Position numbers and translations under genes: made by a program. A stretch of DNA of 64,000 nucleotides from an uncultured virus (IMG/VR IMGVR_UViG_3300031787_008607) (lineage: Duplodnaviria; Heunggongvirae; Uroviricota; Caudoviricetes), in the IMG/VR virus record IMGVR_UViG_3300031787_008607, positions 62,001-126,000 of that record; one strand, 5' to 3'. The notes below the pieces were generated by a model. It was not told the DNA's origin and ran no database searches. It saw only the letters and a program-made list of their open reading frames with translations. How positions within the stretch are numbered: the first letter of the stretch is position 1; the number at the start of each line of letters is the position of its first letter. This document shows positions 1-64,000 of this stretch, in pieces.

Positions 1-2
1 TT

Positions 3-431
3 ATGTTTAATGCTTATGGTTTAAACAAATATACAGGTGAAAGTGGGATGTTTAAAGGTAAAAGAACTTCTGAAAACTATAAAATAAAACAAGTTGGAAT
101 AACAACGATTAATAATTTACCAACAGTTGAATTTACAGTCCAAGATATTACAGGTTCGGACGTTGAGGGTTATACAGGTACTTTTTTAAATAGAGATAAA
201 AAAAGATATAGTGAACCTATTAAATTCAGATGGAATTGTAACTCGGCATTTGAAAAAGGATTAGGTGCTATTGGTGAACCTTTCAAAAGAAAAGGTGGAA
301 TTAAAGAAGATTATCTAAATAACGATTTAGCAAAAGTAATTACATCAAGACCGTTTTGTACTTATAAAGGAACCCCTGATTATGTAGTACCAATTAAACC
401 AAATGCATCATATAGAGGTGCTCCAAGATAA
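3..431 (+). CDS. hypothetical protein (probably 5'-truncated by window edge)
   Basis: ORF begins at the window edge; no recognisable motif. Confidence 0.6.
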   Translation: MFNAYGLNKYTGESGMFKGKRTSENYKIKQVGITTINNLPTVEFTVQDITGSDVEGYTGTFLNRDKKRYSEPIKFRWNCNSAFEKGLGAIGEPFKRKGGIKEDYLNNDLAKVITSRPFCTYKGTPDYVVPIKPNASYRGAPR

Positions 432-449
432 AATAAAAAAAACAAAAAA

Positions 450-866
450 ATGAAAAAAGTAGTAAGATTGTCAGAATCAGAATTAACTAACTTAATTAAA
501 ACAGTAGTTAAAGAAACAAAAAGAAATAAAAAAAATGGAGTTAATGAAGCGGTTGAAAACTTCTTTAATCCTGAGGCTATGAGTACAGGTGGGGCGATTG
601 CTACAATGGTTGGTACAACTATTGCACTTTTAGGTATAGCAGGATGGGATTATCTTAAGGATTTTTATCGTCATTTAAGAAAAACTGAAGGAAAAGAACA
701 AGAGGCGATGGAACTTAAGTCTATCATCCAAGATTATGAAAGTAATAAAATGAATTCAGGTGAAGAAATGGATTCTGAAGTTGAAGTTGATAATATGGAT
801 ATTGAAGATGAAGAACCAATGAAGCCAATGGCTGAAAATATCAGAAGAAAAACAAGAAGATATTAA
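450..866 (+). CDS. putative virion-associated membrane protein with MKKVVRLSESEL leader
   Basis: N-terminal KKVVRLSESELTNLIKTVVKE leader shared with other ORFs; one hydrophobic segment (AIATMVGTTIALLGIAGW); acidic C-terminus. Confidence 0.7.
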   Translation: MKKVVRLSESELTNLIKTVVKETKRNKKNGVNEAVENFFNPEAMSTGGAIATMVGTTIALLGIAGWDYLKDFYRHLRKTEGKEQEAMELKSIIQDYESNKMNSGEEMDSEVEVDNMDIEDEEPMKPMAENIRRKTRRY

Positions 867-884
867 TTTAAAAAAAAAATAATG

Positions 885-910
885 AAAAACTCCCGATTGG
901 GAGTTTTTTT
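885..910 (+). terminator. intrinsic terminator
   Basis: aaaaactccc-gatt-gggagttttttt hairpin plus T-tract after 450..866. Confidence 0.8.
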
Positions 911-913
911 GTT

Positions 914-921
914 TATATTTG
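914..921 (+). promoter_or_regulatory. Bacteroidota-type -7 promoter element (TAnnTTTG)
   Basis: TATATTTG 25 nt upstream of ATG 947. Confidence 0.6.
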
Positions 922-946
922 TAGAACAATTAACACCGACACCACT

Positions 947-1111
947 ATGAAAAACTTAAAACTAAAATTGACTTCAGCAATGTTCGCTCTTGTATTATCA
1001 GTTGTATTAATGGTTAGCTCACCATCATTACCTGTATTTGTTTTAAGTGTTGGTCTTATCCTATTACAGACAGCTTTGTGGGGTAAGTTGATGAAAGAGA
1101 TTAAAGAATAA
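947..1111 (+). CDS. small 2-TM membrane protein, 54 aa (not in ORF track)
   Basis: MKNLKLKLTSAMFALVLSVVLMVSSPSLPVFVLSVGLILLQTALWGKLMKEIKE; has its own promoter and terminator. Confidence 0.75.
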   Translation: MKNLKLKLTSAMFALVLSVVLMVSSPSLPVFVLSVGLILLQTALWGKLMKEIKE

Positions 1112-1137
1112 AAAAATCCCCTCTAATGAGGGGATTT
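1110..1137. terminator. bidirectional intrinsic terminator
   Basis: aaatcccctc-taat-gaggggattt between convergent genes. Confidence 0.8.
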
Positions 1138-1142
1138 ATGGT

Positions 1143-1967
1143 TTATACTGTTACTTCTTGTTGTAGTAGTTCGTAAGCTCTTGCTAAACGGGTCATCCCA
1201 ATCCCACCACCAAATCTTGGGAAGAAATCATGAGATAAGAATTCTTCTAATTCCTTCTCAACTCTTTCTTTTCCGAATAGTTCAAAAAGTTTTTCAGAAT
1301 ATTTTCCATTTTCTATTGTGTAGAAGTTATTTTTCATTTCTTCTACGTTAGAACTTCTTTCTGCGGAACCAATTGTTTCTTGTCCGTAAAGAATTACATC
1401 AACTTTGTTGAATATTTTGTTTTCACTTTCTCTCATGTTCCAAAATGGGTTTGTTCTGTATGGGAAATTTTGAAGTGAGACGACTGAACCTTTTTCTTCC
1501 CACATTCTTGTTTCGTGTTCGTTTTCTAAAATTGAAACTCCACCGTACTCTTCACATACATCATCGTAGTTAACTTCTACAGGTGAATCAAAACCTAAAT
1601 AATCTAAAAGTTCAGATTCAAGTTTTAACATTTCTTTCATTCCACCTTTTGATTCGAATTCAAACATTGGAAAAATCATTTCGTGACGACCTGGAATTGG
1701 GTCTTTTTCTTGTCTATAAGACGTTGAAATACAATAGACACCGTTCCATTCAGGATTCTTAAGAAGTTCGTATTCTAACCACATTTGACCCGTCTGTGGT
1801 AGTGGCCATACTTCTCCTTGATAATTGAATGTTGTTATTGAGTGTGGATTTTCACACGCCGCCAAGATTGATAATCTTGATTGAGTTGGAACTTCTTTAA
1901 AACCTTTGTTTTGGAAGAATGTTCTCATCTTTTGAACTAACTCGTTGTAAGTTTCTGTGTTTTTCAT
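1143..1967 (-). CDS. class II aaRS (Asn/Asp) catalytic-domain paralogue lacking the anticodon-binding domain; probable AsnRS-related asparagine synthetase
   Basis: 274 aa; motif 1 MRTFFQNKGFKEV, LPQTGQMWLE (cf. AsnRS LTQSGQLYLE), motif 2 SYRQE..GRH..F...EFE, motif 3 GGGIGMTRL; no N-terminal OB fold; Asn-rich leader upstream. Confidence 0.75.
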   Translation of the reverse strand: MKNTETYNELVQKMRTFFQNKGFKEVPTQSRLSILAACENPHSITTFNYQGEVWPLPQTGQMWLEYELLKNPEWNGVYCISTSYRQEKDPIPGRHEMIFPMFEFESKGGMKEMLKLESELLDYLGFDSPVEVNYDDVCEEYGGVSILENEHETRMWEEKGSVVSLQNFPYRTNPFWNMRESENKIFNKVDVILYGQETIGSAERSSNVEEMKNNFYTIENGKYSEKLFELFGKERVEKELEEFLSHDFFPRFGGGIGMTRLARAYELLQQEVTV

Positions 1968-2002
1968 TTTTTGTTTTTTTTTATTTTATTTATTAAAAGG
2001 GC

Positions 2003-2031
2003 AAAAAAAATCCTGACAAATGTCAGGATTT
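2003..2031 (-). terminator. intrinsic terminator in the 5' leader of 1143..1967 (attenuator)
   Basis: minus strand AAATCCTGAC-ATTT-GTCAGGA-T8, ending 35 nt before the ATG; no upstream co-directional gene to terminate. Confidence 0.8.
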
Positions 2032-2091
2032 CTTAAAAATATTATTGTTGTTTAAATTTCGTAGTTTTCTTTTAACTTTTTTTGTTACCAT
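2023..2091 (-). CDS. Asn-rich leader peptide MVTKKVKRKLRNLNNNNIFKKS (22 aa)
   Basis: ATG 2091; codons AAT TTA AAC AAC AAT AAT at positions 12-17; TGA inside the 5' arm of the terminator. Confidence 0.7.
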   Translation of the reverse strand: MVTKKVKRKLRNLNNNNIFKKS

Positions 2092-2164
2092 TAAAATTAA
2101 ATATATGCGTTTTATTAAAAATAATCAACATTAACAAAATATTTATTAAAAAGTATTTATCAGT

Positions 2165-3952
2165 ATGAGGAATTTATTAACTGAAGTTAGTAAGATGAAA
2201 AACATAATGGGTTTGACAGAAGCTGACAAACCAAAGTATAGCCCTGAGGTTAAATCTCTTGTTGCGGTTTTAAAAGATAACAAAGTATATAGTGCTCAAA
2301 TTCAAAAATTCATTAATAAGATTGAAGAATATTCAAAAGATGGCTTAGTTGATTTTGGATTAGTTACAAGAGGTATTTTAAAAACTTTAAAATTAAAAGG
2401 TAGTAAAGACATTAATATTTTTGAATTTTTCAAACAACTAACTAAATCATTAGAAAAAAGAAAAACTAAAAAAGAAGTTGTTAGTCCTGAAGAAGAGCCA
2501 TCAATATTAGATAAGGACATTTATAAGAAAGAATTATTTTTCCTTCAGGTTGAATTATTAAAACTACAGGAATGGTTAAAACAAACAGGTAAAACTGTTA
2601 TTATTGTTTTTGAAGGAAGAGATTCTGCAGGTAAAGGTTCAACAATTAAAAAGTTTACTGAAAACTTAAATCCAAGATATTATAAAGTTATTGCTCTTGG
2701 TATTCCTACACCCGATGAAAGAAAGAACTGGTGGGATAGATACAGAAATCAAATTGAGAAAGGTAAGATAAACTTCTTTGATAGAAGTTGGTATAATAGA
2801 GGTTTAGTGGAACCTGTTATGGGTTATGGTTCTTCAGATGAATATGAAGACTTTATGGATAATGTTCAGGACTTTGAGGAGTCATTAGTTATTGACGGTG
2901 ATTATCTATTCAAACTTTGGTTCTCAATAGATAAAGAAACTCAGGCTAAAAGATTTGATTTTAGACAAAAGTCACCATTGAAATATTGGAAGTATTCTGA
3001 GAATGATGAAAAAATGCAAGATGTGTGGGAAAAGTTTACAGAGTATAAACAAAAACTTTTTGATAAAACATCCACTGTAAACCATCCTTGGGTTGTTTTG
3101 GATTCTAACGATAAAAAGATTTCAGGTTTAAATTCAATTAGATATGTTTTACAGAATATTCCTTATACAAATAAAGATGAGGATGTTTTAAATAAGGATT
3201 TTCCTGAAGCAATGACTGTGTTAAAACCAAATATTAATGAGCAATCAGTTTTTGATGACATTAATAAAACTATGGGTTTTAACCAATCAAATAAAGAACC
3301 AAATTTTATGGATAAATGGTCTTCTATGGGTCAACCAAAAGACCAAATGAAACCAGATTCGGGAGGTGTTGTTAGTGATATAAATAAAACAATTAAATCC
3401 GGTCTTCAAAAAGCCTCAAGTGAAATATCTAAAAAAAATGAGAAAACCAATCAAAAACCTACAGGTGTTTCAGATAATCTTGTAAATTTTGTTGGTAATA
3501 TTGAGTTTTTTGTTCCTTGTGTTTATGATGATGCTAAAGGTGGTAAATGTATTAGAGGAGAATCTGATTGTTGTTTAAAAGGTAGAGTTCCATCTGGAAC
3601 CCCGACAATTGGTTATGGTACGGTTTATTACCCTGATGGTAGAAAAGTATCACCTAAAGACCCATCAATAACAAAAGATATTGCTAAAACGTATTTAAAA
3701 ACTGCTTTAAATAAATTGGCAGGTAAGTTATTAGCAATATATCCTAATTTAAATCAAAAACAAGTTGATGCATTATCATCATTATGTTATCAAGTTGGAT
3801 TTGCGGGTTGTACAACAAAGGCCCCAAAATTAAGTACTTCTTTAAAAATGAATCCAAATTCTAATTCAGTTAAAATTAACTTTTTAGATTTTAGTCATAG
3901 AGACCGAAGAGAAAAAGAATGGAAAATTTATAGTCAAGGAATTTATTCTTAA
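2165..3952 (+). CDS. ppk2: polyphosphate kinase 2 fused to a C-terminal GH24-like lysozyme domain
   Basis: PPK2 motifs FEGRDSAGKG, FDRSWYNR, SPLKYWKYS; C-terminal E..YDD...GTPTIGYG, LNQKQVDALSS, RREKE typical of phage lysozyme. Confidence 0.85.
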   Translation: MRNLLTEVSKMKNIMGLTEADKPKYSPEVKSLVAVLKDNKVYSAQIQKFINKIEEYSKDGLVDFGLVTRGILKTLKLKGSKDINIFEFFKQLTKSLEKRKTKKEVVSPEEEPSILDKDIYKKELFFLQVELLKLQEWLKQTGKTVIIVFEGRDSAGKGSTIKKFTENLNPRYYKVIALGIPTPDERKNWWDRYRNQIEKGKINFFDRSWYNRGLVEPVMGYGSSDEYEDFMDNVQDFEESLVIDGDYLFKLWFSIDKETQAKRFDFRQKSPLKYWKYSENDEKMQDVWEKFTEYKQKLFDKTSTVNHPWVVLDSNDKKISGLNSIRYVLQNIPYTNKDEDVLNKDFPEAMTVLKPNINEQSVFDDINKTMGFNQSNKEPNFMDKWSSMGQPKDQMKPDSGGVVSDINKTIKSGLQKASSEISKKNEKTNQKPTGVSDNLVNFVGNIEFFVPCVYDDAKGGKCIRGESDCCLKGRVPSGTPTIGYGTVYYPDGRKVSPKDPSITKDIAKTYLKTALNKLAGKLLAIYPNLNQKQVDALSSLCYQVGFAGCTTKAPKLSTSLKMNPNSNSVKINFLDFSHRDRREKEWKIYSQGIYS

Positions 3953-3970
3953 CCCTTATATTTATAGTAT

Positions 3971-4288
3971 ATGAAAAAGTTTATTATTACAGAAAGTCAA
4001 TTAGAATTTATAGTTAAAAGATACCTTAACGAAGATGCAAGATACGTAATGTCTTTTGACGAGTTTATGAAACATAAAAACAAAGACCAACAATATAAGT
4101 GTGGTTTTGAAAACTTATGTTTTGTTATTCATGATGGAAATCACCAAATAGATTTGGATGATAAATTCCATGAAAAACACAAAATTCCTAATGGAGTTGG
4201 TGGAACAATTTACCACGATGGTAACAATGTTTATTTCTGTCCTGACTTTGGTGATGACAGACCGCAAAGAACTATTCAGGTTTATTAA
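3971..4288 (+). CDS. hypothetical protein with MKKFIITESQL leader
   Basis: leader motif; TATTTAT 5 nt before ATG. Confidence 0.7.
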   Translation: MKKFIITESQLEFIVKRYLNEDARYVMSFDEFMKHKNKDQQYKCGFENLCFVIHDGNHQIDLDDKFHEKHKIPNGVGGTIYHDGNNVYFCPDFGDDRPQRTIQVY

Positions 4289-4983
4289 AACTCAAATTGG
4301 TGTTTAAATTCGTAACCTGTTGAAGATTGTTCAACATTCATACGAAAATCTAATTCTATTGTTTGGTTTTCATTGTTAATTATAAATGTTCCCTCAGAAC
4401 CTTCATTTATTTCCCATCCACCATGATTTTGCTCCAAAATGTTGTATAACTTATTTTCCCAAACCGCTGTAAATTCATAATGTTTGTCATCAGTATCATT
4501 GATTAGACCAACGTCATCAATATAACCTGAATCACCTGAACCACTAAAATCAACTCTAATTTTAAGTTTACCATCTTCTTTCCACTGAACCATATCCTCA
4601 AGTAATTCCTTTTCGTCAATTTCAAACTCTTGGTAATATGATTCATAACCCATAGTTTGAATACTTTCATCAATTGTAAAAGTTTTATCTCTTGTTGAAT
4701 ACTCACATGATACCGTCGCTCTAGAGTCACCATCACCTTCTAGTGAATCTAAAACTTCATCTTTAATAGAATCAAAAAAATTATCTAAAAAATCAAATAA
4801 TTTATTAGGTATAATATCATAAGCTCCACCTTTATTAGTCCAAGGTGAGAAGTGATAATCAACATTCCCGTCGTAATCAACATAAAAGTCATTACTGACA
4901 CGAGTAAGACCATTACTTAATAGGATATAATGTAAAAGTTTAAAATTTTTTATAGTTTCAGGGTTATTTAATAATTCTTTCAT
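4285..4983 (-). CDS. hypothetical protein (DUF6878-like C-terminal domain)
   Basis: FSGSGDSG...GWEINEGSEG motif recalled from DUF6878; start refined to MKELL at 4983, with minus-strand TATTTAT 4 nt upstream. Confidence 0.6.
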   Translation of the reverse strand: MKELLNNPETIKNFKLLHYILLSNGLTRVSNDFYVDYDGNVDYHFSPWTNKGGAYDIIPNKLFDFLDNFFDSIKDEVLDSLEGDGDSRATVSCEYSTRDKTFTIDESIQTMGYESYYQEFEIDEKELLEDMVQWKEDGKLKIRVDFSGSGDSGYIDDVGLINDTDDKHYEFTAVWENKLYNILEQNHGGWEINEGSEGTFIINNENQTIELDFRMNVEQSSTGYEFKHQFEF

Positions 4984-4994
4984 AATAATAAATA

Positions 4995-5348
4995 TCAATC
5001 ATCAATTTCTAACTTCATGGTTTTAATCATCCATAAAGGTCTTTGTTTATTTTCTAATGCTAACACCCATTCTTTTGCTGATGGGATATATCCGTTACAA
5101 TCCTCCATAACATGTTGTTCACCGACATAACGGGTGTATACAGTTTTCCCATCACTGTTTTTAAATTCAGCACCAAAACGTTGTTCCATTTCAAATATAC
5201 CTTCAGAGTGATGACGAAACATTCTGTGAGATGAATGTCCGTACCAACCTTTTGTTTCATCTAACCATTCATGTAAATGGATATAATCTTCCCATTTTCC
5301 TCCGAATTTTTTCACGGATGATTTTGCATGGATTATTGGATGTGCCAT
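4995..5348 (-). CDS. His-rich protein (DUF6915-like)
   Basis: MAHPIIHAKSS..GG..DY..LHEWLD..K...HR..RHHSEG...EQHV.ED motif. Confidence 0.65.
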   Translation of the reverse strand: MAHPIIHAKSSVKKFGGKWEDYIHLHEWLDETKGWYGHSSHRMFRHHSEGIFEMEQRFGAEFKNSDGKTVYTRYVGEQHVMEDCNGYIPSAKEWVLALENKQRPLWMIKTMKLEIDD

Positions 5349-5351
5349 AAT

Positions 5352-5621
5352 TTAGTGTTCTATAGATGTTGTTAATATATAATCCTCAGGAAGTGAAAGA
5401 CTTTTGATAGTATGTAAGACAAGAATTTCCAAGCCTTCCGGAAAAAGTTCGATAGCGTATTCATAATTTGATGGGTATAATTTTACTGATAAAATGTTTT
5501 TTTTCTGACTAATTGAATGAGAAAATTCCGTAACTTTGATTTCAGAATTTTCACCGAACCATTGGTCGATGTCTTTTTTGTTTGTTTTGTTTAGGACTTT
5601 TTCAAAAAAACTCTTTTTCAT
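5352..5621 (-). CDS. hypothetical protein
   Basis: ORF tightly coupled to downstream gene. Confidence 0.6.
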   Translation of the reverse strand: MKKSFFEKVLNKTNKKDIDQWFGENSEIKVTEFSHSISQKKNILSVKLYPSNYEYAIELFPEGLEILVLHTIKSLSLPEDYILTTSIEH

Positions 5622-5662
5622 AATTATATATACAAAAGAAATATAAGATATTTATTGTTAAG

Positions 5663-6046
5663 ATGAAAGTAAATTTATATGATAAATCTAGTGGGCTTGG
5701 TTCTGAAGAAATAAACGTTATTCAGGACTTTTTGAGATTTTGTCAAAAAAACTCTCCACTTAAGAAAGACGTTGATATCCATCTTCTTGGTGAACGTTTT
5801 GGTAAAATGACCACAGGTAGTGAAATCACTGGTAGAATTAAAGTACTTGCGGGTGGAAGAATGTTAATTGACATTTTAAGAACTGTTGCTCACGAGTGGG
5901 TTCATGAGTTTGCTCGTCAAAGAAATATCAAGTTACAAGGGTTTAACACCCAATCTCAAGAGAATTATGCTAATACTGAAGCAGGTATTATGATTCGTAT
6001 GTACGAAAAAAGTAATCCACAACTAACTGCGTTGTTGTATAATTAA
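5663..6046 (+). CDS. putative zincin metallopeptidase
   Basis: RTVAHEWVH (HExxH) followed by ENYAN; TATTTAT at 5649-5655. Confidence 0.65.
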   Translation: MKVNLYDKSSGLGSEEINVIQDFLRFCQKNSPLKKDVDIHLLGERFGKMTTGSEITGRIKVLAGGRMLIDILRTVAHEWVHEFARQRNIKLQGFNTQSQENYANTEAGIMIRMYEKSNPQLTALLYN

Positions 6047-6065
6047 GAAAGATTATGTATATTTG
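6035..6065 (+). promoter_or_regulatory. Bacteroidota-type -33/-7 promoter
   Basis: TTG 6035-6037, 20-nt spacer, TATATTTG 6058-6065. Confidence 0.6.
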
Positions 6066-6069
6066 TCCT

Positions 6070-6276
6070 ATGGATAGGGACTTTCAATGGATACGTAAGG
6101 TAATTGGTTCGATTACCCACTTTGGACAAATTCAATCTGCCGAAAATCTGATTGATTTTTATGTTAAAAAATATGAAAATTCTGAAGAATTAACACAATA
6201 TTCTTTGGACTTTGAATGTAGTATTGTTTCCTTAAAGAAAAGTTTAATTAGTAAAAAGGCAATTCTTGAATTATGA
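6070..6276 (+). CDS. hypothetical protein
   Basis: start refined to MDRDFQ just downstream of the promoter; stop overlaps next start. Confidence 0.6.
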   Translation: MDRDFQWIRKVIGSITHFGQIQSAENLIDFYVKKYENSEELTQYSLDFECSIVSLKKSLISKKAILEL

Positions 6277-6869
6277 TTGAAAAAATAAAAGAACTTTATT
6301 GGTCTAAAATCGGTTATAAGGTAAGAGGTTTTTTTACCTCAGTTGGTAATTTAATTAAATGGTTCCCTATCATTTGGAAAGACAGGGATTGGGATGACCA
6401 TTATATTTTTGAGGTTTTTAAGTTTAAGTTAGAAAAACAAGCTAAGTACATTAAAGAAAAAGGATTTCACACTAATTCAGACCTTGATGCTAAAAGAATG
6501 ATGTTATGTGTCAAACTGATGGAAAAAGTTCAGGAAGAATTTTATGTTATGGAATATATGGACTATGAAGATAAAGATTTTTTCTTTGTTCCAACAGGTG
6601 ATGATATCGAAGATGATTTAGGTGGTTATTATATGGAGACCCGTTTGAAAAAAGAAAACTTAAATGATTTTTTCAAAAAATACCCATTAGTTTACAAAAA
6701 AATTGTTACCAACAAAAAACATCAAATTTTTAAAATTGACAACGAGGATTTAACTTCATACGATGTTAAATCAAGAATTGCCTTGAATATTGGAAGATAC
6801 AATCACGAAAGGGCAAGGAAATTACTTTTCAAAGTATTGAGTGAAAATATTGAAAGATGGTGGAACTAG
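6273..6869 (+). CDS. conserved phage hypothetical protein
   Basis: IWKDRDWD motif and terminal WWN; ends in TAG. Confidence 0.7.
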   Translation: MIEKIKELYWSKIGYKVRGFFTSVGNLIKWFPIIWKDRDWDDHYIFEVFKFKLEKQAKYIKEKGFHTNSDLDAKRMMLCVKLMEKVQEEFYVMEYMDYEDKDFFFVPTGDDIEDDLGGYYMETRLKKENLNDFFKKYPLVYKKIVTNKKHQIFKIDNEDLTSYDVKSRIALNIGRYNHERARKLLFKVLSENIERWWN

Positions 6870-7183
6870 TTTATAGTTTCACTTTCTTCAGTAGTTTCTT
6901 GTACTTCTTCTACCGTAGGTTCTTCTGTTTTATCTTTTGATTTTCTATAACCTAAAAGAGTTGCTCCAATACCAACAAGGATTATTGATTGTGTTATAAC
7001 GTCAATATCTTTGTTTAAAAACATTTTATCGATACAACCCATAAAGAATGTTAAACCTCCGATAAACACGATGTAAAGACCCGCAGTTCCACTTCCTGAT
7101 GTCTTTCCTGAACTATTGGAAGTCATCTCGGCAAATGAAAACTGTTTAATGTTTCCGATTTGTTTTTTAATGTATTCTTTCAT
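6866..7183 (-). CDS. 2-TM membrane protein (holin-like candidate)
   Basis: two hydrophobic helices and a charged C-terminal tail. Confidence 0.55.
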   Translation of the reverse strand: MKEYIKKQIGNIKQFSFAEMTSNSSGKTSGSGTAGLYIVFIGGLTFFMGCIDKMFLNKDIDVITQSIILVGIGATLLGYRKSKDKTEEPTVEEVQETTEESETIN

Positions 7184-7185
7184 GT

Positions 7186-7326
7186 TTATCTCCCTTGACC
7201 TCTGTAAGGTTTTTTGTAATTCTTACTTCTTTTATTTGCGGTAAATTTCTTTGTTGATTTACCTGATTTCTTAACTCCGAATGAAACCTTCGTTGAGTTA
7301 GATGATTTAGTTGTTTTAGCTGCCAT
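7186..7326 (-). CDS. small basic protein, 46 aa, ending YKKPYRGQGR (not in ORF track)
   Basis: MAAKTTKSSNSTKVSFGVKKSGKSTKKFTANKRSKNYKKPYRGQGR; stop 2 nt before the next start. Confidence 0.75.
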   Translation of the reverse strand: MAAKTTKSSNSTKVSFGVKKSGKSTKKFTANKRSKNYKKPYRGQGR

Positions 7327-7395
7327 TATTTCATTTATTTAGCAATAAGTATACTTTTTTTTAAAATTTCATCTATTTATATAAAAAGTTTTTTT

Positions 7396-8733
7396 ATGAA
7401 AAAAATAGTTAGGTTAACTGAAAATGATTTAGTTGCAATTATACAGAAAGTTATTAGCGAACAAACTCCTGATAGAAAAAGATTTATATCTCAGTCATCA
7501 AGTAAATTAACTCAAGGTGAAGGTGGTTATTCAGAAAAGTATGAGTTATTTAAATCTAAAGGTGAAAATACTGAAGATAATGAAAAGTTTATGGATTTAT
7601 ACCGTGAAGCTCAATCATTAGTTTACCAAGAAAATCAAAATGGGTACGTAAAAAATATTCTTACGGGTCAAGACCAAATCGACCTATGGGGAAAAATAAA
7701 AACTGACGACATGTATTTCGCTGCGGATATTATTAAAAAAGTAAAAAATTCTGAAGGTCGAGATAGATATAAATACTGTAGATTAGGAACAAGACAATCA
7801 TTTTCTGAACTTGAGAAATTACCAAAACAGAAACTACCAAATAAGTCTGAGACACCACCAGAACTTGATACGGTTATAATTCCATCCGAAGTTGTACAAC
7901 AAGATTTTTTTGATAATAATAGTTGGAGATTAAAACCGGCAGGCGAAAATGAATTTTATCAAACTTTTGTTGAACCATACAAGACTGCGTTAGACAATCT
8001 TAGACAAACTTACCCTAATGCGGGAATATGTATACAAAGTATTTCTTTAGAATCAAGTGCTAGCCGATTTAGAAATCAAGGTGAGGCCAAAGATTTAAGT
8101 TTTGAAAAATTATCAGAAGCAAGAGCAGCAACTGTTGAAAACTTTTTAATGAAAAATTATGAAAATTTAAAAGGTGGGTGGTGTACAGGTAAACGTAATA
8201 CGACTATAAATGCTAAAGGTCAAAATGGTGATGGTACATCTGGCCCAAATCCACCTAAGGGATATAGTTTTTTACCTAAAGGTGTTGATTACAATTTTAA
8301 TAATTTTGTCACACCCAATACACCACAAGCAACAACTTTAGAAAAGAAAAGAAATGAATTTGGGACTCCTGAACCCGCGGATAAAGGTGGTGCTAAAGCA
8401 TATGAAAAATACAGATATGTTAGACCAACAGTAAAAATACAAATATTTTACGATGTTGACGCTCCAGGTGATAGAGATGTAACTTTACCAGATAGTACTC
8501 CTCCTGAAAAAATAACAAACCCAAGTCAAAAATATTGGGCAATGCTATACAAATGGAAATTTAGTTTAACTGGCGGAGGTTCAGGTAGACGTAAAAAAAG
8601 AAGAGGTAATAAACACGGTTCAATAAAAACTCAATCATGTGACGACGCAGTTTCAATGTGTGTTAGAAAAACACAAAGTGACGCAAAACGTCACTTTGAA
8701 AAAAAGAAAAAAGACCAAATAAGTTACCATTAA
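7396..8733 (+). CDS. putative virion protein with leader motif and OmpA-like segment
   Basis: MKKIVRLTENDLVAIIQKVISEQ leader; ISLESSAS...LSEARAATVENFL resembles the OmpA C-terminal domain; basic C-terminus. Confidence 0.65.
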   Translation: MKKIVRLTENDLVAIIQKVISEQTPDRKRFISQSSSKLTQGEGGYSEKYELFKSKGENTEDNEKFMDLYREAQSLVYQENQNGYVKNILTGQDQIDLWGKIKTDDMYFAADIIKKVKNSEGRDRYKYCRLGTRQSFSELEKLPKQKLPNKSETPPELDTVIIPSEVVQQDFFDNNSWRLKPAGENEFYQTFVEPYKTALDNLRQTYPNAGICIQSISLESSASRFRNQGEAKDLSFEKLSEARAATVENFLMKNYENLKGGWCTGKRNTTINAKGQNGDGTSGPNPPKGYSFLPKGVDYNFNNFVTPNTPQATTLEKKRNEFGTPEPADKGGAKAYEKYRYVRPTVKIQIFYDVDAPGDRDVTLPDSTPPEKITNPSQKYWAMLYKWKFSLTGGGSGRRKKRRGNKHGSIKTQSCDDAVSMCVRKTQSDAKRHFEKKKKDQISYH

Positions 8734-8743
8734 TTATGGTAAC

Positions 8744-9277
8744 TTATTTTAATGTTTGATTAGAAAGAACACCAACAATGTAGATTGAATTACATTTATT
8801 TAATCCAACTTGGAAGTTAACTTTTATTAATTTTTTATCATCCATAATTTCTCTATGAGAATCTGATTTTAAAAAATTATTGAATAACCTTTTTGCTAAT
8901 CCTTTATTGGTTTGTTTATTTAAAGTTTTACCTACACCTGCCAAAGAAATTACTTCACTCATTTCTAAATTTACACCTGATGTTTTTGACATTTGAGGGT
9001 AAAAAAAGGCATATCTATCAACTAAAGAGTAAAACTTAGAACCTACCTCTTGTTCGTGTGAAATGTCTTCAAGTTTTGAAAGGTAATTTACTTGGCATTC
9101 AGTCAAGCAAACTAAAGATTTATCTTCAACTATTTTGTGACCCAAACTATCACATCTTTTGTAATAAAGAATCATAAATTCCTTTTGTATTTCTTGCAAA
9201 TTGAGATGACTTGGTAATTGTGAGTTTGCAACTAAACTAATCATCACTAAAACAAGAGAAAGAAATAAGTTTTTCAT
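8744..9277 (-). CDS. secreted CAP/SCP-like protein
   Basis: signal peptide MKNLFLSLVLVMISLVANSQ; ISH and FLKSDSHREIM motifs; host-type promoter at 9304-9334. Confidence 0.55.
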   Translation of the reverse strand: MKNLFLSLVLVMISLVANSQLPSHLNLQEIQKEFMILYYKRCDSLGHKIVEDKSLVCLTECQVNYLSKLEDISHEQEVGSKFYSLVDRYAFFYPQMSKTSGVNLEMSEVISLAGVGKTLNKQTNKGLAKRLFNNFLKSDSHREIMDDKKLIKVNFQVGLNKCNSIYIVGVLSNQTLK

Positions 9278-9303
9278 AGGACTTGATTATTTAATTATTA
9301 ATA

Positions 9304-9334
9304 CAAATATATACAAAATATTCTTCCACACAAA
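9304..9334 (-). promoter_or_regulatory. Bacteroidota-type -33/-7 promoter
   Basis: minus-strand TTTG, 19-nt spacer, TATATTTG. Confidence 0.65.
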
Positions 9335-9391
9335 TATATTTATAAATAAAACGAACTCTGTTCATAAACTTTAAACCCACGTTAATGGATA

Positions 9392-9595
9392 ATGACGAAA
9401 ATGAAACGAATTCTAAAGGAAAATGTTGCCACTTATTGCCTTATGCTCGCAATGTTTTTCAATCCAATAGGGTTCGACATAATGTTCAAAGCAATTTTGG
9501 ATTACACAAATTCTTATTGGATTACCACAGGAATTTTTTACTGTATTTCAGCATTGTTCTTTGGGTTGTATTTCTTATTACGAAGTAAAAAATGA
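9392..9595 (+). CDS. small 2-TM membrane protein
   Basis: hydrophobic helices; ATGA overlap with next gene. Confidence 0.65.
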   Translation: MTKMKRILKENVATYCLMLAMFFNPIGFDIMFKAILDYTNSYWITTGIFYCISALFFGLYFLLRSKK

Positions 9596-10191
9596 ATATC
9601 AAAAAACTTATCAAAAAAGTTCTTACAGAATCGGTGGAAAAACCACTTATCTCAGAACACCTTAATTATCATATAACAAATGAAGTTCCATTAAATGATA
9701 ATATCTTTAGATTTGGTTCTGAGGAATTCTTTAATGTTATTCAAGAAGCTCGTGAGTTATATTACGAGGGAATGGTTGAATTAAGTGAAGATGATGTTGA
9801 ACTTGTTGAATCTGATTTTGGAACACAGGTTAAATTATCAAGTGGTAGAGTTGTTTACTTGGATACTCCGATGGAAGAATCATTTATTTCTGAAGCTGAA
9901 TATAACGGAAAGAAAGTTGAACTTGGTAAACCAAGAAGAAATACTGGTGGTGGTAAGAAATATGTTGTTTATGTTAAAAACCCATCAACAGGTAGAGTTA
10001 AGAAAATTTCATTTGGTGATGTTCATGGTGGATTAACAGCTAAGGTATCCAATCCTAAAGCACGTAAATCATTTGCTGCAAGACATCAGTGTGCTAAGAA
10101 AAAAGATAGATTAACGGCTGGTTATTGGGCATGTCGTTTAAACCGTTTTGGTTATTTGTGGGGTGGTAAAACTTATCCAGGATTTTGGTAA
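9592..10191 (+). CDS. phage protein with acidic N-half and basic C-terminal domain
   Basis: MNIKKLIKKVLTES leader; FISE junction; KKYVVYVK..ISFGD..ARKSFAARHQC..AGYWAC domain. Confidence 0.75.
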   Translation: MNIKKLIKKVLTESVEKPLISEHLNYHITNEVPLNDNIFRFGSEEFFNVIQEARELYYEGMVELSEDDVELVESDFGTQVKLSSGRVVYLDTPMEESFISEAEYNGKKVELGKPRRNTGGGKKYVVYVKNPSTGRVKKISFGDVHGGLTAKVSNPKARKSFAARHQCAKKKDRLTAGYWACRLNRFGYLWGGKTYPGFW

Positions 10192-10192
10192 T

Positions 10193-10459
10193 ATGAAACC
10201 GTATAAAGATAGAAAATTAACAGAAACTTCAAAGATTAGAGTTTTTAAATCCAATGTTGATAGTGGTGAACTACAATGGCATCGTGATAGAGAAGATAGA
10301 TTGATTGAAGTGGTTCAGGGTGAAGGGTGGAAATTCCAAATGGATAATCAATTACCAATAGAATTAACTGAAGGACAAGTATTATTAATCCCTGAAGGAA
10401 CTTATCATAGAATTTTTAAAGGAAAAACTGATTTAGAATTAAAGATTGATTTTATTTAG
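10193..10459 (+). CDS. cupin-fold protein
   Basis: WHRDREDR...IPEGTYHRI; start refined to MKPY. Confidence 0.7.
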   Translation: MKPYKDRKLTETSKIRVFKSNVDSGELQWHRDREDRLIEVVQGEGWKFQMDNQLPIELTEGQVLLIPEGTYHRIFKGKTDLELKIDFI

Positions 10460-11072
10460 TGATTCTATCGATAATCAATTCCATAAGTCGTTTTAAGAAA
10501 TTACCTGAAATTGTTATTAATCCAAATGCTGATAATGATTTAACTAACATTTCAGTATCTTTCATATCCCAAATACCCTCAGAAACAGCATCATATATCA
10601 TTGGTATAATCGGAACCAAGAATGCGTAACTTAACATATTTGTTACAGTAAATGCTGATAAATTCAAACTCTTTAAAAAACCTGCTAAAACAGTTTTAAG
10701 TTGATTGGCTTTGATTGCACCCAATTTAAATGGTTCTTCAAGTCCATCTTCTTTAATCTTTTTAATAATTGATTTGGTAAAACTTCTTTCTTGAAAGAAT
10801 ATTACTGAAGCAATACCTGCGGCAATTAATGATAAATCTTTTTCAGTTAATTCAGGTACCTGTCCATTTAACCATTGCATAATTGGCCCCATGAACCCTC
10901 CGATTGCCGCTCCCCATGTGAGCATCATCTTTAAGTTTATCGAAGCGTGAGATTTGGTGTCTTCAATAATCTTTTTTGTTAGTTCAACACCATCCTCTTG
11001 AACTTCTTTAATCCTGTCATTTATTGCTTCAAGGATAATTTGTTTTTGAGATTCTTTAATTAGATATTTCAT
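10452..11072 (-). CDS. multi-pass membrane protein with MKYLIKESQ leader
   Basis: about 4 hydrophobic segments; leader motif. Confidence 0.7.
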   Translation of the reverse strand: MKYLIKESQKQIILEAINDRIKEVQEDGVELTKKIIEDTKSHASINLKMMLTWGAAIGGFMGPIMQWLNGQVPELTEKDLSLIAAGIASVIFFQERSFTKSIIKKIKEDGLEEPFKLGAIKANQLKTVLAGFLKSLNLSAFTVTNMLSYAFLVPIIPMIYDAVSEGIWDMKDTEMLVKSLSAFGLITISGNFLKRLMELIIDRITK

Positions 11073-11074
11073 TA

Positions 11075-11086
11075 TATTTATAAATA
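11075..11086. promoter_or_regulatory. palindromic bidirectional late-promoter motif TATTTATAAATA
   Basis: fills the 15-nt gap between divergent starts 11072 and 11088. Confidence 0.65.
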
Positions 11087-11087
11087 T

Positions 11088-11690
11088 ATGAGTAAGAAAT
11101 TAAATCCTGAACTTAAACCTGGTGATAGAATTGTAATCATTGAACTTTTGGGTGAACCTCAATTATCTTTTGGTGATAGAGGAACCGTTACTAAAATTCA
11201 AAGTGGCCCTGGATTCACTCAGTATGTTGTTAAATGGGACAATGGGTCAAGTCTTTATTTATTGGATGAGGATAAATGGATGTATGAGTCTGAGTTTGAT
11301 GAAATGAGAGAAAGAAAAATGAAAAAAAATATACAAGAAAATAAATCGACTGATTTAACACAACATGCGATGTTAGTAAAACATTTTAACATGTTGTTTA
11401 TAAAAAGATATCTAAATAAATTAAGAGAAGCTAGTGTTGTTAATATGTTTGCGGCGGCACCATATCTTTATATGGGTAAAGAAAGATTAGCTCATGAACA
11501 CAAGTATAATGACACTAACGAAGCATTTGATGAATTAGTTGATATGGCGGATAAGGCTCAAGGTGAAATGGTAAACGGAGTAATCAGTATACTTGAAGAT
11601 GAAAATAAAGAAGTAACAGTGGAAAATATTAATTCTGCTTTAAGAAGATACGCTCCAAAAATTATTTCGTTTTACGCAAATTATTTCTAA
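11088..11690 (+). CDS. DUF4314-like N-terminal domain protein
   Basis: LKPGDRI..GDRGTV..VKWDNGSSLYL. Confidence 0.6.
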   Translation: MSKKLNPELKPGDRIVIIELLGEPQLSFGDRGTVTKIQSGPGFTQYVVKWDNGSSLYLLDEDKWMYESEFDEMRERKMKKNIQENKSTDLTQHAMLVKHFNMLFIKRYLNKLREASVVNMFAAAPYLYMGKERLAHEHKYNDTNEAFDELVDMADKAQGEMVNGVISILEDENKEVTVENINSALRRYAPKIISFYANYF

Positions 11691-11923
11691 AGTAAAAACA
11701 AAGGATTTCTTTCACCGAAATGTCCACCAACAATATTGTAGTAATAATATTCTAAAGCATCTTCATAAGACATATCTTTTTGTAATGACTCAAGTATTTT
11801 ATCACGTGAATAAAGTATTCTTACTCCATTACCAAACTCTTCAACAATTCCTGTAATACAATCATCAAATCCGTCTAATAGAATTGCTCCTTCGGCTAAT
11901 TCTTCTACTTCTTCTTTTGTCAT
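11687..11923 (-). CDS. conserved phage hypothetical protein
   Basis: DGFDDCITG..YSRDKI..DALEYYYYNI.G. Confidence 0.7.
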   Translation of the reverse strand: MTKEEVEELAEGAILLDGFDDCITGIVEEFGNGVRILYSRDKILESLQKDMSYEDALEYYYYNIVGGHFGERNPLFLL

Positions 11924-12429
11924 TTGTTTTTATATTGTTCTAATGTGATTCCTTCGGTGTCTTTATCACTAATTCTAACTTTAAAGTTAAAACCTCTCAT
12001 GTATTTGGTAATAATATCTTTTACTTCTTCTACGGTGTCCCATTGAATACATCCTTCGTGTTCTTTAGAATAATCATTATCTACTAAGTAGTTAACAACT
12101 GTTCCACTTTGAAGTGTCAAAAATCCGTGAGCGTAACCTTTTGGAATATATACCGATTCACCTGAGGTTAAAACAAATGTTTCAAGTTTACCAAAGTCCT
12201 CACTTTCTTTATCCAAGTTAACAACAAAATCAATTATTTTTCCTTGGATAACCGATAAAAGTTTTGTTTGAGCCATTGGTTCATCTTGATAGTGTAGCCC
12301 ACGAAAGACAAATATATCGTCGTTTATACTAATGTTTGATTGAACCTACTTGTCAGAAAGTTTAATTGGGGTAAAAGACCCACGATGGTCTTTAAAAACT
12401 GGTTGTAATAGTTGATAAGGTTTTTCCAT
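11920..12429 (-). pseudogene. rmlC: dTDP-4-dehydrorhamnose 3,5-epimerase interrupted by an in-frame TAG
   Basis: MEKPYQLLQPVFKDHRGSF...DK*VQSNIS..VFRGLHYQ..AQTKL..IPKGYAHGF; TAG at 12348-12346. Confidence 0.8.
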
Positions 12430-12493
12430 GTGTAAAATATAATAAATTAATATTATTCAATCAACCGTATATTTATTTAGAAAACAATTATAT

Positions 12494-12955
12494 ATGAGAA
12501 ACGCATTTTTTTTAAATATTACTGAAGAAGAAAAACAATCAATACAAGATAGACATAGAAGTCAGTATGATGGATATGTTAGTCGTGGGTTTAACACACC
12601 AAAAGAACAAATCCTTAACGTGGAAAATTTGGCGTTAGATGAAAAAGGAATTACTGTATCTAATATGGGTGAAGTTAAAGAATATACAAACAAAGAAGTT
12701 AACCGAAAACTTAAAAAAGTTTGTGATGAGTGTAATGGTTTATATGAAGGTGAAATGTGTGAACAGTGTTCATCTATGAAAGAGGGAGAACAATGTGAGC
12801 AATGTGGAACTGAAATGAAAGAGGGTGAAACATGTGAGTGTGGAAAAGGATATACTATGGAAGAACTTGAGGAAAGTATTAAATTAAAATCAAAGGCTCC
12901 ATTAGTACAAGAAAATATCAGCGAATCATTAAATTGGTTTAAGAGAATTTTGTAA
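12494..12955 (+). CDS. hypothetical protein with EG(E)xCExC repeats
   Basis: CDEC, EGEMCEQC, EGEQCEQC, EGETCECG; late motif at 12470. Confidence 0.7.
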   Translation: MRNAFFLNITEEEKQSIQDRHRSQYDGYVSRGFNTPKEQILNVENLALDEKGITVSNMGEVKEYTNKEVNRKLKKVCDECNGLYEGEMCEQCSSMKEGEQCEQCGTEMKEGETCECGKGYTMEELEESIKLKSKAPLVQENISESLNWFKRIL

Positions 12956-12956
12956 A

Positions 12957-13292
12957 ATGAACATCAAAGAAATAGTTGATTATTACTATAATCCAAAATC
13001 TGAAATACTACAGGTTAGTTTCAGATTAGAGGAAGATGGTGATGATGAAATTAGAGAACATGAATTTGAACTGGACTTTATTGAAAAGTCCGGTTTTTTC
13101 ATTTTGGAAAACTATGATTATGAATCAAGTGATTTCCCAATTATATATGAAGAAGATACTGATGAACTTATAATTGACGAGGAAGCGTCAGATGAAAAAG
13201 AATATGAGGTTGATACAGATGAACTGACATCATTTATGGAAGAATATTATTCAAACAATCCAAAAAAAATTCCACCGTCCTTCTTGTTCTAA
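12957..13292 (+). CDS. acidic hypothetical protein
   Basis: ORF in operon. Confidence 0.7.
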   Translation: MNIKEIVDYYYNPKSEILQVSFRLEEDGDDEIREHEFELDFIEKSGFFILENYDYESSDFPIIYEEDTDELIIDEEASDEKEYEVDTDELTSFMEEYYSNNPKKIPPSFLF

Positions 13293-13333
13293 ATTATCCA
13301 CTTTTTTATTGGTAGAGTTATATTTATGTAATA

Positions 13334-13594
13334 ATGATACACGACGTTGATTACATAATTTCCCTATTTCAAAAATTAACAACATCTGACAAAAACAGAG
13401 GTGATAAAAATGAACTTGGGGAACAAGACGCTGCGGCTGGCGGTGGTGGAGGTGCAACATCTAACACAAATAAAAGAGGTAGTAATTGGGATGAGTTATA
13501 TGTTTTAACTCGTGGTAAAGCCAACATGTTAGGTAAGAAAGGTGAAAAATGGCAATCAGGTGTTAAACGTGGTGTTGGAAATCAAGTTTGGTAA
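13334..13594 (+). CDS. hypothetical protein
   Basis: LGEQ junction, Gly/Ala linker, two RG.(A/G)N repeats; TATTTAT 6 nt before ATG. Confidence 0.7.
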   Translation: MIHDVDYIISLFQKLTTSDKNRGDKNELGEQDAAAGGGGGATSNTNKRGSNWDELYVLTRGKANMLGKKGEKWQSGVKRGVGNQVW

Positions 13595-13595
13595 T

Positions 13596-15617
13596 ATGGA
13601 AAATAAGAAAAAAGAATTATTAGAAAGAGTATTGTTGTTAATGAAATATAACAACGAAATGACGCTCACTGAAAATACTGAAATTGTTTCAGAACAAACC
13701 TTCAAACCCAAAAGTCCTGCAGAAATAGAAAATGAGAAAGCACTTGAAGCTAGCCAGGGAATAATAAGAAAAGGACTTGCGGCGGATGATTATAAAACAG
13801 GGAACGATTACTGTAATAGAGGTACGGTTAAAGATTTCCAATGGGAACCTAACAATTTAGATGGTAATGAAACTTACAAAGGAAAAAAAGGATATTGTCG
13901 TCTTTCAGATTCTAAACAAAGAAATTTAGCACAATCATTAGGAACAGGTTACGGTGGTGAATGGAATATACCAACCTTTATAGTTAAAACACAAGATGAA
14001 TGGTATGCAGTTTTTGCAGTGTGGTTGGCTGAAATGGTTGAAGTATGGAAATTCACTAACTTATATTTGAATAAATCGGGATATGAAGGTGGTTGTGAAA
14101 AAAACAAATTATCGGTAAATTATAATGGGAAAGAAATGTCTCTTCAAGATTTAATATCACGTTATTTACCTGATATTAAATCTGGTAAACTTACAAAAGC
14201 AATTAATGAACAAAGTACTGAACCAAGATTTGATGGGACTGAACTACAAAAAAGAGCAATAGCTTGCGGATGGAAAAAATCAACTGTTAATGGAGTTATT
14301 GCGGACACTTACGGATATGAAAAGTCTGGATGGGAATGTCCTAAGACTGGTGATATAAAAACTAACACAGGGAATGCTCCTCAAAAACATATATATAAAT
14401 TTTTGTGTTATAATCAAGATTTAGCGGTATATAAACCGTTTTATAAAATAAATTATGGAAAATTGACATCAAGTGCTGGTAGATTGTCTAGAACATCAAT
14501 TAATAGATATACCGGTTATATTCCGTCTTACGCTGAAGTAATTAAAGCGTATGGTTTTGGGGGTAATGTTAAAAAAATTATAACTGCTCTAGATTCTGCT
14601 AAAAAAGACGACTTTTTTATTGGTGCAACAAATGTGAAAGATGGTAAGGTGGTTGGTTCAGTGAGTACAGCCAATGCAGGTGATATCCACGACGTACTTT
14701 CATTATTACAAATTGTAAGTTTAATGATACCTGTTGTTGGCCCGTTTGTTTCTTTAGGTTTAGGGATTGTTGATAGTGGAGTATATTACGCTCAAGGAGA
14801 AAAGAATATGGCGGCATTAACTTTAGGTTTAAGTATTTTATTTGATTTACCAATTCTAAAGGCCGGATTTGGAAATATTGGAAAACAAGCAATAAGTAAT
14901 TTGACTGACGAGGAAATAGTTCAAATGTCAAAAGCTCTTTTAGAAAATAACACTAAAAATTTACCTGAAAATTTAGATGTAATCCTTAAAGAGCTCGAAA
15001 CTGAAATGGGGAAAAATCCAGCAGTTCGTCAACAATATGAACAAGTGGTTAAAGAGAAATCAAAAGAAATATTAGGTAATAAACAAATTGTTAGTAATTT
15101 ATCTCCTAATTCTAAAAGTGCATTAAATCAAGCGGCTAAAGGTCAATTAGCGGGTAAAGTATTTGCCGCAGGTACTATTGGAGCAGGATTACCTCTTACT
15201 GCGAAAGGAGGTTATGAAACTTTTAAACCTTTAATTAGAGGAAACATTAAAACACAAGTTGAAGCTGAAGGGTATAAATGGGAAACTGTTAAACAATTGT
15301 TTGGTTCAAACGGTAGTGCTGAAGATAATAAAAAGTTATCAGAAGCATGGGGTTTTAGATGGAGACCAGGACTTGAGGTACCTGAGGAATATCAAACTGA
15401 AACATATAAACAAAATAAAAAAAATGAAATAGAAAAATTGGCTCAAGAGTTATCTAAAACTCTTGGACTTGATAACTCTGAAAAGATGGAGCCAATTGAT
15501 GTAAAGACAATTAAACCAATGATGTCATCTTTAACAAATCCTAAAATTATAGCGACAAGAGATTCTTTAGAGAAAACCTATGATGATTATGAACAATATT
15601 TAGGTTCTGATGAATAA
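13596..15617 (+). CDS. large putative virion/ejection protein with hydrophobic hairpin
   Basis: start refined to MENKKK; LERVLLLMKY..LTEN leader; HDVL..IPVVGPFVSLGLGIVDSGVYYAQGE..AAL segment. Confidence 0.7.
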   Translation: MENKKKELLERVLLLMKYNNEMTLTENTEIVSEQTFKPKSPAEIENEKALEASQGIIRKGLAADDYKTGNDYCNRGTVKDFQWEPNNLDGNETYKGKKGYCRLSDSKQRNLAQSLGTGYGGEWNIPTFIVKTQDEWYAVFAVWLAEMVEVWKFTNLYLNKSGYEGGCEKNKLSVNYNGKEMSLQDLISRYLPDIKSGKLTKAINEQSTEPRFDGTELQKRAIACGWKKSTVNGVIADTYGYEKSGWECPKTGDIKTNTGNAPQKHIYKFLCYNQDLAVYKPFYKINYGKLTSSAGRLSRTSINRYTGYIPSYAEVIKAYGFGGNVKKIITALDSAKKDDFFIGATNVKDGKVVGSVSTANAGDIHDVLSLLQIVSLMIPVVGPFVSLGLGIVDSGVYYAQGEKNMAALTLGLSILFDLPILKAGFGNIGKQAISNLTDEEIVQMSKALLENNTKNLPENLDVILKELETEMGKNPAVRQQYEQVVKEKSKEILGNKQIVSNLSPNSKSALNQAAKGQLAGKVFAAGTIGAGLPLTAKGGYETFKPLIRGNIKTQVEAEGYKWETVKQLFGSNGSAEDNKKLSEAWGFRWRPGLEVPEEYQTETYKQNKKNEIEKLAQELSKTLGLDNSEKMEPIDVKTIKPMMSSLTNPKIIATRDSLEKTYDDYEQYLGSDE

Positions 15618-15662
15618 TATATTGTTTTTTTAAATAAAAGTATATTTATAAATAAAAAGATT

Positions 15663-17141
15663 ATGAAACAAGTTTTAAATGAGGAGCTTTTTAGAATCCA
15701 AGAAATAATGGGTATTAAAAAGACAGACATAATTGAAGATTTTCAATTCGAACAAAATGATTTAATATCTGAACAAGTGGGTGATTTAGTACAAGCAATT
15801 GCGGATGTTGGAAAAAGTTTTGATGACAACGCGATGAGTGTAATTGATGACGTTGTTAGTCGTGAAACAAGAAATTTATCTTATCGTAACACTATACCGA
15901 AAACATATAATACTTTAGAAGAACTATCAGCGGCAATTGTAAAAAAAGAAATTCCGGAAGCAGTCGTTGAAACAGTTTCAAAAACAATAATGAAACAAAT
16001 TATTGGAACACCTGAAGGTGCTGAACTTATTGCAAAAACTTGGTTTAAAGACAATGTGGGAACAAACGTAAAGAATGTTATCACAAAAATAGAAAGCGGC
16101 GCTAATTTACCTCCTAAATTGGTTTTTAAAACTGCTGACGACTTTGATTTATTAGTAAAAGAAATTAAAACTGGGGATGATGTCCTCGATAATGAATTAA
16201 AGGCTGCTTTAGATGATGTGTATGGCAAACCTTTAAAAAATGCAAGGACAGAAGCGGAAGATGCAATTGCAAAGGCAAAAGCTATTGATGACCAATATGA
16301 TAATATTCGTAGTTCCGTTAGAAATAAAATTAAAGGTGACCCTTTATTATCTAAAAAGAAATTTGCTGATTGGTTTGGATATTTTGAAGATGAAACTAAA
16401 CGTAAAATCAAATCAGAAGGGGAGTACAAAGCTAGACAGTATTTATTTGAACAACTTCAAAAACCATCTATTTGGGGTAGAATTAAAAGTGCGTTCCAAG
16501 GTGAGAAATGGTATAAAGTATTAGAATACGTTAGAAAAAAAGGGGTTACTATGGGGGTAAGTGTAGGTTCTCTTATTATAATTGGGGTAGTGGTTTATTA
16601 TGCGGTAGAGGGATTATCAAAAATTCCAGAAACTGTTGATGAATTACGAGAGAAACCATATACAAAAATTAAAAAAGTATATCCCTCAACTGAAAATGCG
16701 AGTGAGGCAATTTTAAATGCATATCTTAATGTTGCAAAACCAGACGATTTAGAAAAACTATTTTTAAAGGCAGATGGTTATGGAGTTTCATATAAAACTT
16801 ATGAAAACGAAGCTCTTGGTCCTATTGAGGAATTAACTGTTGAGACCCCAACTAATACTTATAATTATAAGTTATTCAAAGATGATAATAATAAAATAAC
16901 ACCAACAATAACACCAAAAGGTGGTGGTGACCAAAAAGAAACAAACAACCAAACTAAAGAGACAATTAAAACATGGTTAACCGCAGATGCTAATGGAGAA
17001 CATAATACCGGTAAATGGGATATTAACACGTTAGGTGATATACTCTATGACGCAACAGTATCACCAAACAAGGCAATTGCTATTGTTGGTAATAAACAAT
17101 GGGGTATGACATATAGTAACAATACTTGGAATTGGGATTAA
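15663..17141 (+). CDS. putative virion protein, single TM
   Basis: MKQVLNEELFRIQEIMG leader; TM VTMGVSVGSLIIIGVVVYYAV. Confidence 0.7.
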   Translation: MKQVLNEELFRIQEIMGIKKTDIIEDFQFEQNDLISEQVGDLVQAIADVGKSFDDNAMSVIDDVVSRETRNLSYRNTIPKTYNTLEELSAAIVKKEIPEAVVETVSKTIMKQIIGTPEGAELIAKTWFKDNVGTNVKNVITKIESGANLPPKLVFKTADDFDLLVKEIKTGDDVLDNELKAALDDVYGKPLKNARTEAEDAIAKAKAIDDQYDNIRSSVRNKIKGDPLLSKKKFADWFGYFEDETKRKIKSEGEYKARQYLFEQLQKPSIWGRIKSAFQGEKWYKVLEYVRKKGVTMGVSVGSLIIIGVVVYYAVEGLSKIPETVDELREKPYTKIKKVYPSTENASEAILNAYLNVAKPDDLEKLFLKADGYGVSYKTYENEALGPIEELTVETPTNTYNYKLFKDDNNKITPTITPKGGGDQKETNNQTKETIKTWLTADANGEHNTGKWDINTLGDILYDATVSPNKAIAIVGNKQWGMTYSNNTWNWD

Positions 17142-17154
17142 TTAAATAATTAAT

Positions 17155-18900
17155 ATGGAAGAAAATATAGATATATTAAATGAAATAGGTCCAGGCGGTT
17201 CAGGTGGAGGGCCAGGAGGTTCAGGTGGAGGGCCAGGAGGTTCAGGTGATAAAGGTAAAGGGCCAGGAGGTTCAGGTGATAAAGGTAAAGGTCCAGGCGG
17301 TTCAGGTGATAAAGGTAAAGGTCCAGGCGGTTCTGATAATAAAAAAGAGGGTAAAGGACCAGGCGGTTCTGATAATAAAAAAGATTCTGGTTCTAAGGAT
17401 AAAAAAGATACTGAAACTAAAAAAGTTGAATTCCCAATTAATACTATTGATAGGTCAAATAAATTCAGAAAATGGTTAAAAAGTTTTCGTTATGGTTTTT
17501 TTAGCAAAAAAAATATTAAAGATATTATTTCAGATATAAAAGATGATGCTGATTCTATCAAAATTGCTTGGGAAGAATATGGTAATGAGTTTATCCAATT
17601 CTTACTTAATTCTCCTAACTCGGCTTTACAATCGTTAGGTAAACAAATTAAAGATGAAAACGAAAATTGGTTAAAGACAGGTGAAGGGGTTGACGTTAGT
17701 TTTGAAAAAGCAATTGAGTCAGAAAAAAGAAAATGTGAGTCTTGGACTTTAGGTAATTTATTTGAAAAAAAATATAGAAGAGAAGGTGTTGAAACATTAA
17801 ATCAAAAAACTAGAGAATTTATTGAATGGTCAGGTGAACAAGGTTGGTATGGTAATTTAGTACCATCTGATTTTTGTGGTTTTGATGCTAATGATATTAA
17901 TTGGGATGAAAATGTTTGGATGGATGAAGATGGTAAAGAACATCAAATTTACCAACACCCAATTGTTAGATTATTGTCGTTACATAAAGTTTGGATGAGA
18001 GACGAACTTACTCGTGTTGATAGAAAAAGTGATTTATTTACTAAGTTTTTAAAAGATAGTGGTGAAGAAGTTACACCATATATTTCAGGTGGTAGAAGTG
18101 AAGAAGGAAAAACTAAAAATGTTAGACCTTCAGATACACCAGCTGACTCAAGTGCTGAAGTAATTTTATCAGCAGGTGCTAATAGAAATTTATGTGTTAA
18201 TTTAAGAAATGCTTTAAAATCATCTTCAGATAGAAGTGAAACAGTTCAAAAGGCTATTCAAATGTGTAATTCAAAAAATTCAAATTGGTTAAAGACGGAT
18301 TTGGAAAGTAGAGTAAAAACTAAATTAAGAGTGTTTCAAGAAGGTAAAATGATTAAAGAAAATATTCAAACCAAATTAAAATCAAAGAAAAATGAAAAAA
18401 CTTTAATTTCATTATCTGAAGATTTCCAAAAACAAAACTTCAAAAAATTCTTTGACGGACTTAATAATTTCAGAAAAACTAAAAATTTAAACGAAGCAAC
18501 AAACGCAGAATTTGAAAAATCATTTGATGTTATTTTCCAAGGAAAAGAAACTGAATTTAAAAATAGAGCAATTGAGTATATTTTAAACAAACTACAAGTA
18601 CAACCAACATCAGAAATGGGAAAGAACATAAAATCTGAATTAGAAAAAGTTTCAGCTAAAGATATGTTTAAAAACGAATATGATGTTCCTGAGGCTATTG
18701 CAACTGCGGTTACAAAATCTGCACAATCATCTTCAAAAGAAGAAGAAGGATTAAAAGGTATTGTATCTCAGTCAATTAAGTTTGATGATAAACAACTTAA
18801 GCAAGGTGTAAGACAACATCTACAAAATTATATTGAAGGTGTTAAAACAGATATCAAGTCACTTGAAGAAAAAATTAAAAAATCAATTATTGAAAAATAA
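17155..18900 (+). CDS. putative virion protein with GPGGS repeats
   Basis: 7 x GPGGS after ILNE; coiled C-terminal part with IKE/LSE/LNE sites. Confidence 0.7.
   Translation: MEENIDILNEIGPGGSGGGPGGSGGGPGGSGDKGKGPGGSGDKGKGPGGSGDKGKGPGGSDNKKEGKGPGGSDNKKDSGSKDKKDTETKKVEFPINTIDRSNKFRKWLKSFRYGFFSKKNIKDIISDIKDDADSIKIAWEEYGNEFIQFLLNSPNSALQSLGKQIKDENENWLKTGEGVDVSFEKAIESEKRKCESWTLGNLFEKKYRREGVETLNQKTREFIEWSGEQGWYGNLVPSDFCGFDANDINWDENVWMDEDGKEHQIYQHPIVRLLSLHKVWMRDELTRVDRKSDLFTKFLKDSGEEVTPYISGGRSEEGKTKNVRPSDTPADSSAEVILSAGANRNLCVNLRNALKSSSDRSETVQKAIQMCNSKNSNWLKTDLESRVKTKLRVFQEGKMIKENIQTKLKSKKNEKTLISLSEDFQKQNFKKFFDGLNNFRKTKNLNEATNAEFEKSFDVIFQGKETEFKNRAIEYILNKLQVQPTSEMGKNIKSELEKVSAKDMFKNEYDVPEAIATAVTKSAQSSSKEEEGLKGIVSQSIKFDDKQLKQGVRQHLQNYIEGVKTDIKSLEEKIKKSIIEK
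17188..17382 (+). repeat. coding tandem repeat (GPGGSGG / GPGGSGDKGK / GPGGSDNKK)
   Basis: ccagg(c/a)ggttc units of 21, 30 and 36 nt. Confidence 0.9.
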
Positions 18901-19389
18901 TTAGAAACTTTTTTGGAATTCAATCCAAACTTTTTGTAAAGACTGACCCACAGAATCCGAAAATATAGTAGGTTCTGTGGGTTTTTTCATTAACTTCATA
19001 TTAGTCTCACTCAATAACTTGTCCCCTTTCTTCGAATTACACGTTATACAACACGTAACTAGGTTATCCCATGTATTACCCCCACCTTTTGATTTTGGGA
19101 TAATATGGTCGATTGTAAGGTCTTTTTTACTACCACAATATACACAGGCATTATTGTCACGTCTCATGATTCTATGACGATTAACACGTATTCTTCTTCT
19201 GTTAAAAGAAACGTAATTTAAAAGACGAATAATCAATGGTCTAACAAATTTCATAACACCGCATACAACTGGTTCTTCAGATGATTTAACAATCTCTGCC
19301 TTTCCTTTATATACTAAATTAAACCCACGGTTAAACGATGTTACATTTAAGGGACTATAATCTGAATTAAGAACCAATATTCCACTCAT
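18901..19389 (-). CDS. HNH endonuclease (McrA-like)
   Basis: LVLNSDYSPL N-terminus; RDNNACVYCG..LTIDHIIPKSKGG..WDNLVTCCITCNSKK. Confidence 0.9.
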   Translation of the reverse strand: MSGILVLNSDYSPLNVTSFNRGFNLVYKGKAEIVKSSEEPVVCGVMKFVRPLIIRLLNYVSFNRRRIRVNRHRIMRRDNNACVYCGSKKDLTIDHIIPKSKGGGNTWDNLVTCCITCNSKKGDKLLSETNMKLMKKPTEPTIFSDSVGQSLQKVWIEFQKSF

Positions 19390-19394
19390 AATCA

Positions 19395-19426
19395 CAAATA
19401 TATTAATAAAAATTTATTGAGACAAA
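19395..19426 (-). promoter_or_regulatory. Bacteroidota-type -33/-7 promoter
   Basis: minus-strand TTTG, 20-nt spacer, TATATTTG. Confidence 0.6.
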
Positions 19427-19464
19427 TTGAATTTTCCAATAAGTATTATTATACTTAAATTGTT

Positions 19465-19716
19465 ATGTCGGAAAACAAAATACAAATATCTGAAAAATAT
19501 AGAAATGATGTTAAAGGGTTAACTCATGATAAACTTATACTAGTTCCTTTAGAGGTATTAGAAAGTTTACATGATTTTTATACATGGAAAGAATTTATTT
19601 CAAATCCAAACTTTATTGAGGAAAAATCATCTTCTATAATTGAAAAATACGATAGAGTTAAATTTTCGTTTGATGACGCTTGGGATAATTATAGTGGAAC
19701 ACATTTTGGATATTAA
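19465..19716 (+). CDS. hypothetical protein
   Basis: ORF track. Confidence 0.6.
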   Translation: MSENKIQISEKYRNDVKGLTHDKLILVPLEVLESLHDFYTWKEFISNPNFIEEKSSSIIEKYDRVKFSFDDAWDNYSGTHFGY

Positions 19717-19718
19717 TT

Positions 19719-19892
19719 ATGTATTGTATTGTTAAGTATATTAAGGTCGACAAGAAAGAATTACCTGTTATTATTTTAAATTCTCAGGACGAAATTTTAG
19801 AATTTGATGCTGAAGAAAAGGCTGAAGATTTTAAATCTATTCTTCAGATGAATTCTGACTCAGGTTACAGATACGTTGTCAAGAAAATTTGA
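19719..19892 (+). CDS. hypothetical protein, 57 aa (not in ORF track)
   Basis: MYCIVKYIKVDKKELPVIILNSQDEILEF...RYVVKKI; starts 2 nt after previous stop. Confidence 0.7.
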   Translation: MYCIVKYIKVDKKELPVIILNSQDEILEFDAEEKAEDFKSILQMNSDSGYRYVVKKI

Positions 19893-19919
19893 TGGTGTAA
19901 CAAAAAACACGTATATTTG
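19888..19919 (+). promoter_or_regulatory. Bacteroidota-type promoter of the tRNA
   Basis: TTTG 19888-19891, 20-nt spacer, TATATTTG 19912-19919. Confidence 0.7.
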
Positions 19920-19931
19920 TGACAAATAATT

Positions 19932-20008
19932 GCCTTCGTAGCTCAGTAGGATAGAGCAACAGATTTCTAATCTGTGGGTCAGGGGTTCGAATCCCTTCGG
20001 GGGTACCA
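19932..20008 (+). tRNA. tRNA-Arg(UCU), CCA encoded
   Basis: GCCTTCG/CGGGGGT acceptor, AGCTCAGTAGGATAGAGC D-arm, ACAGA-TTTCTAA-TCTGT anticodon arm, GGTTCGAATCC T-arm. Confidence 0.95.
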
Positions 20009-20012
20009 CATT

Positions 20013-20042
20013 AAAAAAAGGGTTAATATTGACCCTTTTTTT
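20013..20042 (+). terminator. intrinsic terminator
   Basis: aaaagggtt-aatatt-gacccttttttt after the tRNA. Confidence 0.75.
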
Positions 20043-20093
20043 ATTTTTTAAACTATTTATAAATCAGTTACATAAATTTTAAAGAAAGAAAAA

Positions 20094-20711
20094 GTGAAGG
20101 AACTAGTACCAACGATTATTACCTCAGTTACATCAATTGTTATAGCATTAATAACTGCGGGGTTTTTCAATATGATGAAGGAAAAGAGAGCAAAGCAAAG
20201 TTCAAGAAACAAACTTTCTCAGCAAATTGAAACAGATGAAATTGTTCACTCTACTTTAAGAGAAATTAGAAGAAAATATAATGCTGATAGAATATATGTT
20301 ATTCAATTTCACAATGGTGGTAATTTCTATACATCATCAGCAATGCAAAAAGCGTCTGTGACATATGAAAGATGTTCAGATGGTCTTGAAAGAATAACTG
20401 AAAAAATACAAAATGTTTTTGTAAGTCATTACAATTGGTTAATTAAACAAACTATGGATGACGGATTGTTTATTCACGATTGTGAACTTATCCCTGATAT
20501 TGCAACGAGAGCTTTAATTAAAAAGTTTGGAACACAATCTATGGTTTCATTACCAATTATGGACAAAGAAAATCATTTAATAGCTCTTCTTTGTATGGAT
20601 TGGGTGTTCAGTGAACATGTTGAAGTATATTGTGAAAATGAGGAGTTTACAAAGAATTTTAGAGAGGACTTCAAAAAAGACACTCAGTCAGTTAGAAACT
20701 TTTTGATTTAA
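20094..20711 (+). CDS. N-terminal TM + GAF-like domain protein (T4 T-type holin candidate)
   Basis: single N-terminal TM then ADRIYVIQFHNG...SMVSLPI..LIALLCMDW; GTG start. Confidence 0.55.
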   Translation: MKELVPTIITSVTSIVIALITAGFFNMMKEKRAKQSSRNKLSQQIETDEIVHSTLREIRRKYNADRIYVIQFHNGGNFYTSSAMQKASVTYERCSDGLERITEKIQNVFVSHYNWLIKQTMDDGLFIHDCELIPDIATRALIKKFGTQSMVSLPIMDKENHLIALLCMDWVFSEHVEVYCENEEFTKNFREDFKKDTQSVRNFLI

Positions 20712-21475
20712 TAATCTAAATCAAAGTTTGGGTTACTAGCCGTATTACCAACCCATCCTGCTGTATCTATTTCATAGAAATATTCAGTATTATATTCTAA
20801 ATCTTCATTTGTCTCAACTTCTATTGCCATCGGTGATGCGTATACTAATATAGTTTCATTTGTATCTTCATAATCTGTGATTGTGTCAGAGTCAATTTTG
20901 TCATATCTGTTAAGTTCACTAACTTCTGATTTTAATTCTTCATTAATACTAAAATAAAAGTCTAATTTTAATTCGTAAGCATCGCTTTTTTGTTGTTCAC
21001 CTGTACCACCACAGTCATAACAATCTTCATGACCGCTACCCCCACAGGTATCACAATCAAGTCTACCACGACCATCACAATTTGAACATGTTTCACCTTC
21101 GTCGTCTTCACCTTCACCACCACATTCATCACAATCTACTTCACCTGAACTATCGCATTCACTGCAACTAATCTCACCATCACCACCACAGTAATCACAG
21201 CTTTCCTGAACTTCAGTATCAAATACAGTGGCAATTGCGTAGGTAAATCTTTCATTGTCTAATTTCCATAATATTGATTCAAATTCTTTTTCACCATTAT
21301 TAATGGCGTTGATTAAAAATACCAATTTAACAAAATCCCATCCTTCTAACACGGACATCATTTGTCGATACGGGCCTTTACGGTCATTTAATTTTCTTGA
21401 TATTTGTGTAACATATCTATCTTTAATGGATAAAGATAACTTTTTGGCGATTTGAATTAATTTATTGTTTTCCAT
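20708..21475 (-). CDS. protein with six DnaJ-type CxxCxGxG zinc-finger repeats
   Basis: CDYCGGDG, CSECDSSG, CDECGGEG, CSNCDGRG, CDTCGGSG, CYDCGGTG; no J-domain HPD; start refined to MENNK. Confidence 0.75.
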   Translation of the reverse strand: MENNKLIQIAKKLSLSIKDRYVTQISRKLNDRKGPYRQMMSVLEGWDFVKLVFLINAINNGEKEFESILWKLDNERFTYAIATVFDTEVQESCDYCGGDGEISCSECDSSGEVDCDECGGEGEDDEGETCSNCDGRGRLDCDTCGGSGHEDCYDCGGTGEQQKSDAYELKLDFYFSINEELKSEVSELNRYDKIDSDTITDYEDTNETILVYASPMAIEVETNEDLEYNTEYFYEIDTAGWVGNTASNPNFDLDY

Positions 21476-21477
21476 AA

Positions 21478-21489
21478 TATTTATAAATA
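21478..21489. promoter_or_regulatory. palindromic bidirectional late-promoter motif TATTTATAAATA
   Basis: between divergent starts 21475 and 21503. Confidence 0.65.
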
Positions 21490-21502
21490 TACCATTTTCA
21501 TA

Positions 21503-22372
21503 ATGAATAAAAAACAATTACACGAGCAATCATTAAAAGAACTACGTAAGTTAGAATATATCTTTGAAGAAGAATCAATTGCTCGTCCTGTGGCATCAAG
21601 TGTTAAAAATTATTTGGAGGGATTAGGTTATGAAACAAAATCAACCATGGCTGAGGTCGGAGACTTAACCCCTCAATTTGGTGATGTTTTGAAAAAAGCC
21701 GCCGCCGCCTTAAAACAAGAGTTACCTCATCTAAAAATTAGATTTGGTTCAGGTAGAGATAAATTCCACCAAAGTTACCCAAATAGTCGACATAATAAAG
21801 GTAATGCTAATGACGTTGTATTTAAAGGGGTTGATAAAAATGATGATGAAGAATTAGATAGAATATCAACTGTGTTATGTGCTGTAAGAAAAAAATATCC
21901 TGGGTTTACTTTTATTGATGAATATAGACATCCAAGTAAACATTCAACAGGTGTTCACTATCATTTTTCTTGGTCTGAAAGTGGAAAAGATGAAGGTCAC
22001 GGCACTTCTGAATTTTGTTCATCAGTTAAAGATTTAGATTTAGACCATATTGATTTTGATAAAATTGAGTCAAAAATACCATTACAAGAACCAAGTAAAC
22101 TTGATAAATTTTTAGATTATGTTGGATTAGGTGACTTATCAGATGCAAAGGTAGGTGATAAAGAAAGTCAAAAAGGATTGGTGGATAAAGCAAAAGAACT
22201 TTTTTCTGATGATGATGTGAAAGACGATGATAATGGGTTTGAAATATTCGGATATAAATTAGATGATATTTTAGATAAAGTTAAAAGTATTATACCACAA
22301 TTTGAATCTGAACAAAAGAAAAAGAATATTTTAGAAGATGTTAAAAGAATTAAATCAAAAATGATAAAATAA
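21503..22372 (+). CDS. putative M15-fold (LAS) zinc peptidase / cell-wall hydrolase
   Basis: SRHNKGNAND (Hx6D) and HYHFS (HxH); C-terminal ILEDVKRIKSKM motif. Confidence 0.6.
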   Translation: MNKKQLHEQSLKELRKLEYIFEEESIARPVASSVKNYLEGLGYETKSTMAEVGDLTPQFGDVLKKAAAALKQELPHLKIRFGSGRDKFHQSYPNSRHNKGNANDVVFKGVDKNDDEELDRISTVLCAVRKKYPGFTFIDEYRHPSKHSTGVHYHFSWSESGKDEGHGTSEFCSSVKDLDLDHIDFDKIESKIPLQEPSKLDKFLDYVGLGDLSDAKVGDKESQKGLVDKAKELFSDDDVKDDDNGFEIFGYKLDDILDKVKSIIPQFESEQKKKNILEDVKRIKSKMIK

Positions 22373-22398
22373 AAAAAGGGACTGAAAAGTCCCTTTTT
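22371..22398. terminator. bidirectional intrinsic terminator
   Basis: aaaaagggact-gaaa-agtcccttttt between the peptidase gene and the tmRNA 3' end. Confidence 0.85.
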
Positions 22399-22401
22399 AA
22401 T

Positions 22402-22796
22402 TGGTGGAGATGCGGGGGTTCGAACCCCGGTCCAAATATGTCGACCATAAAACACTACACGTTTAGGTCATTGTTTTTCTAAACAATCCGAAACTTCACA
22501 ATTCCCTTATTTTATAGTGGTTCGGTTTACTGAGAACTAATCCTCCACTTTGTTTCTTTTCGGATAGAAACCACACCACAGTACAAGCTTCTGTTGCAAG
22601 GTTATATGCTCACCGACCCCGTTGTATACTAATCTTAGATTAGGCTACAGTTACTTCTTCAGTACGGATTAAACCGAGTGTAGAAAGTTTTGCAATTGTG
22701 TTGCCGTTTGTGTTTTAAACCAGTTTTACAGGGTTAGTTTAGCCCCGACGTGCGTTTTATGACAGATTCATACCTGTCAAATCCAAAAACATCCCC
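22402..22796 (-). ncRNA. ssrA: tmRNA (395 nt), tag peptide GNTIAKLSTLGLIRTEEVTVA
   Basis: 5' GGGGATGTTTTTGGATTTGAC; 3' CCGGGGTTCGAACCCCCGCATCTCCACCA; acceptor stem with G3:U70-type pair; tag ORF 22705-22640. Confidence 0.92.
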
Positions 22797-22818
22797 ATAT
22801 ACTCAAAGAACTATGTTA

Positions 22819-22849
22819 CAAAGATATAAATATATTCTTCTTTTACCAA
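22819..22849 (-). promoter_or_regulatory. Bacteroidota-type promoter of tmRNA
   Basis: minus-strand TTG, 20-nt spacer, TATCTTTG. Confidence 0.6.
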
Positions 22850-22871
22850 GTATTTATTAAAAAAAAGTTTA

Positions 22872-23951
22872 ATGAGTCAACTTTATCAGGCATTAAAAGA
22901 TTTTACGGAAGATTTAGTTACCGCAAATTTTGTTAGGTACGAAGACGATGAGGATATTTTACGTATTACAAGAATAAATGAAAAAAATCTTGGTAAGTCT
23001 TTGGTTTATTTAACGTTTGATACTAATGATTATGTTGACCTTTTCACTAGAAATAATGATGAAACTAATAACGGTTATTTAATTAGAGTTGCTTTCCAAG
23101 GGGGGTATTATGGAGGTAATGTTTTTGTTGATGATTATTCCATGGATTATGATTGGGACGAGGGTTATTTACTACACTATTTCAATGATGAGAATTTAGA
23201 TAGGGTTAAACAAATAGTAAAAATATTAAGACCTAGTCTTTCCGTTGATGATTTAAGAAATCATAACGATAAAGTTATTGAAATTTGTAAGTGGTTAAAA
23301 AATGAATTTTCAAATGAGATAGATAGTATTATTTACGATTATTCAAGTGAATATGATGAAGCCTTGGTTAAAGGATTAAGACAATATGTTACATCTAAAT
23401 TATGTAACGCTTTACTTCCTTTAAATATCTTTGAGAAAAAATGTACTAATCTCTACATGACAACTGTAGCAATTCTTTTAAATACTTGGGATAAATCTGG
23501 TGAAGACAAAGACGCTAAACTTTCAGATATGTTAAAAACAAGTATTGACCAATTGGGAATACAGTTTGATGAAGATTTATATGAAGATTATTATGCTTAT
23601 TTTGATAGTCAAAATTATGATGATGAAGGTTTTAACAGAAGTGTAACTTGGAATCTTGACAAAATCATGGAAAAAATTGAAAATAGTGATAATATCGATT
23701 CTTATCGTAAAAACTCTGAAATACTTGAAAAATTATCAAAGTTAAAGTATAGTGAATTTAATAAATGGTATGAATTTCCTTCACAAAAAACATTTGGTGA
23801 AAAGACACCAAACAAATTCATAATTCAAGATGTTGATGACGGAAAGATACTTGTTACATATAGTAATCATAGTAAAAATGAATTTAACCAAACCGTTAAA
23901 ATTGATTATGATACTTTTTTAAATTTTTTATATCATCCTGAATTGTTTTAA
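22872..23951 (+). CDS. acidic hypothetical protein
   Basis: 359-aa ORF; TATTTAT at 22851. Confidence 0.7.
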   Translation: MSQLYQALKDFTEDLVTANFVRYEDDEDILRITRINEKNLGKSLVYLTFDTNDYVDLFTRNNDETNNGYLIRVAFQGGYYGGNVFVDDYSMDYDWDEGYLLHYFNDENLDRVKQIVKILRPSLSVDDLRNHNDKVIEICKWLKNEFSNEIDSIIYDYSSEYDEALVKGLRQYVTSKLCNALLPLNIFEKKCTNLYMTTVAILLNTWDKSGEDKDAKLSDMLKTSIDQLGIQFDEDLYEDYYAYFDSQNYDDEGFNRSVTWNLDKIMEKIENSDNIDSYRKNSEILEKLSKLKYSEFNKWYEFPSQKTFGEKTPNKFIIQDVDDGKILVTYSNHSKNEFNQTVKIDYDTFLNFLYHPELF

Positions 23952-23978
23952 TAGAAAAATAGCTTATCTTTATGAGCT

Positions 23979-24797
23979 ATGATAGAAAATGTTGATTTCT
24001 TAAAAAAGGTATTGTCAATACCTACAAAATCATTTAAAGAAGATTTAATGATTGAATTTTTGGTTGAATATTTAACCGAAAAAAAACACAATTTTAAAGT
24101 TGATGACTTTGGAAATGTTTATGTCACAAAGGGTGAAATAAACGAGGGTGAATTTTATCCTTGTATTGTCGCACATACCGATACGGTTCATAACATTGAC
24201 ACAATCAATATCCATGAAGAACAACTTAAAGATTCAAAAGGTAATCTAAGTTTATCTCTTAAGGCATATAACGATTTGGGTAACCCAACAGGTATTGGTG
24301 GTGATGATAAGTGTGGAGTGTTTGCTTGTCTTCAGTTATTGGAAGTCTTTGATGTAATTAAAGTTGCTTTATTTGTATCTGAAGAAGTTGGTTGTTTGGG
24401 TTCAAAAGAAGCTGACAGAGATTTCTTTAGTAATGTAGGTTACGCAATTCAATTTGACGCTCCTGACGACTACATGGTAACAGAATATTGTTATGGTGTT
24501 AAAGTATTTGAAACGGATTCTGAATTTGAAACAAAAGCTAAAAAAGTTCTTTCTGAAGGTATGTTGTCTGAACCAAAATATATGCAACACCCTTACACTG
24601 ATGTTTGGCAACTTCGTAAGAAGTTTGACTTCTCTTGTATCAACTTCTCAATCGGATATCATAACTATCACACACCAAATGAGTATGTTGTTGTCCATGA
24701 AGTTTTTGCTGGTATGAATACAGGTAAAAAACTAATCGAAGAACTTGGTAAACAGAAATACCAATTCATACATAATTCACAAATGTTTAATTTTTAA
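23979..24797 (+). CDS. M28/M20-family zinc peptidase
   Basis: AHTDTV, GGDDKCG, SEEVGCLG, QFD, YHTPNE metal-ligand motifs. Confidence 0.85.
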   Translation: MIENVDFLKKVLSIPTKSFKEDLMIEFLVEYLTEKKHNFKVDDFGNVYVTKGEINEGEFYPCIVAHTDTVHNIDTINIHEEQLKDSKGNLSLSLKAYNDLGNPTGIGGDDKCGVFACLQLLEVFDVIKVALFVSEEVGCLGSKEADRDFFSNVGYAIQFDAPDDYMVTEYCYGVKVFETDSEFETKAKKVLSEGMLSEPKYMQHPYTDVWQLRKKFDFSCINFSIGYHNYHTPNEYVVVHEVFAGMNTGKKLIEELGKQKYQFIHNSQMFNF

Positions 24798-24801
24798 TCA
24801 T

Positions 24802-24829
24802 AAAAAAAGGGGGTTTATTCCCCCTTTTT
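24802..24829. terminator. bidirectional terminator
   Basis: aaaaaggggg-tttatt-cccccttttt between convergent genes. Confidence 0.8.
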
Positions 24830-26878
24830 CTTTCTTGGTCTTTTCACTTTTGGTGTTTCATCAGGTTGGACTTCAACTTCTGTTATTGAAACCTCTTCTT
24901 CATTGATTTCGATATTATAAGTCTTACCTAATACAATTTTTTCACGTAATACTTCATCTGAAATGTAGTCTTCAATCTTTTCTTGGATTGCTCTCTTTAG
25001 AGGACGTGCTCCGTAAACATCATCAAATCCTACTTTTGAAACAAAGTCAATTACTGATTGACCAAAATTAATGTTGTAACCCAAGTTTAATAGACGAGTT
25101 TTTAGTTTGTTAATTTCAACCAAAACAATCTTTTGGATATCGTCATTTTGAAGTGTGTTGAATACAATTACTTCATCCAAACGATTGATGAACTCAGGTG
25201 CGAAGTGATTCTTCAATTCTTTATTCAACATCGTTTTCTTAAGTTCTTCATTGGTGTAAACATTACCTGTCTTACTAAATCCAACACCTGCACCAAACTC
25301 TTGCATCTTTTTCACCCCAAGATTTGAAGTCATGATGATTAAACAGTTTTTGAAATTGATTTTTCTTCCAAAACTATCCGTCATGTAACCTTCGTCTAAT
25401 AGTTGAAGTAATGCTGAGAAGATATCTTTGTGGGCTTTCTCAACCTCGTCAAATAATACTACAGAATATGGTTTGGTTTTTACTTGTTCTGTAAGTTGTC
25501 CACCTTCATCATATCCAACATAACCAGGAGGTGAACCAATCAAACGAGATACGGTATGTTTTTCTTGGAATTCAGACATATCAACTCGGATAAGGTTTTC
25601 CTCACTTCCAAAAATTTGTTTAGCCAATTCTTTAGCCAACAATGTCTTACCAACACCTGTTGAACCTAAGAATATAAATGAACCAATTGGTTTATTTGGG
25701 TCTTTGATACCTAATCTATTTCTACGAATAGATTTTGCAATTTTAGTAACAGCATCTTTTTGTCCAACTACTGATTTGTTTAACTCTTCTTCTAAATTAA
25801 TAAGAGCAACTTTATCATCTAAATTAAGTTTAGTTAAAGGTATTTTTGTCATTGTTGACACTACCTCATAAACCAATTCTTCAGAAATTGTTTTTCTATT
25901 ATCTAAAAGAGTTTGTTCAAACTTTTTCTTTTCAATATCGAGTTGTGATAAAACTTTCTTTTCTTTATCTCTTAAGTTTGCGGCTTCTTCGTAATTCTGT
26001 TTTTTAACAACAAGTAATTTTTGTTGTTTAATTTCTAATGCCTGACGTTTTAATTCATCAATAATTTCAGGATTTTTCACATCTACCTGAGCTCTTGCTC
26101 CAACCTCATCCAAGATGTCAAACGCTTTATCAGGGAACTCTCTGTCTGTGATATATCGTTCCGCCAAATCAACACAGATTTGTAAAATTTCATCAGTGTA
26201 ATTTACCTTGTGATAATTTTCATATCTGTCTTTAACATTCTTAAGGATTTGTAATGTTTCTTCTTTGGTTGAAGAACTAACTATTACTTTTTGGAAACGT
26301 CTATCTAACGCTCCGTCCTTTTCAATTTGTTTCTTGTACTCATCCAATGTTGTTGCTCCAATACATTGTATTTCACCTCTTGATAATGCAGGTTTTAGAA
26401 TGTTAGATGCATCCATTGAACCTGATGCGTTACCCGCTCCTACAATAGTATGGATTTCATCAATGAATAGAATAACATTAGGGTTTGCCTGAATTTCTTC
26501 CAAGATAACCTTTAATCGTTCTTCAAATTGACCACGATACTTTGTTCCGGCAATTACCGAATTCATCTCTAATGATAAAATACGTTTATCAATTAGGTTT
26601 CTTGGACAATCACCTTCAAAAATCTTCATAGCCAACCCCTCAACAATTGCGGTCTTACCACAACCAGGTTCACCAATAATAATTGGGTTATTTTTCTTTC
26701 TTCTTGAAAGAATTTGTGCAATTCGTAATATTTCGTTTTCCCTACCTACAACTGGGTCTAATTTACCTTCCTCGGCAAGTTTAATAAGGTCACGACTAAA
26801 ATTGTCTAGAACAGGTGTACTTGAGTTTACCTCTGTCTTTTTTGGTAGTTTTCCACCTTCATCAACTGAATCTGTCAT
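24815..26878 (-). CDS. clpC: ClpC-type AAA+ ATPase lacking the N-terminal repeat domain
   Basis: two AAA modules (GEPGCGKT, GSTGVGKT), UVR-like QNYEEAANLRD, VGF ClpP-docking loop, GARPLKR. Confidence 0.9.
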   Translation of the reverse strand: MTDSVDEGGKLPKKTEVNSSTPVLDNFSRDLIKLAEEGKLDPVVGRENEILRIAQILSRRKKNNPIIIGEPGCGKTAIVEGLAMKIFEGDCPRNLIDKRILSLEMNSVIAGTKYRGQFEERLKVILEEIQANPNVILFIDEIHTIVGAGNASGSMDASNILKPALSRGEIQCIGATTLDEYKKQIEKDGALDRRFQKVIVSSSTKEETLQILKNVKDRYENYHKVNYTDEILQICVDLAERYITDREFPDKAFDILDEVGARAQVDVKNPEIIDELKRQALEIKQQKLLVVKKQNYEEAANLRDKEKKVLSQLDIEKKKFEQTLLDNRKTISEELVYEVVSTMTKIPLTKLNLDDKVALINLEEELNKSVVGQKDAVTKIAKSIRRNRLGIKDPNKPIGSFIFLGSTGVGKTLLAKELAKQIFGSEENLIRVDMSEFQEKHTVSRLIGSPPGYVGYDEGGQLTEQVKTKPYSVVLFDEVEKAHKDIFSALLQLLDEGYMTDSFGRKINFKNCLIIMTSNLGVKKMQEFGAGVGFSKTGNVYTNEELKKTMLNKELKNHFAPEFINRLDEVIVFNTLQNDDIQKIVLVEINKLKTRLLNLGYNINFGQSVIDFVSKVGFDDVYGARPLKRAIQEKIEDYISDEVLREKIVLGKTYNIEINEEEVSITEVEVQPDETPKVKRPRKKKGE

Positions 26879-26968
26879 AAAAATTGTTTTGATTAAGATT
26901 AATTTATTTTCTTGTTAAATTCAACTACAAAACTAATACAATTTTTTTTATACTTACAAAAAAAAGTT

Positions 26969-27211
26969 ATGGCAATTCTTAAAGAAACAATCAAAGGAAC
27001 TAACATCATTTGTGAAATCGAGTCATCAAACATTACTAAAACTGATTATAACACTGAATCTAAGAAGTTAATTGTTGATTTTAAGACAGGTATTCAATAT
27101 GAGTATGACGATGTACCACACGAAGTATATACTCGTTTTAGAATGGCGGAATCACAAGGAAGTTATTTTAGTAAAAACATCGCAAAGGCTTACAAATATA
27201 AAAGATTGTAA
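26969..27211 (+). CDS. KTSC domain protein
   Basis: ESSNI..Y....L.VDFK.G..YEYDDVP..VY..F..AESQGSYF; start refined to MAILK. Confidence 0.85.
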   Translation: MAILKETIKGTNIICEIESSNITKTDYNTESKKLIVDFKTGIQYEYDDVPHEVYTRFRMAESQGSYFSKNIAKAYKYKRL

Positions 27212-27231
27212 TTTACAGATATTTATTATTT

Positions 27232-27993
27232 GTGAAAGACAATAATATCATTAAAAGTTTTTTTGCTCAAGATAAACTCAACTCAAAAATTTGGGATGAG
27301 AACATGAAGTTGCGTAAAGAAGTAAGAGAAAAATTACTTCACACAGCAAATGAATTTGTTGATTTTATCGGAGTACCTATTTTAGTTGAAGATGTAATTT
27401 TTACAGGTTCATTAGCAAATTATAATTGGTCAGAGTATTCTGATATCGACCTTCACGTTGTTTCTGATTTTATTCAATTTTCAGATACAGAACTTCCACT
27501 ATATGAAGAGTTGTTTAAAGTGAAAAAAACAATTTTTAATACCAATCACGATATTAAAATTTTTGGATATGAAGTTGAACTTTATGTTCAGAATGAAAGT
27601 GAGTCACATTTTAGTTCAGGTGTTTATTCTGTGTTATATGATGAGTGGTTGGTTAAACCTGAAAAAGAGGAAGTTAGTATTGATACTAAATTATTAAAGT
27701 CGAAAATTAATCACTGGAAAACACAGATTGATACTGTGGTTGATAACGCATCGGAGAAAGATATCGATGAAGCAAGAGAATATATTAAAAAATTTAAAGA
27801 AAAACTTAAAAAATATAGAAGTTCAGGTCTTAAAAAAGATGGTGAATATTCATATGAAAATTTGGTCTTTAAGTACTTAAGAAGAAGTGATTATTTGGAA
27901 AAACTATTTAATTTAGAGAATAAATTGGTCGATAAAGAATTATCACTGATGGAACAAAAGATAGATTTTTTACTTAATCTAAAAAAATCTTAA
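27232..27993 (+). CDS. Pol-beta superfamily nucleotidyltransferase
   Basis: TGSLANYNWSEYSDIDLH (GS..DxD) and VELYVQ. Confidence 0.8.
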   Translation: MKDNNIIKSFFAQDKLNSKIWDENMKLRKEVREKLLHTANEFVDFIGVPILVEDVIFTGSLANYNWSEYSDIDLHVVSDFIQFSDTELPLYEELFKVKKTIFNTNHDIKIFGYEVELYVQNESESHFSSGVYSVLYDEWLVKPEKEEVSIDTKLLKSKINHWKTQIDTVVDNASEKDIDEAREYIKKFKEKLKKYRSSGLKKDGEYSYENLVFKYLRRSDYLEKLFNLENKLVDKELSLMEQKIDFLLNLKKS

Positions 27994-28026
27994 TTTTCCT
28001 TATATTTATAAAGAAAAAATAATATT

Positions 28027-28215
28027 ATGGCGCAGTATTCTTCAGGAACATATACATATGTAGTTATTAACAACACTACAGGTGGAACCGCATGTAATAG
28101 TTGTACATCAACGTTACAACCACACCCAACATATGGAGGTGGAACAATTTCAGGAGATACTGTAGTACAATTAAATGCCGTAACAATAGGCGGTTTTAAC
28201 GGATTAAATAGTTAA
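28027..28215 (+). CDS. small Thr/Gly-rich putative virion protein
   Basis: PHPTY..VVQLNAVTIGGFNGLN; late motif at 28003. Confidence 0.65.
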   Translation: MAQYSSGTYTYVVINNTTGGTACNSCTSTLQPHPTYGGGTISGDTVVQLNAVTIGGFNGLNS

Positions 28216-28221
28216 AAAATT

Positions 28222-29478
28222 ATGAGCAAACTAAAACCAATTGGTAGTGAAAAACTACAAGGTATGGATAAAATCCAAAGAATTATGGAAATCGCTCGTT
28301 ATAACGAGAATATTCCAAATTCAATTAATGAAACATCTTCAGTTGATTACAGAGTAACATTAGCTGATGGTAACACCTATGAAATTGTAAAAGAAAGATT
28401 AGGTTATATTATCAAAAAACAAATCAGTGAATCTGTTTCAGATTATATTGACCACATGAAGAATAGAAAACACTTTTCTTCATACTCGGCGGCTATGAGA
28501 AAATTAAATTTAATGGCTGGTGAAATTAATAGAGTTAACGGTATTAGTGAAGGAATTTCTTTATTCACTGAAGATAAGAAATACATGTTAAAAACACCAA
28601 AGCCTGAAATGGAAGCTCCAGCTGAAGAACCTTCAGATTTACCTCCACCGGCACCTGAGGAAACTCCAGCACCTGCAGAACCATCTATGGATTCTGATAT
28701 GGGTACTGATATGGGTGACGATTTACCAATTGCTCCTGAAGGAGATGAAATGGGTATGGAAGAACCATCAGATATGGATGAATTACCATCAGAAGGTGGA
28801 GAAGGTGAACCAGTTACATTTAAATCTATCCAAAAGTTAACAGGAAAGTTAGCTCAAAAAATTAGAGATTATTCAGGTGAGGAAGAGTTATCAAGTAAAG
28901 ATGTAAAATATGTTATTAATTCAATATTATCTTCTTTAGATTTATCATCATTAGATGAAGATGATAAAGAAGAAATCTTAACAAGATTTGAAGGTGAAGA
29001 AGAATCTGACTACGGAATGGAAGATATGGGTTCATCTGAAGATGAAATGTCAAGTGAAGAACCTGAAATGTCTTCTGAGGAAGAACCAATTGCAGAACCT
29101 GAAGGTGAAATGGATGAAGGTTGGATGGACGAAGGGGAATTCAACGAAGAAAGTTATGTAGAATCCGCTCTTAAAAGTATTTTTAAAGAATCTACAATTG
29201 AAAAAGTTCTTAAAGGTTATGTTGTAATTAATGAAAATGAAAAGAAATTTATTACAGAAAAGAAAAAAGAACAAAAAGTTATTTCAGAATCAAGAAAGAT
29301 TAAGTATAATAAAGAAATTGAAAGATTATCTTTAACTGAAGCTCAAGCTGAAATATCAAAAAAGATTGTTAACAATTTCCCGTTTGTAACTTTTGTAGGT
29401 AAAACTAATAAAGGTAATTTAGTATTTGAAAATAAAAACAAACAACTTAAGGTATCTCCAAAAGGTAATATCCTATGA
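28222..29478 (+). CDS. acidic putative prohead core protein
   Basis: DKIQRIMEIA leader, many INE/ISE/ITE/LTE sites, Glu/Pro/Met-rich linkers; upstream of terminase. Confidence 0.65.
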   Translation: MSKLKPIGSEKLQGMDKIQRIMEIARYNENIPNSINETSSVDYRVTLADGNTYEIVKERLGYIIKKQISESVSDYIDHMKNRKHFSSYSAAMRKLNLMAGEINRVNGISEGISLFTEDKKYMLKTPKPEMEAPAEEPSDLPPPAPEETPAPAEPSMDSDMGTDMGDDLPIAPEGDEMGMEEPSDMDELPSEGGEGEPVTFKSIQKLTGKLAQKIRDYSGEEELSSKDVKYVINSILSSLDLSSLDEDDKEEILTRFEGEEESDYGMEDMGSSEDEMSSEEPEMSSEEEPIAEPEGEMDEGWMDEGEFNEESYVESALKSIFKESTIEKVLKGYVVINENEKKFITEKKKEQKVISESRKIKYNKEIERLSLTEAQAEISKKIVNNFPFVTFVGKTNKGNLVFENKNKQLKVSPKGNIL

Positions 29479-29894
29479 GTTATTTAGTTTTTGTTAACGG
29501 ATTAGGGGCAAATTATAGAGGAAATAAAACTTATGAGTTTATTTTCTCACAAACAACTGAAGTATTTGGTGATGATTGGGACACAGTTCCAGCTAACGGA
29601 AACCCAACACCACCTGATACTGAAGAAATTAAAAAAGTAGGAGTATTGAATAGAGACGGAATAGATATGGAGCTCATTCAAAACTCCGATTTTTTTTGTA
29701 TGAAAGATGCGTTAGATAATGTGGTAGCTTTAGCTTGGGAAAAAGATAGTGATAAAGATGAAAGATTAGTTTTTCACTTTGGAATGACTGAACAACAAGT
29801 TAAAGATAAATTATATGAAAAGGATATAATCCTTGAATTTTATAAAGAGTTTGAAGAAGATGGAAATAAAAAAACAAATTCAAAAATTAGTTGA
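29475..29894 (+). CDS. hypothetical protein
   Basis: ATGA-coupled ORF. Confidence 0.7.
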   Translation: MSYLVFVNGLGANYRGNKTYEFIFSQTTEVFGDDWDTVPANGNPTPPDTEEIKKVGVLNRDGIDMELIQNSDFFCMKDALDNVVALAWEKDSDKDERLVFHFGMTEQQVKDKLYEKDIILEFYKEFEEDGNKKTNSKIS

Positions 29895-30759
29895 GATAGG
29901 TTTTACTAAAGAAAATTTAAGTAAACAATCTCCAAAACAAATTAATACCTTATATGAATCTATGGTTAATGCCCATGGATTTATTGGTTATGGTAAAATG
30001 AATAAACCTATTGGGAATATGTTTTCGAGTGGTAAAAAATCTGAAACTAAAGAAGCAATTACCCAAACTAAAGATATAACAACAACAACAAATATACCTT
30101 TATCGGATATTCAAAATAAAGGGGCGGTAATTCCAAAATCAAATGACCCTAACAAACCATCAACCGCTAAAGTGGAAAACGGAGTTTTAAAAATATCAAC
30201 AGCTGAAGGTGAAATGACTGAGGGTAAGAAAAAAACAAAAAAGAAAGTTGAAAAAAATCCTTGGGCTATCTGTACATCATCATTGGGTTTAGAAGGTAAA
30301 AAGAAAGACGATTACACTAAAGGTGAAGATAAGAAATTTGAAAGATGTGTTCTTGATGTCAAAAAGTCATTAAAAGAAGGTAAAAATCCATATGAAGTTA
30401 TTTTGGAACGAAAAATGAGAGAAATCATTGAAGAAAATTTAAGACCATCTATGACAAAAAAAGATTTAATCAGAAGTATTTTGGAATCACAAACAAAAGA
30501 AAAAGAAAGAACAAAAGAAAAAGAAAAAACAACAACTCCTACGAGAAAAAACCCTTTCAAACCAGCACCAGACACTGAACCAAGACCAAAAGGTTCTGGT
30601 ACAAAAGAAAAAGAAAGAACTAAGGAAAAGGAAAAGACAACTACTCCGACTAGAAAAAATCCTTTCAAACCAGCACCAGACACTGAACCAAGACCAAAAG
30701 GTGAATTACCATCTTATTTGAGTTTTGGTAAAATGAATATTAAATTAAAAGGTGAGTAA
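29860..30759 (+). CDS. basic hypothetical protein with a 36-aa duplication
   Basis: start refined to MEIKK; NPWAIC..KFERCV domain; repeat TKEKERTKEKEKTTTPTRKNPFKPAPDTEPRPKG x2. Confidence 0.7.
   Translation: MEIKKQIQKLVEIGFTKENLSKQSPKQINTLYESMVNAHGFIGYGKMNKPIGNMFSSGKKSETKEAITQTKDITTTTNIPLSDIQNKGAVIPKSNDPNKPSTAKVENGVLKISTAEGEMTEGKKKTKKKVEKNPWAICTSSLGLEGKKKDDYTKGEDKKFERCVLDVKKSLKEGKNPYEVILERKMREIIEENLRPSMTKKDLIRSILESQTKEKERTKEKEKTTTPTRKNPFKPAPDTEPRPKGSGTKEKERTKEKEKTTTPTRKNPFKPAPDTEPRPKGELPSYLSFGKMNIKLKGE
30493..30702 (+). repeat. 108-nt-period coding direct repeat (2 copies)
   Basis: copies start at 30493 and 30601; synonymous differences only. Confidence 0.9.
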
Positions 30760-32056
30760 GATGAAAAAAGAAAAATTAGTAAAAAGATTGGTTAGTCGAC
30801 TTAATGAGGCACCTATCGGATATGAAGGCCCTGAAAGAATGGCACCTGATATTCAATCTAAATTTGAGAAAGGTGAAACACCTCATTCAGGTAGTAAAGC
30901 ATTTCCTGAAATAACACCTGAAAGTCCGGATAAACCATCTAACTTTGAACAACTTATTGCGTCTCAAAGATTTAAAGAGGTTATTAACAGATTAAAAAGA
31001 TATACAGGTATTGAAGATGTGACTTCGCAGAATTCAATGATGAGACTTCAAATGATGGTGATGAACGCTATGCAAGAAATCGCTCAGATTGAATCTGAAA
31101 ACAAAGAATACTTGGAAGAATTAGCAATTGAGGTTGTTCAAAAGGAATTTGGTATTCCTGAAGGAGCATTACAGTATGATGTTCAGTTGGTTAAACCAAA
31201 TGACATTGATTCAAGTAAGTTATCTGCTAAAGGTGAAGAACCAAGTGAAGAAGAAATTGAAAACATGTTTGGTTCTGAAGAAGAACAAGAACAACTTGAG
31301 GATTTCATGGATTCATTTGAAAAATTTGATTTAGAAAAGGCTAAAAGAAGGTTTATAAACTCCCTTATTCAAGGAGCGGCTAAACAATCTTCTTATATGT
31401 TTGAATTATTAAATAGAGAGTTAAATGCTATTAACCCAAGATTATTGAATATGTATGGTGTCTTTATGTCATTTGCTGATTCACTTTATTGGTTAATGCC
31501 TGACTCAATGGTTCAAGGTATGGCAGGTGGTGGAGAATCGACATATGGTATGTCTGAGTTAGACGCTAAGACTGACCCACCGACAGTAAAGGCTCGTGGT
31601 GTTAATTTACCAATCCTTATTCATGAACTTGCTAAAGGTGTTATGGAAATTGCAGGAACATACGGATTACCGAAAGATAAGACAAGACAAGAAGCGGTTA
31701 TTAAATCACAAGATACTGTTGTTGGTGAAATTTGGGATATGAGATTAGGGCCGGTTATTTGGCAAAAGTTTCGTGAAGCTTATCCTGATGAATTGTTTGA
31801 TGATGATAAGAGAAACTTACAACAATATTTCCTTGTTAAGTTTGCCGAACTTACCCCAAACGAATTCTTTGCAATGGCTCGTGAAATTTTATCAGGTTCA
31901 CCAAAAGGAAAGAAAATGGTAAAAGATATGGTTGATGAAATCATTGCTGAACTTAAAGAAGAAGAATATGAAGATACTATGAAGAAATATGAGGATGATG
32001 ACGACGATGATGATGAGGATTTTGATGATTTCTTAAAAGGATTAGGCATCAACTAA
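30752..32056 (+). CDS. conserved hypothetical protein upstream of terminase
   Basis: 434 aa, RLNEA site, LIHELAKGVME motif, acidic tail. Confidence 0.7.
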   Translation: MSKMKKEKLVKRLVSRLNEAPIGYEGPERMAPDIQSKFEKGETPHSGSKAFPEITPESPDKPSNFEQLIASQRFKEVINRLKRYTGIEDVTSQNSMMRLQMMVMNAMQEIAQIESENKEYLEELAIEVVQKEFGIPEGALQYDVQLVKPNDIDSSKLSAKGEEPSEEEIENMFGSEEEQEQLEDFMDSFEKFDLEKAKRRFINSLIQGAAKQSSYMFELLNRELNAINPRLLNMYGVFMSFADSLYWLMPDSMVQGMAGGGESTYGMSELDAKTDPPTVKARGVNLPILIHELAKGVMEIAGTYGLPKDKTRQEAVIKSQDTVVGEIWDMRLGPVIWQKFREAYPDELFDDDKRNLQQYFLVKFAELTPNEFFAMAREILSGSPKGKKMVKDMVDEIIAELKEEEYEDTMKKYEDDDDDDDEDFDDFLKGLGIN

Positions 32057-32063
32057 AAACTTT

Positions 32064-32089
32064 AAAACCCTTCAGAGATGAAGGGTTTT
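32064..32089 (+). terminator. intrinsic terminator
   Basis: aaaacccttca-gaga-tgaagggtttt. Confidence 0.75.
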
Positions 32090-32121
32090 CTATTTTAAGA
32101 TAAATTTTATATTTATAGTAT

Positions 32122-33867
32122 ATGAGTTTATCAAGAGAAGCAGTTTTAATGGAGTATGCCAAGTGTATGAAATCAACACCATACGCCCTTAAAACTTATT
32201 TACAGACATATGACAACACTGTTCAAAAGTATGTCCCATTAGAATTATTTCCTGACCAAGTTAGTTTGGTTGAAGATTATGAAAACTATAACGAAAATAT
32301 TGCATTAAAGTATCGACAGGCAGGTGTATCAACTGTGACAGCCGCTTGGTCATCAAAAAAACTTGTTTTTGCTAAAAAGAATAGCCCTGAAAAAATATTG
32401 GTTATTGCTAACAAATTAGATACAGCAGTTGAGGTTGCAAATAAAATTAGAGGATTTACTGAACAATGGCCTAGTTGGGTAGGTGTTGGTTTTTCTGCTG
32501 AAAAAAACTCACAAAGACATTTTAAATTAACAAATGGATGTGAAGTTAAAGCAGTTGCGACATCTAAAGATGCTCTTCGTGGTTATACACCAACAATCTT
32601 GATATTTGACGAGGCGGCGTATATTGATGCCGATGATGATTTTTGGGCGGCTTGTATGGCATCCTTATCCACAGGTGGTAAGGTTATAGTTGTATCAACA
32701 CCAAATGGATATGACCCAATTTATTATGGTATATATGACCAAGCGTTAAAGGGAATGAATGAATTTAAAGTTTCCGAAATGGTTTGGTGGAAAGACCCAA
32801 GATATGCTAAAGATTTATCATTAATAAATGTAAAAGATATTATTCATTATTATTTAAATCGTAATGAATATCAAACTGTTGAAATTATTGACTATAACAA
32901 TAAAGAAAAAAACTTTGATGAAATAAGACAATTGATTGCTCAGGGATATAAACCAAGTTCTTCTTGGTATGAATCAATGGTTAAAAAACTTAAATATGAC
33001 AAACGTAAAGTTAGTCAGGAATTAGAATGTGCATTTCTTGGTTCGGGGGATAACGTATTTGATTCGGATTTATTGGAAAATTTAAGAATTAATATGGTTA
33101 AAGAACCATCCACAAAGATGATGGGTGGTGGACTTTGGATTTGGAAAGAACCTGAAATGGGTAAAAAATACATTATGGGTGTTGACGTATCTCGTGGGGA
33201 TAGTGAGGACTTCTCAACATTCCAAATCATTGATTTTGATACAAGAGAACAAGTTGCTGAGTATGTTGGAAAACTTCCTCCTGACACATTAGCGGAAATA
33301 TGTTTTAAATGGGGTAATATGTATAACGCATTTATTGTAATAGATATTACAGGTGGTATGGGTGTTACAACGTCCTTAAGACTTAGAGAGTTAGGGTATA
33401 AGAATATGTACGTTGACGGTGTAGATATCTCAAATAAATGGAAATATGACCCAAAGGCTACTGAAAAAATACCAGGAATTAACTTTAATGCTAAGAGAGT
33501 TCAAATTATTGCAACCTTTGAAGAATATTTAAGACATGGTTTTAAAATAAATTCAAGTAGATTGTTAAATGAAATGAACACATTTATTTATATAAATGGA
33601 AGACCTGACCACCAAAAAGGACAACACGATGATTTAATTATGTCAGTAGCTATGGCTCTTTATGTTGGTGAATCATCATTTACGTCACTTAATAAGGTAA
33701 CAAATCAAACAAAGGCAATGATTAATTCATGGACTGTTAATACAAATGAATATAATCGAAAACAATTCATGGACCCGGTAGTCCCTCAACATCAAGAAAA
33801 CTTTAAACGAGAAGCCACAAAAAGTGATTATGAAAACTATTTATGGTTATTCGGAGGAAGGAGATAA
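32122..33867 (+). CDS. terminase large subunit (T4 gp17-like)
   Basis: KYRQAGVST Walker A, LIFDEAA Walker B, VSTPNG, nuclease GVDVSRG, HDDLIM. Confidence 0.95.
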   Translation: MSLSREAVLMEYAKCMKSTPYALKTYLQTYDNTVQKYVPLELFPDQVSLVEDYENYNENIALKYRQAGVSTVTAAWSSKKLVFAKKNSPEKILVIANKLDTAVEVANKIRGFTEQWPSWVGVGFSAEKNSQRHFKLTNGCEVKAVATSKDALRGYTPTILIFDEAAYIDADDDFWAACMASLSTGGKVIVVSTPNGYDPIYYGIYDQALKGMNEFKVSEMVWWKDPRYAKDLSLINVKDIIHYYLNRNEYQTVEIIDYNNKEKNFDEIRQLIAQGYKPSSSWYESMVKKLKYDKRKVSQELECAFLGSGDNVFDSDLLENLRINMVKEPSTKMMGGGLWIWKEPEMGKKYIMGVDVSRGDSEDFSTFQIIDFDTREQVAEYVGKLPPDTLAEICFKWGNMYNAFIVIDITGGMGVTTSLRLRELGYKNMYVDGVDISNKWKYDPKATEKIPGINFNAKRVQIIATFEEYLRHGFKINSSRLLNEMNTFIYINGRPDHQKGQHDDLIMSVAMALYVGESSFTSLNKVTNQTKAMINSWTVNTNEYNRKQFMDPVVPQHQENFKREATKSDYENYLWLFGGRR

Positions 33868-33871
33868 AATT

Positions 33872-33991
33872 ATGGGATATATAAAAAGACAAAAATCAGG
33901 AACATATAACGCAGGTACAAGAAGTAAAGTATCCGGACAAGGGGTACAAACTGTAAAATTACCTGTAAGTGATAAAAAACCTAGTAAATAA
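33872..33991 (+). CDS. small basic protein, 39 aa (not in ORF track)
   Basis: MGYIKRQKSGTYNAGTRSKVSGQGVQTVKLPVSDKKPSK between terminase and portal. Confidence 0.55.
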   Translation: MGYIKRQKSGTYNAGTRSKVSGQGVQTVKLPVSDKKPSK

Positions 33992-34028
33992 CATTTATAG
34001 TGTTGTTTAAACAAATTATACTTTAGAT

Positions 34029-35876
34029 ATGAGTGAAAATAAACTAACGGTATGGCAAAGGTTATCACAGACCTTTGGCCCTAATTCATTATTAGGTCAG
34101 GATTACCCTACATACAAATATGATAAAAGCGAGTTATTAAAAACAACCTCAAAGGCCGAATACGAAAGAGAGAAACTTCAAGCTCAACAAACATATTATT
34201 TGGCGAACCAATGGGGTCGAATTGAAAATAATCTATATACTCAAGCAGTTTATTACGAACCAACCCGTTTAGCATCTTTTTATGACTATGAGTCAATGGA
34301 GTTTACACCTGAAATTGGTGCTGCTTTAGACATTTACGCTGAGGAATCTACCACCATCAATCAAGATGGTTACATGTTACAAATTTATTCTGAATCGTCA
34401 AGAATTAAATCAATTCTTGGGGATTTGTTTAATAACGCTTTAGATATTAACACTAACTTACCCATGTGGACAAGAAACACATGTAAGTATGGTGATAACT
34501 TTGTTTATATAAAATTAGACCCTGAAAAAGGTGTTGTAGGATGTATGCAGTTACCAATTATTGAAATTGAACGATTGGAAGCGGGTATGGGTTCACATTC
34601 AACTGATTCAACTACTAATCCTGAAAAAAAACATTTAAAGTTTAAATGGAAACAGAAAGATTTAGAATTTAATACTTGGGAAATTGCTCACTTCAGATTA
34701 TTAGGTGATGATAGAAGATTACCTTATGGTACATCTATGTTAGAAAAAGCTCGTCGTATTTGGAAACAATTATTGTTATCAGAAGATGCGATGTTAATTT
34801 ACAGAACATCAAGAGCTCCTGAAAGACGTGTATTTAAAGTGTTTGTTGGAAATATGGATGATGCGGATGTTGAACCATATATCCAAAGATTTGCGAATAA
34901 ATTTAAGAGAAGTCAAACTGTTGACCCAAAATCGGGTAATGTAGATATGAGATTTAATCAGATGGCGGTTGACCAAGATTATTTCGTTCCTGTTAGAGAT
35001 ACCGCACAGGCAAGTCCTATTGAGACATTAGCGGGGGCACAGAACCTATCTGAAATTGCGGATATCGAATATATCCAAAAGAAATTATTAACAGCTTTAA
35101 GAGTACCTAAAGCGTTTTTAGGTTTTGAAGAAACTGTTGGTGACGGTAAAAATTTATCACTACAAGATATTCGTTTTGCAAGAACTATTAACAGAATTCA
35201 AAAAAATATGATTTCTGAATTGAATAAAATTGCTATTATACATTTATTCATTTTAGGTTTTGAAGATGAAATATCAAATTTCCAACTTAGTTTAACAAAT
35301 CCGTCAACTCAGGCAGATTTGATGAAAATTGATGTATGGAAAGAAAAGATTTTATTATATAAGGATTTAGTTGCTGACCCTGGTAGTGGAATTGCACCAG
35401 TGTCTATGTCATGGGCTAAGAAACACATTCTTGGGTTTTCTGATGAAGAAATTAAACTTGACTTACAACAACAACGTATTGAAAGAGCCGTTGGTGAAGA
35501 ACTTAAGAAAACTGCTGAAGTTATTACTCATACAGGTTTATTTGATAATTTAGATAAATTATATGGTAAAAAAGAGGGTGAACCAGCAGGTGCCCCATCA
35601 GAAGGTGGGGGAGCACCACCTGAATCAGGATTAGGAGGAATGGAAGGATTTGGAGGTGGTTCCGAAAGTGCTGCACCACCATCTGAAAGTCCTGCCCCAC
35701 CACCGGCAGAAGGTGCGGGTACAGTTCCTGAAAACATAGAAAAACGTAATTCAGGACTTAATATTTTATTAGAAAATAGTGGAATGTTAAATGAAGATGA
35801 ACTGATTGATTTAGGTAGAGTTCAAGAATCATTGGGTGAAATTGGAAATCAATTGGATAAACTATTAAAGGATTGA
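34029..35876 (+). CDS. portal protein (T4 gp20-like)
   Basis: EDAMLIYRTSRAPERRVF, DYFVP, DIEYIQKKLLTALRVPK, DIRFARTINRIQ. Confidence 0.95.
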   Translation: MSENKLTVWQRLSQTFGPNSLLGQDYPTYKYDKSELLKTTSKAEYEREKLQAQQTYYLANQWGRIENNLYTQAVYYEPTRLASFYDYESMEFTPEIGAALDIYAEESTTINQDGYMLQIYSESSRIKSILGDLFNNALDINTNLPMWTRNTCKYGDNFVYIKLDPEKGVVGCMQLPIIEIERLEAGMGSHSTDSTTNPEKKHLKFKWKQKDLEFNTWEIAHFRLLGDDRRLPYGTSMLEKARRIWKQLLLSEDAMLIYRTSRAPERRVFKVFVGNMDDADVEPYIQRFANKFKRSQTVDPKSGNVDMRFNQMAVDQDYFVPVRDTAQASPIETLAGAQNLSEIADIEYIQKKLLTALRVPKAFLGFEETVGDGKNLSLQDIRFARTINRIQKNMISELNKIAIIHLFILGFEDEISNFQLSLTNPSTQADLMKIDVWKEKILLYKDLVADPGSGIAPVSMSWAKKHILGFSDEEIKLDLQQQRIERAVGEELKKTAEVITHTGLFDNLDKLYGKKEGEPAGAPSEGGGAPPESGLGGMEGFGGGSESAAPPSESPAPPPAEGAGTVPENIEKRNSGLNILLENSGMLNEDELIDLGRVQESLGEIGNQLDKLLKD

Positions 35877-35900
35877 TATTTATAATTAAATTATTATAAA

Positions 35901-36611
35901 ATGAGATTCGGAATAATTAAAACACTAGTAGAAAATAAGTTGGTAGAGTCATTCAAAAATGAAACTCTTAAAACTGATATGTATCTTTTTAACAAAAAAC
36001 TATTAAAAAATAAAGATTTTGTTAAAATGATGTCAATTTATGACAACCTAAATGAAAACAAAGGTTTAGATAAAGAAACTTCCAATTACTTGGTTGAGGA
36101 TATGGTTTCAGAATTTAGAAATTTGAAACTTTCAGAATCAACAAATAAGTTTATTAAAAGTTGGACAAAGGATATAGTTTTAGAAAACAAATATGAAACT
36201 ATTGATGATTTATTGTATGGTGATTTGATTAAACCTGAAAAAAAATCAATTGCTAAAAAGAAAATTGTTGAAAGTTTAACTAAAACTAAACCAATTGTTG
36301 AAAGTAAAACACCCAAAGTTCCAATTAGTTCAATGTTAAAAGTTGCTAATAAAACTGCTGAAAAATATTTAGAAAATTTAACTGAATCAGAAAGAAATTC
36401 AATTAAAGAAATTTTAACTTCAAAAGAAGAAAATTTAAAAAGTAAATTTGATGAATTAAAAGAAAATGCTGTTCAAAAAATTGATACATTAATTTCAGAA
36501 TCTGATGAAGAACTTAAAAATGTTTTAATTGAGACAAAAGAAAGAATTACAAATTCTAAACCATCTAAAAAAGAATATATTAAGTTATTGAGTTTAACTC
36601 AAAATTTATAA
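35901..36611 (+). CDS. putative prohead core protein
   Basis: between portal and protease; dense LVE/LNE/LSE/IVE/LTE/ISE sites. Confidence 0.6.
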   Translation: MRFGIIKTLVENKLVESFKNETLKTDMYLFNKKLLKNKDFVKMMSIYDNLNENKGLDKETSNYLVEDMVSEFRNLKLSESTNKFIKSWTKDIVLENKYETIDDLLYGDLIKPEKKSIAKKKIVESLTKTKPIVESKTPKVPISSMLKVANKTAEKYLENLTESERNSIKEILTSKEENLKSKFDELKENAVQKIDTLISESDEELKNVLIETKERITNSKPSKKEYIKLLSLTQNL

Positions 36612-36791
36612 TTCAGTATTCTTTGAATTTTTATAAATTGCATTTTTTAAAATCTGACGTTTTGTGTCAGATTTTTTTTTGTAGTATTTTCCTTCCTGTA
36701 ATTTTTTTACAAGTTGAGTTTTAACTACTTTTTGTTTAAACATTTTTAAAGCTTTTTCCACCTCGTTATTTCTGACAGGGATAATTAACAT
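36606..36791 (-). CDS. rpsU: ribosomal protein bS21
   Basis: MLIIPVRNNEVEKALKMFKQKVVKT..LQEGKYYKKKSDTKR..AIY, Bacteroidota-like bS21; start refined to 36791 (61 aa). Confidence 0.85.
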   Translation of the reverse strand: MLIIPVRNNEVEKALKMFKQKVVKTQLVKKLQEGKYYKKKSDTKRQILKNAIYKNSKNTEL

Positions 36792-36861
36792 TTTTTTGAC
36801 AACTATATTTTTGTGTGTTATTATTAATATATAAATAAACGAAGATATGAAAAAATTGTAA

Positions 36862-37326
36862 ATGAAAAAAGGAAAAAGTTGTGTAATCAAAGGTTACAAA
36901 CAAATAAAGTGTTCGTATGGAACTGTGGATTCGAAAAACTTAAAATCTATTTACTTAAACATCCAATCTTGGGTTGAACCAAAAGGTTTAGAAATGGATT
37001 GGTCACGACCTGTATCAATACTCAACAAAAATATAAAAACAACTCTTGGTGATATGATTAACAAAGATTTATTTAATGATAAATTTATTGTTGATTTAGA
37101 TTTAAGAACAAGTGGAATATCAATTAAAAAACGGTCTTTCATGAATTTAGAAATAACTCTTTTTGTTAAAACAGAAATGGGGTTTAAATCAACAGAGTTA
37201 AAAAATGAATTAAAAAATATAATATCACAAATAGACAAATACTGTTTTAAACCTTCAAAATATTTTAAATTTTATTTAACTAAAAAGGATAAATTAAATA
37301 CTACCGATAAATTAGAAAGTATTTAA
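36862..37326 (+). CDS. hypothetical protein
   Basis: ORF in head module. Confidence 0.7.
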   Translation: MKKGKSCVIKGYKQIKCSYGTVDSKNLKSIYLNIQSWVEPKGLEMDWSRPVSILNKNIKTTLGDMINKDLFNDKFIVDLDLRTSGISIKKRSFMNLEITLFVKTEMGFKSTELKNELKNIISQIDKYCFKPSKYFKFYLTKKDKLNTTDKLESI

Positions 37327-37349
37327 TATTTATCTAATAAAAAGGTAAA

Positions 37350-38069
37350 ATGCAAAATTATAAAATATTAGGCCCAAGAGAGACAGGAAGAGGTATTTTA
37401 ATTGAGATGGATGCGGGATATGTTTCCCCAACAGAAAAACATAATCAAACATTCTTACAAGAAAGTAGGGACTTTAAAGATTATTCAAAACCATTTGAGT
37501 TTTATGCCGTTCTACAAAAATATAACACACCAAATAGAAATGGTAGAATATATCCTGAAAGAATTTTAAAGAGAGAATCTGAAAATTATATAAAAAATTA
37601 TATAGGTAAAAAAACTGCCTTATCTGAACTTAACCATCCTGAATCTTCGTTAATAGATTTGGATAGAGTATCACACATGATTACAGAGATGTGGTGGGAT
37701 GGTAATGTTCTATTAGGTAAGTTATTACTTCTAACCTCACCAGGGTTCCATGAAAGAGGTATTGTGTCAACAAAGGGTGACCAAGCAGCAAACCTATTAA
37801 GATTAGGTGTAACGTTAGGTATATCATCAAGAGGGGTAGGTTCTTTAAAAAAAGTAGGTGACCAAAATGAAGTACAAGATGATTTTGAATTAATTTGTTT
37901 TGACTTAGTATCTTCACCGTCAACACCAGGAGCTTATTTATTTACTGAACCTGATGGAAGATTTGCGTTTGAAGAGAACCTACAAGAAGAAAACGAAATG
38001 AAAGCTGCAAGAACAGTTAACAAATCGCTTGATTTAATGGGAAGACTTTCCGATTATTTAAAAAAATAA
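37350..38069 (+). CDS. prohead core protease (T4 gp21-like)
   Basis: NRNGRIYP, ELNHP, VSH, GISSRGVGS, FDLVSSPSTPGA. Confidence 0.92.
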   Translation: MQNYKILGPRETGRGILIEMDAGYVSPTEKHNQTFLQESRDFKDYSKPFEFYAVLQKYNTPNRNGRIYPERILKRESENYIKNYIGKKTALSELNHPESSLIDLDRVSHMITEMWWDGNVLLGKLLLLTSPGFHERGIVSTKGDQAANLLRLGVTLGISSRGVGSLKKVGDQNEVQDDFELICFDLVSSPSTPGAYLFTEPDGRFAFEENLQEENEMKAARTVNKSLDLMGRLSDYLKK

Positions 38070-38075
38070 ATAATT

Positions 38076-38291
38076 ATGGAAATGGACGAAAAATACTTTG
38101 TGGCAAAAATCCAATACGATTTGCCAGATGAAAACACAGGAAAAATTAAAAAAGTAAGAGAAGAAAAACTTGTAAAAGGTTATTCAGTTACTGATGTAGA
38201 AGCTAAAGTTACTGAGGCTTACAAATCATTTAGTTATGATTGGAGAATTACTTCAGTTAGTGAAAGTAAAATTGACGAAGTGTTTGAGTAA
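38076..38291 (+). CDS. DUF4494-like protein
   Basis: YFVAKIQY..GKIKKVREE.LV..SVTDVEA..ITSVSESKI.EV. Confidence 0.6.
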   Translation: MEMDEKYFVAKIQYDLPDENTGKIKKVREEKLVKGYSVTDVEAKVTEAYKSFSYDWRITSVSESKIDEVFE

Positions 38292-38312
38292 TTACAAAGT
38301 AAAAAAACATTT

Positions 38313-38339
38313 AAAAGAGGACAAAAGTCCTCTTTTTTT
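38313..38339 (+). terminator. intrinsic terminator
   Basis: aaaagaggac-aaaa-gtcctcttttttt. Confidence 0.8.
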
Positions 38340-38406
38340 ATGCTCTAACAAAAAAAAATTAATTTTTATAAACATTCATATATTTATTTAATAAAATAAC
38401 TACGCA

Positions 38407-39825
38407 ATGGCAGAAAAAAACTTAGTTGAAGAAGCGTTAATCCAAATACAAAATTTGGAAGAAGCTATCAATGAAAACGCAAAAGAAATACTTCATTCTA
38501 CAATGAAAGAAGAAATTAGCGAATTAGTAAAAGAGTCTATGAAAAATGAGGCTGAAGAAGATGAATTTGAAGTTGAAGACGAATTAGAATTTGAAGATTC
38601 TGAGGAAGAAGAAAACGAATTTGAATCTGAAGATGAAGAATCTGAAGAGGAAGAAGACGAATTTGGAACTGAAGAAGACGAAGATTCTGAAGAGGAATTT
38701 GACATGACAGATTTATCTGATATGGGTGGTGAAGATGAATTTAATTCTATGGAAGTTACTGATTTAACTGACAGTTCTATGGAAGATGTCCTTAAAGCTT
38801 TTAAACAAATGAGTGCAGATGACAGTTTTGAAATTAAAAAAGAAGGTGATTTTATTCATTTAAAAGATGAAGAAGATGAATACCTTATTCAAACTGAATC
38901 TGAACAAGAAGAGTATGAAGGTTGGGAATCTGAAGAAGAGGAAGAAGAATTAGATGAAATCGTTTACGAAATTGAAATGAATGAAGAGGAAGAGGAAGAA
39001 GAGTTGGATGAAATGTGGGGTAGCAAAAAAGGTGAGTACTCAAGAGAACACGGACACGAAGACGGCGATGGTTTAGATTATGAAGAAGATGAATACGAAC
39101 TTGAAGAAGAAGTATTTACTGAATCTACTAAAGCTGTAGTTGGTAAAGGTGTTAAATTGGGTAACGCTAAAACTGCTGGTGTTGTTAAAAAGACACAAGG
39201 TGGTTTTAACGAAAAGAAAGCTCACGCAAATCCTACAAAAGGTACAGGTAAACCTAAATTTGAGTTCAAAGAAGAAGCTTCAATGGACACGGATAGACCT
39301 AAAAAATTCGGAACAAAAGAAGAAGCTAAAGAAGCTGCTCGTACTTACGGATTTGGTTCTAAAAAAGGACGTGGTTTAAGAAAGGGTATTACACCTAACA
39401 GAAACTTAACGTTTGAAAGCCGTGAAATTATGGAAGAAGTTGAAATGTTAAGAGCTAAAAATGAAGAATACAGAAAGGCTCTAAATATGTTTAGAGACAA
39501 ACTTAACGAAGTTGCAGTGTTTAATTCAAATTTAGCATACGCTACAAGATTGTTCACAGAACACTCTACGTCAAAGCAAGAAAAGATTAACATTTTAAGA
39601 AGATTTGATACCGCAGACACTCTTAAAGAATCTAAAGCTCTTTATAAGACAATAAAAGACGAGTTAGGTGGTGCTACCACTAAAGCTCCGATGACAGAAT
39701 CAATCGAAAGAGTGATGGATAAAGTTCCACAATCAGGTTCAGCTGTGAATTTGATTGAATCAAAAACTTACGAAAATCCTCAATTCTTGAGAATGAAAGA
39801 CATTATGTCAAAAATAATAAAATAA
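38407..39825 (+). CDS. prohead scaffolding protein (gp22-like)
   Basis: highly acidic coiled protein directly before MCP; LNEVAVFNSNLAY; many xxE sites. Confidence 0.75.
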   Translation: MAEKNLVEEALIQIQNLEEAINENAKEILHSTMKEEISELVKESMKNEAEEDEFEVEDELEFEDSEEEENEFESEDEESEEEEDEFGTEEDEDSEEEFDMTDLSDMGGEDEFNSMEVTDLTDSSMEDVLKAFKQMSADDSFEIKKEGDFIHLKDEEDEYLIQTESEQEEYEGWESEEEEEELDEIVYEIEMNEEEEEEELDEMWGSKKGEYSREHGHEDGDGLDYEEDEYELEEEVFTESTKAVVGKGVKLGNAKTAGVVKKTQGGFNEKKAHANPTKGTGKPKFEFKEEASMDTDRPKKFGTKEEAKEAARTYGFGSKKGRGLRKGITPNRNLTFESREIMEEVEMLRAKNEEYRKALNMFRDKLNEVAVFNSNLAYATRLFTEHSTSKQEKINILRRFDTADTLKESKALYKTIKDELGGATTKAPMTESIERVMDKVPQSGSAVNLIESKTYENPQFLRMKDIMSKIIK

Positions 39826-39856
39826 ACTTAAAAAAATAAAAAACCTATAAAATAAA

Positions 39857-41707
39857 ATGGGAGCATTATTAGAAAGTGGATTAGTAGGTAACATCGGTCT
39901 TAAGCACTTGAAAGTTATCAAAGAAGACACTATAAACAAATGGGACAAATTAGGGTTCCTTGAAGGTCTTAGAGGCCACCTAAAAGAAAACGTTGCTCAG
40001 TTGTATGAAAACCAAGCATCATTCTTAATTAACGAAGCGGCTTCAACTGCTGATTCAGGTTCATTCGAAACTGTGGTATTCCCTATCATCAGACGTGTGT
40101 TCTCTAAATTATTAGCTAACGAAATCGTATCTGTACAAGCTATGAACTTACCAATCGGTAAATTGTTCTACTTTGTACCTCAAATTCAAGGTTATTCTGC
40201 AGCAACTCCAACACAAGGAGCTTCAGGAGAAGCTGGACACAGAGCACCTGTAGGTTCTCCTGGAAACTATCCTGGTGACCCAAATGCTGGTTACACTGAT
40301 TCAACTGCGTATCCAAAGAACCTTTATGATTTATTCTATGAAGGAAATGAACCAGGTTTAAACCCATCAGGTCTTTTTGATTATTCAAAAGGTGGTTGGT
40401 ATTGGGTTACTGGTGCAACTAACCAAGTAGTTTGGTCAAACGGTTCATTAGTAGTATCTGGATATGGTTCAGGTGAATACAGAAAATTACTTTTAGTAAT
40501 GTCTGGTTTCACATCAGTAGGTGACGGTAAGTTAATTGGCCCTGATGGACAAGAAATGGATACTGAAACATTCCTTTCTGATTTAACTTTATTACCAACT
40601 TCTGCATTAGCTGCAAGAATTAACGCATCTGGTGGTAATGTTACTACTTCTACACCACTTTTATTCCGTGTTGTTACACAAAAATACGGTAAAGGTATTG
40701 TTGAATATGGTACTAGCAAAACTACAACATGGCCAGGTGGAGCAACTCCAGGAAATGGAGGTTCGTTCTATGATGTATGTAGTGCTGATGGTGTTATCTA
40801 CTTAGAAGTTGATTTACAAACACCAGCATGTATCTCTTGTGGAGCATCTACTCCTGATGGTTACACTGGAACTACTTTCACAACTACTTTAACGGGTGTT
40901 ACAACTAACACAGCAGTTACTGCATATTGGAAGCGTTACCAAGAGTTAGAATTTGAAGACAAAATTGGTGAAGTTTCTTTCGACCTTCAATCAGTAACAG
41001 TTTCTGTGACTGAAAGAAAGTTAAGAGCACAATGGTCTCCAGAACTTGCTCAAGACGTTGCAGCGTTCCACAACATCGATGCTGAAGCTGAATTAACAGC
41101 TTTATTATCTGAGCAAGTGGCAGCTGAAATTGACCGTGAAATCTTACGTGACTTACGTAAAGGTGCGGCTTGGACATTACGTTGGGATTACAACGGATGG
41201 AAGCGTCTGAACAACCAATCAACTCCTTACACTCAAAAGGACTGGAATCAAACGTTGATTACTGCAATCAACCAAATTTCAGCTCAAATCCATAAGTCTA
41301 CTTTAAGAGGTGGAGCTAACTGGATTGTTGTATCTTCTGAAATCAGTGCTATCTTTGATGACTTGGAATACTTCCACGTATCAAACGCGGCTCCTGAGCA
41401 AGACCAATACAACATGGGTATTGAAAGAGTTGGTACTTTGAGTGGTCGTTACCAAGTATACCGTGACCCATACTTCCCACCAAACACTGTGTTGATTGGT
41501 CACAAAGGTACTTCGTTATTGGATACTGGATATATCTACGCTCCATACGTACCATTACAATTAACTCCAACAATGTATAACCCATTCAACTTTACTCCTA
41601 TCAAGGGTATTATGACACGTTACGCTAAGAAGATGGTTAACAACCGTTTCTATGGACGTATCATCGTTGATGGTGTTCGTACATTCGATTTGAATGAATT
41701 AAGATAA
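39857..41707 (+). CDS. major capsid protein (T4 gp23-like)
   Basis: LINE propeptide site, PIIRRVF..LANEIVSVQAM, RKLRAQWSPELAQD, YAPYVPL, GIMTRY; large insertion domain. Confidence 0.96.
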   Translation: MGALLESGLVGNIGLKHLKVIKEDTINKWDKLGFLEGLRGHLKENVAQLYENQASFLINEAASTADSGSFETVVFPIIRRVFSKLLANEIVSVQAMNLPIGKLFYFVPQIQGYSAATPTQGASGEAGHRAPVGSPGNYPGDPNAGYTDSTAYPKNLYDLFYEGNEPGLNPSGLFDYSKGGWYWVTGATNQVVWSNGSLVVSGYGSGEYRKLLLVMSGFTSVGDGKLIGPDGQEMDTETFLSDLTLLPTSALAARINASGGNVTTSTPLLFRVVTQKYGKGIVEYGTSKTTTWPGGATPGNGGSFYDVCSADGVIYLEVDLQTPACISCGASTPDGYTGTTFTTTLTGVTTNTAVTAYWKRYQELEFEDKIGEVSFDLQSVTVSVTERKLRAQWSPELAQDVAAFHNIDAEAELTALLSEQVAAEIDREILRDLRKGAAWTLRWDYNGWKRLNNQSTPYTQKDWNQTLITAINQISAQIHKSTLRGGANWIVVSSEISAIFDDLEYFHVSNAAPEQDQYNMGIERVGTLSGRYQVYRDPYFPPNTVLIGHKGTSLLDTGYIYAPYVPLQLTPTMYNPFNFTPIKGIMTRYAKKMVNNRFYGRIIVDGVRTFDLNELR

Positions 41708-41726
41708 TCTTATCTTAATCTATAAT

Positions 41727-41756
41727 AAAAAGGGACAAGAAATTGTCCCTTTTTTT
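41727..41756. terminator. intrinsic terminator after MCP
   Basis: aaaagggacaa-gaaa-ttgtcccttttttt. Confidence 0.85.
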
Positions 41757-42009
41757 ATTTGTCTAACATTCTTAAAGACTTTGAAATTATTTCAGATTCA
41801 ACTAAAGTGAAAGCTCCTCTTTTATAAGCGGAAACTAATGATTGTATAATACAATTATTTGCGTCTTCTTTAGTAAAATTTAAAATAAAATAATCTAAAT
41901 CTTCATTTGTGTTAAATTGAAATACGTCGAATAGAACAGTTTCAGGTGATAAATTATTTATTTTATTTTTTAATTCGTCTTTTAATTGTTCTTCATTAGA
42001 ATGTTCCAT
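41755..42009 (-). CDS. hypothetical protein
   Basis: ORF; AYKRGAFTLVESE. Confidence 0.65.
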   Translation of the reverse strand: MEHSNEEQLKDELKNKINNLSPETVLFDVFQFNTNEDLDYFILNFTKEDANNCIIQSLVSAYKRGAFTLVESEIISKSLRMLDK

Positions 42010-42051
42010 AGCATGATATATTTATATTAAAGATAGTAAAAAAAAATCCAT

Positions 42052-43002
42052 ATGAAAAGTAACGTTATATTAGAAATATTAAAAAAGTTCAAGGAGTATG
42101 ACGATTATGTAAATGAGTCAACCTCAACAGGTGATGCGGGTAGTTATAGAGCCCCATTAAGACCTGGTTTAAAATTATGGGATAAAAATATTTTGAAACC
42201 TTTTACAGAACCGTTAAATGGTTATGATAATGCGGAAGTATATGTTGATTCACTTGATGGTAATATTGATACAAAGGGTGTTAAAAGAAAAGAAAAAATT
42301 TCGGTTGCAATTTCAAAGTCAGACAAAAAACATCCTGTTCAAAATGATGAAGATGGTAGTGACTTAAATGATAACCCTGTTAATGCGGAATTAATTAAAA
42401 AAGTTTTTGGTAAAAAGAAAATAAAAGAAGGTACTCATAGTTCTACAAGTGCTGGTGAGTATAGCGGGCCAATTGAGTTAGGTTTAAAAAAATGGAGAAA
42501 ACAAGAACTTGACCCATTTAGTGATGACAGTAATCATCATACAACAAGTAAAGCTAAGAAAAAAAATATTAAAAATAATATTAAAAAAACTGTTGGTGTT
42601 TGGGAAAAACATCCTGAAAGTGGATATGAAATACCGTCTCACGATGTTCATACAATTAATGAAGATTTGGGTGTTTGGTTTGGGACTAAGAAAAAACCTA
42701 AAGGTAGTAAACAACCTAAAGGGCCTTGGGTGAATATATGTAAAAAGGTTGATGGTAAACATCCACCATGTGGGAGACCTGATGCATCATCTAAATCTTA
42801 CCCAAAATGTAGAGCCGCAGGGGTTGCAGGTAAAATGTCAGATTCTCAAAAAAAAGCCGCTTGTCAACAAAAAAGAAGAGCTGAGAAGAAAGATACTCAA
42901 ACAGGTAAAGGTCAAAAACCTGTTATGACTTCATATAAACCTAAAAAGAAAAAGACCAACGAATCGGTCTTAATATCTTTAATTAGAAAGGCTTTAGATT
43001 AA
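42052..43002 (+). CDS. modular putative virion protein (repeated modules after xxE sites)
   Basis: VNE-STSTGDAGSY.., IKE-GTHSSTSAGEY.., INE-DLGVWF..PWVNIC..PPCGR..YPKC. Confidence 0.7.
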   Translation: MKSNVILEILKKFKEYDDYVNESTSTGDAGSYRAPLRPGLKLWDKNILKPFTEPLNGYDNAEVYVDSLDGNIDTKGVKRKEKISVAISKSDKKHPVQNDEDGSDLNDNPVNAELIKKVFGKKKIKEGTHSSTSAGEYSGPIELGLKKWRKQELDPFSDDSNHHTTSKAKKKNIKNNIKKTVGVWEKHPESGYEIPSHDVHTINEDLGVWFGTKKKPKGSKQPKGPWVNICKKVDGKHPPCGRPDASSKSYPKCRAAGVAGKMSDSQKKAACQQKRRAEKKDTQTGKGQKPVMTSYKPKKKKTNESVLISLIRKALD

Positions 43003-43244
43003 TAAATACTTTTACTAACTCTAATACCGGGTCTAAGAGGTTCGTAAGTTCTTTCAGGTCTTGAGTATTGTCCTGTACCATATTCTGAATTAAGGTTTTC
43101 TAACGCTTTCCTATAATCACCTGAATCATCAGATAATAACCTATCAATAACATCTTGGATTAAACTTCTATCTAATCTTCCGTATTCAGGTTCTTGTGAC
43201 ATTTCTTTTATTGCTTTTTTAATTTGACTATTTAACTTTGACAT
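42999..43244 (-). CDS. hypothetical protein
   Basis: MSKLNSQIKKAIKE leader. Confidence 0.65.
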   Translation of the reverse strand: MSKLNSQIKKAIKEMSQEPEYGRLDRSLIQDVIDRLLSDDSGDYRKALENLNSEYGTGQYSRPERTYEPLRPGIRVSKSIY

Positions 43245-43254
43245 TATAATAATA

Positions 43255-43659
43255 TTAGTGATTTATTTTACTATAAATATTATCAAGAGAATGATTAATT
43301 TGAGTTTCTAATTCTTTTTCAATCTCCATGGCTCTATGTTCCATTTCTTTACGGAATGTATTAACCAATTTATCCCATTGACTTTTACTTAATTTAATAA
43401 AATAACTGTATGTATGATTTGTTACAGTTATTTGACCACCGTCCATAGTAACAAAAATACCTAATTTATCATTACGGATATATTTTTTGTCAGATATTGG
43501 AGCGATTATGAGTTCAGAATCCTCCGAATGAATGAGTTTTCTACATATGGTGGAACATTTCCTCACGTTAGACATATAAATGTCAAATTCGGTACTTTCT
43601 CGGTCTAATCGACGTAGATATAGACGATATTTAACCCATAGTTTTTTTATTATAGTCAT
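43255..43659 (-). CDS. hypothetical protein
   Basis: ORF; host-type promoter at 43679-43709. Confidence 0.65.
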   Translation of the reverse strand: MTIIKKLWVKYRLYLRRLDRESTEFDIYMSNVRKCSTICRKLIHSEDSELIIAPISDKKYIRNDKLGIFVTMDGGQITVTNHTYSYFIKLSKSQWDKLVNTFRKEMEHRAMEIEKELETQINHSLDNIYSKINH

Positions 43660-43678
43660 GTCATTTATGATTTGACTA

Positions 43679-43709
43679 CAAATATACTATGTTTTTTTAA
43701 TAATTCAAA
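43679..43709 (-). promoter_or_regulatory. Bacteroidota-type -33/-7 promoter
   Basis: minus-strand TTTG, 19-nt spacer, TATATTTG. Confidence 0.65.
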
Positions 43710-43717
43710 ATGTTTTG

Positions 43718-44173
43718 TTAACAATAAGCCCCTGAACAGTGTTTTTTTCCGTCTAAACCAGGTTTTGTACCTTTACATACCTGTACCGCATAACCATTAG
43801 CATATGCTGAAGGGTAAACATCAAATTTAGCTTTAGCTGCCGATTTACCACGTGCACAAAGTTTAGTACCTGCTTTTTTACGACCTTCCATCATGATATC
43901 TTCTTGAGGTTTAACTGCATCATCAGAACTAAACTTATCACCTTTGATTTCATTCATCATAAAATCAAATACTTGGTCTAAGTTATTTTTAGATTCGGCA
44001 ATGTGGTCTTGAGCCCAATCGTGACCATTGTTTAAAATATTTTCAACGTCATCTTTAGGTATAGATAAAAGTATCTCACATTGACGGTGCATTTGTTCTA
44101 AATTACTGAAAAACATATATCTTTCATTTTGTTCTTTTAATACTTGTTTAATTAAATTGTCTAAGTTTTTCAT
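43718..44173 (-). CDS. two-module phage protein
   Basis: MKNLDNLIKQVLKEQ leader; HDWAQDHI module; MME junction; LCARGKSAAKAKFDVYPSAYAN module. Confidence 0.7.
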   Translation of the reverse strand: MKNLDNLIKQVLKEQNERYMFFSNLEQMHRQCEILLSIPKDDVENILNNGHDWAQDHIAESKNNLDQVFDFMMNEIKGDKFSSDDAVKPQEDIMMEGRKKAGTKLCARGKSAAKAKFDVYPSAYANGYAVQVCKGTKPGLDGKKHCSGAYC

Positions 44174-44174
44174 A

Positions 44175-44693
44175 TTAAGCTATCATATCATCTTCTTTTA
44201 GGTCATTACAGACTACATCTAAAAACACTTCAATATCATGTTCTAAACCTTCATAATCTTCAAATACATTTGTTCCTTCAGTTGTGTTTTCAAACATACA
44301 AGTTTGAAAATTACCTTCGGGGTCACAATAAATTTCACCATAATAGTCACTATCATCAACAGTTAGATACCCTGTATGTATTTTTTCATCCTCATTATCT
44401 TCAGTTGACTCATATCTAAATTTAAACGATGGCATTCCTGGAAATTCAAAAGACCAAAAACCACCTGCCTTTGTTATAGCATCTTCTTTAGATGACGGTT
44501 CGTCTTCAATTGAAATACCTTTAGTAAATTTCTCAAGAGTTTTTCTTTCTTCAGGTGTAATTGATTCCATACCTGATTGACTAATTTTATCTAAAATTGC
44601 GTCAATTTTATCTTCACCAGGAGTAAAGGCTTCGGATAAAACAAATTTTAATAATTTAATATATTCGTTTTCTTTTAATTTTATTTTTTTCAT
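44175..44693 (-). CDS. hypothetical protein with leader motif
   Basis: MKKIKLKENEY..VLSE; IDAILDKISQSGMESITPEE motif. Confidence 0.7.
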   Translation of the reverse strand: MKKIKLKENEYIKLLKFVLSEAFTPGEDKIDAILDKISQSGMESITPEERKTLEKFTKGISIEDEPSSKEDAITKAGGFWSFEFPGMPSFKFRYESTEDNEDEKIHTGYLTVDDSDYYGEIYCDPEGNFQTCMFENTTEGTNVFEDYEGLEHDIEVFLDVVCNDLKEDDMIA

Positions 44694-46195
44694 TTCTTAT
44701 CAACTATTTGGAATGTTAGTGTTTTCTTATAAGTATCTACTTCACCTGATGTAAGTACTTTAATATCTATTGAATATTCATTAGGTATTTTATCTCTTGT
44801 ATCAAAGATGAAATAATATTCATTTGACGCTCTGTTTACTTGTGTCCAATCTTGAACTTGTACTTCTGTTTGACCCTCTTTAACATAAACTCGGTAATAA
44901 ACAGTTACAGGTGTTAATACTTGATTAGATGTGTACGCTTTTTTAACAACAACACCAACTTTTCTTAAATCAGTATTTAATATTTTTTCATCTTGTTTAA
45001 TACCGTAAAAATCAAAACCAAAAAGTTCAGGGTCTTGACTATTAGGCCCAAGAGTAAAATAACCAGTGTATGGTAAAACAGTTAAATCATTAACTACATT
45101 AGGTATTTGTATACCGTTATAATAAAGATTTGACCAAGTATCTGTAAACATACAAGGTGTTGTTGCTGAAACAGAATTAGTTGTTATTTCATAAACACCT
45201 TGAGTAATTTGACACCCCGTATAAGTACCAATAGTGTTACCTTGATTATTTTCTAAGGTAACAATCGGTAAATTATCCAAATTTGTTGGTACACCACCTA
45301 TGTAAGAATACAAGTATAATTTATTATTGTTGTAAGAATAAAAAGCGTTTCGATTATCAAGTATTAAATCGTTATAATTTGTTTCAAGAAATGGTTCGTA
45401 GAAAGTTTGGGTATGCCTTGTAAAAAATCCTACTGAATAGTTTTCAGTTAAACCTGTTAAATTTTCTAATTCGGGTAAAAAAGCAACTCCCCATCCTGTT
45501 GACCCAGTTGTTGTACCGGTAAGAATTCGATTGATTTCATTTGTCATATCAAACTCAATATCTTCATTCCCAAATTCAAAATGTTGAGTATCAACAATTG
45601 TTAACGCCGAATAATTAATTGTTGACCCTGTTCCTGTGTTTGTATTATTGTATATTCCGGGTGTTGACCAATTATCTAATGTTGTTGTTTGATACCAATT
45701 AGAAGGTCTTTGAGAATATGCTTTATCTTGTGGTAAAGCTATTGGTGATAATAAACCATTAGTTGAATTTAAAGTACGTTGAACATCATAGTAATCATAT
45801 CCAACACCTTCATCCCACGTTTGAGCAGTTCCTGTATTACCTGAAGTAAGAGGTATTCTAAATAAAACTAAGTCAAATGATGTTGCTCTTAATCTTCCTT
45901 GTGATGTGTATTCATTACTTAACCCATCTTTATCAAAAGAAGATGTGTTGGTCATTTTTAATGTATGAGTGATACCTGAAAAACCTGTACATCCTGTTGA
46001 TATTATTCCGTCTTGGATTTTTTGTACAAGTAATGATAAATCTAAATCAAAGATAAATCTACTAAATCCAGGGGACGCAATTACATCAGATGCTGAACCA
46101 AAATATAATTGCGTATAAGGTGATTTACCAGTGTTGGTAAAACTATTTGAAATTATTGTATTGTTCCTACTAAAATATGAACGATGTATTGACAT
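44690..46195 (-). CDS. putative virion structural protein (beta-rich, Thr/Ser/Gly-rich)
   Basis: WDEGVGYDY, FFTRHTQTFYEPFLE; late motif at 46209-46215. Confidence 0.65.
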   Translation of the reverse strand: MSIHRSYFSRNNTIISNSFTNTGKSPYTQLYFGSASDVIASPGFSRFIFDLDLSLLVQKIQDGIISTGCTGFSGITHTLKMTNTSSFDKDGLSNEYTSQGRLRATSFDLVLFRIPLTSGNTGTAQTWDEGVGYDYYDVQRTLNSTNGLLSPIALPQDKAYSQRPSNWYQTTTLDNWSTPGIYNNTNTGTGSTINYSALTIVDTQHFEFGNEDIEFDMTNEINRILTGTTTGSTGWGVAFLPELENLTGLTENYSVGFFTRHTQTFYEPFLETNYNDLILDNRNAFYSYNNNKLYLYSYIGGVPTNLDNLPIVTLENNQGNTIGTYTGCQITQGVYEITTNSVSATTPCMFTDTWSNLYYNGIQIPNVVNDLTVLPYTGYFTLGPNSQDPELFGFDFYGIKQDEKILNTDLRKVGVVVKKAYTSNQVLTPVTVYYRVYVKEGQTEVQVQDWTQVNRASNEYYFIFDTRDKIPNEYSIDIKVLTSGEVDTYKKTLTFQIVDKK

Positions 46196-46215
46196 TTACT
46201 CTTTTTAGATAAATA

Positions 46216-47805
46216 TCAATTTATACGAATATTTTGATTTAATACTTTAGTATCGAATAATTTCCATTCAGATGTTAATTTTGTCTTAGATATTGGAGAA
46301 GTTTCCCTTGTTAATTCAAATGGAGTTTCTCTATGATATAGGTGTTGATGATTTAATAAAAATCTCACAATTAATGCCAATAAATCTTTTAACGATTCTC
46401 CTCTAACCATAGAGTTTGTTGAATTATAATAATTTCCTGATAAAGTAGGTTCATTAATACCATAAACATCTGAATTTTTTAATTGGATTTTTTCTAATCC
46501 TGGAATATTTGAATTGTTAGATATTAAAAATATTTTTTCAGACCCCATTACTGCGTAACCAAAATCACCGTTTTGACTTACATTAGGAGTGTATTTTACT
46601 TTCTTTGAAACCTTTTTTAATCCGTATTTATTTTTACTTGAAATTAATCCTGAACCAGGGTTTGTTAATTTCTGTGATTTCGGAAATGCTATTAATGAAA
46701 TTAAAGTATTTGTATTTTTCTTTTCGAGGTCACTACCAATTAGTGATTTTTTTTGTAAAGATAATGATGGTCTAAAGAAAAATGGAAATCTAACATCTGT
46801 AACATTTACAGTTTCTCTTGGCGTTAAGTAATCAATATTAATTAGTCCGTCATTTAATCCTGATATCACTTTATTAATTATATCAGATACTTCTTGTAGA
46901 GTATCAATGTTATTAAAAGAATGTGAAAAATACGTATATGTAACATCGTCAATAACTGTTTGTTGTGTAAATCTATCTGTTAAAGTATTTGGGGACTTTC
47001 CGGGTAAATTATATATGTTAATGTTACCTGAAAATGGGCCTTCAGTATCCAATCCATAATAAATTTCATACTCAACAAGTTTAACAATTTGTTCAGATAC
47101 TGTTGAATTTTGAGTAATTGTTTTTTGTGTCCCTTTGGTTGTTTTAGAATCAAAATTAGATAATTGTAAAAAAGACCTTTTAGGATTCGTTACAGGGTAT
47201 TCATTTGTTTTTAATATTGGTGTTTTTTTTGACCTTAATAAAACTTCATTATCTTTTAAAATAATATCAGACCTTCCTTTAGAATAAATTCCATAATCTT
47301 TTGGTTCAGCAAATACCCCTTTAGTGTTTTCAAAAAAGTATCCATTTGAATTTTTTAATGGTAAACCTGGTTTAACATTAGGCCCTGCCGCCATAATACT
47401 TTTTGTTTGGTTTGAATTTTCACGAGCAACAGACATTGCTGATGATATCGGGCCTTTAATATAAAATTGATTTTTTCTTCCTGTATTTTCAGACCAATTA
47501 TAATAAATTAAATGAACATAATCATTATTTTCAGGAACAATATTTAATTGAACAGGAATTAAAGGAATATAAACAAAAGGGTCGACATCTTCGTAAAAAA
47601 ATTCTTCTAAAATATCATTACCTTGAGCATTTAAAACTGATTTACCATTTTTTGTAATATCTTTAAGTGAATCAATTACTTGTTGGTAAATTTCAAAATC
47701 AGGTTTAACTCTAATACGTTCTAATGAATATTTGTCTTCATTATGGGTAACAGTACCTCCAAATAATATCCTATGTTTTTGTTGGTCATCCCTTCCTTGA
47801 CTCAT
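46216..47805 (-). CDS. putative baseplate hub/gp5-like structural protein
   Basis: N-terminal GTV..D..RIRV...PLIP..VP..YV..YIKGP resembling an OB-fold hub; C-terminal VRGESL..H.H motif. Confidence 0.45.
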   Translation of the reverse strand: MSQGRDDQQKHRILFGGTVTHNEDKYSLERIRVKPDFEIYQQVIDSLKDITKNGKSVLNAQGNDILEEFFYEDVDPFVYIPLIPVQLNIVPENNDYVHLIYYNWSENTGRKNQFYIKGPISSAMSVARENSNQTKSIMAAGPNVKPGLPLKNSNGYFFENTKGVFAEPKDYGIYSKGRSDIILKDNEVLLRSKKTPILKTNEYPVTNPKRSFLQLSNFDSKTTKGTQKTITQNSTVSEQIVKLVEYEIYYGLDTEGPFSGNINIYNLPGKSPNTLTDRFTQQTVIDDVTYTYFSHSFNNIDTLQEVSDIINKVISGLNDGLINIDYLTPRETVNVTDVRFPFFFRPSLSLQKKSLIGSDLEKKNTNTLISLIAFPKSQKLTNPGSGLISSKNKYGLKKVSKKVKYTPNVSQNGDFGYAVMGSEKIFLISNNSNIPGLEKIQLKNSDVYGINEPTLSGNYYNSTNSMVRGESLKDLLALIVRFLLNHQHLYHRETPFELTRETSPISKTKLTSEWKLFDTKVLNQNIRIN

Positions 47806-47980
47806 ATTCTTTTAAAATTTTGTTATATGTTGATTCTATTTTATCAATTTTTTTTGTTAATTCAATAACTAAATGTTTGGTATTATCAAATTCTTTTGAT
47901 AAAAAATCCATTGCTAATACCAAATCTTTGTTTGATTTAGTTTTATATTCAACTAATATTTCTTTTATTTTTTCTGACAT
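47786..47980 (-). CDS. small coiled-coil protein
   Basis: ORF in operon. Confidence 0.6.
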   Translation of the reverse strand: MSEKIKEILVEYKTKSNKDLVLAMDFLSKEFDNTKHLVIELTKKIDKIESTYNKILKEYESRKG

Positions 47981-47981
47981 A

Positions 47982-49904
47982 TTAAAAATATTTTCCTGTT
48001 ACTCTTACATTTCCTGTTGGTTGACCTGTAGGTGAAATTGTTTCAGTAACTATAACACCTTCAATTTTACCATTTTTAGTCCTTTCATTAAAAGATGCTG
48101 TAAAGACCGCAATTTTCTCAAGGGTTCCTAAGTCAGGCTCACCATTAATACCCGGGCCTGTTGGTATCCCAAGTTGTTGCATTTGTAAAATGTATTCAAC
48201 AACTTCTTTTTGAGGTAAAACTCCAGATAGATATTCAGTTAAATATAAAAATGGTGTTGGTAAAATATATTTTCTAGGTATTGGAGTTAATTTTAATAGA
48301 TTAAAAATTGCATTAAGTAGTGATTTACAACTTCGATAGTCATTAACTAAACTAACTACTCCTCTAATAATTGCCTCTGTATTATCTAAAATTGATTGAA
48401 TTGCATTTTTTTGCATTTTTGTTTTAGTCACAATCAAATCTCTTAATATTGATTTAACTAATTTAAGAATATCCTGTTTGAATTGTTCATATAATGCTTC
48501 AATAAATAACGCACCTATTTTTGAGGTAGCACAGATTATCATTTTTCTGTTCAATTTTGCAAACTGCATCATTCCTGGTGAACTTGCTTCTAAATCGTTT
48601 ACAATGTTTTCATCTAAATTGGAAACAGTGGTTGAAAGTGCTTTAGACATAACCACAAAAGGTAATAGGACTTTTGGTGATAAAATTGACATCATTGCAC
48701 CTTTAACAAAGTTTTTAATTATTCCTTGATTCCAAGCGTAATCAAGAGAAATACCTTGTAATTGCCATCTATCATCATTAGATAAATTAAAATAGATATC
48801 TTGAAATATTGTATTAATATTACTTCCATCTTCATTGACTTCACTTATAGTGTCAAAAACATAATCAACATCACTAATTGGTAATTGAACATTATTACAA
48901 TCAATAAATTCAACATAACCCTGTCTTATGATAGAAATTTCGTTCTCAATTTGAGAAATTTCATTTGGTGTAAATTCAAAAAATGTGTCAGTAACATCAT
49001 CATATTCAGGATATTTTGCAATACCCCCAACATCAATCTCTTGGTTAGAATCAAAACACATTCCTAAAATTCTTTCAAGTATTCTAGTGAATTTTAACCA
49101 ATCATTATATTTTGAAGGTCCGGTATTTGAATTAAATTTTGTTATGTTTAAAATTAAATCAACTATTTTATTTATCGCATTATTAAAATCTAACATTTTT
49201 AGAGTTTTATAATAATCAATAATAAAATCTGTTACTCTATTTGGAGCATTTATTCTTTGGTATAAAACTACTTTAAAATAATTCCCCTGAGTAACTCCGT
49301 TAAAAGTTTCAAAAGAAATTTTAAATAATTCTTGACCTGATGAACCGTAGTAAACTTGCGGAACTGATGGTGTTTGAATTAATTCGTATAAAAACCTGTT
49401 AGTACTTCTTCTTGATGCTAATGGGTCATACGGTATTTTTTCATATATTGAAGCACCAATGGAACTATCAGGACTTAATTTAAGTTGATTAAATAAATCA
49501 ATTTCACTTACTTGAATATATAGTTCTTGATTTGTTAAATAAGTTTGTTCATTAGAACAATTCAATGAGCTAAAAACACACTCTTCGATAATACCTTCAA
49601 TTAAAGTTGGTAAATTCTGTAATTGATTTTTTAAAATATTAATAAAAAAATCATTATTTGGGTTAGTATTTGTTTGACCAATTAAATCAATTAATTCTTC
49701 AAACGAATTACTTGTTTTTTCTTTAATTTTTCTTGAAATTGTTGCGGAATCTAAATTTATTTGAATGTTTTCCGCTTTTTTTTGTAATCTATCAGTATTG
49801 TTCTGTATAAACCCTTCATAATCCTTTTGTACTTGCGTAAAAGTTTTGACGGCTTTAGCCCTTGCTTTACTTTCTTTAAAACCTTGTCTGATATCCTCTG
49901 CCAT
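47982..49904 (-). CDS. large hypothetical (likely structural) protein
   Basis: 640-aa ORF in late operon. Confidence 0.7.
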   Translation of the reverse strand: MAEDIRQGFKESKARAKAVKTFTQVQKDYEGFIQNNTDRLQKKAENIQINLDSATISRKIKEKTSNSFEELIDLIGQTNTNPNNDFFINILKNQLQNLPTLIEGIIEECVFSSLNCSNEQTYLTNQELYIQVSEIDLFNQLKLSPDSSIGASIYEKIPYDPLASRRSTNRFLYELIQTPSVPQVYYGSSGQELFKISFETFNGVTQGNYFKVVLYQRINAPNRVTDFIIDYYKTLKMLDFNNAINKIVDLILNITKFNSNTGPSKYNDWLKFTRILERILGMCFDSNQEIDVGGIAKYPEYDDVTDTFFEFTPNEISQIENEISIIRQGYVEFIDCNNVQLPISDVDYVFDTISEVNEDGSNINTIFQDIYFNLSNDDRWQLQGISLDYAWNQGIIKNFVKGAMMSILSPKVLLPFVVMSKALSTTVSNLDENIVNDLEASSPGMMQFAKLNRKMIICATSKIGALFIEALYEQFKQDILKLVKSILRDLIVTKTKMQKNAIQSILDNTEAIIRGVVSLVNDYRSCKSLLNAIFNLLKLTPIPRKYILPTPFLYLTEYLSGVLPQKEVVEYILQMQQLGIPTGPGINGEPDLGTLEKIAVFTASFNERTKNGKIEGVIVTETISPTGQPTGNVRVTGKYF

Positions 49905-50266
49905 TACAGATTAAATTTTTCAATATCTGAATTTATATCCTTTGAAATTAGACCCTGTAGAATATCATCATCCATAGATGAAATATCAAAAGTTTCTTCG
50001 GAATTACTTCTTTTTTCCCATATACCTGATTGTAACTTAGATAACGTAAGTTTTTTCTCAACACAATCATTTATGATTTTTTGTTGTTTTTCAATAACCG
50101 GGCCTATAACAGTCATGTCTTCAGGCTCTTTCATCATAGAAATCATTTTATTTTGAATTCTAATTGCGGTGGAGCGTTGTTCAACTAACTCATTATAAAT
50201 TTCCTGCATCAGAGCTAAAATTGAGTCCTGTGTAAAATTTATTTGTTTCTTTTTTGGTTTTGTCAT
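49904..50266 (-). CDS. hypothetical coiled-coil protein
   Basis: ORF; TATTTAT 4 nt before ATG. Confidence 0.7.
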   Translation of the reverse strand: MTKPKKKQINFTQDSILALMQEIYNELVEQRSTAIRIQNKMISMMKEPEDMTVIGPVIEKQQKIINDCVEKKLTLSKLQSGIWEKRSNSEETFDISSMDDDILQGLISKDINSDIEKFNL

Positions 50267-50293
50267 ACTTATAAATATTTTTTATGACATTTT

Positions 50294-51031
50294 TTATTCA
50301 GGATTAACTTGGAGTAGAGCAGTATATATTTTTTTGAACTTTTTCATTGACGCTCTTATTTCTTTTGTTGACATATTTGTCATCTCTCTGAGCGATAATA
50401 AAATAATATTTTTATTAAATTTATTGTTATCAGTTGCTGGAAAAATTGTCTCATAATTTTCCATAATCTCAACTAATGAAATACCTAATTTTATTTCACT
50501 TTCGTTTAAATCATCAATTTCAATAGTTTCTTTAATATAATCAATTAATATTGGTATTAAATTAACTTCTTCAGATGGTTCAACATCTAAGTAATAAACC
50601 ATTTCAGGAGAATTTTCTAAATCACCTGATATATCTTCATAGGAAATTTTTCTATTTTGTTCTTTTTGGTCTTTTAATATTTGACCCATAAGATAATTCT
50701 TGCAAATAGTTCCAAAATATGAATAAGCTTTCTTTTCTTTTGATGGACTAAATTTGTCAATTTTTGTCATCAAAAATGAATGTGTATCAGTATGAATTTC
50801 AATAAAATCCATATCTTTTCTGTATAATTTATATCTACGAATAATTGAAGAAATCATTTTATCTAAAGGATGTCTTAAATATTCATTATAAATCTTATTT
50901 TTTTCTTCAAAAGTAGAAGCAGTCAGAAACATTCTGACCGCATTCTCTTCTCTTATGTCAAAGTAATTTTCACCGCTAGATTTTTTTTTCGTCTTAACGG
51001 CAATTTCTATTGAGCTGGCGCTTAATATCAT
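50294..51031 (-). CDS. phage sigma factor (T4 gp55-like late sigma)
   Basis: region-2-like KIDKFSPSKEKKAYSYFGTICKNYL; N-terminal NYFD..ENAV. Confidence 0.65.
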   Translation of the reverse strand: MILSASSIEIAVKTKKKSSGENYFDIREENAVRMFLTASTFEEKNKIYNEYLRHPLDKMISSIIRRYKLYRKDMDFIEIHTDTHSFLMTKIDKFSPSKEKKAYSYFGTICKNYLMGQILKDQKEQNRKISYEDISGDLENSPEMVYYLDVEPSEEVNLIPILIDYIKETIEIDDLNESEIKLGISLVEIMENYETIFPATDNNKFNKNIILLSLREMTNMSTKEIRASMKKFKKIYTALLQVNPE

Positions 51032-51837
51032 TAAGCATTTTCAGGAACAAATTTTATGTTTCTGTCTTCACTAAAAAAATATTCTTTTTTAGCTGAAGAT
51101 ACCCAAAACTTAACCTCATTTTCTTCAAGTTTGGTTTCACCATTTTTGTATTCCCAAAAAATAGAACCTTCTCTTAAATTAGTGTGTTTGTAACCAATTT
51201 TAGGAATAGTCATAATTTTAGCCGAATTGTACGTTAAACGAAGTAACAATTCATAAACAAATGTTAATTTAATGCTTGGTTTAAATCCACCAAAATCTTC
51301 AATTAGAGATTTTTTGAATACCATTCCTGATGTTTGAAAATTTTGATATTGTAATAAAGTTTCATTTGTTAGATATCCCATTTCTTGTGAGAAATTAGCC
51401 GCAAATGTAGCTTCGTTTGTAAATCCTTGGAAGGTTAATTTATTATCTACCTCAACTACGATAGGTAAAAATGCGTCAACATCAGAATATGAATCTAAAT
51501 ATTTTTTTACATTTTTAAACCAAATTTTTGAGTATTCATCGTCAACTTCTAGAATACTAACCCATTTAGTTTCAGCTTTTGTAATTCCAAAATTAACCTG
51601 ATTTGAAAAATTTGGTTCTCCATCAAATTCAAAAGTTGTTACTTTAAGATTTTGAAAATCATATTTTTTCAAATAATCCGATAAATTTTTATCTTTACCA
51701 TGAACTATAATTAAGTTTTTTGGTAAGAACTCTTGAGATTGTACAGACTCAATTGATTTTTTAAAGAAATCCTCAAAATCTCTCATTACCATACTTTTAA
51801 TAGGTAATATAACACTTAAATCTAAAATATTTTCCAT
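51031..51837 (-). CDS. glycosyltransferase family 2
   Basis: LSVILP, SIESV, ILEVDD (DxD-like), IPKIGYKH. Confidence 0.8.
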   Translation of the reverse strand: MENILDLSVILPIKSMVMRDFEDFFKKSIESVQSQEFLPKNLIIVHGKDKNLSDYLKKYDFQNLKVTTFEFDGEPNFSNQVNFGITKAETKWVSILEVDDEYSKIWFKNVKKYLDSYSDVDAFLPIVVEVDNKLTFQGFTNEATFAANFSQEMGYLTNETLLQYQNFQTSGMVFKKSLIEDFGGFKPSIKLTFVYELLLRLTYNSAKIMTIPKIGYKHTNLREGSIFWEYKNGETKLEENEVKFWVSSAKKEYFFSEDRNIKFVPENA

Positions 51838-51841
51838 AATA

Positions 51842-52900
51842 TTAATTTTCAATTAATTGTAGTTTATTTAATTCAGTTTCAAAATTTTCTTTTATAACTT
51901 GAAGATAACCTTCAAACGTTGATAAAATTGTCTTTTCAAATTTTTCTACATCACTATATTTTTCCGAAGTTTCAATACCATTCTTGTAAAGATTTTCAGA
52001 AACATTATCTTCTAACCAATTTTGAACAAAATCTGCAACATAGTCTACAAGTTTTATTTCATCTTGTATCCAAATTCCGTTTTCTTCGCTTAACCAACTT
52101 GGAATTAGTTTTGGAACTACACCCATAACTGCTACACCACTCTTCATAGATTCTAATGGGAAGGTACCAAAAGAACTAATTCTATCGTTCCATACTGACA
52201 ACATAGATTCTCTTAATGAACTTGCAAATTCTTCTTGAGATAAACCTCTTAAATCACGGAAAGTAATCCATCTAAATTGTGGATACTTTTGATAGAACGA
52301 CTTGATAAAATTAATTGAATCTCTTTGTTCTCTAAACACAACCGAAATAATTGGTTTAACAGGTTTTTCAGAAACAACAAAATTCTCATCGATTACTGGT
52401 TCAATAACGTCAACAGCACTCATTCTCATTAATTTTGAAACATAATTTTTTTGCTCTTCTGAAGTTGTGATACACTTTGTAAAGTTAAATTGTTGCCAAG
52501 TTTGTCCTGGTTGAAGAGTTTCAAATATATAGTCATAAGACTGTGACAATACGATTTTAGTACAAGGTAAGTTTGTTAATTGACTCATAACGTAACCAAA
52601 AATTTCAGGAATAATCATAAAATCTTCAGGCGCTATTTGTAAATTTTGTCCTTCTACTGATTGGTGGGGAATAGAATCATATTTATTTCCTAACCAACTT
52701 TGTACTCCAAAATAATTAGGTTTTTCATGTAAAATAATGACATTATAACCGGCATTTTTAAGTGTTAATGCCATATCATAAATGTATTTGATTGACGCTT
52801 TAGCGTTCCCTAAAGTATCTTGAGCGAAAAAATAAATTCTTGATTTTTTTTCACTCAAATTTTTAATTGAATCTTCAATTTTTTTAATTGTTTCTTCCAT
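51842..52900 (-). CDS. GT-B glycosyltransferase-like protein
   Basis: IIPEIF, SFGTFPLESMKSG (GT4-like Ex7E variant). Confidence 0.7.
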   Translation of the reverse strand: MEETIKKIEDSIKNLSEKKSRIYFFAQDTLGNAKASIKYIYDMALTLKNAGYNVIILHEKPNYFGVQSWLGNKYDSIPHQSVEGQNLQIAPEDFMIIPEIFGYVMSQLTNLPCTKIVLSQSYDYIFETLQPGQTWQQFNFTKCITTSEEQKNYVSKLMRMSAVDVIEPVIDENFVVSEKPVKPIISVVFREQRDSINFIKSFYQKYPQFRWITFRDLRGLSQEEFASSLRESMLSVWNDRISSFGTFPLESMKSGVAVMGVVPKLIPSWLSEENGIWIQDEIKLVDYVADFVQNWLEDNVSENLYKNGIETSEKYSDVEKFEKTILSTFEGYLQVIKENFETELNKLQLIEN

Positions 52901-52903
52901 GTT

Positions 52904-53167
52904 TTAGTATTTTTGAATTATTTTATTATTTAATAAAGTGTTAAATGCCAATTTAAATGGTATTGATGCTGATGCTTTATCTCCTAAAGTTTCATCAACT
53001 TCTTCAGTTTCACTCAAGACTACCTCTAGCATCATTTTAATTATTTCGTATTGAACCACACCTATCTGTTGTTCAGTTGAACCTGATGAGTTTGGTGTGT
53101 CTATATTAATAATTGATTGAGCAGACTCCAAATCAATATAGTAATGTTCCCCTAGTATTTTTAACAT
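52904..53167 (-). CDS. hypothetical protein
   Basis: ORF in operon. Confidence 0.7.
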   Translation of the reverse strand: MLKILGEHYYIDLESAQSIINIDTPNSSGSTEQQIGVVQYEIIKMMLEVVLSETEEVDETLGDKASASIPFKLAFNTLLNNKIIQKY

Positions 53168-53759
53168 CTGTAATATTTGAGATTATTTCGTCTAATTCCT
53201 TTAACTTTTCAATAGTTTTAGACGAGTTTATTTTTTCATTATAAAGTGTTTTATATTTAACAACTTTATTATTGTAATTAATAATAATTTCAGGGTTAGA
53301 AGTAACTATTAAATCAAATTCATTTAAAACTTCTTTTTTTGTTACTTCATTATAGAAAATAATTCTTTCAACCAAACAACCAAATTTTGATAAAAAAAAT
53401 AAAGTTGCGGGTTTTGATTTTGAAATTTCATCTGATATAATAGTGAACTGAATATTATCTCTGTGTTTAACATATATGTCGTTGAAATCCACAAATGTTG
53501 TCATTTCACTTGATGGTGAATGACCAAATATTTCCATAGGACATTCTTCAAACATGAATGAAAACATTTCTTCTTTTGAAGGAAATAAAAAATGTTTGGA
53601 TAAATCTAAACTATCAATTGGTTCAATTATCTCATAGTTAAACGACACCTCATCTTCCTCAAACCCGTCACTTTTTTCAATTAGAAATTTATTATAGGTT
53701 GTTTTAAACTTACCAATAGTATCCCTTAAAACTCCGTTAATATCAATTCCTATCTTCAT
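53133..53759 (-). CDS. HAD-superfamily 5'(3')-nucleotidase-like protein
   Basis: MKIGIDINGVLRD (DxD motif altered to DxN). Confidence 0.6.
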   Translation of the reverse strand: MKIGIDINGVLRDTIGKFKTTYNKFLIEKSDGFEEDEVSFNYEIIEPIDSLDLSKHFLFPSKEEMFSFMFEECPMEIFGHSPSSEMTTFVDFNDIYVKHRDNIQFTIISDEISKSKPATLFFLSKFGCLVERIIFYNEVTKKEVLNEFDLIVTSNPEIIINYNNKVVKYKTLYNEKINSSKTIEKLKELDEIISNITDVKNTRGTLLY

Positions 53760-54483
53760 ACCTTTTTAATATTTCAGTAATTAATGGATTTCTAACAACA
53801 TCATCATCTCCAAATTCATGAACTCCAATCTCTGAAATGTTTTTAAATTTCTCAATAGCATCCCATAAACCTGAATGTTTTTTATCTTTATATCTGTCAG
53901 TTTGTTCTAAATCACCTGATATAAAAAATTTGCTATCGGTACCAATACGAGTTAATAATAACTTCATTTGTTTTGGCGTAGCATTTTGAGCTTCTTCAAA
54001 TATTAAAATAGAATTATCAATATTCATCCCTCTCATATATGCCAATGCGAAAACCTCAATAACTTCCATTTGTTTTAATTTTTCTCTCGCCTCTTTACCT
54101 ATAATTTTATTTAATAGATAATATGATGGGAAGATATACGGGTCTAATTTTTCTTCAACATTACCAGGTAATGAACCAAGTTTTTCTTCAGCTTCAACCG
54201 CTGGTCTAACAATGATAATTTTTTCGTAAGGTGACGTATGGTCGGCAATTAAATCAACCGCTGCTTTCATTGCTATAAAACTTTTACCAACACCTGCCGG
54301 ACCTGAACAAATTGTTATTTGATTTTTCTTCAATTTATCATAGTACTCTCTCTGACTTTGAGTTAAGAATTTATCTTTACTCTTTTTAATCATCCCACTA
54401 ATTTGGTCTTTTTTCGACATTTTTGGTTTAGCTTCAGTAGGAATATACTGACTGTCTTTGCTAATTGTTTTTTTTCTTGTCAT
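53743..54483 (-). CDS. phoH: PhoH-family ATPase
   Basis: GPAGVGKS, RPAVEA.E.LG.LPG, AYMRG, EEAQN, LLTRIG, GDLEQTD, VVRNP. Confidence 0.95.
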   Translation of the reverse strand: MTRKKTISKDSQYIPTEAKPKMSKKDQISGMIKKSKDKFLTQSQREYYDKLKKNQITICSGPAGVGKSFIAMKAAVDLIADHTSPYEKIIIVRPAVEAEEKLGSLPGNVEEKLDPYIFPSYYLLNKIIGKEAREKLKQMEVIEVFALAYMRGMNIDNSILIFEEAQNATPKQMKLLLTRIGTDSKFFISGDLEQTDRYKDKKHSGLWDAIEKFKNISEIGVHEFGDDDVVRNPLITEILKRYEDRN

Positions 54484-54486
54484 TAT

Positions 54487-55311
54487 TTAATTTTTGTGTA
54501 ACTTTTTTGAGAATGATTGCATTTCATTTATTTGAAATTCCAACTCAGGTATATCATATTTTGTATCAAAAATAGTCGATAAAGTTCTATCAACAGTTAA
54601 TTCTGAATTCATGGCGTTAATACCAATATTTAATTCATATGAATTTGATATCATTTTTACTAAATCGTATTTTGTAACTTGAGTTGGTGAAACAAAATGT
54701 TTAATCCCTTTCCAAAAATCTTTGTTATCAATAATTTTTTCCACTAATTTAGCCCATTCTAAACAAGTAATACCATTCCAAAAATGATTTAAAAAACCAT
54801 TAACTGTATTATTTTTTTGACTTTTAACCCATTCAACTAAAGACCTATGTTGATTAACTTCTTCACCAATTATTGAAGTTCTTATTATTGTACAATTACT
54901 TGGTTCTCCCATAGCTTTAGACATACCATATACATCATCAACATCATATTTATCTTTTTCATCATATCTACCTTTTTTACCTGAAAAGACACAATCAGTT
55001 GTTGGATGAATCATATTCCATTCATTTTTCTCACAAACATTAGCTAATAATCTTGGAAAAACTGAGTTTACTAAAATTGCGTTTAAGTCACCTAATTGGT
55101 CAACTCTTGGTTTAATTGTACCAATACAATTTATAATAACATCACCCTGATTTACTCCACAATTGATTAAAATTTCTTCTAATGTTTTTTCTGTCTGTTG
55201 AGATGCGTCAAGAACATCTCTGTTAATTTCATTAACATTAAATTTTTCAGATAAATAAGTGTAAACATATTTACCTAACATACCTTTTGAACCTAAAATA
55301 TAAATTTTCAT
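54487..55311 (-). CDS. rmlD: dTDP-4-dehydrorhamnose reductase-like SDR
   Basis: ILGSKGMLG, TDCVFSG, YGMSKAMGE, IRTSIIG; start refined to MKIYIL. Confidence 0.85.
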   Translation of the reverse strand: MKIYILGSKGMLGKYVYTYLSEKFNVNEINRDVLDASQQTEKTLEEILINCGVNQGDVIINCIGTIKPRVDQLGDLNAILVNSVFPRLLANVCEKNEWNMIHPTTDCVFSGKKGRYDEKDKYDVDDVYGMSKAMGEPSNCTIIRTSIIGEEVNQHRSLVEWVKSQKNNTVNGFLNHFWNGITCLEWAKLVEKIIDNKDFWKGIKHFVSPTQVTKYDLVKMISNSYELNIGINAMNSELTVDRTLSTIFDTKYDIPELEFQINEMQSFSKKLHKN

Positions 55312-55336
55312 AATTTTTTTACTTTTTTTATTTTTT

Positions 55337-55756
55337 TTATCTAAAATCTTCTTCCCATATATTCCAATTATCATGTGGTAATCTTATATCGTCACCTAAA
55401 CTTTCTTCTAATGATGTAGTAGAAAAGAAAATAACTGAAGTATTTTCTTCCAAATTTTTAAAACCATTATAATGATTCGGTGGGATAAATAATACTTTTG
55501 GTTGTCTTGCACTTAAAATATATTTTGTAATTTCTTCAGTTTCCATATTAACAATTCCAATAAGTGCGGTACCACTAGATACATAAACATATTTCCCTTC
55601 TTTTTTATGACCATGCCACGCTCTTATAAATCCTTGTCTATGATTCTCAACTTGGTAAAATCTCTTTACATTTTCAAAATTGAAATCATTAACAAATCTA
55701 ACCGAACCTCTATCATCAACAGAGATACCACCATTCATTAATTTTTTTGTGTCCAT
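55337..55756 (-). CDS. RmlC-like sugar epimerase/isomerase (cupin)
   Basis: DDRGSV, IRAWHGHKKE, LFIPPNHYNGF. Confidence 0.85.
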   Translation of the reverse strand: MDTKKLMNGGISVDDRGSVRFVNDFNFENVKRFYQVENHRQGFIRAWHGHKKEGKYVYVSSGTALIGIVNMETEEITKYILSARQPKVLFIPPNHYNGFKNLEENTSVIFFSTTSLEESLGDDIRLPHDNWNIWEEDFR

Positions 55757-56712
55757 AATAATTCTTTTTGATTTTTTTTATTTGTTAAAAACGCTCCATT
55801 GTGGTAAACTTTATCTTCAGGGTTTTCAATTCTATTTTCTTCAAATAAAGTTACCATTCTTAATACCTCATCCTCAACGGTTGTAATTGGTTTATATTTA
55901 AAAACTTTTAAAGATTTTGAATTATCAACACGATAATTTCTAGCATCTTGAAAAGATATTTCAGTGTACGTTACTTTAGTATTAGGTACTATTTTAGCAA
56001 CACGTTCACCTAGTTCTTTAATTATAACATTTTCTTTTGATAAAACAAAAATTCCCGGATACTTTTCTTTACAGGCCTCTGTAATATATCCCGCAATATC
56101 TTTAACTGCTATTATTGGTCTCCATTGTTCACCTCCATTAATAGTTATAGTACCTTCTTTTACCGCCTTCATAGTTAATACATTAACAACTAAATCCATT
56201 CTAATTCTAGAATATGTGTCACCAAGACCAAATACAGTTCCTAATCTAAAAATTGTCCCATTTTTGTCTAAAATGTGTTTTTCGGCTTTAAGTTTTGTTG
56301 ATGCATATGATGATAATGGATTTGTTTCACTTAATTCATCTAATATACCATCTTGAGCCCCGTAAACTGAACACGTAGACATGAAAATTAAATGTTTATC
56401 GGGTGAAACAATATCACAAAAATTTTTAATAGAATTATAATTAATTTCTTCAGTTAAAAATGGGTCAACACTACAAGCCGGGTCACCAACTAAAGCAGCC
56501 ATTAAAACTATAATATCAAAATCTTTAGATACTTCATAAAGTTTATCAGTATCTCTAATGTCTCCATAAATAAAAGAAACATCTTTTAAATACCTATTTT
56601 CATATAATAAATTATCGTAAATAGTTATATCAAACCCTTCTCTAATAAGATAATCTGATGTTAATCCTCCGATGTAACCGGCACCACCTACTAATAAAAC
56701 TTTTTCTTTCAT
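55738..56712 (-). CDS. NAD-dependent sugar epimerase/dehydratase
   Basis: GGAGYIG, STCSVYG, YASTK. Confidence 0.9.
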   Translation of the reverse strand: MKEKVLLVGGAGYIGGLTSDYLIREGFDITIYDNLLYENRYLKDVSFIYGDIRDTDKLYEVSKDFDIIVLMAALVGDPACSVDPFLTEEINYNSIKNFCDIVSPDKHLIFMSTCSVYGAQDGILDELSETNPLSSYASTKLKAEKHILDKNGTIFRLGTVFGLGDTYSRIRMDLVVNVLTMKAVKEGTITINGGEQWRPIIAVKDIAGYITEACKEKYPGIFVLSKENVIIKELGERVAKIVPNTKVTYTEISFQDARNYRVDNSKSLKVFKYKPITTVEDEVLRMVTLFEENRIENPEDKVYHNGAFLTNKKNQKELLWTQKN

Positions 56713-56734
56713 TATTTTATATAATTTATTTATT

Positions 56735-57388
56735 TTATATTTTTATTTTGTAATCCATGAATGTTTCTGATTTACCTACGTCAATACTAAAAAATGAATC
56801 AGACCATGGTAGAAATTTTATGTTTGTTTTTTCACCTATGTTATAATCATAAGTTTCTTCTGGTAATAATCGTTTTACATATTTATCACCTGGTAAATCA
56901 CCATGCTCCCATTTTTTATCAAAATGGTTTTTTGTATTTGATATGTTCCATCCTGAACTCATAGAGATATAATCTATTTCAAATGAATTATACATGGCAA
57001 TATTGCCCTCCATCATTCTTCTTAGGTAATCACTATCTTCATAATTACCCCCAATAAATCTTTCATCCATAAACCCAATATTTCTAAATAATTCTTTTTT
57101 AAAACCAAAAAACCCCCACGCATATAATCCAACAAACCCATATCCTTGTTCTAAAAGAGTTAAAATTTTTTCAATATGTTCTTTTTTAGGTCTAGCTTTG
57201 TCATTACAAATAATAATGGTTTCTGTTGGTGATTCAACAACACAATCATTAATTAATTTTGAGAAAGATGGGTATCCGTGACCATTTTTCCAAATTGATT
57301 CTTCATCCATGTTTTTTAAATGAGTAATTAATTCATCTTTTAAAGAGTCTCTATTGCTTGGTATAATTATAGTATATTCTTTATTCAT
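56735..57388 (-). CDS. glycosyltransferase family 2-like
   Basis: IIICND, IGFMDERFIGGNYEDSD. Confidence 0.75.
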   Translation of the reverse strand: MNKEYTIIIPSNRDSLKDELITHLKNMDEESIWKNGHGYPSFSKLINDCVVESPTETIIICNDKARPKKEHIEKILTLLEQGYGFVGLYAWGFFGFKKELFRNIGFMDERFIGGNYEDSDYLRRMMEGNIAMYNSFEIDYISMSSGWNISNTKNHFDKKWEHGDLPGDKYVKRLLPEETYDYNIGEKTNIKFLPWSDSFFSIDVGKSETFMDYKIKI

Positions 57389-57411
57389 GGTAATTTTAAT
57401 TTATTTTTTTA

Positions 57412-57945
57412 TTATCCATTATTTAAAAATTTACTAACACGTCTGTCAATAGAACGTTTGACAATTGTTAAACCCGCTTCGGATATGGGGAATGTAAAAA
57501 TATCCATCTCAGGATATTCAGTTTTAATCCAATCTATCATTTTATAAGAATCCTCACAGTGTTCTCGGGTAATATATTTTTCAGAAATTGGGTCAGTATC
57601 ATGTAAAATAATTACCCCAAATTCATTTAAATTTTTAAGTGATGCTTTGAAATCTAATTTAACCGCTTCAAACGCATGGTCAGCATCTATGAAAATAACA
57701 TCTACTATTTCATTAAAATTATTTAAAAAGTCTTGTGTTGATGTTTGATGGAACTCACCAATGTTTTTATTTCTTCTAAAATCAATAATATCAACCCCAA
57801 TTACCCTAGGTACTACTTCTGAAACTTTTTCAAAAGTTGACCCATCATATACACCTAATTCTAAATAATTTTTACAATTAATTGATTTAACTATTTGGAC
57901 TATCATGTCCGTGTGAACTTCATGTCCGTATGCAAATTTATCCAT
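57412..57945 (-). CDS. class I SAM-dependent methyltransferase
   Basis: YLELGVYDG, DVIFIDADH, GVIILHD. Confidence 0.85.
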   Translation of the reverse strand: MDKFAYGHEVHTDMIVQIVKSINCKNYLELGVYDGSTFEKVSEVVPRVIGVDIIDFRRNKNIGEFHQTSTQDFLNNFNEIVDVIFIDADHAFEAVKLDFKASLKNLNEFGVIILHDTDPISEKYITREHCEDSYKMIDWIKTEYPEMDIFTFPISEAGLTIVKRSIDRRVSKFLNNG

Positions 57946-58010
57946 ATTTTTTATTTTAAATTAATAAAAAATATGGATACAGTAAACATTAAGTGTTGTT
58001 TTTATTCATC

Positions 58011-58835
58011 TTAAAAAACAGGTATTGTTTCGGCTTTACATCCGCCAAACCACCAAATACATTCTGAAAATGTACTAAGACGATTACAAACCAACATATC
58101 ACATTTTGAGGCTATTAACATAGTTGCTGTAGAATATTGCATTTGAGTAACATTATCTGGTTTAGTGTAAGTTATTACATTGTAGTCTTTTAAATATTCT
58201 AAATATTCAGGTAAAACACTGTCGTTATCTGAAGTAAGAAAAATAGTTTTTACTTTTGGTAAAAATTCATTAATTGCATTTTTATAAGTTTCAAAATTAT
58301 AATCTCTAATAACTCCGTCTCGAATACTTGTACAGTTTGGAGGGTCAAATTGATGAGTCCAAGTTCTTATTTGTATGGTAAGTAATGGGTATTCAAAATG
58401 TTTTGACACTCTATCAACTTCGGATAAAACTTCAGGTCTCCATTTAATTTTACTAATTCCTTTTTGTATTCTGTTAAATACTGTATCACATATTAAATTT
58501 CTATTAAAAAACCAATCAATTGAATGTGTTGAAAATAAATAAGAAAGTGATTTATTTACGATATTAGGGTGGTCACCTAAAGCTTTAGCGTCGTTTATTA
58601 AATCAGGTTGTTCTGTTTCTTCTGATTTTAAAACTAAAAATCTTGCAGAAATAAAAGAATTACCAAATTCGTGTGGGTTATGGCAAATTAAACTATCATC
58701 TAAAATTTCTCGATAATCAGCGTCAAAATGTGCGTCAAATCTAGGTAAAATATTAGTTTCACCTATACTTAAAGCGGTGACAAAAGATTTTAAAACATTA
58801 CATAAACCAGATTTTATTTCTACCGTAAATTTCAT
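58011..58835 (-). CDS. fucosyltransferase-like GT-B protein
   Basis: GLCNVL, IQIRT, IFLTSD, STFSECIWW; start refined to MKFTV. Confidence 0.6.
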   Translation of the reverse strand: MKFTVEIKSGLCNVLKSFVTALSIGETNILPRFDAHFDADYREILDDSLICHNPHEFGNSFISARFLVLKSEETEQPDLINDAKALGDHPNIVNKSLSYLFSTHSIDWFFNRNLICDTVFNRIQKGISKIKWRPEVLSEVDRVSKHFEYPLLTIQIRTWTHQFDPPNCTSIRDGVIRDYNFETYKNAINEFLPKVKTIFLTSDNDSVLPEYLEYLKDYNVITYTKPDNVTQMQYSTATMLIASKCDMLVCNRLSTFSECIWWFGGCKAETIPVF

Positions 58836-58842
58836 ATATGTA

Positions 58843-59766
58843 TTATTTAACAAATTCATTAATTAAATTATTCCATTTTTCACGACAACGTTCTAAAGTA
58901 TATTCTTTTGAATAATATTCTCGTGGTGAAAAAAGATTTCGATTACTAATAACGTATCTTATTGTTTCAGGAAAATTTTCATCGTTAGATACTAACCCCC
59001 ATGTTTTATCATCTTGTCTATCTAAATAACATCCCATAGGTCTTGCAACCATTGGTATGTCACATGCACCTATTTCAATTCCTGCAAAATGACCTTCTTC
59101 ATTTCCTGATGTACAAATACCACACACTGATGAATTTATTAAAAGTCTAACTGTATTTGTGTCAACTCTGTTAAATATTCTTACTCTATTTCTATTATGT
59201 TCAGGAATTGCGTCAATAGTTGTATTATCTTTCATTACTAAACAAAAATTAAAATCCGTCATTGTTTCAATGAGGTTTAAAACTCTATGAAATCCTTTTT
59301 TTTCATGAGAAGAATCACCTATAAAAATAATTGAATTAGGTAAAACTTCTGGATGTCTTTCAGGAATAGGTTTAAAAAAATTAAAATCTGATGATTGTTC
59401 AATTACTCTTACATTTTTTGGATTAATTCTTTCTTTATAAAGATTATACGTTTGTTTAGACGCAAATACAACACAAGTACATGAATTTATAACTTCAGTT
59501 TGCATTGGATTATCCATAGTATCTTGTATTAGACAGAATGTTGGGACATCAATATTAAGTTTACGAAAATAACTTCCATTTCTAATTATATAATCAGGGC
59601 GCTCTCTAATAGATTCTATTTTATCAGCTAATATTGCATAACTTGTATATCCGTCACATTTATCTTGAAGGCCTGGAAACCATTCTAATAGGTCATGCCA
59701 AAATGTTCTCGTGTTTGGAATACACGTAAGTGTATCGTTAACTAACCACCCAATTTTATTATCCAT
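58843..59766 (-). CDS. glycosyltransferase family 4-like
   Basis: FFKP, KKGF, EEGHFAGIEIGACDIPMV. Confidence 0.75.
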   Translation of the reverse strand: MDNKIGWLVNDTLTCIPNTRTFWHDLLEWFPGLQDKCDGYTSYAILADKIESIRERPDYIIRNGSYFRKLNIDVPTFCLIQDTMDNPMQTEVINSCTCVVFASKQTYNLYKERINPKNVRVIEQSSDFNFFKPIPERHPEVLPNSIIFIGDSSHEKKGFHRVLNLIETMTDFNFCLVMKDNTTIDAIPEHNRNRVRIFNRVDTNTVRLLINSSVCGICTSGNEEGHFAGIEIGACDIPMVARPMGCYLDRQDDKTWGLVSNDENFPETIRYVISNRNLFSPREYYSKEYTLERCREKWNNLINEFVK

Positions 59767-59774
59767 AGTATGTT

Positions 59775-60746
59775 TTATTTTTTATAAATGTTTAACCAAT
59801 AATCAATCATTTCATCCATCATTGTCTCAAAACTATATTCAGGTTTCCATCCTAAAGACCTAATTTTACTTGAGTCACCTTTAAGGTATGGTAATTCTTC
59901 AGGACGTAAAAACTTATCATTTTGAACAACATAGTCTTTATAATTTAAATTTAATTTACTAAAAACATATTCACACATATCTCTAACTGACCTTGACTCC
60001 CCAGTTGCCACAACTAAGTCGACTGGTTTATCCTGTTGTAATATTAAATGCATTGCTTTTACATAGTCTTTGGAATGTCCCCAATCTCTATATGAATCCA
60101 TGTTACCAAGTTCTAATTTATCAGATAAACCTAAACTTATCATCACCGCGGCTTTAACTACTTTATTAGTAACAAAATTAGAACCTCTACGAGGAGATTC
60201 ATGATTGAATAAAATACCATTATTAGCATGTAAATTATATGCGTTTCTATAATTTCGAACAATATTATACCCAAATACTTTACTACATCCATATGGTGAA
60301 ACTGGATTCATATGAGTTGTTTCTCTTTGGTACCCATCAGGGTCTACCGAACTTCCAAACATTTCCGAACTACTTGCTTGATAAAATTTTGCGTTAGGAC
60401 AAACTCTACGATAAGCATCTAAAATATTTAAAACACCTAAAGAATTAACTTGTGATGTAAATTGTGGGATATCGTAACTAATACGTACATGACTTTGAGC
60501 GGCTAAGTTGTATATTTCGTCAGGTTGTATTTCACTTAATAATCTTTCAATATTAGATTGGTCTAACAAGTCACCATAATATATATTTATTTTGTCTCGA
60601 ATTTCGTCAAGTCTACTTTGTTGGTGTTCAGGTGTAGAATTTCTTCGTATAATACCATGAACTTCATATCCTAATGATAAAAGATATTCCGCTAGATATG
60701 ACCCATCTTGGCCACCCACACCGGTTATAAATGCACGTTTAATCAT
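59775..60746 (-). CDS. gmd: GDP-mannose 4,6-dehydratase
   Basis: ITGVGGQDGSYLAE, YNLAAQSHV, QASSSEMFG, PYGCSK, FNHESPRRG, RDWGHSKDYV. Confidence 0.95.
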   Translation of the reverse strand: MIKRAFITGVGGQDGSYLAEYLLSLGYEVHGIIRRNSTPEHQQSRLDEIRDKINIYYGDLLDQSNIERLLSEIQPDEIYNLAAQSHVRISYDIPQFTSQVNSLGVLNILDAYRRVCPNAKFYQASSSEMFGSSVDPDGYQRETTHMNPVSPYGCSKVFGYNIVRNYRNAYNLHANNGILFNHESPRRGSNFVTNKVVKAAVMISLGLSDKLELGNMDSYRDWGHSKDYVKAMHLILQQDKPVDLVVATGESRSVRDMCEYVFSKLNLNYKDYVVQNDKFLRPEELPYLKGDSSKIRSLGWKPEYSFETMMDEMIDYWLNIYKK

Positions 60747-60755
60747 ATTTTATTT

Positions 60756-61364
60756 TTAACTTTTAAAAAAATTCATTTTAGTCAAATCTGGCCAATCCTC
60801 ATATTTCCATTTTCTAGGATTTGTATTAATGGCATTAGATAATTTATCTAATCCTAATTTAGCGGTTTCAGGAGTCATATAGTAATGGTAACCCATTGTA
60901 TCGATATTTTGTTCTCTCCATGGAATATTGGGTAGTCTACCGTCATAACTCATTTTTTTTAACTGAATAGCATCTTGTTCGTTGTCCAAAAGAATCATTC
61001 CACCTCTACCTAAACTTAAATGTTTTTGAAATTGAAAACTTAAACACATATACGTATTTGGAATATAACTGTCTTTTTTCCACAGTACTGCTGCGTCAAT
61101 TATTTTTTTTTCTTCGTAATTTAAAGTGTAGTAATCTTCCCATTTTTCATCTCTCCATTCTAATCCAATCCCCAATTTTTTAGACAACATGGGTACGGAT
61201 AAATAAGTTCGTAATGGGACGTTAATTTTAGTAGTATTTGTTAATCTTAAACATAACTCTATACCATGAGTACAACTATCTACAGCAACTGCGTAAGGGG
61301 CGTTGTAAAATTGTGATATCTTTTTTTCAAATTCCGTCACAGTATCCATATTCACTTGTTCCAT
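60756..61364 (-). CDS. compact DegT/DnrJ/EryC1/StrS PLP aminotransferase
   Basis: AVDSCTHG, IIDAA, SFQFQKHLSLGRGGM, GYHYYM; only 202 aa. Confidence 0.75.
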   Translation of the reverse strand: MEQVNMDTVTEFEKKISQFYNAPYAVAVDSCTHGIELCLRLTNTTKINVPLRTYLSVPMLSKKLGIGLEWRDEKWEDYYTLNYEEKKIIDAAVLWKKDSYIPNTYMCLSFQFQKHLSLGRGGMILLDNEQDAIQLKKMSYDGRLPNIPWREQNIDTMGYHYYMTPETAKLGLDKLSNAINTNPRKWKYEDWPDLTKMNFFKS

Positions 61365-61368
61365 AAGA

Positions 61369-61896
61369 TTAATAATTATATCCTAATTTTTTCGCGTTGT
61401 AAAGTATTCTTGTACTATCTATTTTTTTAACTAAAATTGCTGGATTTCCCTTATATACCCCCCATTCTTCAGTATCACCCATTAATAAACTACCTGCGGA
61501 TAATAGAACACCACGTCTTAATCTTGAGCCGGGTAATACAATAGAATTTGTTCCGATATTAGAAAATTCTTCCATAAGAACAGGTTTAATTATTTGAGTA
61601 CCTTTTAATTCTTCAGGTATCATCGCTCCAAATAATCCACTATCATCAAATCTATCTGAACCACATACAATTCTAGCTCCGGCCATTATGTTATTAAACC
61701 CTTTGGCCGTAAAATCTGAGTTTTTACCACCTATAATTGTTACATAAGGACTAATATGTGTATAATCACCAATATATAATTTTGTTGTACAATAAAATCC
61801 TTTATCTATTGCAACATGACTACCTATAACACAATTATTTTTTTCTTTTATTATTATATCTAAATCTAAAACAACATCACTACCTATTTTCATCAA
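61369..61896 (-). CDS. hexapeptide-repeat acyltransferase
   Basis: IGDYTHISPYVTI, IGTNSIVLPG, GVYKGNPA. Confidence 0.85.
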   Translation of the reverse strand: MMKIGSDVVLDLDIIIKEKNNCVIGSHVAIDKGFYCTTKLYIGDYTHISPYVTIIGGKNSDFTAKGFNNIMAGARIVCGSDRFDDSGLFGAMIPEELKGTQIIKPVLMEEFSNIGTNSIVLPGSRLRRGVLLSAGSLLMGDTEEWGVYKGNPAILVKKIDSTRILYNAKKLGYNY

Positions 61897-62303
61897 ATAA
61901 AAGTTTTATCAATTGTTTGACCAAAATATGGCCCTGTTTTGTATTCATATACAATAGTATCGTCTTCTAAAATCAAATAATTATGACCACCATTAAATGT
62001 AAAACTAATATCACCTGCGGATAATATAGGTTCCGCAATTATATTATCATCAATGTCATAGAAAATACATTTTACCTTTCCTTTTATAACACACCAACTT
62101 TCCTGAGGTATGTAATTTTCATCATGTCTTGGGATTATATTATGTTTGTGAGGTTTAAATGTATGTCCTTTAGATAATTTTAAACTGGCACATTGAAGGT
62201 AGTTTTTATCTAAGCTTAAATCAGTTCGTTCAGAAGTAACATCAGATAATCTCACAATTTGATGAAGGAGTTCTCCATTAATTTTAGAATATATTTTTTC
62301 CAT
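61893..62303 (-). CDS. cupin-fold (WbuC-like) protein
   Basis: FKPHKH, QESW, GGHNY, EYKTGPY. Confidence 0.75.
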   Translation of the reverse strand: MEKIYSKINGELLHQIVRLSDVTSERTDLSLDKNYLQCASLKLSKGHTFKPHKHNIIPRHDENYIPQESWCVIKGKVKCIFYDIDDNIIAEPILSAGDISFTFNGGHNYLILEDDTIVYEYKTGPYFGQTIDKTFI

Positions 62304-62327
62304 TTTATTTTGTATATCTTTAATATT

Positions 62328-63053
62328 TTAATCGTCTTTTTCACCTTCTTGTATATGATAAACTAATGAATCAAATACTGTAACATGTCTCATCCCATAA
62401 GTTGATTCTAATTTTCTAAAATACCAGTCATCTCCACTTTGAACAAACCCATTTAAAGTACCAACTCCATCAGTATAAATGTTACCTTCAGGATACATAC
62501 CACTTTCAATAAATCGAGTTTTTTCAAAAATACATGGCATGTATAAACCACCTGAATAAATGTTATCCTCCCTCATAGATGTATTAACTTTTTCCCAAAG
62601 TTCATAATCAATTTTTTTAGGACTTTTACCACAATCAATACTAATACCATAAGTTCCACTCCTCATTTTACCACTCTCAACTAATCTAGATGTTGGTATA
62701 TTAGTACCATCGTGATGTTTTAATAAATTTTCTAACCATCCATTACTAAAGACCATATCTGAATTAACAAAACAAATATTATCTGATTTACTAGTTTTAC
62801 CGGCGTAATTCCAACATCTATAAACTCTATTTAAATAATAATCATTAGGAATTGGGTCATTATAAATTGAATATGGTATATCTAATTTTGTTAATTTATT
62901 TATAATCTCATCTGTTGCATCATTTGCGACAATTCTTATTGAGACATCCCAACCATTAACTTTACATTTTTCACTAGTTAATTCTTTATGTATTAAATCT
63001 AAGTATTCTACTGATTTAAAAATTAATGAAATAATTTCAATTGATTTCTTCAT
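62328..63053 (-). CDS. glycosyltransferase family 2-like
   Basis: WNYAG, FVNSDMVF, VYHIQEG. Confidence 0.75.
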   Translation of the reverse strand: MKKSIEIISLIFKSVEYLDLIHKELTSEKCKVNGWDVSIRIVANDATDEIINKLTKLDIPYSIYNDPIPNDYYLNRVYRCWNYAGKTSKSDNICFVNSDMVFSNGWLENLLKHHDGTNIPTSRLVESGKMRSGTYGISIDCGKSPKKIDYELWEKVNTSMREDNIYSGGLYMPCIFEKTRFIESGMYPEGNIYTDGVGTLNGFVQSGDDWYFRKLESTYGMRHVTVFDSLVYHIQEGEKDD

Positions 63054-63831
63054 TTTGTTTTTTAAAAATATTAATTATTTTTTCTTTTTCTTTTGGATTA
63101 GTTGCGTCAGTAATTTTAAACCATGAAGGTAATATATTAGTATCTAATTCAACAACTTCTAACGTAGTTTCGTCTAATAATCTCTCAAGTGCCCATCCGT
63201 CTTGGCCATAACTTTTATAAACATTATATTTAGTAATAATTTGATAGTCAGTCGCAAAACCTCTATGTATTATACTATAAGGTATTTTAATGGTTGTTAC
63301 AATTCCATTTGGATATTGAGGTTGGTGTAACCCGTGAATTGACTGAAAATTTAAATTTTTATTATTTCTCCATATTGCACAAACCCCATGACTTAAACTA
63401 TGATAAGCGTTATCTATTCTATAGTGGATGTCACTTCTCCATAGATTGTAATGACCCAACAATATACCGTCAATATTATTGTTTTTAGCGTAGTTACAAA
63501 TATCAATTAAAATTTTATTGTTATCATTAGTTAAACGACTATCTAAAAGTGAATCACCATCTAACCATATAATAAATTCAGTGTCAGGTTGCTCAAGTAG
63601 TAGAGTATCTAACAATTTTTTCTTACACGATATTTCATTTTTAAAATCATTTATTTCTGACTCAATTACTCGTAAATTAGAAAAATTTTTATAAATTTCT
63701 TTACTACCATCATCAGAATTTTGGTCGTATACATAAACGTATTCACATATTTCAAACATTTGTTTTAACCAATTATGTAAATTTCCTTTTGATAATTCAT
63801 TTCTTAATTGTGTAAATCCTACTATTTTCAT
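63037..63831 (-). CDS. glycosyltransferase family 2-like
   Basis: VYDQNSDDGS, IWLDGD, IIHRGF. Confidence 0.75.
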   Translation of the reverse strand: MKIVGFTQLRNELSKGNLHNWLKQMFEICEYVYVYDQNSDDGSKEIYKNFSNLRVIESEINDFKNEISCKKKLLDTLLLEQPDTEFIIWLDGDSLLDSRLTNDNNKILIDICNYAKNNNIDGILLGHYNLWRSDIHYRIDNAYHSLSHGVCAIWRNNKNLNFQSIHGLHQPQYPNGIVTTIKIPYSIIHRGFATDYQIITKYNVYKSYGQDGWALERLLDETTLEVVELDTNILPSWFKITDATNPKEKEKIINIFKKQNEEIN

Positions 63832-64000
63832 TTAATTAAATTATTAATTGTGTATTTATTTTCAATTTTAGTCACATAATTGAATAAGTAATTATTTTTA
63901 TTCCACATTTCCCAAAATTTATTATCCATATTTACTCTATTTGTTACTGTTGCATTTTTATCATTTCCGTAATGCCATAAATGAAGAGCAACAAAATCAT
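63828..64000 (-). CDS. C-terminal fragment of a probable glycosyltransferase (runs off window)
   Basis: ...DFVALHLWHYGNDK...LIK*; ATGA overlap with the gene starting at 63831. Confidence 0.5.
   Translation of the reverse strand, partial: DFVALHLWHYGNDKNATVTNRVNMDNKFWEMWNKNNYLFNYVTKIENKYTINNLIK

Follow-up and report, generated by a model that had tools for sequence, protein, structure and literature searches.

The pyrBI and pyrE attenuators respond to a known signal, UTP-sensitive pausing of the polymerase with a ribosome following closely. Synthetase and amino-acid-synthesis genes are usually induced by a shortage of the cognate charged tRNA, as in the pheST, trp and his attenuators and in T-boxes. 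The arrangement of lambda PR'-tR', with a promoter, a short transcript and a strong terminator, is the layout of factor-dependent antitermination.

The distance between ribosome and hairpin is addressed in the available portion of Li et al. 2015 (PMC4824070), where shifting a stop codon from 28 bp to 5 bp before tR2 lowered termination from about 90% to <10%, and 10-15 nt of unoccupied RNA separating hairpin and A site permitted the hairpin to fold. According to the accessible part of PMC5021804, a stall site upstream of the pyrL terminator made expression 26-fold lower when stalling was allowed. The accessible part of Canestrari et al. (bioRxiv 10.1101/834739) presents mycobacterial polycysteine leaderless short ORFs as amino-acid-responsive attenuators that work via ribosome pausing; in that case the RBS is hidden by a structure which stalled ribosomes open, and the control is translational and on under starvation.

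Here we analysed a candidate attenuator in the DNA of a large lake phage, whose record spans 132.7 kb. The window, i.e. the whole stretch of DNA that was analysed, is 64,000 nucleotides long, and the device lies on its minus strand. A first-pass annotation had read the locus as a switch that senses charged tRNA-Asn and turns on asparagine supply when this runs low.

Layout of the locus and its enzyme

The features of the locus are as follows.

2165..3952, plus strand: divergent neighbour, a fusion of PPK2 and phage lysozyme (Pfam PPK2 1.7e-70, Phage_lysozyme 7e-10)
2100..2128, minus strand: promoter-like site from the promoter scan (TTGATT 2128-2123, 17-nt spacer, TATATT 2105-2100)
2023..2091, minus strand: leader ORF of 22 codons plus stop, MVTKKVKRKLRNLNNNNIFKKS, from the minus-strand reading and the ORF listing
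2003..2028, minus strand: intrinsic terminator (stem TCCTGAC/GTCAGGA, loop ATTT, U8)
1999..2002, minus strand: GCCC directly after the U-run, kept in relatives
1968..1998, minus strand: A-rich spacer from terminator to gene start, without a Shine-Dalgarno sequence
1143..1967, minus strand: putatively regulated gene, a 274-aa class IIb aminoacyl-tRNA-synthetase catalytic core (Pfam tRNA-synt_2 3.2e-13)
1107..1137, minus strand: post-gene terminator, AAATCCCCTC ATTA GAGGGGATTT followed by a T-run, from the terminator scan

In the minus-strand ORF listing the leader ORF starts with an ATG at 2091 and ends with a TGA at 2025-2023, which falls within the 5' arm of the terminator stem. Five Asn codons are present, at codons 12 and 14-17, the last four being consecutive (2052-2041), and the Asn at 2058-2056 directly follows the rare Arg codon CGA (2061-2059). 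The terminator consists of the arms TCCTGAC (2028-2022) and GTCAGGA (2017-2011), which form a core stem of 7 bp around the loop ATTT (2021-2018), and of the U8 tract at 2010-2003, and it ends 35 nt ahead of the gene ATG (1967). This region folds at -16.1 kcal/mol compared with -3.8 +/- 1.9 for shuffles (z -6.4, 0/200 as good), although the simple terminator scan omitted the hairpin 2003..2028 despite a 4-nt loop that lies within what the scan accepts. TTTTTTGCCC is present once in the window. All these points of layout, from the five Asn codons, four of them consecutive, to the TGA in the 5' arm, the U8 and the 35-nt spacing, were confirmed as the first-pass annotation had given them, and the upstream gene is divergent, as it had also stated. 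That PPK2-lysozyme gene bounds the device and is not a part of it.

The spacer 1968..1998 is too short for a separate promoter, and the terminator at 1107..1137 closes a one-gene unit. Contigs from four RNA runs cover parts of 1142-2273; being 90-99% alike, they are fragments of relatives, and these contigs, which make up small shares of the runs, carry no start, end or strand information. No Rfam family was found at gathering score in the device region. Sub-threshold matches to Phe, Trp and Leu leaders lay at 879-975 and 1108-1218, on other terminator-like hairpins, and were rejected as being below threshold and off the leader ORF.

A run of Asn codons may arise by chance in AT-rich DNA, a caveat raised in the first-pass annotation. 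The 132.7-kb record has 1899 ATG-ORFs of 8-30 codons; NNNN occurs in 1 of these and at least five Asn in 14, while the long ORFs of the record hold NNNN 0 times in 31,286 residues, with Asn at 6.7%. The Asn run of the leader ORF is rarer than chance.

The 274-aa protein matches phrog_29758 (7.5e-96), and its predicted structure (AF2 pLDDT 96.7) gave the AsnRS structures 1x54, 8tc8 and 2xgt as top Foldseek matches. Profile comparison with the PDB returned AsnRS (1.3e-14), AspRS (4.8e-13) and archaeal AsnA (1.9e-6). The alignment covers only AsnRS residues about 140-380, the anticodon-binding N-terminal OB domain being absent, and all NCBIfam matches were far under their cut-offs (PRK06462, 22.8 bits vs a cut-off of 322). 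The family motif Q..LE resembles QLYLE of AsnRS and not QLYKQ of AspRS, which we take to be the specificity residues of the two enzymes. By its profile, predicted structure and Foldseek matches, the gene product is the AsnRS-type or AspRS-type catalytic core that had been proposed earlier. The accompanying suggestion of an asparagine synthetase was not borne out: the matches to AsnRS and AspRS are stronger than that to archaeal AsnA, and relatives of the protein are fused to pyrimidine enzymes or lie beside pyrimidine genes.

The family is widespread, with 690 cluster representatives at E 0.001 or better. Two of 12 long representatives are fusions, of DHO_dh with the domain (P0005) and of the domain with OMPdecase (P0031). 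At two of five cellular loci (L243, L245) pyrimidine genes are directly adjacent, and at a third (L244) CTP synthase is about 1.3 kb away; these cellular relatives share only about 50-60% identity among themselves and with the window protein. The pyrimidine link of the enzyme comes from the cellular relatives, the phage records being mostly without pyrD (present in 0/4) and pyrF (1/4). In cyanophages an odd tRNA(GUU) follows the homologue. ARAGORN placed no tRNA beside the gene in the 43 IMG/VR loci scanned; in L068, tRNA-Met and tRNA-Arg stand about 1 kb ahead of it, and in L095 a tRNA(GUU) comes shortly after it.

This genomic context suggests that the enzyme family may be tied to pyrimidine synthesis. 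By atom count, asparagine plus CO2 minus water would equal dihydroorotate. It is a long shot that the enzyme opens a hitherto undescribed, Asn-based entry to pyrimidines, with the leaderless Asn/CGA ORF gating by Asn supply and the tRNA(GUU) acting as a partner in cyanophages. If this were true, the enzyme would be made only when its substrate is plentiful, giving a nucleotide boost for an AT-rich phage genome, and the cyanophage enzymes would work with a private long-arm tRNA(GUU).

Leaders and terminators of relatives

About 590 IMG/VR relatives exist in all, and 80 per query were examined. Among the matches listed, 58 of 67 distinct upstream regions from close relatives carry a terminator no more than 60 nt from the gene start, and so do 17 of 30 others. 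With homologous small ORFs present ahead of the relatives' genes, the unit of ORF and terminator described in the first-pass annotation is kept. The relatives' terminators comprise 26 distinct 5' arms, every one of them perfectly paired, while loops and leaders are not conserved in sequence and so offer no obvious binding site for a protein or an RNA. After the U-run, GCCC stands in 53/77 and ACCC in 7/77 distinct terminator-bearing regions, and the spacers between terminator and gene are 10-47 nt long and 70% A. A hairpin with T5 follows within 80 nt of the gene stop in 30 of 63 distinct downstream regions.

At four loci (L027, L028, L030 and L236) the small ORF is missing and a full-length co-directional gene ends before the same terminator, at a gap of about 6-13 nt as measured by eye. 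The seven loci of P0002 relatives have no leader, their genes lying within operons and overlapping upstream genes; no confirmed locus was found for P0012, and such a leader is absent from the huge-phage records L084 and L085. Since the distant homologues are without the leader, the device is, judged from these loci, clade-specific.

The ATG of the leader ORF begins 8 nt past the -10 hexamer TATATT, so the ORF would be leaderless or nearly so, and going by promoter geometry alone we infer a transcription start at or near the leader AUG. Of 60 distinct relatives with a terminator, 24 carry the strict pattern TTG-N19-21-TAnnTT(T/A)N with an ATG after it, and a -10-like hexamer ends 3-14 nt ahead of the ATG in 22/24 leader types. 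In most relatives a promoter is kept, and the distance from the end of its -10 box to the small ORF's ATG is 6-12 nt. In the same record an RmlC-like real gene starts 6 nt past the same kind of promoter, and an SD-like motif precedes only 3 of 106 long ORFs. The ATG past the -10-like box opens a frame that reaches to within 12 nt of the stem in 22/24 leader types, where shuffles give 1.7 of the 22 testable leaders; because the types were chosen by eye and are of common ancestry, p-values from such counts overstate independence.

Hexamers resembling a -10 box also occur inside the leaders, with mild clustering 9-14 nt before the stem (9 types vs 3.8 expected). They are not enriched overall (20/32 types vs 18.3 expected), and for this reason they were rejected as a second promoter or a sigma pause.

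How the switch may work

Pairing between leader and 5' arm ranges from -0.3 to -5.6 kcal/mol compared with -9.7 to -14.8 for the terminators and beats shuffles in 0/24 leader types (lowest fraction 0.15), in keeping with the earlier remark that no clear antiterminator is seen. The whole-leader fold of the window has a z of -1.5. The ORF stop lies inside the core stem or within 10 nt before it in 21/24 types; in the three others the gap is 11-12 nt. The Asn codons stand mostly farther off: the closest one in the window is 15 nt ahead of the core stem, with its end 12 nt from it, and the rest are 18-30 nt away, the last Asn codon falls at 12-15 nt in 8 types, and in 19/24 types the 10 nt directly upstream of the stem are free of Asn codons. 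The remaining 5/24 types (L014, L020, L029, L037 and L065) have an Asn codon 2-5 nt ahead of the core stem.

The lack of an antiterminator, the stop at or in the stem and the mostly distant Asn codons together point to a coupling attenuator like that of pyrBI. Our favoured reading, which we hold tentatively and regard as nearly an even call, is that the device attenuates transcription by ribosome coupling, in the manner of pyrBI, and reads Asn codons, stalling leading to termination. The transcript would start at the AUG of the 22-codon ORF or a few bases from it, and the ORF would run into the 5' arm of the terminator ahead of the gene. Without an alternative RNA fold, only a close-following ribosome that covers the 5' arm while the U-run is synthesized would give read-through. 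Because the leader carries Asn codons and a rare CGA-Asn pair, the speed of the ribosome would depend on charged tRNA-Asn: with ample Asn-tRNA it would keep pace and the gene would be transcribed, and with scarce Asn-tRNA it would trail 15-30 nt upstream, the hairpin would form and transcription would stop. The switch thus probably opens when asparagine is plentiful, not when it is scarce, and it would serve as substrate or feed-forward control of an AsnRS-like core gene rather than as starvation relief. Against the coupling model, with a leader of 30-65 nt there is hardly any time for a ribosome to bind and close the gap, and no pause signal was identified.

Whether the leader reports Asn is a matter of its codons. 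Asn accounts for 99 of 488 in-frame codons (20.3%) across 32 leader types, against 7.9% and 5.3% in the other two frames and about 11% predicted from composition, the latter being exceeded in 25/32 types. Adjacent Asn-Asn pairs make up 28 of 456 codon pairs where about 6 are expected, an excess of about five-fold. CGA codons are distributed 20:2:2 over the frames, the reading frame first, at 39 per 1000 leader codons compared with 2.6 per 1000 in long ORFs, and Asn comes next in 10 of the 20 in-frame cases. These frame statistics, the promoter-adjacent ATG and the open frame suggest that the small ORF is translated. Conservation of the Asn run, as anticipated in the first-pass annotation, held in part: Asn is enriched in frame, but tandem Asn occurs in only 14/32 types and 2/32 have no Asn at all, the ORF of both reading through the terminator.

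A translation-coupled attenuator without an Asn signal, reporting translation capacity or, via polymerase pausing, the nucleotide pool, is unlikely but deserves to be weighed. What is universal is an ORF that ends at the terminator in unstructured RNA, and 18/32 types are without tandem Asn. The leaders are 51% A, with in-frame Lys at 18% vs Asn at 20%, and on this account the Asn codons would largely follow from the A-rich composition. The family is linked to pyrimidines, as with the pyrBI and pyrE attenuators, and T rises somewhat, from 22% earlier in the leader to 33% over the final 18 nt ahead of the stem. This T excess is weak, however, and T-runs of at least 3 (2.4 vs 1.2 per 100 nt, last 18 nt vs earlier) are likewise weak and irregular. 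A roughly two-fold excess of Asn over both composition and the other frames, its five-fold excess in pairs and the recurrence of CGA-Asn also argue against a leader that is indifferent to Asn.

A ribosome stalled on the Asn run could instead block the hairpin, the enzyme supplying asparagine or Asn-tRNA under starvation. Such a switch would match the usual induction of synthetase genes by a shortage of charged tRNA, and it would suit a protein closest to AsnRS, with the AsnRS-like motif Q..LE, and a tRNA(GUU) behind the cyanophage homologues. In the five types with Asn codons right next to the stem, a ribosome that stalls there could keep it from forming, giving the opposite sign to our coupling reading, and the eight types with a last Asn codon at 12-15 nt count on the same side. 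The other 19 types have no Asn codon that near, and the archaeal AsnA match is weaker than that to AsnRS and pyrimidine fusions exist. In the window the Asn codons are 15-30 nt off, when 10-15 nt already permits folding (PMC4824070, available portion). The ribosome would be expected to stall first at Asn or CGA-Asn codons farther upstream, 22-56 nt from the stem, and upstream stalls raised termination experimentally (PMC5021804, accessible part). A ribosome halted at Asn would reach the stem in 5/24 types, the window not among them, and one at the ORF end in 21/24; the claim of a switch that is on at Asn shortage is not supported here, and we consider this mechanism improbable.

There is a similarly small chance that translation of the ORF is irrelevant, the locus being a site of factor-dependent antitermination, whose layout is the same, or a small RNA gene with a leaky terminator: the GCCC or ACCC after the U-run (60/77) falls outside what the ribosome model explains and might serve as a signal to a protein or to the polymerase, and the -10-like hexamers 9-14 nt before the stem (9 vs 3.8) lie as those of a sigma-dependent pause would, but a single gene and no late operon is controlled, the ATG, the open frame, the CGA frame bias and the Asn bias require translation, the hexamers are not enriched overall (20 vs 18.3), no Rfam match reaches gathering score, and the unconserved loops and leaders hold no obvious binding site.

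Comparison with known systems

The coupling attenuator proposed here resembles E. coli pyrBI (pyrL) and pyrE in that the leader ORF reaches the terminator, no antiterminator fold is present and a close ribosome would be needed, and perhaps also in a pyrimidine link, which here runs through the enzyme family. It differs in that Asn and CGA codons are the hallmark of the phage leader, which has no clear U-rich pause tracts, and in that the phage ORF, which would be leaderless, has 8-26 codons where it stops at the terminator, with the stop usually in or just before the 5' arm.

With the trp, his, leu, thr, pheA and pheST systems it shares a short ORF rich in one amino acid before a terminator and a synthetase-family gene. 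Unlike the trp and his type, the phage leader has no mutually exclusive antiterminator and no 1:2 pause hairpin, and since its Asn codons are mostly too far from the stem for occlusion, the predicted sign is opposite to that of the classical attenuators.

The enzyme has the same fold as AsnRS/AspRS and archaeal AsnA (1x54, 2xgt, 3nel, 3p8t/3rex; Foldseek E 1e-17 to 5e-15), and it is core-only like archaeal asparagine synthetase A. Unlike archaeal AsnA, it belongs to a separate family, phrog_29758, which is found with pyrimidine genes or a private tRNA(GUU) and not in a setting of asparagine synthesis. A family that is widespread in phages and linked to pyrimidine genes and an odd tRNA(GUU) is thereby flagged.

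Like the polycysteine ORFs, as described in the accessible part of that preprint, the phage ORF is short, has the codons of one amino acid and would be leaderless; unlike them, its target is a transcription terminator, and no structure that hides an RBS is involved. In the portions of papers available to our literature search, an amino-acid-read transcription attenuator in a phage was not found described. If the mechanism is true, this would be such an attenuator, without an antiterminator and with the gene on when the amino acid is plentiful, and the device, made up of a promoter, an ORF of 8-26 codons and a hairpin, would be a compact and portable sensor. As in the available portion of Li et al. 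2015 (PMC4824070), the stop lies a few bases before the terminator, here in 21/24 phage types; that study used an engineered E. coli reporter and the phage leader is natural, so the locus would represent a natural use of the ribosome-near-terminator effect, which has so far mostly been shown with engineered reporters.

Leader ORF and terminator in the window

Genes for terminase, portal and major head proteins are present in the parent IMG/VR virus record of the window (132.7 kb, 31% G+C). The gene for a class IIb AsnRS/AspRS-type synthetase core lies on the minus strand behind a small leader ORF and a hairpin, as listed below.

Features of the leader region (window positions)
2165-3952, plus strand: next upstream gene, divergent, PPK2 plus lysozyme
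2128-2100, minus strand: promoter-like site TTGATT-17-TATATT, from a simple scan
2091-2023, minus strand: leader ORF of 22 codons, MVTKKVKRKLRNLNNNNIFKKS, from minus-strand reading and ORF listing
2059-2061, minus strand: CGA codon of the leader
2028-2011, minus strand: terminator stem TCCTGAC/GTCAGGA with loop ATTT, from sequence reading
2010-2003, minus strand: U8 after the stem
2002-1999, minus strand: GCCC after U8
1967-1143, minus strand: synthetase-core gene, 274 aa, from ORF listing
1137-1114, minus strand: second terminator, 3' of the synthetase-core gene, from the simple scan

The leader ATG starts 8 nt past the -10 hexamer of the promoter-like site, the TGA sits within the 5' arm of the terminator hairpin, and 31 A-rich nt separate GCCC from the ATG of the synthetase core. 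Sequence reading and the ORF listing thus bore out all parts of the first-pass observation (ORF, TGA in the hairpin, U8 and divergent neighbour). The hairpin was absent from the list of the simple terminator scan; in the fold test its stability was well above that of shuffles (z -6.4).

In the divergent ORF (595 aa), residues 115-338 form a polyphosphate kinase 2 domain and residues 476-549 a phage lysozyme domain. Elsewhere in the window, a phage tmRNA (22402-22796, minus strand, Rfam 133.5 bits, tag AKLSTLGLIRTEEVTVA) lies about 2 kb from the gene of a ClpB-like double AAA+ protein (24815-26878, minus strand).

The Asn run was compared with the coding background of the whole record. Among 1,899 ATG-ORFs of 8-30 codons, NNNN occurred in one and at least five Asn in 14, while the long ORFs contained 6.7% Asn and NNNN zero times in 31,286 residues. 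Within the window, TTTTTTGCCC is unique to the leader site.

Conservation and codon content of the leaders

Close relatives in IMG/VR comprised 589 confirmed stretches, and the analysis was performed on the best 80. Sufficient upstream DNA was available for 79 loci, giving 67 distinct 250-nt upstream regions, and 58 of these 67 had a perfect hairpin with a U-run no more than 60 nt from the gene start. Two more scans seeded with edge members added 30 new distinct regions, 17 of them with such a terminator. L121, a locus scored among the 13 without, has a visible imperfect hairpin plus U9-GCCC. Of the Asn-codon run plus terminator noted in the first-pass annotation, the ORF/terminator unit was kept in relatives, and tandem Asn was present in only 14 of 32 leader types.

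Over the 77 terminator-bearing regions, the 5' arms showed 26 different sequences, every one paired by its own 3' arm, which is the pattern expected under selection on an RNA hairpin. The U-run was directly followed by GCCC in 53 and by ACCC in 7 of the 77. The rest of the spacer (10-47 nt, 70% A) is too short to hold a separate promoter. Further upstream, the recurrent promoter TTGAnn-N17-TATATT(TA) was matched by the strict pattern in 24 of 60, and a -10-like hexamer ended 3-14 nt 5' of the ATG in 22 of 24 leader types. Remoter homologues, which share about 50-55% identity and come from cyanophages, huge phages and P0002 relatives, lacked the device. Some relatives without the terminator, closer ones among them, carry another conserved leader in which A10 and TTTC(T)NATG come after a hairpin:

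L024, L026, L130, L134, L168, L225 and L237: hairpin-A10 leader about 40 nt 5' of the gene start
L084, 1420-1456: hairpin-A10 leader

For codon analysis, leaders were sorted by eye into 24, later 32, peptide types with one representative per type; near-identical variants, four regions with the terminator behind a full-length gene, and the unclear L171 were left out. In 22 of 22 box-bearing types, an ATG beside the -10-like box starts a frame with no stop until 12 nt or less before the stem, versus 1.7 types by dinucleotide shuffles, a test that is partly circular because the box was picked relative to the ATG. In the 32 types, 99 of the 488 in-frame codons (20.3%) encoded Asn; the two alternative frames had 7.9% and 5.3%, and base composition with the frame kept open would give about 11%. 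Asn-Asn neighbours numbered 28 among 456 codon pairs versus about 6 expected. Asn exceeded the composition expectation in 25 of 32 types, which are not independent trials because of shared ancestry. Lys was nearly as frequent as Asn, and in the two types without any Asn the ORF continues through the terminator.

The Arg codon CGA is rare in long ORFs (7% of Arg codons, 2.6 per 1000 codons) and reached 39 per 1000 codons in the leaders, where its frame split of 20:2:2 favoured the reading frame (32 types). The spacing between this codon and the ATG is not constant, with a range of about 7 to 31 nt in examples read by eye. Asn is the next codon after CGA in 10 of 20 leader cases, and the two may form a deliberately slow codon pair.

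A Shine-Dalgarno-like motif preceded only 3 of 106 long ORFs of the record and start regions were A-rich, which fits the earlier guess of a Bacteroidota-type host. An RmlC-like (dTDP-4-dehydrorhamnose 3,5-epimerase-like) gene at 11923-12429 (minus strand) follows a TTGATT-17-TATATT promoter of the same kind as the leader's and is probably leaderless, since its start lies only 6 nt past that promoter. Given this similar promoter distance and the scarcity of Shine-Dalgarno motifs, leaderless or near-leaderless initiation of the leader ORF is plausible. One in-frame TAG (12348-12346) interrupts the RmlC-like gene, with the Pfam match (1.2e-34) running across the break; candidate explanations are a disrupted gene, an error in sequencing and read-through.

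Geometry and predicted direction of the proposed switch

Pairing of the leader with the 5' arm of the terminator never exceeded that of shuffled leaders (0 of 24 types), and the whole window leader showed hardly any structure in the fold test. The first-pass remark that no clear antiterminator was seen therefore stood, and membership of the trp/his class was excluded, the antiterminator being absent in 24 of 24 types tested.

The conserved feature is the end point of the ORF at the terminator. In 21 of 24 types the stop codon lies within the stem or at most 10 nt 5' of it; in the remaining three the gap is 11-12 nt. In regions without a small ORF, a co-directional full-length gene stops just 5' of this terminator, at a distance judged by eye as about 6-13 nt. 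Asn codons lie mostly 12-56 nt upstream of the core stem (15, 18, 21, 24 and 30 nt in the window), and the leader leaves a ribosome 30-65 nt for loading and catching up.

Li et al. (PMC4824070) describe that 10-15 nt of free RNA from the ribosomal A site to the hairpin permits terminator folding, and that termination at tR2, about 90% with a stop codon 28 bp before it, fell below 10% once the stop codon was shifted to 5 bp. Elgamal et al. (PMC5021804) report 26-fold lower expression when stalling was allowed at a site 5' of the pyrL terminator. From these rules and the stop and Asn distances, a ribosome pacing the polymerase would suppress the leader terminator, while one delayed on Asn or CGA codons would not. 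Most likely, then, plentiful Asn-tRNA would open the switch and scarce Asn-tRNA would close it, so that geometry and published terminator experiments predict the opposite of the direction first proposed, expression under Asn-tRNA shortage. The idea behind that proposal, that a ribosome stalled on Asn blocks the stem directly, is a minority reading; it draws on the five types whose Asn codons directly adjoin the stem and on last-Asn codons clustering 12-15 nt before it in some types, against an Asn codon within 10 nt of the stem in only those 5 of 24.

The encoded enzyme and comparison with known systems

The 274-aa protein was modelled with confidence (pLDDT 96.7) as the catalytic core of a class IIb synthetase, with structural matches ranked AsnRS, AspRS, then archaeal asparagine synthetase A. 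The profile of the family gave the same order (E = 1.3e-14, 4.8e-13 and 1.9e-6), and NCBIfam matches were all far under cut-off. The core belongs to a family of its own, phrog_29758, which counts 690 cluster representatives.

In two Prochlorococcus phages and one IMG/VR contig, a tRNA(GUU) of 85-88 nt, far exceeding normal tRNA-Asn length, lies no more than about 10-13 nt downstream of the homologue:

L082 (P-SSM7), 2278-2364: tRNA(GUU)
L083 (P-SSM2), 2304-2391: tRNA(GUU)
L095 (IMG/VR contig), 1558-1642: tRNA(GUU)

In G001, a near-identical phage record, the tRNA-Asn is an ordinary one of 73 nt within a 14-tRNA array.

Two of 12 long family representatives are fusions, P0005 with dihydroorotate dehydrogenase and P0031 with OMP decarboxylase. 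Five cellular loci were examined. The homologue adjoins OMP decarboxylase/pyrF and a DHO_dh-phosphoribosyltransferase gene in L243 (6060-8391) and DHO_dh in L245 (5910-7637); CTP synthase lies 1.3 kb away in L244 (7129-8730). These copies come from MAGs of uncultured bacteria, one labelled Babeliaceae. L242 has a PurF-like gene, and L241 had no related neighbour. Pyrimidine genes were mostly absent from the phage records (DHO_dh in 0 of 4, OMPdecase in 1 of 4), and the tRNA(GUU) and pyrimidine contexts point different ways. The asparagine synthetase assignment made at first is unsupported, given the weaker profile match to the archaeal enzyme and a context of pyrimidine genes or tRNA(GUU). Perhaps the enzyme uses asparagine or Asn-tRNA, possibly feeding pyrimidine synthesis, which would agree with the gene context as well as with the direction predicted for the switch.

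Literature searches covering open-access papers and bioRxiv preprints found neither an amino-acid attenuator in a phage nor an account of the synthetase-core family. The phage device has the codon-run idea in common with classical attenuators, whose defining antiterminator it lacks, and with mycobacterial leaderless poly-Cys ORFs (10.1101/834739). In operation, it is proposed to resemble the engineered effect of a stop codon near a terminator and the pyrBI/pyrE attenuators, but with an input different from that of the latter.
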